Shown here: positions 1 to 64,000 of the stretch, piece after piece
Layout: each line of letters starts with the position of its first letter
How positions within the stretch are numbered: the stretch's first letter is position 1
Source: Amoebidium appalachense
Taxonomy: Eukaryota > Protista > Ichthyosporea
Length of the DNA: 64,000 nt
Assembly: GCA_963693365.1 (NCBI GenBank)
Contig: CAVNZM010000006.1
Coordinates: forward strand, 11,039,355 to 11,103,354
Direction of reading: 5' to 3'
Position numbers and translations under genes: made by a program
The notes under the pieces: model-generated
Databases searched by the model: none
Told to the model about the DNA's origin: nothing
Seen by the model: only the letters and a program-made list of their open reading frames with translations

Positions 1-668
1 TCATGTGCCATCCAAAGAAAGAGGGCAAAAGCCGGTAGACCATACCCTATATACCACATACATACCCCTAGACCACGAGAAATTTGGATCTTTCTGGCCT
101 ACTTTTTTCGAAATTCCCGAGATAGATCGCTCGGATCAAATAAGATCATCTATCCCACGATATGCTAAATATCTCTCTCCTTTCCCAAAATTTCACCTAT
201 CTTTCCGGCAACTTTCCTTTCCCGCAAGGTACCTAAATTTCCCGAGAATTTCCAGATAGATGTACATACCCTTAGACTCATGCATGCAGAGTGACAACTT
301 AAACGGATCCGCTCACACGTCACTCCACCCTCGGACAGTCGGAGGGTCGACCCAGACCCACGTCCCCTGGGTTCAACACTTTTACATACTGTTTCATACT
401 CACACGACCTGCTTGTAAGGAAGTAGGAAAAATAGCGCGGGATATTAGGAATAAAGTGCGATGTTGATGGTGCTGTGAGCTTTGCCGTGTAGCCGCGTAC
501 AGGGGTGCTTTGAGCTATCTTTGTATGCTGTATACATCGCCAGCCTGCAGTGCACCCAACTAGCCTGCACACAGTATAAGCTCTTTCTCTTTCCGCTTCA
601 AACCTCCTTGGTCTTCCCGCCGCCCGGTTCACAACCCAGTCACTCGTTGCACGCGGTAGTTCGGCAGC

Positions 669-11008
<10,340 letters not shown>

Positions 11009-12912
11009 GCCACGAATCCTGTACGTGCTGTGAACTGTTCGAGTTGTACTTGGACCAATTTTCTAAACATATAGTGTATCTTGCTGTGACTGCCTTATTG
11101 TGATGGCACAAGTAATGTTTCGATTTAAGTTAATCTGGGGTAATGTACTTTACCGGATATTGATTGCAGCCTGATTTACTGATGTATACTATATTAGAAT
11201 GTAACAGAACGGTATGATTATGGGATAATATGGAACATCGAAATGGGTATTGTATTCGCGGTACACTTATAGACATGGGGAGGGATGGAGATCATGTATC
11301 GCCTTGTGACACACAATCTGTCACAAACATGTTTAGTTTTAGGCCTGCACCAGTTACTGTACCTGCACCAGTATGTGATTTGGCGTCCCATCAAAGGGTG
11401 GGGGGAGGGGCGGGGGGGGGGGGGGAAGGATATGCTTCACATGAACAGTGTGCTCTCCAACCTGAAAGCCCAGATCTAGAGCGGGTTCCAATTAAAACCT
11501 CCGATGTACTTGTGCAAATCCGTCTCAATATCGCTTGTAGTAACCGGTGTATGTCTGTTTGCATGTGTCAGCAGCATGCCCCCGGGTCAGTGCCTGTTGG
11601 TTCATTGAAGCAGCTTAGCAGCACACATGATTTTAAATTTAAATCTGCAGGGCATGGCCAATAATTCCCCTTGAGTTGATACTATAATCGGCAGGCAGGA
11701 GGGGGGGGGGGGGGGGGGAGGGGGGAGGGCTGGGGACAGGTGTAAGGTGGGGTTAAAAAAGGGCCTCCAGCGAAAGGTATAAGTAAAAGGCGAGACCTCA
11801 ACGACACAGCTGGGGCCTATCCTCATCCGGCCCACTGCCATAGCCAGCCAGCCGATCAGCTACAGCCTGTAACAATTATAAGAGTATGTGCAGCATGGCA
11901 ACAACAGGCCAGAACTAATTATAAAACCATGACTCAAGGGATTTGCTTTTGGGGGGGGTGGGTGGGGGGGGGGGGGGGGGGGGGAGGGGGGGGGGAGGGT
12001 GTCTTCAGCACAAGCGTGTATTCTCACTGTCTTCCCCCTCCCCCGCTCGGCCCGCGGGGCCTCAGGGAAACTACTACATGCATGAACTTGGCTTTGCACA
12101 CAGCTGTACTTAGTCTGTGTGGGTGCAATTCACGACGAAGAAGTGTAACCGAAAAGTCCCACCTGGTATGTCGGGAACCAATCTTATCGGGTAGGCAATC
12201 CCATGTACTATGATAGGCTGCTATGGGTCTCCTTTCAAATTTAAAAAAGCCAATGCGGAAGTGTGACCAACCCAATTGCTTTAATTAAGTTCAATAGTAT
12301 ATAAGCATGTCAAGTTACTGCCATATATGGTATGCCTCCATGTGCCGCTCTATCCTCCTTACGAGTATAGCTTAGTAAAAGCAAATGAAAGAGGCTAGAG
12401 GAGCAGTCTACTGAGCCATATCGGCAGGCCTTTCCACATATATATAGAAAGCTGTGCCACTGTGACAGACGTCGACTCACCCACGAACGCGTATCAAGCT
12501 ATTTCTCTGATAGCACCCCGTTTCTTTATTCCCCCCCCCCTTCCCCCCTCTCCCCTTCTCCCTTCCCCAACCTAATAGCCTAAGGAGACTGTGGATCACT
12601 CTGTCCCCCCCCCCCCCCCCCCCCCCCCCCCCGGGGGCCCCCTCCTGGATTACAAATTTATAAGCACTGGTGGGTGCGTCCCCCCTCTCCTCCTCTCTCC
12701 CCCCCCCCCCCCTCCCCCCCTCCCCCTCCTCCTCCTTTTCTTTAATTTTATTTTTTTTATTTATTTTATTTTATCACGTTTTTTTCCCGGAGGGCCTTTT
12801 CCAGGCCCTCTAGGGAAACCACCGTCTACCACACAGCACCGACAGTACATTAGTTAAGGTGCTATCTATGAGTTCAGCTAAGCTAGTCCCCTCCTCCTCC
12901 GGCCTCCCCCCT

Positions 12913-12944
<32 letters not shown>

Positions 12945-13900
12945 TTCCCCCTCCCTCCTCGGCGGCTCCTTACTACACGCGCCTTGCTCCTTTCGCCCAT
13001 CTCAGCACCAACATCTTTCTTCGTTCAAATCTGATGAGCGATTCAATTGATTCGGTCACCGTTATCGTGCTCACCACGGATGCTTGTGCCATGTGTTTGA
13101 TGGTGTATATTGTGTGTGGGATGATGTGTGACTGCTGGCGTGTCACTTTGCACATGATTAGTTCATTCTCGTATGAATGTGTCCGGTTATGTGAGTGCAT
13201 GTGTGTTTGTGTGATACTAAGGTGTGCGTGTGTGCGTGTGTGCAGACATATGCATGTGCCCCTGTGTGTTCGAGTGTTGTGCGTGTGCTACCGTGCATGC
13301 ATCTAGTTGTGGATGCCTGTCTCTGCTTTGTGCCCATACATCACGGTGTGTGTCCTGTAAGATTTGTGTGTCCTTTCTATGACATGTGTGGATGCGTTTG
13401 TGTGTGTGTCACGTGATGCAAGCATGCAGCATGTGTGCACCAGATAGAGAGAGAAAGAGAGAGGGGGGGGGGGGGGGGTAACGGAAGTAAATGAGAAAGT
13501 GTGTGTGTACATGAGCCTTTAGATCGGCCTCAGGGCTGCCCTTTTCATGTATTAATGGATAGGAATGATTTCGGTGTTTACGATGAAACTTCGGGACCGT
13601 GATTTTATAAACAGCTATTTTGCTGAATAATCACATAGATGATGTTGTAGGCCGCATCGTCTACATTGAAGAATCTTAGATCCGAGTGCAGTCATGGCAT
13701 CCCCAAGGGTTTTATCCAACCCCCCCCCCCCCCCCCCAACCCCCTCTCCCCCCTTCCCCTCTTGCCCTCCGGGTGGGTAAAGTGGTCTACCCCTTTGCCC
13801 CCTTTCCCCCCCCCACCTTTCTCCCCCCCCCCTCCCCCCCTCCCCCCCCCCCCCCCACACACACACGCAGCACCAACGCCGCCGAGAGTTGGGGAATGGG

Positions 13901-13949
<49 letters not shown>

Positions 13950-14225
13950 CGGGGGACAGGGAAGTCCCACAGTGAGGGGGGGAGGGGGGGGGGGACTAAT
14001 GCAGCACCGCTTCTCTGCTGCACTTCAACCTGTGGAACTCCCCTGCCCCCCCCCCCCCCTCCCTCCCCCCCCCCCCCCCCCCCCCATCTCCCCCCTCTCC
14101 TCTCCACCGTCCCCTCGTTTAAAGCTCGAAAAACCCTTTCGGGGTATTAGGCATGACCACGTGTACGACACCAAACATCTTCGGATCCCCAGTAGCATGC
14201 ATAAAGGGCTAACCACATCTGAATC

Positions 14226-14558
14226 AGCAGAATCAACTTGCTCCGAGCAGAATTATTCATTCAACATACAGAACTATCATACAAAACGGATAATTATTCT
14301 GCAAAAGCAGAATATTCTGCTCTACGTACCATAAATTGTTCTGCTTTTGGCAGCATTACCCTCAAAAGAACATAATTATTCTGCTAGCCAAGGCAGAAAA
14401 ACTTGCTCCAAGCAGAATAATTCTGCTGTTTACAGAATCATTCTACTTTTTGAAGAATAATTCTGCTTAAAGCATAATGATTCCACTCGAAGCTGAACAA
14501 TCCTGTGCAAAGCAGAACAATCCTGATTTTCCAAAATATATCGTAGAATTATTCTGCT
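14226..14558. repeat. Array of degenerate AGCAGAAT(N)ATTCTGCT palindromes
   Basis: Perfect AGCAGAATATTCTGCT at 14306-14321 and AGCAGAATAATTCTGCT at 14411-14427, plus roughly ten more half or degenerate sites within 330 bp. Confidence 0.8.
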
Positions 14559-14853
14559 TTTTCACAATTCTTGCTAAGTTTAACTGAATGAACACACTGA
14601 AAGCAGATTAATTCGCTGGCAGCTCGCAGCAAGTTATTTCCGCTGATGTGGGTGGGGCCTTAAAGTCCCCGGGGGGTCCCCAGCCCCCCCCCCCCACTCT
14701 CAATCTGAAGCTCCCCCCTCCCTCCCCCCCCTCCTCCCCCTTCTCCCCCACTCTTTCTCTCCAGATCTCTCTCTCTCTTCTCTCTCTCTCTGGCTCTCTC
14801 GCTCGCTCGCTCCTCTCTCGCAAGGTTCACACACAAACACACACACACACACA

Positions 14854-14910
<57 letters not shown>

Positions 14911-16000
14911 CTCCCCTCCCTCCCCCCCCCCCCCCCTTCTCTCTCAGGAGATTCTTGATTTTGAAACAGGGAGAAGGGTAACGGTAACTCTGGGCAGGGG
15001 GGAGGGAGGACCAACCTCCCCCAGGCCTTTGGACGGGTGGATCCCTCCCCCCATCCCTTCGGAGAGGGGGGGGGGGGGGGGGGGGGGGGCACCCCGGTGA
15101 CCCCTCCAGCTAGCAGGGGGGGGGGGGGGGGAAGGGGGGGGGGAAGGGGGGGGGGAGGGGGGGGAGCCCACCCACCCCATAGGCTGCCATTATGTGACTA
15201 TATTAGATAACCTGATCATATGACATAACTATAACTTCTATTTTAGCAGCGGTTTACATACATTGCGAAATCGTTGAACATTCAACTGGGAGGCTAACTA
15301 ACTGATAGGAGTCCTTGATCACCTGAAGAATCAGATGACGTTATAAGCCGTACGGTAATCACTCCCCCCTCCCTCCCCCCTCCTCCCTCTCCGGCCCCTG
15401 TTCCCCTCGCCCCCCTCCCCTCCTCTCCCCACCTCATACTCGTCTCCAGTTGCCCCACCGCGCTCACACACATACACACCTTCACACGCATTCTATTTAT
15501 GCGTACCTGCACGCACATGTACCAAACACGCACCCTTGTGTATACACCAGTACGAGGTGCGCAGACTTTGACCAGCGCTGAGCACCCGACATATGCATGC
15601 AGTGCAGATACAATCACCCACACACACATACATTCCCTGCCGCACAGATACGCACACGAACGCTGCACGGTGAGCATGATAACCTTTCCTCCAATAAACC
15701 ATAGCTTAGATTGAATAGTTGAACGTTGCGCGCGCATGTTGTGTATGCTGTGTGTGCGTGCGTGCGTGCACGTTGACGTGTTGTGTGTGCGTGCGCGTGT
15801 GCAGGAACGTCCACAAGTAAATGCGCATTTACTTGGGAGGGGGTGGGAGGGGGGGGGGGGGGGGGGGAGGAGGAGGTCCTTTCTAATGTTATACAGCATA
15901 TATAGTACACGTTTTCCGCGAACAACACAAAACAGATTTTGCAAAGAACACACAGAGTATGCATCCGGCAGAAGAAGAGAGAGCACCAGCACGAAGGAGC

Positions 16001-16153
<153 letters not shown>

Positions 16154-16575
16154 ACGTGCGCGAGCGCGCGAGCACATGCGCATGTGTGTTTGTGATGTGT
16201 GTGATTGTGTGGTGGTGGTGGTGGTTGCAGGGGGGAGGGGGGAGGGGGGGGGGGGGGGGGGTAGTACGATATGCATCACTGGCCAATACGGAAGGCTCTA
16301 GCAATTCCTCCAAAAGAAAAAAAGAAAAAAGAAAAAAGTAACGATAGCAACCTTTGGTGGGTGGGAAAGAGGCCCTGAGCATAATCACACGCACTTGCTG
16401 GGGGGAGGGGTGGGGGTGGGGGGGAGCGTTTGGAGAAGGGGGGGGGGGGGGGGGGGAGGGGGGGGGGGGGGGGGACTCGGACCCACCCATCCCTGCGGCT
16501 ACCTTTGGAAGGAGTTGGGGGGACCACTGGCCCCCCTCCCCCGGTCCCCCCATTTCAAATTTAAAATCCCTTGGA

Positions 16576-16653
<78 letters not shown>

Positions 16654-17021
16654 AGCTCTTTCCACCTCTCCCCAACGCTTTCACTCTGCCTTCTCCGAGT
16701 CCCCACCTCCCTTTCTACACTTCCCCTCCCTCCCTCATTTCCTCCCTCTCTCCCAAGATCTCTATCCCTCCCTCCCTCGCTCCCAGGTGGGTTTTGTTGG
16801 CGCTCCCAGCCCACTGCTTGCATACATACATTTTGTATGCATGTCGTGCATGCGTATGCCAGCTTCAAATCCAGTGCAAGTACTCCCTGATATTGCAAAG
16901 GCCATGCAAACACGCCATCATTGAATGTAATGCCCCTCGTTCCAACTACGGTAGCAGCCTAACTTGGACGGCCTAGCCATTGCCAACGGTATATACGATT
17001 ACGTATTACTACATACATCGG

Positions 17022-17961
17022 ATGATTTCTGCGGCAGCCCTCAATCGATATCAGGCCCGGCAAGCATGCCAGCAGCGGCACCGAAGATCGCCAGCAGTGG
17101 TTGACGCTCTGGCAGACGACTGGGCCTGGCAGCTATGCATTCTGGCAGTATTTGCCCTCATGACTCTGGAGGGACTCAGGATCCCGGAGGTGTCTGGATC
17201 CACAGAATGGAAGTGTTCAAACCAGGGGGGTTGCTCAGGCCTAATTATGTCGATCCAGGTGCGCAGGCTGTAGTAGGCACGAAGACCAAATGTCCAAAAA
17301 GGCTATTCACCATGAAACCTGTACAGGTGCCTGAAAAATAGGCTGTGTCGTTCAGGGCCTTGGATGAAGTTGTCCGAGGCCTTCTACTTGTACATGGAGT
17401 GCTATACAGGAGGCCTTGAGTTGTCAGCCCACGACCTGTGCACTTGGCCTCATATCCACAGGCTAACCGCCGGCACTGGAGTGATGCCGTGTTCACAAGA
17501 TTGGCCCGCTTACCTAGATAAAAAAAAGTCATGTTTCAAACAGTCGCAGGAAGAACTTATTGGGTTATATGGCCCATGCCCATCCATTCAATAGTGACAT
17601 GGTTAGTACACGTATAATGAAATATAAATGTGTGTGTGTGTTGGTGTTGCGAGCCACCGTGGCAGGGGGAAAATTCATGATCTTGAGAGAGCTCATTGAG
17701 CCTCATTCCTTCCTTGAATGATTCACATGAGCCCACCAATCATAAATGGCCCAGTGTGACAGAAGAGATTCAAGAGAAGATCGGCATCGGCATGCATTCC
17801 ATTCTTGGTCGCCATCCATAAAACGACCCAATCACATCACAGCACTTGCCACTGCGAGGGCTTTGCCACGTGATGCCACGGTGATGGCATGGCACCGGGC
17901 ACACACTTTCAAACGGTCGCTAACTGTCTATTTTGTAGAGCTTTATTCATCAAGACTTTAA
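17022..17961 (+). pseudogene. Probable decayed tyrosine recombinase (mobile-element relic)
   Basis: Colinear motif-like pieces in different frames: LAVFALMTLEGLRIPEV (GLRxxE at 17172-17192), VVGTKTK (Lys at 17282), LSEAFYLYM, and RPNHITAL...RAHTFKRSLTVY. Frameshifts and stops lie between them. Confidence 0.42.
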
Positions 17962-20101
17962 GGTAATTTTTATCACTAAATTAACACCGGTCCCGTCACT
18001 CTCTGAGTCCCTGAGTTTCCGTCACCATGCATGCCTCGGGACGTCCAAGGCCGTGCCCATGGTGGCCAGTGGCCACCAGTGGGGTCTGCTCTGGGCGCAA
18101 CTGGTCGCAACTTGCAATCCGACAGGGGCCGGGCAGCGATGCCATAGGTTTCACATCAGGCCCATAAATCACCGTATGTAGGCGAAAGCAACTTGGTGGA
18201 ATGTACATATACGGCCTGCTGTTATCAGCTTGGCAGCTTCGGGTTCAACGGCGGTCGGCGAGTTGACTCCTTCTGAAGACACAGTGTACATGTAGCCCAG
18301 ACCGTGTTATCATGATGCCTATGTTGTGTATAATACGACAGCTCCGGTACCTTCGTTCAATCTTTTTAAATCTGTTAGGTAGGACAACTCTATGCAAGTA
18401 CAAAATAACGACCATAGCCAGGGGCAGTGACCACCAGCCATGGTCGTTGTCGACACTTCCTTCTCAGTAAATAGAAGAATAATTCATGGCAAACTTTACT
18501 CTGCTATTGGTTTACACTGTGCCCACACAGCAGAAAAACGACCAATCGTCGAAGAACTGGCTCAGCTGGGATCTGGTCAGGCCATAAGTTCTTGTTACTG
18601 ATATGAGAATCTGCATTTCTATTTTGCGGGCATAGGGTGACACAGACCGAACAGAAAAGATGATAATATATTAGGCTTGAAAAGATCAAGCCCAAGGCTT
18701 TCGGTGCAGAATCTATATATCTGTTTATTGTCGCATGTCCCACCCTGCAGGTAAGGCGGTGTGCGCGTTACTCCGTCACGGTAGTGCATGTGCATGCGCG
18801 GCAGCGTACCGGAGCCATGCTGTTGACGCCGTGATACGCACATCCGATGATCATGATCATTCGACCAAACATTTGGATATTGAAGCCTACGTTACAATCA
18901 TGTGTGTATTTTAAATTAGAATACTGCTGTTATTATAGTGATTTTTTCCCTAAATAATTTTGTTTGCAATTTACATGCTTTGTGTTTTCAATGCCGGCCA
19001 CGTTTGTAGATCGCTTTTATTTGGAGGTCACGTTGGGGCACGTCAGAAATCGACGGAACTTCGAAGTTCCAGGTCGGTGCCAGCATATGTTTTGATTGGT
19101 CCGCGCAGATCCACAATGCCCAATACCACTGAGAGTGAGCCGCCAAAATAATGACCCCCGTGACTCTGAAATTTTCGGTGGAGTGATCTAGGGAAATTCA
19201 TATTACATCGTCTTTGAAAACAAAGACTTGACAAAAACAAATGAAAATTTTAGTTGCTACATTTGATATATATAGAATAGCATAGGCAAATACACGGTGT
19301 CGAATAATAATGGTATTGTCGGACAAGTAATTGTTGAGTGTCTTATGAGCCACTCTATTTCACATGTAACGTGCTCGAATTTCTCAGCCTCCTTCTTACA
19401 GCGTATCGATTCCCCATATGCATGGCCCATTCACCCCACCTGGAGCCTCAGAATCTCAGATCTGGTATTCTGAGTCTGAAGATAACGCCGCTCGCTTTCG
19501 AATAATAAAACAATCATTTAAGGGAGCGAGAAAAAGAGGTTTGATATCTGCCTGCGACCTGTATATAGAGAGCTTCTCGTCCCGAATGGTCGTGATCAAC
19601 TCTACACACTTGAAATCGGATCTCCTTAGCCCTCCTGGCCTGCAGCAGCTGCAGCGCTGCATGTAGCCCTGGCCGGGCCGCGGGCCTCGGAGCCTCCGGA
19701 GCCGACTCGGCCATTGAGTGGCTCGACCCATCCCTGATTATGCACACATGCAGTTTTGAGCACTTCAGGTTGTAGCAAACAGCAAATGCATGTATAAAAG
19801 ATGTGCACTGTGTGCATGGCACATCAGTGACATCACTCCGTTGGGCGCTCAAGTTGGCTCCGTCACTCAAGGGCTCGGGAAGCCTCTCGGAGCATATATG
19901 AACTTTCTTCCAATTACATCACAAAATAGTTAAACGGTTGCAGCATTACGTGATAGTTCACGAATAGTTAAGTTGAAACCACTGAAAGCCAATCATAAAC
20001 ATTATTGCATAGTCTTTGCTAGTTAACTGTCCAATGATACCTTGATAAAGCTGCAGGCCATAACCGGACATACCAGCATGGTCAGTTGTTCTGCGTCAAG
20101 G

Positions 20102-20108
20102 TATAAAA
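20102..20108 (+). promoter_or_regulatory. TATA box
   Basis: TATAAAA begins 64 bp upstream of the zinc-finger ATG; a CCAAT lies at about 19989 and another at about 20031. Confidence 0.6.
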
Positions 20109-20165
20109 GCAGAAAGCTGCAAGCTCACTGTGACATTTTCAAGTTGCAAACCAGAACACGCAGAC

Positions 20166-20855
20166 ATGGCACTTAGCGAAGATATTCAGTCTGCAGCCAA
20201 GGCCCGCCTGCACGAGCAGGGGGCCATGGCCATGGTACAGTTTCTTCTCACAGCCCCAGCCCCCGCGGACGAGGGCTCTTCCACCCAGCGCCCGCGGCGG
20301 CGCCGTACGTTTTCTGAACTCGAGCGCGACCATGTGTGCCCGCACGTAAGCTGCAGTCGCTGCTATGCCAGCAAGCACGCGCTGCAGCAGCACATACGCC
20401 TCAAGCACCAGTCGCCCTGCGCAAAGGCTGCGGCCAAGCGCAGCTCGTCTTCATCCTCGTCAGCACGAAACTCGCCCGCGCTGCCCCGCAGCGTCGAGCT
20501 GGCCCAACGTGCCCTCTACAGCCCTCGGCCCCGTGCCATGAGCTCCCCCCTCACCTTCTCAAACTGCGCTACCCCCGAGCTCTACGGGGTTCACCACAGC
20601 CCTCTGACTTACAGCAGCTGCGATTCCACCCCGGTGCAGAGCGCTTGTAGCGACGTAGAGCTTCTGGGCGGTTCGATGGACAGTGCGCTGGAGGCTGCGT
20701 GCCTGGGTGGGTCCATGGACTTTGGCTTCCTCAATGCTTGGGCCGGGCCTTGCGACCAGATCGACCCCAGCCTGCTCTCTCTGCTGGCCGGTGAGCCGCA
20801 GTCACATATGAGCGACATACACGAACTCATGGCCCAGCTTGCCACGGACATGTAA
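20166..20855 (+). CDS. Single C2H2 zinc-finger transcription factor, Con7-like, 229 aa, intronless
   Basis: ATG in ACATGG context and a GC-rich open frame. RPRRRRTFSELERDHVCPHVSCSRCYASKHALQQHIRLKH is a basic patch plus C-x4-C-x12-H-x4-H, resembling the fungal Con7 motif RPRRRxEEIERxYxC. The C-terminus is acidic and Ser-rich; AATAAA occurs near 21043. Confidence 0.88.
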   Translation: MALSEDIQSAAKARLHEQGAMAMVQFLLTAPAPADEGSSTQRPRRRRTFSELERDHVCPHVSCSRCYASKHALQQHIRLKHQSPCAKAAAKRSSSSSSSARNSPALPRSVELAQRALYSPRPRAMSSPLTFSNCATPELYGVHHSPLTYSSCDSTPVQSACSDVELLGGSMDSALEAACLGGSMDFGFLNAWAGPCDQIDPSLLSLLAGEPQSHMSDIHELMAQLATDM

Positions 20856-21440
20856 GCACGTGCACATAGAGGTATAATTATAACTCCAGTCGAACGTAGA
20901 ATGTATGGTACCACCACTCCGAATGTAACATAGACGAAACCTATCCCAAGATAGGCTCCTGTTGAGCCACTCTGTACAGCACGTAATTGTAGCAATTTCG
21001 AATTTAGTGTCATAGCTCCGGCCTCTGGCCTGGGTAGTAAATAATAAATAAATGCCGCAAGGCCCCTGAGTTATCACGTACACCTGCCTGTCTATGGTGC
21101 CTGACTATGCCCCTTGCCGGTCCCCGCGAGTCGTTCTCTGATTACTGATGGATGCTGTGGAACTGCAAGTTGAAATGAAGCCATGACTTTGGTGGTTGAA
21201 TATACAGCTCGTACCGATCCAATAGATAGCTGTAAACCACAAGCTCTCAAAACTGCCCCCCCCCCCCCCCCCCCCCCCCACAGGCTTTTCGAAGAACTTG
21301 TTTGCTTTAGCGCTACTGCCCCCTGTTTCTTTGTTCACACCAGTCTTCCATGCATCACCTATTCAACCCGAGTGGACTGAGTAGACCTACATTCTGTCAA
21401 AACGTTGCTCGCTTATAATCTTATAAGCATCATCTGGCCA

Positions 21441-21702
21441 ATGCACGCGTTGTTTTTCTTCCATTCCATTGCACTTATTCATACATGTTTTTCTTGCTTT
21501 CTATCGCACTCATCGCTACTTTGCCCACGGCACGCGTTGTTTTTCTTCCCTTCCATTGCACTCATCATTAACTTGCCCATTCACACCTGGTTTTTCTTCC
21601 ATTCTACTGCACTCAGCGCTACTGTGCCCATGCATGCGTTGTTTTTCTTCCGTTCCATCGCACACATCGCTACTTGGCCAAAGCACGTGTTGTTTTTCTT
21701 GC
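21441..21702. repeat. 51-bp minisatellite, about 5.5 copies
   Basis: The GTTTTTCTT anchor recurs at 21452, 21487, 21539, 21590, 21641 and 21692. Approximate unit: gcacgcgttgtttttcttccattccattgcactcatcgctacttggcccat. Confidence 0.85.
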
Positions 21703-23575
21703 ATGACCATTTGCACTCAGCTGAAGATTCCCCCCCCCCCCCCCCCCCCCCCCCTCCCCCCCCCCCCCCCCCCTGCCCTTCCCCTTCCTCCCCAGCTACC
21801 TCTGAAATCTGCGAATCTTGAGGGGGTTCTGTTTTTCCTCCCCTACTTTTTCCCTTTTATTTAGTACTTATGTATTTCAATAAAATAGAATATCTGACCG
21901 AGTTAGCCCGGAATGTTGAACCCTCTTGTTCACTTTATATATATATATCATTAGACCGTGTAAACCTTCAGTTTATCTATTATGATTATTTGACTTTTTC
22001 CCCCTGCAATTTTATCTCCTTCACCCACAAATGGTGTGAGAGATACGTATTCCGCATTTGCGCGTACAACCCCACCGGCACGACCTTAGTATGGGGATGG
22101 ATGGATTTAGATCTGAAGAAAGTTTTCTTTTCACTTACGGGTAATTTTTGGCGTTTTCCGGGGGGGCCTAGATAGCATCACATAATGCACGATACAGTTA
22201 GAATCGGTAGTAGATGTTAGGTGGACACTTGTATAAAGACATAGTGGATGGCCAAGTGCACTTTGTGTTAGCCTGCTGCGATCCCAATTAATTTTTAATT
22301 TTAGTTGCTCGGATACATGTAACAGGGCCATGAGGGTTGTTATATCTGGTCTCCTAACGAGCTCGTACTCACCCTAGATGCCCTTGCTTCCCCTCGCAGC
22401 TATGTAGAATCACAGCCAATAAACCGTAAATACGTGTGACAGACAAGGAGGGAAGGGGGGGGGGGGGGAGGGGGAGGGGGGGGGGCAAGGACGATCACTG
22501 TTGGGGAGGTTACGAAGCTTGTGCGAAACGTGGCTGTGTGTTTTATGAGTTGGTCTGGGGTATGACCAGGGTTGCATTGCAGCCACTAAGTGTGAGATAG
22601 CACAGCAGAGTGGATGCACTGGGTTGTGAGGTTGAACCAATCAGTGTGTTACACACATAATGTGCGTGACCCCGACAAAAATCCCCCTCCCCCCCCCCCC
22701 TCCCCCCTTCTCCCCCGTTGTTTTCTCAAAGTTTATGCCGGGGGGTGAGGGAGGGGGGAGAAGGGGTGGGGGGTATTGGTAGGAACAGAACCAAGTGGAG
22801 CGGACGTTTTTGGGCAAAGGAAAAAATCTAATGGAAAAACCAGGGAATACCTTGGACGGGGACGAGAGGGAGAGGCCTTTTTTTTCTTTTTTCTTTCTTT
22901 GTTTGCTTTGGATTGTGGGGGGGGGAAGGGGAGGGTATTGAGGGGGACGGGAGGGCCCGGGAGGCCCGGGAGGTATTGAGGGAGGTATTGAGGGGGACGT
23001 GTTGGTGTGGCTGGACCGCTAGATGGCATACGGCATGCTGATGTCTGCAGAGGAGGGGGGGAAGGGGGATGCATGTCTGTCTATGTGTGTTTTTGTGTGT
23101 GTGTGAGGTGGGGTGAGGGGAAAGGGAGAGGCTCAGTTTTGAGTTCTTTTTTCTTTTCTTTCTTTTTGGTTCGTGTTTCTGCCCCGTTGGTGTGGATGCT
23201 GGTGGATATGTCATTGAGATAGCAGTCTTCCTTCATGTGGTGGCGGGAATGGACTGATGGGCCGCCTCGGGGGGGAGGGGGGGGGAAGGGGCGATGGAAA
23301 AGAGGCCCTCGGAAGGAGGTTGGGCTGGAGGGCTTGGGAGGGGAATACATAGCACTACAACCTTCTGAGCTAACAGAATACACTGATTGGCTACACTGCG
23401 GAGCAGCTAATACTGTGTGTGTATGTGTACGCGTGTGTGTGTGCGTGTGCCTGCGTACGTAAGTGCGTGCGTGTGTGTGCGTGCGTGCGCGAGCGAGCGT
23501 CCGCGTGAGTGAGTGAGTGAGTGAGTGTGTGTGTGCGCGTGAGTGAGTGAGTGAGTGTGAGAGAGAGAGAGGAGA

Positions 23576-23664
<89 letters not shown>

Positions 23665-23998
23665 ACGGTGCGGAGGGTAGGGGGAGTTCATGTTAAGAAT
23701 AGGGCTGCCCGGGTCGTACAATGACTTCTCCGGGGCAAGGCTGGGGCCTGGCACCATTGAATGTTGGTTGCACCTGGTTGGATAGCCAAGCGGGTGCAGT
23801 GATTGGAGGTACCACTTGCCGGTATTGCCATGTTTGGGCATAAGGTATCGACAGTGCAATGGCTGTCTCATGTGATTGGCTCGAATACCACTTGACCGCC
23901 CATTATGGCAACTAAATTTCATCTGGAAAACCGTATTAGTGCCGTGTCAGGCCAAGGGAAGGAGGGAGGGAGGGGGTGGCGGGTGGTGGGTGGCTGGG

Positions 23999-24030
<32 letters not shown>

Positions 24031-24924
24031 TGGGGGGGTTGACGAGTAGGGATATTACATGTGTGTGGTGTAAGAAAGCAGTATGTATGGAGTCGAATAC
24101 AACGGGGTGGTTGGGTGCTGCCACCTGCCCCTAATTAGAGCGTGTGACGAGAGGCCTGTAAGTTGTGTGTGTGTGTGTGCGGTGTTTGGGGAATGGGGTG
24201 GTGGTGATGGTGGTGGTGGGGGGGGGGGGGGGGGGGGGAGAGGGTGGGTGGGTGGGTGGGTGTGGGGGAAGGGGGGAGGGGGCGGGAGGGGGGGGTATGC
24301 TCCACCTGGTGGGCACAGCGGATTCAGTTGAACGTCATGTGGGTAATGTGTAGGGGTCAGAAAGGGGGAGAAGGTGGTGGGGGGTGGGGACGGAGGGGGG
24401 GGGAGGGGGGAGGGGGGCAAGAGGGTGGTCTGTGACTCAAAAGGGGTCGGTTGAGTCGGAGCACTGGGCAGCCTCAGGGTGGGAGGAGCATTCTGGAAAC
24501 TGCAGTGGATGTGGACTACATAGGGTGTGTGGAAGTGTGCAGCATGTGCTTTTATAAGGAGGTAGACCCACATACTTGAATTGGTATGTTTCTCAGTGAC
24601 CATGCACCCTCTCCATGGATACATTGGACACAATGGAGTGCTAGCGCTTTCTTGACACTCGAGCACACATTGAAAGGAGACAGGCTGCTGCAGAGTATGC
24701 AAAGGTGTAGTTGGTTTGGGGCGCATGGTTCGAACCAACTCTCACCGTTACCATAGTTGGGCATACCAATGCTCCTGTGCATTCTCTGATTAAGAATGAC
24801 CAAACTGCTTTCCCATAGCCCATCGCTAGCAATCACGTGATGGTCAAGGGTGTCTGCAATGTGTGCAAAGCAGATAAGAGCTTGGGCCACCACATATACA
24901 AGGGGAGGATGGCCGAGGGGCGGG

Positions 24925-24960
<36 letters not shown>

Positions 24961-26122
24961 GGGGGGGGGAGGGGGGGAGGGGGGGGATGTAAAGAGGGAT
25001 GACAGGAGTAGGGTGGTGTGGGAGAAGGAGAATATGCTCGGGGTGCGGCCTGGGGATGGCGGCGGCAGGAGGGAGGGGGAGGGGGGGGGAGAGGGGGTAA
25101 GGAGGGTAAGAGGGGGGAGGGGGAGGGGGGTAGGGGGGGGGGGGGGGGGGGGGGGGACGGGGAATGGAGGAAGGGGAGGTACCTCAGTTCCATGTATACT
25201 ACGTTTAGGGGCTGAAGTGCAGCCGCTGTATGTATCATCATCCATTTCCTTACTGATGATAAGTGAAGTAAACCGTGGTCACGAATGAATCCGTGTATTC
25301 TTTTAGAAATATGGTTACACAAGTTGCTGGGTTCCTAAAGTTTAGATTTCTGGAAGGCTTACCGAATATGATACTACGCTCGTGTCATTTTCAAAAATAG
25401 AAACTGCCCACACCGAACAAGCAGATTATTCAGGCTGACCAGTGCATAAGAATATTATTGTCAGATGATCGGTATGATGGTTAAACAACACTGATATGTA
25501 CATGTAGGCTCTTTGGTAAGATTCTGCGTATATCTCTGTACGTGTGCGTCGTCATAACGCTAAAATCACTAACGCACAAAGTTACAACTGTTGCCGCACT
25601 GATTTACTGTGCATGTAAGGTTGAGAATAATCCGGGCCGGCCCCGGAGTGTGAAAAAAGACTTGAGACCGTCTGCCTCATACCGTACAAAGGAATCATAA
25701 TACTCATTAATCACGTGTGTTGTGGAAGCAAGCGAAGTTCAACAAAGTCTACGTGTAGTGCCCTCCTCCCCCCCCCTCCCTCCCCCCCTCCTCCTCCTCT
25801 CCTCCCCTCCCCCCCCCCCTCCTCAAAATAAATACAATAAAATAGAATAAAATAAAAATAAAAAAGATCAAATAAAAGTAAAAATAAAAATAAACGTGAT
25901 GTTTACACAAGCCTTCGCACACATACGTATACACACACATCCACAGACGCACACACACACCGGACCACCCGGCACGATCATGCAAGGGTTGCGTAAGGGT
26001 GGATCAGAGGCCACCTCAGCACCACTGTACATTGCACAAGGCCAGTGCATGTGCGTGCGTGAGTGGGTGTGTGTGTGCATGCGTGCACGCCGCGTCCGCG
26101 TGTGCACGTGCATATGTAGGGG

Positions 26123-26162
<40 letters not shown>

Positions 26163-26484
26163 TGTGTGTGTGTGTGCCTGCGTGCGTGCTGGCGGGTGGA
26201 CGGGCCTCCAGGTGTTGGTTAAGATTTCGGTGGGCGCGCACAGTGCGCACATGCGGGTGGGTGTGCGGCTGCGAGTCCAGATAAGGGGATAATGATTCAA
26301 TAAAGGAAATGGAGAGGGAAAGCCTTGTGATCGATACATGCACGTTGCGTGCACCATCATGATGACATAACCGTTAGCCACAAAACACACAGTGACCACA
26401 GCCCGCGCAGGTGGTGGGGTGTGTGTTTGTGTATGCATGTACATGTGTGCCACCGGGGGGTGGCCCCCGGGAGGGGAGGGAGGA

Positions 26485-26516
<32 letters not shown>

Positions 26517-27211
26517 ATGGGGACGGGGGAGATGGGGGATGTTCCAGTGGCACAGTTCTGAATACGAGCTGCATGTGCTATGTGACCATGGCTCATGGCA
26601 GAGAGGTGATATAATAGCAGTTCCCCATCACACACAGGCATGTTACACACTGTAGCACACGTACAACAATCACACCTACAGGCCCCTGTTTGGCCCACAA
26701 AAAAAACACATTGCCCCCCCAGCACTTCGAGGGCTCGGCACTCCACCGTGTTTGCACTATCGATATCACCGCCTAGCCTAGTAGTGTGTTTTTTTTTTTT
26801 TTATTTGGTCCTTCGTCACGTGATGTATGCCCAAACACCCCCAGGGAGCCCATCCAGGCTGCATAGAAAATGCATCATGCATATGGTGCCCCTTATGCAC
26901 AACTGACTGCCTGCCTTCGTCCCAAAATAGCACGGCGGCATGGCTCACCATTGCACAGTAACCAATTATACCCTCGTTTTTCGCTTGGTTGCTTTGCGTT
27001 GTGCAGAGTTAGTGCATGCACACACGTACGGGCCTTCTGTTTCCCTTTAATTGCCTGCCGAATACCGTCAGGTAAAAGTGCGCGTATATTCAAAAATGTT
27101 CCGAATGCGACAGAGTGTACAGAGGCGTAGATAAAACTTTGAATTCGGTTGGAACAGTGTTGAACGTATGCCCATGATCAGGTAGTGTGCTGCAATGAAT
27201 GGGAGCTGTGT

Positions 27212-27321
<110 letters not shown>

Positions 27322-27369
27322 TGTGTGTGTGTGCGCGTGTGTAGGAGAGGACCGGGAGGACGGGAGGTG

Positions 27370-27407
<38 letters not shown>

Positions 27408-27686
27408 TGTGTGTCCGTGTGTGTGAATGCATGTGTGAGGGTGCATGTGTTCGTGCGGATGTTGCACACACCATGGTACCAGTGCATTCGAATAGAATAG
27501 AATGGAAATTGGTGCGTACACCATCATAGTGTTGAGGCATATCCCAACATTACCCGCCCATCTGTAGTATGATACACCAATTGGTTACCGCACACATCTG
27601 GCCAGGGAGATCAAAGAAGAACACCATGCTCCAGGTACATCTATGGGTGGTGGTATACTATTGGGCCTTTCCCAGCAGCCTAGCTG

Positions 27687-35686
<8,000 letters not shown>

Positions 35687-35878
35687 GGTGGGGGGTTCAG
35701 GTCATTGTGCGTGCACACACACACTCCTATGCGTGCTTGTAGCTCACACCTGACAGGGATTACCATATCGACATACAGTACCCGTGCACGGTGCACTCTA
35801 GAGCCACCAGTGTCCAGGAATCGCCAGATTTCTGGTATTTATACCGTCAGAGTGCATATGAAAGTTGCGTCATCGCCG

Positions 35879-35886
35879 TGACGTCA
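35879..35886. promoter_or_regulatory. CRE/ATF palindrome upstream of EI24
   Basis: Perfect TGACGTCA about 190 bp upstream of the EI24 ATG, with a second CGTCA half-site at 35868-35872. Confidence 0.45.
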
Positions 35887-36913
35887 TCCCTGCCTGCTGC
35901 TGTACGCACAGACAAGGTACAACGGAATGCCAGGAAATTTTTGCCATATCCACCTAATAACCATGAAAGTATGTTCGGCTGGGTTACAACCGAAAATGTT
36001 GTCTAAGCAGGAAATGTACTGTTTCGGAATGCTTGCATATTGTTGCTCTTTGAGTTGTGACAAAAATGAATTAGGATAAAAACATTTTGTCCCAGGAATG
36101 TTAATAATCGTTCGCGTTTTTTATTTCAGATGAAGACTTATTTTGGCACCTTGTAAAATGAAGACTCATTTTGGGCGCCTTGTAAAACCCCTAGATCTTG
36201 GTTTACGGAGACGGACAGTTATTAAATATTTATTGTGCTTTCCTGTGTTTTGATTCGATTTCATTAGCCCTTCAAGAGCTAGCCTAGGTGATGATTTGCA
36301 AACGTTTTAATAAAAAATGAGGACGCTAAATGGCCAATCACAGCAGGAATCGGTTTTAAAGTTCTTGCCGATTTTGCTCATTAAATGAGCATTCCATTGT
36401 TGGTTGTAAACTTTATGAAAACTTATACCGAAATAATGAATGTTGCACCCATTTTTTAGTGATTACCTCGCGGAACCGTCGGATGATCGCATATTCCGTT
36501 CCACAATTTAGCGCCCCGACAAGTACCCTTCGCGTACGTGCGTCGCGGGTACCTTTTAGGACAGTCGTTTTGGGAGTTTTCTACTAATAACACCCATACT
36601 TTTTGATTAATTCGGTTTTTGATACATGTATATAGAAACTACTTTTAGTTTTGATTTATTTATGTGTACTTATTATGGGTTTTGTGGGCATTGAAATACA
36701 GGCCCTAGCTGGTCAAATTCCGGAATTTGGGTCGGAGGGGTCTTGGGTAATGAGGCTCTTTCTGGCAGTTTGCATGTCGGAAGCCTTCAGATTGCGTCGC
36801 AGCCTGTGTGCCTGTGTTTAAACGAGAACGCTCAGTCGCCAGAGATTGCTGAGGAGGCTGGAAATGTCTACATGTACGTGTTTTAGGGAGGACGGAAGCT
36901 GGAGGAGCGGCCC

Positions 36914-36945
<32 letters not shown>

Positions 36946-37060
36946 AGGGAAGAGGAGAAAGTTTTTTTCTTTTGACTCGGTTTTATTGATCCGTTGACGA
37001 AGGCAACGTGCAGCCACAGGCTACATAACCACCAATAGAACTGAAAAAGCCAAAGCTACG

Positions 37061-37211
37061 AAATAAAAATAAAGCGACAAGTGACAAAGGACACCAGGCT
37101 GCGGGCAAAACCTTAAGTCACTGTGTACGTGTATGCGTGAAACTAGTTTGCTCCAAAAATAAAAATAAAGCGACAAGTGACAAAGGACACCAGGCTGCGG
37201 GCAAAACCTTA
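37061..37211. repeat. Exact 55-bp direct repeat
   Basis: aaataaaaataaagcgacaagtgacaaaggacaccaggctgcgggcaaaacctta at 37061-37115 and 37157-37211. Confidence 0.9.
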
Positions 37212-37345
37212 GGGCCTGTTTGGCAGCACCCCCAATAATCGTATTCGTATTTAGGCCCTAAATACGATCAACCGTATTTACAAAATTTATCGTGGTATGC
37301 GTATTTAGGGCCTAAATACGGTTGGTGCCTTCGAATTCCAAACGC
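37212..37345. mobile_element. PIF/Harbinger (Tourist)-like MITE remnant
   Basis: Begins TTA|GGGCCTGTTTGG, a PIF/Tourist-type terminus with a TTA target. Internal 21-bp hairpins at 37246-37266 and 37300-37320 are reverse complements of each other. The right end is degenerate (ggtgc...ccaaac). Confidence 0.5.
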
Positions 37346-37615
37346 TGTCAGGCGTGACTGAAATGCACATTGTTGTTTTCTGTTTAATTATTTTTATGCT
37401 AGAAAGCAGCAGGCTCGATCATTCGTGTGCATATATCTGATGGCATGTGTGCATTGTTGACCGTACGTGTGTACTTTTATGAGGCTCTTTGTGGCAGATT
37501 GCATGTTTTAGCAGATCGCAGGTGTGTGTTGAACGATAACGGTCAATCGGCAGAGATTGCAGGAGCAGGAGTTGTCTATGTGTTTTTAGGGAGAGTGGAA
37601 GCTGGGGAGGGGGGC

Positions 37616-37648
<33 letters not shown>

Positions 37649-37842
37649 GGGAAGAGAGAAGAAAGTTGTCACACATGTGTGTGGTACTCCTTATACATGT
37701 GTGCGGATGTGGCAAGCAATGCAGCGCGGAACTAAACTTTGCAATTCACTGGTGGGTGTTGAACAATAACACTTATTCGACAGACTCGGATTACGAGAGC
37801 ATGCTGAGATGTGTCAAGATGTGTATGTAGAGATGGTGGAAG

Positions 37843-37874
<32 letters not shown>

Positions 37875-37954
37875 GGGAGGGGGGGGGGGTGGGATGGGGG
37901 ATGTAAAGGGAAGCTTGGGAGGAGAAAGTTGTGTGTGTGCGTGTGCGCGCGCGC

Positions 37955-37985
<31 letters not shown>

Positions 37986-38031
37986 TGTGCGTGTGTGTAT
38001 GTGTGTGTGTGTGTATTGGTTGAAATTGGTT

Positions 38032-38390
38032 GATGTTGGTGTCTTGGTGGGTATGTTGCTATATATATAGAGAAAGCGACGGTATTTACGTGCTTCTTGT
38101 TCTTGGGGTTTTTTCCTCTTTTTTTTTCCCCGCTGCTTGTCTTGCCACACCCGCACACGTGTGCAAGGAGTACCACAGAGGAAGATCCCGTGTGCACGTG
38201 TGTGGTACTCCTTGCACATGTGCAGGGGTGGACGACCCCGTGTGCACGTGTGTGGTACTCCTTGCATATGCATGTGTGCGGGTGTGGCAAGACATGCAAC
38301 GGGGAAAAAAGAAAAAAAAACTCCAAGAACAATAAAGCACGTAAATACTGTCTCTTCCTTTAACATCATACCCAACGAGACACTAACATC
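38032..38390. mobile_element. Foldback/MITE-like element with about 150-bp inverted arms
   Basis: Left arm gatgttggtgtc...gtatttacgtgctt.ttgttcttgg...gtcttgccacacccgcacac...tgcaaggagtaccaca is mirrored by right arm tgtggtactccttgca...gtgtgcgggtgtggcaagac...ccaagaacaa.aagcacgtaaatac...gacactaacatc. A partial copy of the inner arm lies at about 37676-37716. Confidence 0.72.
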
Positions 38391-38514
38391 CACACTGTGA
38401 GACGCGTACGTCCGTCAACTACAACGTATGTGTGGCATACAGTTCACAAATTTTGATTGGCTGCACAATTGCAACTACCCCTACCACCTACTGAGGCGGT
38501 GTCTCCCTTTTCTT

Positions 38515-38555
<41 letters not shown>

Positions 38556-39927
38556 AAAAAGGGACGCCTCAAGTAAATGTATAACGTCGCACGTGCGGCA
38601 ACACGTCAGTACGCGTTAGCAACTACCCCTGCACCGGGTCCGCGATTCCTGGAGGCCTCATGGCCGCAGACGCTCTTGTCGCTCTTGTCTGTGTGAAGTG
38701 TCAACATACATACGTCACACGTAAACAGAGAAAACCAATCAAAAATTGGTTAAATTTTCGCCAAAAGGGTTCCTATTGGTTAAGGGGGGCAAATCATTCG
38801 TTATATAGATCTCCGACTCCAGGGTGATGGCCAGTACCAGCTTCACCAGCATTGCCGTCGCGCTAACTAAAACAAAAGTTTTATGTTTTTTCTTGAATGC
38901 TGTCTCTTTTGTCTTTATGCTAAAGCAGCTGACATGGTATAGACATCTAGGCATCAGCACAAATCAGCACAAACACTGCTAATTTATTGGCGTTGCGCGC
39001 GCATACAGATCACGTACCAACCATCCTCAAAAATTGTTCACACGCGCGCGTGACCCATCCAAAAGCAAAGATGTTAGTGCCTAATATTCCATGGATCATA
39101 GAAAACGATATACAGAGTGTTGTTATCTAATGCAGCGTGTTTACCATCAAATGCTACATGGTTAAGCCAAAATGTACCGTACACTTATCATCTACATGTA
39201 CGTTATCGCATGGGCGCCACTATGGCTATGGGCGGCGCACGCGTACAGATTCGATAAAAAGGAGCCGCGTGAGCCTCCGCAAATATATCTCAAGCACGCA
39301 TCTGTCATCATGCATATGGTTATATTTTTTATATTTTTACGCTTTACATTAGAAAAGCGCAAAAAATAACTCAAGTACTTTCGATTTATTTGGATGTGCT
39401 TCCATAGCCTTCCCCCTGGCCTTCAATTGTGTTTGTTCACAAGCCCATGCATGCGCATGCATATCGTTATCTCGAGATGATTAAATTTGTTATTAGTCTG
39501 AGATAGCACTGATATCGAGATGCATGAATATGCCGTATGCTCCTCTTTATCTGCCCTTATAAATATTAATATAATTGATGGAATATGCGACCTTTCAGTA
39601 CTGCTAGTTTTACTAACGCAAATACACACTCCATTTTTCAATGAATTCAGTTCACAGCCATATCATTTCAAGGTATGCTCGAGCTCGGGTAGGCCCGGGT
39701 ATAGCTCTAGCCTAATCAGTACGATCGGCGACACATACAGCACTGTTTGCAGAAGCTTTTACGGAGTAGGCGTGCTTATTTGGTTTATTAGTTTTACAAT
39801 ATGAATTGTATGCCTACAGGTTACTTCTATAGTAACTAGTTACTACACTTCACGATTCTTTCTATGTACGCATAGGTATCGATTCCTCAAGATTATCATA
39901 ACCTTTCTTGTCATCAGCTGCTACTGT

Positions 39928-40012
39928 TATTGGCTAAATGTCACTCCATCATATTGCACGGTGTTCCTATTGGCTAAATACCATAAAGGCGGCTCAGCGG
40001 TAGGTATATAAA
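39928..40012 (+). promoter_or_regulatory. Promoter of the PDZ gene: twin inverted CCAAT boxes and a TATA box
   Basis: TATTGGCTAAAT at 39928-39939 and 39968-39979 (40-bp spacing); TATATAAA at 40005-40012; a likely 5'UTR acceptor TTGCAG at 40200. Confidence 0.6.
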
Positions 40013-40421
40013 CCGCAATCCTGGGAAAGTGGCTCAGAGCTTCAGTCGTGGAAACTGGACAAGTGAATTCTTGGATGTAACAGAATAGTATTTTTTTTTT
40101 TTTTTTTTTGTAAATTGTTAACAGCTACCTTACGGAGTAAAGCCACTTCCTGCTTACTTCTTTATTAGGGGTTTCTCTTCTTTTTTGTGCAACCTTGCAG
40201 GTGCACCAGCTGTTCAGTACCGACCGCCTAAGCTGTGGTGACTCAATTCTTGTGGCAGTTCTCCCTGCAAGCTGTTCTCTCAACACCACCTGGACAAGCT
40301 TCCATCTGTGCCAACCTATGTATCATTCACTTCCCTGGCTACACCAATCAGTGCTTTAACACACGCCAATTCCCTATATGGCACTATCTCTCTTCTTCCA
40401 GCAGGCAGATATTGGGACACA

Positions 40422-41204
40422 ATGAGTGCAAAGGGGGCCAGCGTGCAGCTGCCTGGGCCTGTGGCCGTTGAGGCTCACGCTATGCCGTCTGTGCTGTACA
40501 GACCCACCGAGCGACACGTGGACTTTGACAAGCAGCCTGGCATGCACCTGGGCGTGACTCTTGCGTGCATACGCAAACGGTTCTACGTGGCGCACGTCAA
40601 CAGGAAGAGCAAGGCCTGGCGCCTGGGCCTGGAGGTGGGCGACAGGCTGGAGGGTGTAAACAATTTGTCGCTGAAAGACACACACAGAAACGGCACGGCA
40701 ATAACGGCACGCAGGGTGCTCGACCTGCTGTGGGCCGCCAGTCATGTTTCTTTGGTGGTCACGGACAGGTGTCTAGGTGCGGACGACGTGAGGCGCTATG
40801 TGGAGAGGAGGGCACCCGGGGTGCGGCCCAGGGCGCCTGCCGCCTGCCCTGGCAGAAGGGCCTCGTGGCCTCTTGCAGAGCCTCTGACCGTGCAGCCAGA
40901 CAGAGGGGGCGTAGAGGGGGTTAACCCGTGCCTGGCTCTTGTGCGGACACGGTCCATAGACCTCGGCAGCACGCACACACACACGGACGACGACTGCAGC
41001 TTGTGTGTGTGCTGCCGGGCAGACAGACGCACAGACACGGAGTGGCTGGGGGACCACATGTATGCAGCCCCGGATGAGGGACAGGCCAGGCGGCTGACTT
41101 CGTTTCTGTCGAACATGGCGCAGACGGTGTTTATCAGCCCGTGGAAGGAGGCAGCATTCTACTCCAATCAGACCGTCATACCGAGCATACTCACCATCTA
41201 CTGA
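40422..41204 (+). CDS. Single PDZ-domain protein (syntenin-like PDZ), 260 aa
   Basis: RHVDFDKQPGMHLGVTLACIRKRFYVAHVNRKSKAWRLGLEVGDRLEGVNN...VSLVVTDR fits the PDZ pattern (LG.. loop, S.A...GL..GD....VN). The frame is GC-rich and uninterrupted. Confidence 0.82.
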   Translation: MSAKGASVQLPGPVAVEAHAMPSVLYRPTERHVDFDKQPGMHLGVTLACIRKRFYVAHVNRKSKAWRLGLEVGDRLEGVNNLSLKDTHRNGTAITARRVLDLLWAASHVSLVVTDRCLGADDVRRYVERRAPGVRPRAPAACPGRRASWPLAEPLTVQPDRGGVEGVNPCLALVRTRSIDLGSTHTHTDDDCSLCVCCRADRRTDTEWLGDHMYAAPDEGQARRLTSFLSNMAQTVFISPWKEAAFYSNQTVIPSILTIY

Positions 41205-42139
41205 GTGGCCAACTGTGTTAAGGTGTATGTGCGTAGGTTTATTGTGCATAGCGTGTGATAGGTGCTGGGTGCTGCCATCCTGTGATTGTGTTCCACTGGC
41301 GTGCTGTAGGGGATGGGTTGTACATAGGGGGTGCAAGAGTTGTAACAGCAATCAAACGATTATAAACTATTTGTATGTAAATATTAACGGGTCTGTGGTT
41401 TGCTGCTACGGTGATTGCTTTGGGAGAAGACTGCCTAATACGGTTACAATTCTGATGGCATTGAAGTGCTGAAAACTTGCACAAGCTTCTTTTGAAAGGA
41501 GTAGTAATAAAGCTTTTATATTCTCCTCCGCTGTTTGCAAACAAAGCGAATGTCATCTTTTTCTAGGGGTTATTTTGTCGTCCACTCTCTAAAGAAAAAG
41601 CGAATCAGTTCGGAAATCCAAGTACACAAGCCCTAATCCATATAGTTATGTACCACAACGCCCTGCTCCTTCAGTGCATCCCCTCTTCACCTGTGCTTTT
41701 CTTGTGTTGCGCTGATTGAATGAGATGTGCACACAACAACACGAAATAGACTTTTTTGTTGTGTGCACATGTGGCACTCTAATTACATAAGTGGTTCAGC
41801 AGCGATTCACCTGTGCACCGTAACACTGCACTGTGTGCTGGGGAGGCACGGCCTGTCTTGGCCCACTCTTGCATTCACTCTCGTCGGTGTGGGTGTGTGT
41901 TAGCAGACAAAAGAGCAAGTCAAAAAGGTGGTGGTAGAGGGACTACTATTAGTCTAAGGGCAACCAGCCGCAGGATTCTTGAAATACCCTTCCATAGAAC
42001 TATTGAACACTGCACATGGCTACCAACCCGTGTCCGACTAGGCTAATAGAGCTAATAGTGCATATCGATTCTGCCGGTGTGTATCCCCCTCTCCTGCAAC
42101 CCCCCCTCCCCCTCCCCCCCCTCCCCCCTCCCCCCCCTC

Positions 42140-42321
42140 CGGGAGGAAGTGAGAACAACGACTGGTTGTGGTTGTTGCTTATTCAAATTGTGAAGTCAAG
42201 TTCTTTAATCATGCTAGCGCTTATCATTCGCTAGAGATCTGACGGTATCATTCAAACGGGTTTCAAGGGTTAGCGGGGAAACCGGGGGTGGGGGCGGGGC
42301 TGGGTGGGTGGGTGGGTGGGT

Positions 42322-42363
<42 letters not shown>

Positions 42364-42791
42364 CTCTTAGCTGCCCTGCGTTCGATCCGTTTGGGATTCG
42401 CGGCGGGGGGGAGGGGTTGTTTGTGTCTTTTTTTTTTTTTTCAGGGTTCTTCTTCGTATTTATGAATAGTTGTTGTTAGTTGGGGGGGGGGGGGGGGGGG
42501 GGTTTGTTCGTGGTGGTGGGGAGGGGGGAGGGGGGGGGGGGAGGGGGGAGGATGGGTTGGTAGCTGCATTCGTTGCAATTAGTGGGAGTTTTAGATTTTT
42601 TTAAGGTAAGCCTTAGGGGGTGATCCTCCCCCCCCCCCCCCCCCCCCCCCCCCCCGCTTCGGGGAGAAACCACAACAAACAATCCCCGGTCATGTTCGGG
42701 TGCACCTGCTGAGTCAAGCTAGTGTGCGCCTAGAAATTTGTGGTTATTTATAAATGTAATCGATCCGGGTTTTGAAGGCCGGTTGACGGGG

Positions 42792-42822
<31 letters not shown>

Positions 42823-42910
42823 GAGGGGGGGGGGGGGGGGGGGGGGAGGGGGGGGGGGGGGGGAGGGGGGGCTGATAGCTGCGTTGAAGTTCGGACCATT
42901 GGAGATCATG
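42140..42910. repeat. Diverged duplication with a period of about 520 bp and embedded G-runs
   Basis: Both copies read agtcaag.t...ctaga(g/a)at.tg..ggt...cgggttt...aagg...ggtt..cggggaaa-(G)n-tagctgc...gttcg..cc.tt.gg.gat, with anchors at about 42194 and 42712. Confidence 0.55.
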
Positions 42911-42930
42911 TTTTTTTTTGTGTGTATGTG

Positions 42931-42987
<57 letters not shown>

Positions 42988-43040
42988 TGCCTCCCCTTCC
43001 CCCCCTCCCCCCTCCCCTCTCCCCGGGCTCCGGAGGTCCC

Positions 43041-43075
<35 letters not shown>

Positions 43076-43080
43076 TCCCC

Positions 43081-43115
<35 letters not shown>

Positions 43116-43374
43116 CCCCTCCTCCCCCTCCCAGCTCCCCTCGGGGAGAAAAAAAAAAATTAAAAAAAAACGGTGGAGAACCATTTATTTATTATTCATG
43201 TGCGCTATGTTATCGACCTATATGTGAGACTGTAAGTACATTCAAGGTAGAAAGACTAAAAGTGCTCCTACCTAGCAAGGGCATGCTTAGCCCCGGTTAA
43301 CCGTGATACAATAATAACGCTGTCACCAGCCTAGGAAATCGTGTGTGGAAATTAACATGTTTTGTGTGAGAGAC

Positions 43375-43375
<1 letters not shown>

Positions 43376-43452
<77 letters not shown>

Positions 43453-43583
43453 TGTGTCTGTGTGTTTGTGTTTGTGCGTTTGTGCGTTTGTGTGTTTGTG
43501 TGCGCGTGTGTGTAGGCATGTGTGTGTGTGTGGGTGTGTGGATGGGTGGGTGGGTGGGCACGTGTGTGTGTGCGCGCACACGC

Positions 43584-43630
<47 letters not shown>

Positions 43631-43702
43631 CCCTCACTCTCTCCCTCTCTCTCTCTCTCCCAGTCTCTCTCTCTCTCTCTCCCTCTCTCTCTCGCTCTCT
43701 CT

Positions 43703-43775
<73 letters not shown>

Positions 43776-44223
43776 CGCGTGTGCGTCTGTGTAATGGTTT
43801 TGCCAGTCACTAACTGTTACACATTATTGTCCAGATAAGTCGTACAAGTTGGAACAAGACTCTCACCAGCACTAAGCATCCATGCAATTAAGAACAGAAA
43901 ACCATCATCAGTAGATTTTTCACCTCGGTGTCTCCGACGCATCCGGGTAAGTACGGTGCATACACATGTGTGTGGAGGAGCATTGCAGCAGGCTGCGAGT
44001 TACCAAATACTCACTTGGGGCATGTGTGCTTGAATCGATGTGGTGTTTGTTTGGTGTAGGGCAAGTATACCTGCAAACACATTGAGAGCGGCATCTGGCA
44101 TAGCATCCACGTGTGTTCATACAAAGATTAAAAAATAACAGGAACTCATGCAAGAACTTCAACGGTTGGGAAACCGGGCTTAGAGGTATAATATGGCAAT
44201 ATTTACTTCCTATCGTCCGGTGA

Positions 44224-44285
<62 letters not shown>

Positions 44286-44453
44286 CGCTCCTGTTGGTGG
44301 TGTCCGGCTTTCTTTCTTTCTTTATTTCTTTCTTTCTTTCATTTTTCCCTTTTCCTTTGCTTTCCTTTTCTTTTCTTCTTTTTTTCTTTAATTCTTTCTT
44401 TCTTTCTTTCTTTTTTTCTTTTTTTTGGACGGGGGGAGGTTCTGTGTGTTCTT

Positions 44454-44485
<32 letters not shown>

Positions 44486-44599
44486 TTTCTTTTTTCTTTG
44501 TGGGGGGGAGGGGGGCGAGGGGAGGGGACGGGGGGCGGGAAAGTGGGGAGAAGAGACAAGAAAGGGGGAAGAGGGAGAGAGAGAGAAGGGGGGGGGGGG

Positions 44600-44671
<72 letters not shown>

Positions 44672-44718
44672 GAGGGGGAGGGGGGAGATTGTGTGTGTTC
44701 TTTTTCTTTCCCTCTTCC

Positions 44719-44749
<31 letters not shown>

Positions 44750-44916
44750 GAGGGAAGAGATAAGAAAGAAACGGGGGGGGGGGAGAGAGGGGGGGGGGGG
44801 GGGAGGGAGGGGGAGAGAGAGAAAGAGAGAGAAAGGAGAGAGAGAGAGCATCCAAATTCGTGATATGTGTTTTCATTTTTTCTACTTTTTATTTTATTTT
44901 TTTTCTTGGGGGGGAA

Positions 44917-44950
<34 letters not shown>

Positions 44951-45035
44951 GAACGCGGCGACGAGGAGGGAGGGAGGGAGAGAGGGAGGGAGGGAGGGGG
45001 GGTGGTGGTGGTGGTGGGGGGGGGGGGGGGGGGGG

Positions 45036-45075
<40 letters not shown>

Positions 45076-45090
45076 ATCCAAATTCGTGAT
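43376..45090. repeat. Compound low-complexity block: (GT)n, (CT)n, (TTTC)n, (GA)n and G-runs with internal duplications
   Basis: gagagagcatccaaattcgtgat occurs at about 44842 and 45068; tgtgtgttctttttctttc occurs at about 44443 and 44692. Confidence 0.85.
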
Positions 45091-45533
45091 CTGCGTTTTC
45101 AAAACGTCTGGACAAAACCCTTCATTGCACATTTCATTCATTGATAGCGGCATATTACAAACAGCTGTTGGCTCCGAGCCATCCGCAGGCCCACTCTTGT
45201 TACGTCATTACATGCCTAGCTTCATGCATAGATAAATATCGGTCATATATCATCACCCTTCTATTTAAATATCACTAATTGATTCGTGCATAGGAACCTA
45301 ATATTAGTCTGCCAACCTGAAAAGGGCAACAAATGGTGCAGGACAAGAGACAGATGTGAATAGGCATTCAGTGTGCCAGAGAGTGAATGAGTGAGTGAGT
45401 GAGTGCGTGTGTGTGTGTGTGGGCGCGTGCGGGTTTGGGCTCACACGTGCACCTTTACAAAGTGTACAGGACTAAGTTTTGTGTATGGGTGTCCGTGTGT
45501 CCGTATGTGTGGTGTGGGCGAGTGCGCACTCAC

Positions 45534-45591
<58 letters not shown>

Positions 45592-45684
45592 ACGTATGAA
45601 TGCTGTTACCATCAACCAAAGATAACCTACACAACACATTATCTCGTGGAAACATTCGGAAAAAATGCCTGACCTCCAGGTCAA

Positions 45685-46001
45685 TCACACCCTCACAATG
45701 TCTTCAGTCATCCCATCCAAACCCAGCTTACAGCCATCGCCAACACTCTCCTCGTTCGGTAATTTATCTTTTTTCTGATTGGCTAAAGCCTCTGCCTGCA
45801 ACTGCTCAGCCACCCATTTGGCAATTAGACTCCTCAGCGCCAAATTTGGGAATAAATGGCCGATCGTGATTGGTGTTTTGGCCTGGGGGTCAGTGTGCTT
45901 CATGTGCACCCACAGAGCCACCGCCTCATATTCGTACGTGGTCCCGGCTGGGGTGATGGCGGGTGTGCGCATGAGCTCGTGCGTGATGGGGCAGATGAAC
46001 T

Positions 46002-46039
<38 letters not shown>

Positions 46040-46069
46040 TGTGTGTGTGTGTGAATGACTGACTGACTG

Positions 46070-46125
<56 letters not shown>

Positions 46126-47654
46126 TGTGTGTGTATGTGTGTGCATGTGTGTGCGTGTGTGTGGTTGTGAGCAGCCCCATGCAGGCGTGTGTACACGCTT
46201 GTGTGGGTTAGGGCCGTTAGGTTTGCAACTGCATATAGTTAGGCAGTCTACAATGCAATACGAAACATCCTCTTATGTGCGGGGACTTTCAAGGAACTCT
46301 ACTTGGCATGCTGCCCAAAGAAAATCATCCCCCCCCCCCCCCCCACCCCCCCCCCCCCGGGGACCCAATCCACCACAGCAGCAACAATAACGTAAAATTT
46401 TAGCCATCATCCAACTGCCATGCCAGTGCAAACAGCACGATGCCACACAGGGATTAGTTTTAGGTAGGCAGAGGCAGAGAGAGGGTGGTCATGTGTGAAT
46501 GCAGGGCACATGGGTACAAAGGGCAGAGGTACTCCTGATAAGGTCACAGTCAGAACACAAGATGATGCAAACACGGTACACGATAAAGAATATGGCGGCG
46601 GGGAGAGGGGGGGAGGGGGGGCCTTAGAGTGCATCTCTAAAGGCACAACAGTGCAGGCCTGACAGCAACGAGGAAGACAAGATCGAGGAATACCTGGGGC
46701 AGGTCCATCCTCTGCTGCAGGGCCTCAGGTATGTCGAGGGCTGGGGGGAAGTGCACAGGGGGGGGTGGGGGCGGCACTCTCTGCCCCTCTGTGGGTGGCT
46801 GGGGGGGCGCATGGCCCTCGTAGGGCCACAGAGAGTCCAGCTCGATGGGCCCAAACCCATAGCCCTGCGCACGTGCATGGCTGCCTGGGGGTGCTGGGGG
46901 GGTGCGGTTGCCAAGCAGAAACACAACCAGAGACACGTAGAACACCGCATCACTAACAAGGGAGGGGGCCGCCTGCCACAGGAGTAGGTGGAGCACGTTG
47001 ATCCAGAATCCAGTCCCCTCGCGATGCAGCGAGGTGCGTAGCCATGCGCGGGTGTCTTTAAGAGTGAGGGTGTCGAACAGGGCCATGCCGGCACTGAGAT
47101 TAAAGAGCACCACGAGGAAGCAGTGCATGCGCAGAAACCGCCAGGAATGGTATGCAAGCACAAGGCGGGGGGCCAATAGGAATAGCCCCACGTACGCCAC
47201 ACGACCGAGGTAGCTGTCTAAGAAACCGAATTCCTCCCCGGCCCCAAAAATATCAACGGTGCCCTGTGTGTGTGTTTGTGTGTGTGTGTGTATGTGTGTG
47301 TGTGCACTTGCATATAGCTCATACACATACGTTCAAAGGAGCAGTCACCGTTAAGTTTCATGAAGTACGGTACCTTCATAAAACCAACATTAGAGATGGC
47401 TTAAATACAGCATTCAAGCAAAAAACACTCAAGTGCATGAACGGCCTTGCATACAGCATGCTACCTTCATCTTCCATATCACAAACGGCAGCCCTTCCCA
47501 AGCAGAACCCTCTGATATCTCGCAGTTACATCAACTTACTCTCTGCCCATGATCGTTGTAAAACTCAACCTCTCCCCCCTCCCCCCCCTCTCCCCCCCCC
47601 CCCCCCCCCCCCCCCGCCCCCCCTCCCCGCCCCCCCTCCCCCTCCCCCCCCTCC

Positions 47655-47685
<31 letters not shown>

Positions 47686-47814
47686 AAAAAAAAAAAAAAA
47701 AAACCCCTCCACCCCCGGGGCCCCGCTTGCCAATAAACACGGCGATCTCAGAGACTTTGACAGAGGCAGCCACACACACACACCACACATTTGTAGAACA
47801 AGAACACACATGCA

Positions 47815-47864
<50 letters not shown>

Positions 47865-49121
47865 CCCACACACGAGCGCAAGAAAGAAGGCAAGCCACGT
47901 ACCTCGGACAACCACAGCCACACGACAGTCAGGCGGGGGCAGTTTATGAGCCCCGACAGGAACAGGTTTGCTCGAACTTTCTTCAGTCGCCGGTAGTCCC
48001 AAAAGTTCACCAAGTCACCGTCTGCCCTGGGGGGTGTGTCCGTGGGCAGGGACGGCACACCGGGGGGTGGTTGGGTCTCTGGCGGATATGGTTGCTCGGT
48101 CTAGAATAGCCCGGGGTGGGAGGGGAGGGGGTGTGGGGGGTGTGAGGGGGGAGAGTAGGTGTGTGAATTATTAGGGAAGGGGGGAAGAAGGGGGGGGGGG
48201 GGGGGGGGGAAGGGGGGGGAATCAATGGTGGAAACACCCACGGTCAGTCTCAAAAATAAACTGAATGGAAATGAAAGGGCGGGGAACTCAACTTATGTAC
48301 AGCCTGACAGAGCTGCATGACAATGTGCAAGGCAGGAGGTGGGCGCATGTGAACAATGACTGGATGTGTTAAGCCGACCTGGGCATATCTTTCAATGGAG
48401 CAGAAGGCCATGGTACAGGTGGGTGGGACAGATGAAAGTGAAGGCTTTGCTGGAAAATATGGGGGGAAAGGGTGGGGGTATAGAGGGGGGTAATATTTGA
48501 TGTGTTGTGCAAGGGATTGATGGATTGGGTGGGATGCTGTGTGTGTGCGGTTGTGCGTGCGTGGGTGTCACCCTTGTTCGTGTGTGTGCGGCTGATATAT
48601 TCCTGTGCATTTTCATGGCATGTAGCCTCTTTTGGTGATCACACCTAGTTGTGCAATCTGGTAGCTTTTTAGGTTGACCAGCTACACAACATACATCCTT
48701 GTACATAAGGAAAAACCACACTCACCTGTGTCCTTTGCGGCTCCAACCCCCTCTCATGCCCAGCCAATCTCCTGACACTGGTCTCTATTATCCTGCGGTG
48801 CAGTGGCAAGTCCACACCAAAGGCCTCCAGGTCTTTGCCATCGAGTTCCAATAGTGCCCTCCCATCCACATAGTTCTCTTTGAGCCGTGCACTGTACACA
48901 CCAAAGTGGGGTGACCCAGACAAGGACGCAACCCATTCAGCTACCTCATGCAGGGTCCACTCGTGCACTGCTTTGGTTGCTTGTGTCGGCGGGGGGGCTG
49001 CGCAGTGGCTGTGTGCTTTTTCTGCTGGTGCACTTGTGCACGCAGTGCTTGAGTGTGTGTCGATGCTCATAGTTGCCCCCATGACGGTGGCCAAAATGGC
49101 AAGTAAGAAATGGAGACGCAT
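45685..49121 (-). CDS. BFAR-like membrane E3 ligase: signal peptide, SAM domain, BFAR-like TM region and C-terminal U-box; 493 aa, 4 exons
   Basis: Exons 49121-48726, 48100-47903, 47263-46694 and 46002-45685, all phase 0, total 1482 nt. SAM: VHEWTLHEVAEWVASL...VDGRALLELDGKDLEAFGV...HRRII. BFAR-like: NFWDYR...CPRLTVVWLWL and WQAAPSLVSDAVFYVSL. U-box: LPQ|EFICPITHELMRTPAITPAGTTYE...DP...LFPNLALRSLIAKW. Confidence 0.88.
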
Positions 49122-50861
49122 CTTATAAATTGTTGCGACAGCCTCAAGAATGCTCCGTGCCAAAAGTGCTGAGTGAGAAGAAAACCAAACACGAGTTAAG
49201 ACGAATGTGTTTTAGAAGCCCACTTAGCGCAAAAATAGAAGACGGCGAGGTTGCAGCTGTGAGGACAGGGCCTAGCGTACTCGAACACGGCATGTTCTGT
49301 GTGTGTACGGGCTAGATATACCCTACACCTGCATATGTACATACAAACTACGCTGTTGATCATGCGTTGTTGTCCTTTGAAAAGGTTTGTTTACGCACTT
49401 GTTCGGACTCTGTGGGAGCTGCCCCCTCAGAAACGCGTGATGAAGCTTTGAAGGGCATGCACACAGTCCACTGACCGGTGTGTTTCCTCCGTTGTTCCCC
49501 AGGCACAACATCAATTGAAGTCATACTGGTGGCCTTGACAGCCAATCAGCAGCCGGCCAAGAGGAGGGTGAACGTAAATAACATGTCATACAAACCCATC
49601 CACGTTCAAAAAAGCAACAAGTATACTGCATGTATGCACAAACATCATAAAAATTACAAAGCAGACGCCCCAACTTTTTACTAGCTTATTTTCAAAAAAA
49701 TTGAAATTGTTGAAGTTGTTTCAACTTTGAAGTACTGTATACAAGTGAAGAAGACACTGACTTAGTTTTCGTGCCTCAGGAATGCTTCACAATTTTGTTT
49801 GCATCTTTACCCAATTGAAAGTCGATGACGAAGGTAAGAACCAATCATAAATTAGCATGATAAATGCGCCATTTGCTGATTGGCTTTTCCAGCACCATGA
49901 AAAACTGTAAAGGCGCACTGGCTGAAGCGCTTTCCACCAATCGCATACCGCAAATAGAATAAATCTATTCGCTTTCGTCAATAGATCTCAAACACTTTCG
50001 AATGGCAAAGCACGGCCCTCAGAGGGCCGTGGGCAAAGTCACCAGACTCACCACCACCGTTGACAATTAAATTTGAAGTTTTGGAGCTCTCGATCGAGCT
50101 CAGTTTTTTTTATGGCATGCAGCACGTCCACAGATAATGGGCAGCGAGAGCTTGAGTGCGCATTTGCGAAAAAGTCATCACTTGGCCGGATGATTTGCTC
50201 AACATAATAATTAGAAGGTATTGTCGACATAATATAATTATTCTTGTAGCTGCCATCGAGCTACTGCGGCCGCCACATCAGAAACTTTGCACATGCTGGA
50301 TTGCGCCAATGAGGGTCTGGTACTGCAAGCACTTGCACGCAACCCGTCCCCCCCTCCCCCCCCCCCCCCCCACCCACACACAAAAAAAAAAAAAAAGAAA
50401 AAAAAAAAAGACGAGCGCGCCGTGACATGCGCAGTGTCACGTACACACACCCACACAACCACCCAGGAGAAAGCTCTCGTGGACAACGAGCATACATGTT
50501 ACCGTCCCCAGCACGCTGCCATTGCCATCGTGCACACAGAAGGGTCCCGGACAAGAATGAGGGAGAAAGCTCTTTGATACTGTTGTGCGTATGTATGTGT
50601 GTGTGTGTGTGTGCGCGCGCGCGGCGCTGTTACTGTGTAGCACAGATAAATGGGGGTTGCATGGACTACCAGGTGCCACACTCTCAACCGTTACAGCTAG
50701 CATGACCTCTCAAACCCCGACTAGCTACTGATCTACCAGGCCATCAGATTCAATTTAAGTGTGTTAAATATACTTTAAGGGGCCGATGCCCTCATACTCC
50801 CGCCCACCAACCCCAGAAAAACAACCAGTCAGATTATTCGCATAAATTTAACCATGCCATG

Positions 50862-51890
50862 CTATTGGCTGGCTGCAGGGGGCTGCTCTTCCTCCTTACG
50901 AGGCACGGCTACACGATTGAAGTTTTTGTTGCGCTCCTGCATCTTCATGTCATACTGCGCGGAGGAAGGGGGATTATTGGCACACGTTCAATCAACAGCA
51001 CAAACACACAGCTTAAATGAACACCAGGAACGAGAGGTGTAAAACATGGGAGGGAGGGAGGGGGGGAGGGGGGGGGGGGGGGGGGTAGTGCAGGGACCGG
51101 GCATGAGCAGAAGCTGTCTCTTGGTATGTGTGCACTCCCCCAAGCCAAGTAGAGTAATGTGCGCCCAGTTCCACTCACACCCACACCCATGCCCACTCAT
51201 GCGAGGGAGAGAAACGAAAGAGACAATCGGAAATCTGTGACTGCGAATGTGAGTTTGAGCCCGGATGTGAGTGAGTGGGCAAGCATGTGTGCGTGTGCGT
51301 GCCCATGTGTATCTTTGCTCACGGCAGAACGGGTGGGGAAGAATGGAGGTGCACACCTCCCAACTGCATGCCACCACCATGCCCCCTTTATCTCCCCCCC
51401 CCCCCCCCCCCCCCCCTCCTCCCCTCCCCCCCCCCCCCCCCCACAAAAAAAAATTAAAAAATAAATAAAATAAATAAAATAAAAAACCACTCCCCACCCT
51501 TCCCTTCTTCCCCGGTTTTTACAACATGCATATCATACATAAAATACAAAATATGCACGTGTGCATCAATCCTCGCACACACGCGGGGGCTTGCCCACAC
51601 GCAACACACAGACGCTGCAACACATAACACACACACAATCGGGGATGGACACACACACACACAGATAATCAGTAGCTGCACACACAGGAAGAGATCAACA
51701 GTCACTATGCATGTGAGCACAACGCAGACACAGGGAAGGGGCCACGCACGACTCTCTGCTTGCACTCCTTGTATGCGTCAAACACGGCCTGACACTTGCC
51801 CTTGTCGTAGTTGTTCTCGTCCAGGCAGCGGTAGCTCGCATCTGCCGCCTCCTTGCAGGGGTTGGCGTACTGCGACTGCTGCCGACTCAT
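50862..51890 (-). CDS. COX23: Twin CX9C mitochondrial intermembrane-space protein Cox23/CHCHD7, 77 aa, 2 coding exons
   Basis: Exons 51890-51750 and 50954-50862 give MSRQQSQYANPCKEAADASYRCLDENNYDKGKCQAVFDAYKECKQRV|YDMKMQERNKNFNRVAVPRKEEEQPPAASQ*. CX9C-x10-CX9C with the CLxxNNYD motif typical of Cox23/CHCHD7. An acceptor just before the ATG and a donor at 54140 suggest 5'UTR introns. Confidence 0.88.
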
Positions 51891-52763
51891 GGCCCCTGCA
51901 CGTGCATCCCCACTGTCAGCACGTGCACACGTACACGAACACAAACGCAAAAACAAAGACCAGGCAAAAGCATCGTGCACGCACTATGCCACTGCAGTGT
52001 TGAAGCATATGTGCACGGCAAGCTGTATCCACATGTTTCTGCAGTTGTTCCCCTCTCCCCCCCCCCCCCCCCCTCTCCCCCGGTGTCATTCGTTCCTTTC
52101 CTCTATCTGCCTACGGGAAGAAGGGTGTAGGGAACCAGGGAAGGTGGCGCTACCTTGGGGAGTGCCTGAGGGAGGGGGGAAGGGGAAGGGGGGGGGGGGG
52201 GGGGGGGGGGAGGGGGGGGGGGGGGAGGAAGGGATTAAATACGAGAGTACAAGGCATAAAGCTATGAGAATCTAAGGCCTGTGTGGTAGAGAGAGGGGGG
52301 CTGGTAGGAAGCTTGTGCGTGTCCGTGCGTGTTTTTTGGGGGGAAGACGGAGGTGTGGATGTAGGCACAGAAGGAGCCAGAAGTAAGTGCATGCAGAATA
52401 TTTAGTCTAGCATCAGGGGAGCATGTCTGTGTGTCTGTGTGTGTGTCTGTATGTGTGTGTGTGGGGGGGGGAGAGGGGGGGAAGGAGGGGAATAGTATGC
52501 ATGGTATGGTTGAACGAACAGGGTAGCTGCATAGGCCCACCACCCAGTGGCCTTTATTTGCCTATCAGGAATACAGGCCGGGCTGGGGAAAAGGGAGGGG
52601 GGAAAGATGAATGGGGGAGAGAGATAGAAGAGAGAGCTATACACGGAAAAGGTGCCTGGGAAGGAGCTAGGAGAAGGGGACGAAAGGTAGGGAGGAGGAG
52701 GGATGATTTAGGCAATCAAGTGACTGCTAAAAGGTGGCCACTTTATCAAAGTGGAGCAAGATT

Positions 52764-52816
<53 letters not shown>

Positions 52817-53079
52817 GGGGGGGAGGGAGGGAGGGGGAGGGGGGGGGGGGTAGGGGATAGGGAAAGGAGGGGAATGGAGAAGGAGGAATGGGAGTGAATG
52901 AGAGGAGAGGTAACAAAAAAAGGCAAAGGTGGCGAGGGTACTGAAGGGAGACATAAATACCGGAGTAAGAGCCAACAGCCAAGGAGGACGGGGAAGGGGG
53001 GGAGCCGGGGGGGGGGGGGGGGGGAGGGGGGGGAGGTGAGGCCAGGGACTAGGAGGGGGGTGGAAGTGAGCTGACGAAT

Positions 53080-53977
<898 letters not shown>

Positions 53978-54631
53978 TATGGGGTGTGTGTGTGTGCGTG
54001 TGTGAGCCGGGAATGTAGACGGCGGGTAAAAATTATATCCGAAGACAGAGAGGGAAGGGCAAAGGTTGGGAGCCAGAGGTCCGAGAGGGCATATTGAGGT
54101 AGCCTAAAGGCCAATCACGTAAACGGCATTGTGCCCTTACCTGCTGTTAAAATAAGGCTTAATCCGCGCGCAAAAGGGCAAGAGAAACCCTGTGTGACTT
54201 GTGCTGCACGGAACCTCAAATCTAACAAACCTAACAGAGAAGCAAGAGTATAAAGAAATGGTAGCGGGCAGAAGGGGGGTTTGGGTGCGTTACATTTACC
54301 TGTTTGGAAAACAAGATGAGTTTCTGCGGGTGTGAAGTGAGCTGCTGTGGCGGTGTGGCTGCCACCGACTTACACCTGTACGTACAGAAGCAGGCTCTCG
54401 GCCTCAACCTCACAAGCTCTATGTAGCACCGGACAGGTTCTAGCACCGGACAAAGTTTAAACCATTCAGTGCTGGTGGTTCGGCAACGAAACACTCGTCT
54501 ATGTAGGGTGCTCTCTGCAGAAGCAGCACTTAGGAACACTGAGATCATGGCATCATTTTTGTGAGGAATGCAAAAAAGCCTTATTTGGATAACGTGATTG
54601 GATCGTAAGGCCCAATCACCAGCAACGTGGC

Positions 54632-54684
54632 CAAACCTCGGAGTCAAACGGCTGAACCTCGGGAGTCAAACCTCGAGAGTCAAA
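54632..54684. repeat. Three short tandem AACCTCG(R)GAGTCAAA units
   Basis: Units at 54632-54648, 54654-54670 and 54669-54684, next to CCAATCA at 54612. Confidence 0.7.
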
Positions 54685-55002
54685 GCTTTTAAAATTTATG
54701 AGACCACTCCTTGACGGTGGTGCTGGACAAGACATTTATTCACGGCAATTTATGAATTTTCTGAATACACCCCGAATATATACATCATGAATACACCGCC
54801 TGAGTTCATTATATATGAAGTAGACAGTCCGTAGGAATAGCACCCCATGCAGGTTGAGGTGTGTGGCAGTGTACATGTGTGTGTGCAAGTCTTGTTGTTT
54901 ACTTGTCTGGCTCTATCCAACAACTTTAAATATCAACACCCCGGCCTTGTAACCAGCCTCACCGAGAATAACTCGAATCCCCCCCCCTCCCTTTTGCCCC
55001 CG

Positions 55003-60417
<5,415 letters not shown>

Positions 60418-60833
60418 AGCACCATAGCACTCTGCAGACACAGAAAGCCTTCACTTCCGCTTCGTCTAGTTTGAAAGTGTTGAGAGCAGAGGTGTTTCTA
60501 GATGGCCGTGAGCAGAGCTGAAAAGACGGAGACCTTGGTCTGACTCTGAGCTTGAAACAATAGCTTTATTTGGTTGATAACTTGGCGATGTGACTGGCAA
60601 ATAGAAAAAGTTGTGTGAGCCGAATAGATCTGACCAATGAGATCCCGTCGTTTTGGCGCGCTTTGTGATACATCATCCCCCGCTCACGGGCCCCCGCCAG
60701 TCAGGTCGGCTTCGACCTGAAGCAACAGAGCCAGTCCTTAGAGTCCACTGCAGCCCTTCCCCCCTTCCCCTTCTCTCCACCCCCTCCCCTCCCCCCCCCC
60801 ACTTTCTCCTTGCTCGCTCCAGGCACCTCAAGC
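60418..60833. promoter_or_regulatory. Bidirectional promoter between NAXE and RAD51B with an E2F-like site
   Basis: The divergent ATGs are separated by 416 bp. TTTTGGCGCG at 60651-60660, CCAAT at 60634, TTTGAA at 60470. Confidence 0.55.
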
Positions 60834-61611
60834 ATGGCCTCGAAGTCTTTAGCCCGTATTGGTGCAGACGCCAGTGCTGTGGCGGCGCTGTCTTGTCACA
60901 ACATAGCCACCTGCAAGGTGCCTCTTCCTCTCTCGTACTCTCTGTCTTCCGCCCATCCTCCTTCCGCCCCCTCTCCGCCATTCCTCCTCCCCTCCCCCCC
61001 TCCTCCTCCTCAACTATGATTGTCATCTCCCTCGCTTCTTCTCCACCCTCCCACCATTTCGGCGCCTCCCACCTTGTCTCTGCGTGCAAGCTTCCCTTTA
61101 CCCCCTCCTCCCCCCCCCTCGTGTGCGTCAAGCCTTCCACCGTCAGGTCTTCCCTGTGTATGCATCTTGCGTTTAAACCCCTTACTGCACCTTGGTCTGT
61201 CTCTGGTGCCCTGCCCTCTTTTTTTGTCACTGTGGCACTTGGAACTAACTTTTCTTCCCCCCCCCCACCCTCCCCCCCCCCCCCCCTCCCCCCCCCCCCT
61301 GTTGGGTTCATGCGACCAAGCCATCTCCCCGTTCTTCAAATTCTCCTCAGCCTTCAAAGTAACCTCAACAGATGCGCCTCAGCACACAAAAAACGCATTT
61401 AGGCGGAAACTCACACAGGGGGAGAACGGGGTTAGGTAACAAACATATAGACCATGCGTACAAGGAACTCAAAACGATGTGTGCTGAAACCTTTCCTATC
61501 AACACTTGCCTCTCTTACGCCCCAACAACCATACACATATATACACGCACTCGCACACAGTCACAAAAGCACGCAACACACGCGCATGCACACACACGAA
61601 CGTGCACACGG

Positions 61612-61671
<60 letters not shown>

Positions 61672-61830
61672 GACACGCACACCACACACCTGCGCAGACA
61701 CACGGAGACCCACACACACTGTGTGCACACAATGTGTACTCACACACATCACACAAACACACACATACAAACACACACATACACACACACAAGCACACAA
61801 CCCCCCACACACCCACCCACCCCACACACA

Positions 61831-61863
<33 letters not shown>

Positions 61864-61911
61864 GCGCACAAAAACACACACACACACACACACACATGCA
61901 CACGCACACAT

Positions 61912-61972
<61 letters not shown>

Positions 61973-62863
61973 ATTCTTCCTCTCTATTCCCACATATCCC
62001 ACCCGACCACAGGACTTTCTGTCCCACACCCCTCTTGAACTGCGTGAACTCAGTGACGTGGGAGGGGGACCGCTTTGACCAGCTGCTAGCTATGGTCTGT
62101 GCTGCAACCGTGCCCCCCTGTGTCAAGGTCCATATACTCCTCTCTCTCTCTCTCTCCCCCCCCCCCCCCCCCCCCCCCCCCAAACCACCTACTCCACCCC
62201 CCAACCCACCCACCCACCCACCTATCCCCCTCCGCCTCACAACATCCCCCCCCCCCCCCCCGTCCCCCTCCTCGCCCCCTCCCGCCACCTTCACCATCAC
62301 CCCCCCCCCCCCCCCCCCCTCCCTCCGGCGCAACCGGTCACCTTTTTTGTTGCTTTGAGCAGCAAGCCATCAGCCATCCATTCCCCAATAGTGGCCCTTT
62401 TTTCTGTGCCCCAAATCACCACTGTCCTGCTTCCTTTGGTCCTGGTCAATTTAAATTAAATCCGCTGGTATCCATGCCACGTTAGATGGTATTTTCAACC
62501 ATTCACCTCTGTATTCACCCGTCTGACGCAAAAAAGACACCGGAGCTCCACACAAGCTCAGATCTTCGCATTTCACACCTCCTCCCTCTTTGCTCAGCAA
62601 TTTGAGCCAAGCACACATATCCAGTAACTCAACTTTTTCTATGGGTCCATTTGGCAATTCAAATCTCGGATTCAGTCTTTGTAACAACCCCTGTCCCCCC
62701 CCCCCTCCAACCCCCCACGCCTCTCCCCCCTCCCCCCCCCCCCCCTCCCCTCAGGCCAGCACCTTGTATGCAGCAGCGCAGCATAAAAGCAACCACGTGC
62801 CTTTGGGTATAGAGGGATTTGACAGCCTGCTAGGGGGTGGATTGCTGGCAGACACCGTCACAG

Positions 62864-62946
<83 letters not shown>

Positions 62947-64000
62947 GTGTGCGTGGGTGGGTGGGTGGGTGGGTAAGTGCTTGCGTGTTTGTGTGTGTGT
63001 GTATGTGTGTGTGTGTTTTTTTTGTTTGTTTTTTTTTGGGGGGGGGGGGTTAAGGATGGATTGTGTGTCATGTGCCTCTCTCTGTGTGGTGTGTCTGGAA
63101 GGGTATGTGGGTGTATGTGTGGGGGGAAGGGGGGGGAGGGGGGGGGTGTGTGCTGGGTAGAAAGCTGAAGGGGGAGAGGGGGGGTTGAAGGAGTAAGGGG
63201 AGGGGAAGGGGGAATGGGGGGGGGGGGGGGGGGGGGGGGGGGGGATAGATGTGCAGTTCTATGAGCGTATGAAAGTTATGTGTGTGCTTTGGGGGGGGGG
63301 AGGGGGGAGGGGGGGCTGGGATATGCATGTGTGCATGTGTGTGGACACATATGTATTTGTGTGTGGACATGTGTGTGTGTGTGCACAGCACGCTTCCCTC
63401 GTGCATAATATGCCAAGACTTCCATAATCAGGCATGATATGCAACTTTCGATTTCTCTCATTCCATACCCCCCCCTCCCGCCTCCAATATTCCATTATTA
63501 ACCCTCTACTTGCCCCATCCATCATACAGGTTGTGGGTCCCCCCGGGTGTGGTAAGACACAACTGTGCTTGCAGGCTGCTCTGCACTGTGCCCTTCCCCC
63601 TGACCTTGGGGGCAGGGGTGCTGATGTGCTGTATGTCGACACAGAGGGATCATTCACACCTGAGAGGTCCACGCTCCCTTTATCCTCTCCCCCCACCCCC
63701 CCCCCCCCCCTCTACCCCACCCCCCCCCACCCCCCCCTCCTCCCCCCTACCCCCGCCTGCCCGGCCCCATTTCCTTTTTCTTACTCTCCACTCCGTTCCC
63801 TAACATTCTCCCACCCGACCCCATCTCCACCCCCCCAATGGTCGGATACAACTCCCCCCCCCCCCCCCCCCCCCCCGCCCCCTCCTGTTTCTCCCCCCCC
63901 CCCCCCCCCCCCCCCCCCCCTTCCCTCTTACTCTCCTCACCACCACCACGGTCAGCAAAATTCTCCCTAACCCCTCTGGTCCACATGGCAACCCTTCAGG
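60834..64000 (+). CDS. RAD51B: RAD51 paralog B, 5' part (continues beyond the window); apparent +1 frameshift in exon 2
   Basis: Exons 60834-60917 ([28 protein letters not shown]), 62013-62127 ([10 protein letters not shown]...QLLAMV), 62755-about 62865/62868 ([16 protein letters not shown]) and 63530-63666 ([15 protein letters not shown]...LPPDLGG...[14 protein letters not shown]); the next acceptor CAG is at 63997-63999. The N-terminus and GPPGCGKTQ match remembered RAD51B rather than RAD51C. Confidence 0.85.

Follow-up and report, generated by a model that had tools for sequence, protein, structure and literature searches.

A spliced gene of Amoebidium appalachense joining a SAM domain and a BFAR-related membrane core to a C-terminal U-box

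Gene structure, transcripts and domains

The window analyzed here is a 64,000-nucleotide stretch of the Amoebidium appalachense assembly GCA_963693365.1 (contig CAVNZM010000006.1, positions 11,039,355 to 11,103,354), and the gene under study occupies positions 45685–49121 on its minus strand. Exon 1 (49121–48726; aa 1–132) encodes a hydrophobic N-terminus, a Ser/Thr/Pro/Ala linker and a SAM domain; exon 2 (48100–47903; aa 133–198) a Pro-rich insert followed by an N-x-W-x-Y-[KR]-x17-PRL block; exon 3 (47263–46694) a membrane block and then a Pro-rich linker; and exon 4 (46002–45685) a U-box and a charged tail, stop codon included. All three introns are GT-AG and in phase 0, and the joined four-exon frame is open for 493 aa.

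This structure, first proposed in a sequence-only reading of the DNA, is borne out by transcript contigs that skip all three introns. The contigs come from X1 and X2, of one sample in one study, the two of three compared runs that cover the exons. No run is catalogued as RNA; the contigs were taken as such on the program's guess together with the skipping of introns at GT-AG ends. The exon 1–2 joint is read directly in the X1/X2 contigs, while the 2–3 and 3–4 joints appear as pieces of one record each at the correct offsets. X2 record 11 (1339 nt) is colinear with 49485–48726 and continues through exon 2 and exon 3 to 46883 without a mismatch, and X1 record 2 (662 nt) takes in the part of exon 3 from 46894 onward plus exon 4. 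The latter departs from the genome at 46005, in a repeat-free stretch, and goes on with the end of exon 3, thereby confirming the 46694>46002 junction. The two records overlap by 12 nt inside exon 3; since no one contig covers four exons, the SAM and U-box exons are linked through the exon 3 that both contigs share. The possibility that the U-box exon belongs to a separate transcript did not hold, as exon 4 is spliced to exon 3. A contig loose end at 45893 was considered as an alternative splice form and rejected as a repeat artefact, given that it has no match in the window, lacks a GT donor and is absent on the repeat-free stretch. A low-depth X1 contig (48266–48755, minus strand; depth 7 versus approximately 180–225) passes from exon 1 into intron 1 and may represent a retained intron, pre-mRNA or DNA.

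Upstream of the ATG, the 5′ leader (49122–49485, minus strand) is unspliced over 364 nt in one contig (X2 record 11), so that the transcript it represents has no space to accommodate a RING exon. The main frame meets an in-frame stop 31 codons 5′ of the ATG, and no RING-like Cys/His pattern was found in the three minus-strand frames of the 1.7 kb to the neighboring gene (49122–50861). These observations uphold the earlier claim that no upstream RING exon precedes the gene; a rare longer isoform may exist besides the contig-supported transcript. The leader also contains five upstream ATGs with short ORFs of 3–55 aa, all closing before the main start and none joining the main frame, which could reflect translational control or, possibly, a usual transcription start nearer to the ATG, as where X1 record 5 begins (49319). 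Just upstream of the 5′ end of the longest contig, a cluster of five words resembling the CCAAT box (four ATTGG, one CCAAT) lies at 49546–49941 on the minus strand and likely marks the promoter.

The upstream same-strand neighbor (50862–51902, minus strand) is a small spliced twin-Cx9C gene (CHCH/CMC4-like) that ends near 50862. Across 217 of the 227 ORF fragments in the window (the other 10 lie within the gene), Pfam returned only RING-like, PDZ and CHCH matches. The RING-like fragment (16749–16958, minus strand) lies 29 kb downstream of the gene and is unrelated to it by position. The PDZ-domain exon (40404–40787, plus strand) weakly matches the PDZ domains of GRIP, PDZD7, harmonin and scribble (best E 0.003), and these animal-type matches offer a faint hint of kinship with animals. 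Also present are a single C2H2 finger after a basic run (20256–20849, plus strand) and an EI24-like exon (30183–30341, minus strand).

The encoded protein opens with a putative signal peptide (49071–49121, minus strand; approximately aa 1–17), recognized by hydropathy as one Arg followed by an 11-residue hydrophobic run. Its best 11-mer reaches 2.48 and its best 19-mer 1.64; in two BFARs the first anchor helix attains 19-mer values of 2.69 and 3.26. The SAM domain (48765–48968, minus strand; aa 52–119) matches SAM_1 with 40.4 bits against a Pfam cut-off of 23 (PF00536, E 3.8e-10), and in exon 1 Pfam detected neither an EF-hand nor any other sensor family. Exons 2 and 3 matched no Pfam family. 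Approximately 270 aa, including the membrane block, separate the SAM from the U-box. The N-x-W-x-Y-[KR]-x17-PRL block of exon 2 corresponds to the first re-entrant pair in the BFAR model. The membrane block (46907–47209, minus strand; approximately aa 217–317, in exon 3) contains the predicted second re-entrant pair around Pro230 and predicted crossing helices at approximately 244–262, 282–296 and 297–317. It is followed by the Pro-rich linker (46694–46906, minus strand; aa 318–388), whose final 14 residues are common to the Coccomyxa protein described below. The hydropathy profile of the whole protein has five peaks; in correction of the multi-TM block of the sequence-only reading, one of the peaks is the N-terminus and two are, by alignment to BFAR, likely re-entrant rather than membrane-crossing.

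The U-box (45802–46002, minus strand; aa 389–455) begins at the last splice junction and scores 61 bits against a Pfam cut-off of 21.4 (PF04564, E 1.3e-16), so that both the SAM and the C-terminal U-box recognized earlier stand above their cut-offs. The charged C-terminal tail and stop codon (45685–45801, minus strand) are present in both the gene model and the X1 contig. A U-box that is catalytically weak or dead, in a protein serving as a scaffold or decoy within a ligase complex, would be suggested by Thr401 and Ala429, at positions that are usually Asp and Thr, also in the alignments here. We regard this as highly improbable, given the strength of the domain match and the retention of Ile394, Trp419, Pro427 and a basic residue at 430 in both this protein and its Coccomyxa counterpart. 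The consensus positions of the U-box are kept, and those predicted to contact the E2 are among the conserved ones, as befits a U-box ligase.

Relationship of the membrane core to BFAR

The sequence-only reading had likened the core to BFAR by aligning short motifs. BLASTP with exon 3 gave a best E-value of 5.2, to one BFAR, and aa 1–127 of the exon found no match among 1.84 billion representatives. Comparison with longer proteins yielded no match among 1842 candidates for exon 3 and none among 152 for the SAM. In the ESM Atlas, exon 2 had no usable match, and exon 3 matched only bacterial DUF2809 (0.83), which fell within the chance range and was rejected. We also scanned a degenerate pattern for the exon-2 block over metagenome contigs, viral genomes and prokaryote genomes. 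Four of the 20 metagenome loci proved real (L001, L002, L015 and L008; the best other score was 10.7 bits), whereas the single viral locus and all three prokaryote-genome loci did not.

L001 encodes an intronless RING-TM-SAM-core protein with the RING at its N-terminus. An alignment of L001, L002 and L015 with short SAM/motif fragments of the window protein and L008, containing no exon-3 sequence, was then used as a query and retrieved 16 proteins among 7997 candidates, seven of them combining a RING with the core. Three of these seven are named BFAR or BFAR-like (two from soft corals, one from a fish), and five named Acropora BFAR-like proteins belong to the cluster of a fourth.

From ten proteins we built a BFAR-type profile devoid of window or L008 sequence, and it matches the window protein in ordered pieces: the SAM with 38.3 bits, the motif block with 15.4 and the membrane block with 15.9. 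The motif-block match is circular because that block was the search pattern, and for the same reason the identical N-x-W-x-Y-[KR]-x17-PRL spacing in all seven BFAR-type proteins listed is partly circular; the exon-3 match is not. Exon 3 (aa 199–325) scores 23.9 bits on the part of the profile that follows the search motif, whereas its reversed sequence scores −0.6, the best of 3000 full shuffles 8.6, the best of 3000 hydropathy-keeping local shuffles 16.8 and the best of 10 hydrophobic decoys 2.7 bits. None of the 6000 shuffles reaches the observed value. Over aa 133–325, a range that includes the search motif, the score is 35.4 bits against a best of 3.2 in 2000 shuffles. Profile comparison of the exon 3 region with BFAR was weaker, with a probability of only 32% and an E-value of 4.8e-4. 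The two proteins can be aligned over the full length of the three-helix block, and three prolines are identical in all ten aligned cores, both U-box proteins included. The likeness of the TM block to BFAR is beyond chance in a shuffle test independent of the motifs first aligned, and, as read from sequence, the homology of the core is remote but real. The SAM scores 34.2 bits against that of a coral BFAR (P0007); the best SAM in the PDB reaches 30.4, and the mouse BFAR SAM (1V85) places fifth of 11.

The L001 gene (153–1529, plus strand) is 59% identical to a soft-coral BFAR-like protein, and related fragments (P0008–P0011) end right after the W-E-Y-K motif, as at an intron; L001 is possibly a retrocopy. 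A divergent SAM-core ORF of approximately 265 aa occurs at L002 (294–1094, minus strand), at L015 (1810–2592, minus strand) and in the P0001 cluster. On L002 the 1 kb upstream holds no RING, and none of the nine cluster members is longer. Either its upstream exon lies off the contig, or it represents a third, ligase-free form.

Compared with BFAR (BAR, RNF47), the window protein keeps the order of parts: the SAM comes first, ahead of the membrane core, then the N-x-W-x-Y…PRL block, then the membrane block. At the sequence level, it also has a post-SAM block with the two proline-kinked re-entrant pairs and, by alignment and shuffle test, counterparts of the three C-terminal transmembrane helices. 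It differs from BFAR in lacking the N-terminal RING-HC and a full TMH1, in place of which it has the short hydrophobic N-terminus, in carrying a Pro-rich insert after the SAM, and in extending beyond the last helix into a Pro-rich linker and a U-box, a region represented in BFARs by no more than a short tail. Without RING and TMH1, the window protein is not a member of BFAR; by analogy, it likely works like one.

A second U-box protein in Coccomyxa

One of the metagenome loci, L008 (4943–1557, minus strand), could be modelled from sequence as nine exons with seven GT-AG introns and one GC-AG intron, open for 513 aa as far as the U-box. Its layout comprises a short hydrophobic N-terminus, a SAM, the motif block, a hydrophobic block, a linker and a U-box, with no RING, and an in-frame Met precedes the short hydrophobic run just as in the window gene. 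The modelled protein is identical in 405 of 412 aligned residues to XP_005647634.1 (P0014) of the green alga Coccomyxa subellipsoidea, annotated as a 'U-box-domain-containing protein'. P0014 was retrieved with a query holding L008 fragments and therefore does not constitute an independent third case. The public model of XP_005647634.1 lacks 49 residues at the start and 52 internally, and Pfam finds in it the U-box only and no SAM. The hydrophobic N-terminus, one exon and a portion of the following exon thus seem to be absent from the RefSeq model, an omission that disrupts the SAM.

The SAM plus motif of the Coccomyxa protein scores 70.8 bits on the BFAR profile. Its membrane block alone is not significant (8.1 bits; E-values of 0.024 against BFAR and 0.19 against the window protein), and the HMMER and MAFFT registers differ there. 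The two proteins also diverge in their acidic loop (106 aa in Coccomyxa versus 43), in the long low-complexity tail of the Coccomyxa protein, and in the extra stretches beside the SAM of the window protein, which are low-complexity and absent from Coccomyxa.

The U-box form likely had a single origin, as judged from the sequences. In the 14 residues before the U-box, eight are identical between the two proteins, a level attained by 3 of 5000 shuffles, and both share the same N-terminal solution. An unrooted, core-only tree of 10 rows places both U-box proteins on one side of a 94/96 branch, just below the level that the program stars, with both U-box rows being long branches. These features speak against a U-box gained twice, in the window lineage and in Coccomyxa, or spread by gene transfer, onto a RING-bearing or ligase-free core. 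Such gains are unlikely in our estimation, and would draw on the promiscuity of U-boxes as described in PMC3087547, on the recovery of two lineages only, both of them long branches, and on the similarity of the U-boxes themselves: the window and Coccomyxa domains are 47% identical over 66 aa (49.5 bits), slightly above the best single PDB U-box, rice OsCIE1 (45.4 bits).

The layout is known from these two lineages only. Our literature search, over mostly open-access papers, turned up no account of a U-box attached to a BFAR core, nor of relatives of BFAR beyond animals. Given the Coccomyxa gene, the layout is not a one-off. In bioRxiv 10.1101/2020.03.18.993998, BFAR is listed among unstable ER ligases. 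SAM and U-box are known together, without a membrane block, from WDSUB1 and relatives (PMC3087547), and the main text of that paper contains neither 'transmembrane' nor 'BFAR'. WDSUB1 and the window protein are alike in having a SAM and a C-terminal U-box in one chain. They differ in that WDSUB1 has seven WD40 repeats, whereas the window protein has none and only approximately 50 aa before its SAM, and in the membrane block that separates the SAM and U-box of the window protein and likely sets them on opposite sides.

Predicted topology and evolutionary reading

Human BFAR acts on BI-1 and PNPLA3. Because its RING must face the cytosol, the BFAR SAM would be luminal and the C-terminus cytosolic after three more crossings. 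PMC10861911 models TMH1 of human BFAR as setting the RING and SAM on opposite sides of the membrane, followed by two re-entrant helix pairs and three long helices, and the protein is described there and in PMC4021871 as ER-resident. The latter also reports that the BFAR SAM binds Bcl-2 and Bcl-xL, which would require a cytosolic SAM and conflicts with a luminal position. Our predicted model of a coral BFAR (16 sequences, mean pLDDT 68, pTM 0.42) likewise has two helix pairs and three long helices, as for human BFAR, with helices broken at Pro270, Pro325 and Pro400. Fold searches with it were filled by RING and SAM matches and barely reached the membrane core; the predicted fold of exon 3, two long helices (pTM 0.37), was uninformative.

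From hydropathy, charges and the published prediction for BFAR, we consider the window protein to be, with good probability, a BFAR-related ER-membrane ubiquitin ligase with a predicted signal peptide, a luminal SAM, three predicted crossings and a cytosolic U-box. The short hydrophobic N-terminus would translocate the SAM into the lumen, an uncleaved signal anchor giving the same result. By inference from BFAR, two proline-kinked re-entrant pairs and three crossing helices would follow the SAM, and this core may select membrane or membrane-surface substrates. By the general biology of U-boxes, the domain, placed where BFAR has its cytosolic tail, would bind the E2-ubiquitin conjugate, with the long Pro-rich linker allowing it to reach the substrate. 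Oligomerization of the luminal SAM might cluster the U-boxes, the least supported step. BFAR would reach the same arrangement from the opposite direction, with a cytosolic RING first and then an uncleaved helix that sends the SAM to the lumen. Beyond the observed domain order and core homology, support for what we infer falls from targeting through topology, activity and substrate to the role of the SAM.

Were the N-terminus not a targeting signal, SAM and U-box could both lie in the cytosol, the chain between them passing through the membrane an even number of times. We judge this improbable. It would accord with the older reports of Bcl-2 family binding by the BFAR SAM (PMC4021871), with modest hydrophobic peaks (1.5–1.9) and with the RefSeq Coccomyxa model, which begins after the hydrophobic run. 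Against these, in each of the two U-box genes a short hydrophobic run follows an in-frame Met, the end-to-end alignment with BFAR covers all three helices, and the loop charges (4 K/R and 2 D/E in 263–284; 1 K/R and 5 D/E in 196–220) show a bias that fits three crossings. Sequons between the SAM and the first crossing helix in five of eight BFAR-type proteins argue weakly in the same direction; the predicted luminal part of the window protein contains none. The luminal SAM by way of a signal peptide, as proposed earlier, is likely, but on the model in PMC10861911, in which the BFAR SAM likewise lies opposite the E2-binding domain, it is probably common to BFAR and not special to the window protein.

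The sequence-only reading had further compared the protein to STIM and to a receptor. STIM1/2 consist of a signal peptide, an EF-hand, a luminal SAM, a single transmembrane helix and a channel-activating coiled coil. The window protein resembles them in its predicted signal peptide followed by a luminal SAM, and departs from them in having no EF-hand, several membrane helices rather than one and a U-box instead of a coiled coil; with no EF-hand detected in exon 1 by Pfam, the likeness adds nothing demonstrable. On the receptor reading, the ligase would sit on the cell surface or in endosomes, and its outward-facing SAM would activate the U-box in response to a ligand or to crowding. The predicted topology would be the same, since it holds anywhere in the secretory route, and the sequence carries no obvious ER-retention signal. 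This reading nevertheless seems to us a poor prospect, because BFAR is described as ER-resident in PMC4021871 and PMC10861911, exon 1 holds no sensor family by Pfam, and the extra stretches beside the SAM are low-complexity and missing from Coccomyxa.

For the ER ligase that we favor, the spliced U-box and the BFAR-like core support the central proposal of the sequence-only reading, namely that the SAM-TM core has been joined to two different E2-recruiting domains at opposite ends. The BFAR core is likely older than animals. We entertain, tentatively and at rather less than even odds, a further step: that across eukaryotes the ancestral BFAR had the signal-SAM-core-U-box form and represents an old family of ER ligases distinct from HRD1 and DOA10, in which animals swapped the U-box for a front RING. 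If so, the family would have been hidden by bad gene models; the signal peptide would have become a permanent anchor in animals, with the orientation of SAM and core kept while the catalytic domain changed ends; the SAM-core would be a module for lumen-to-cytosol substrate selection or sensing; and the cytosolic, Bcl-2-binding model of the BFAR SAM would be wrong.

Whatever its origin, the U-box relative offers a natural experiment on BFAR. It fixes the side that each part should face, singles out a few invariant core residues (the three prolines, the W-x-Y and the PRL block) and opens the way to a RING/U-box swap test. It also places the BFAR core outside animals, in a green alga at least, and provides a clean case of one membrane scaffold bearing two E2-binding domains at opposite ends.
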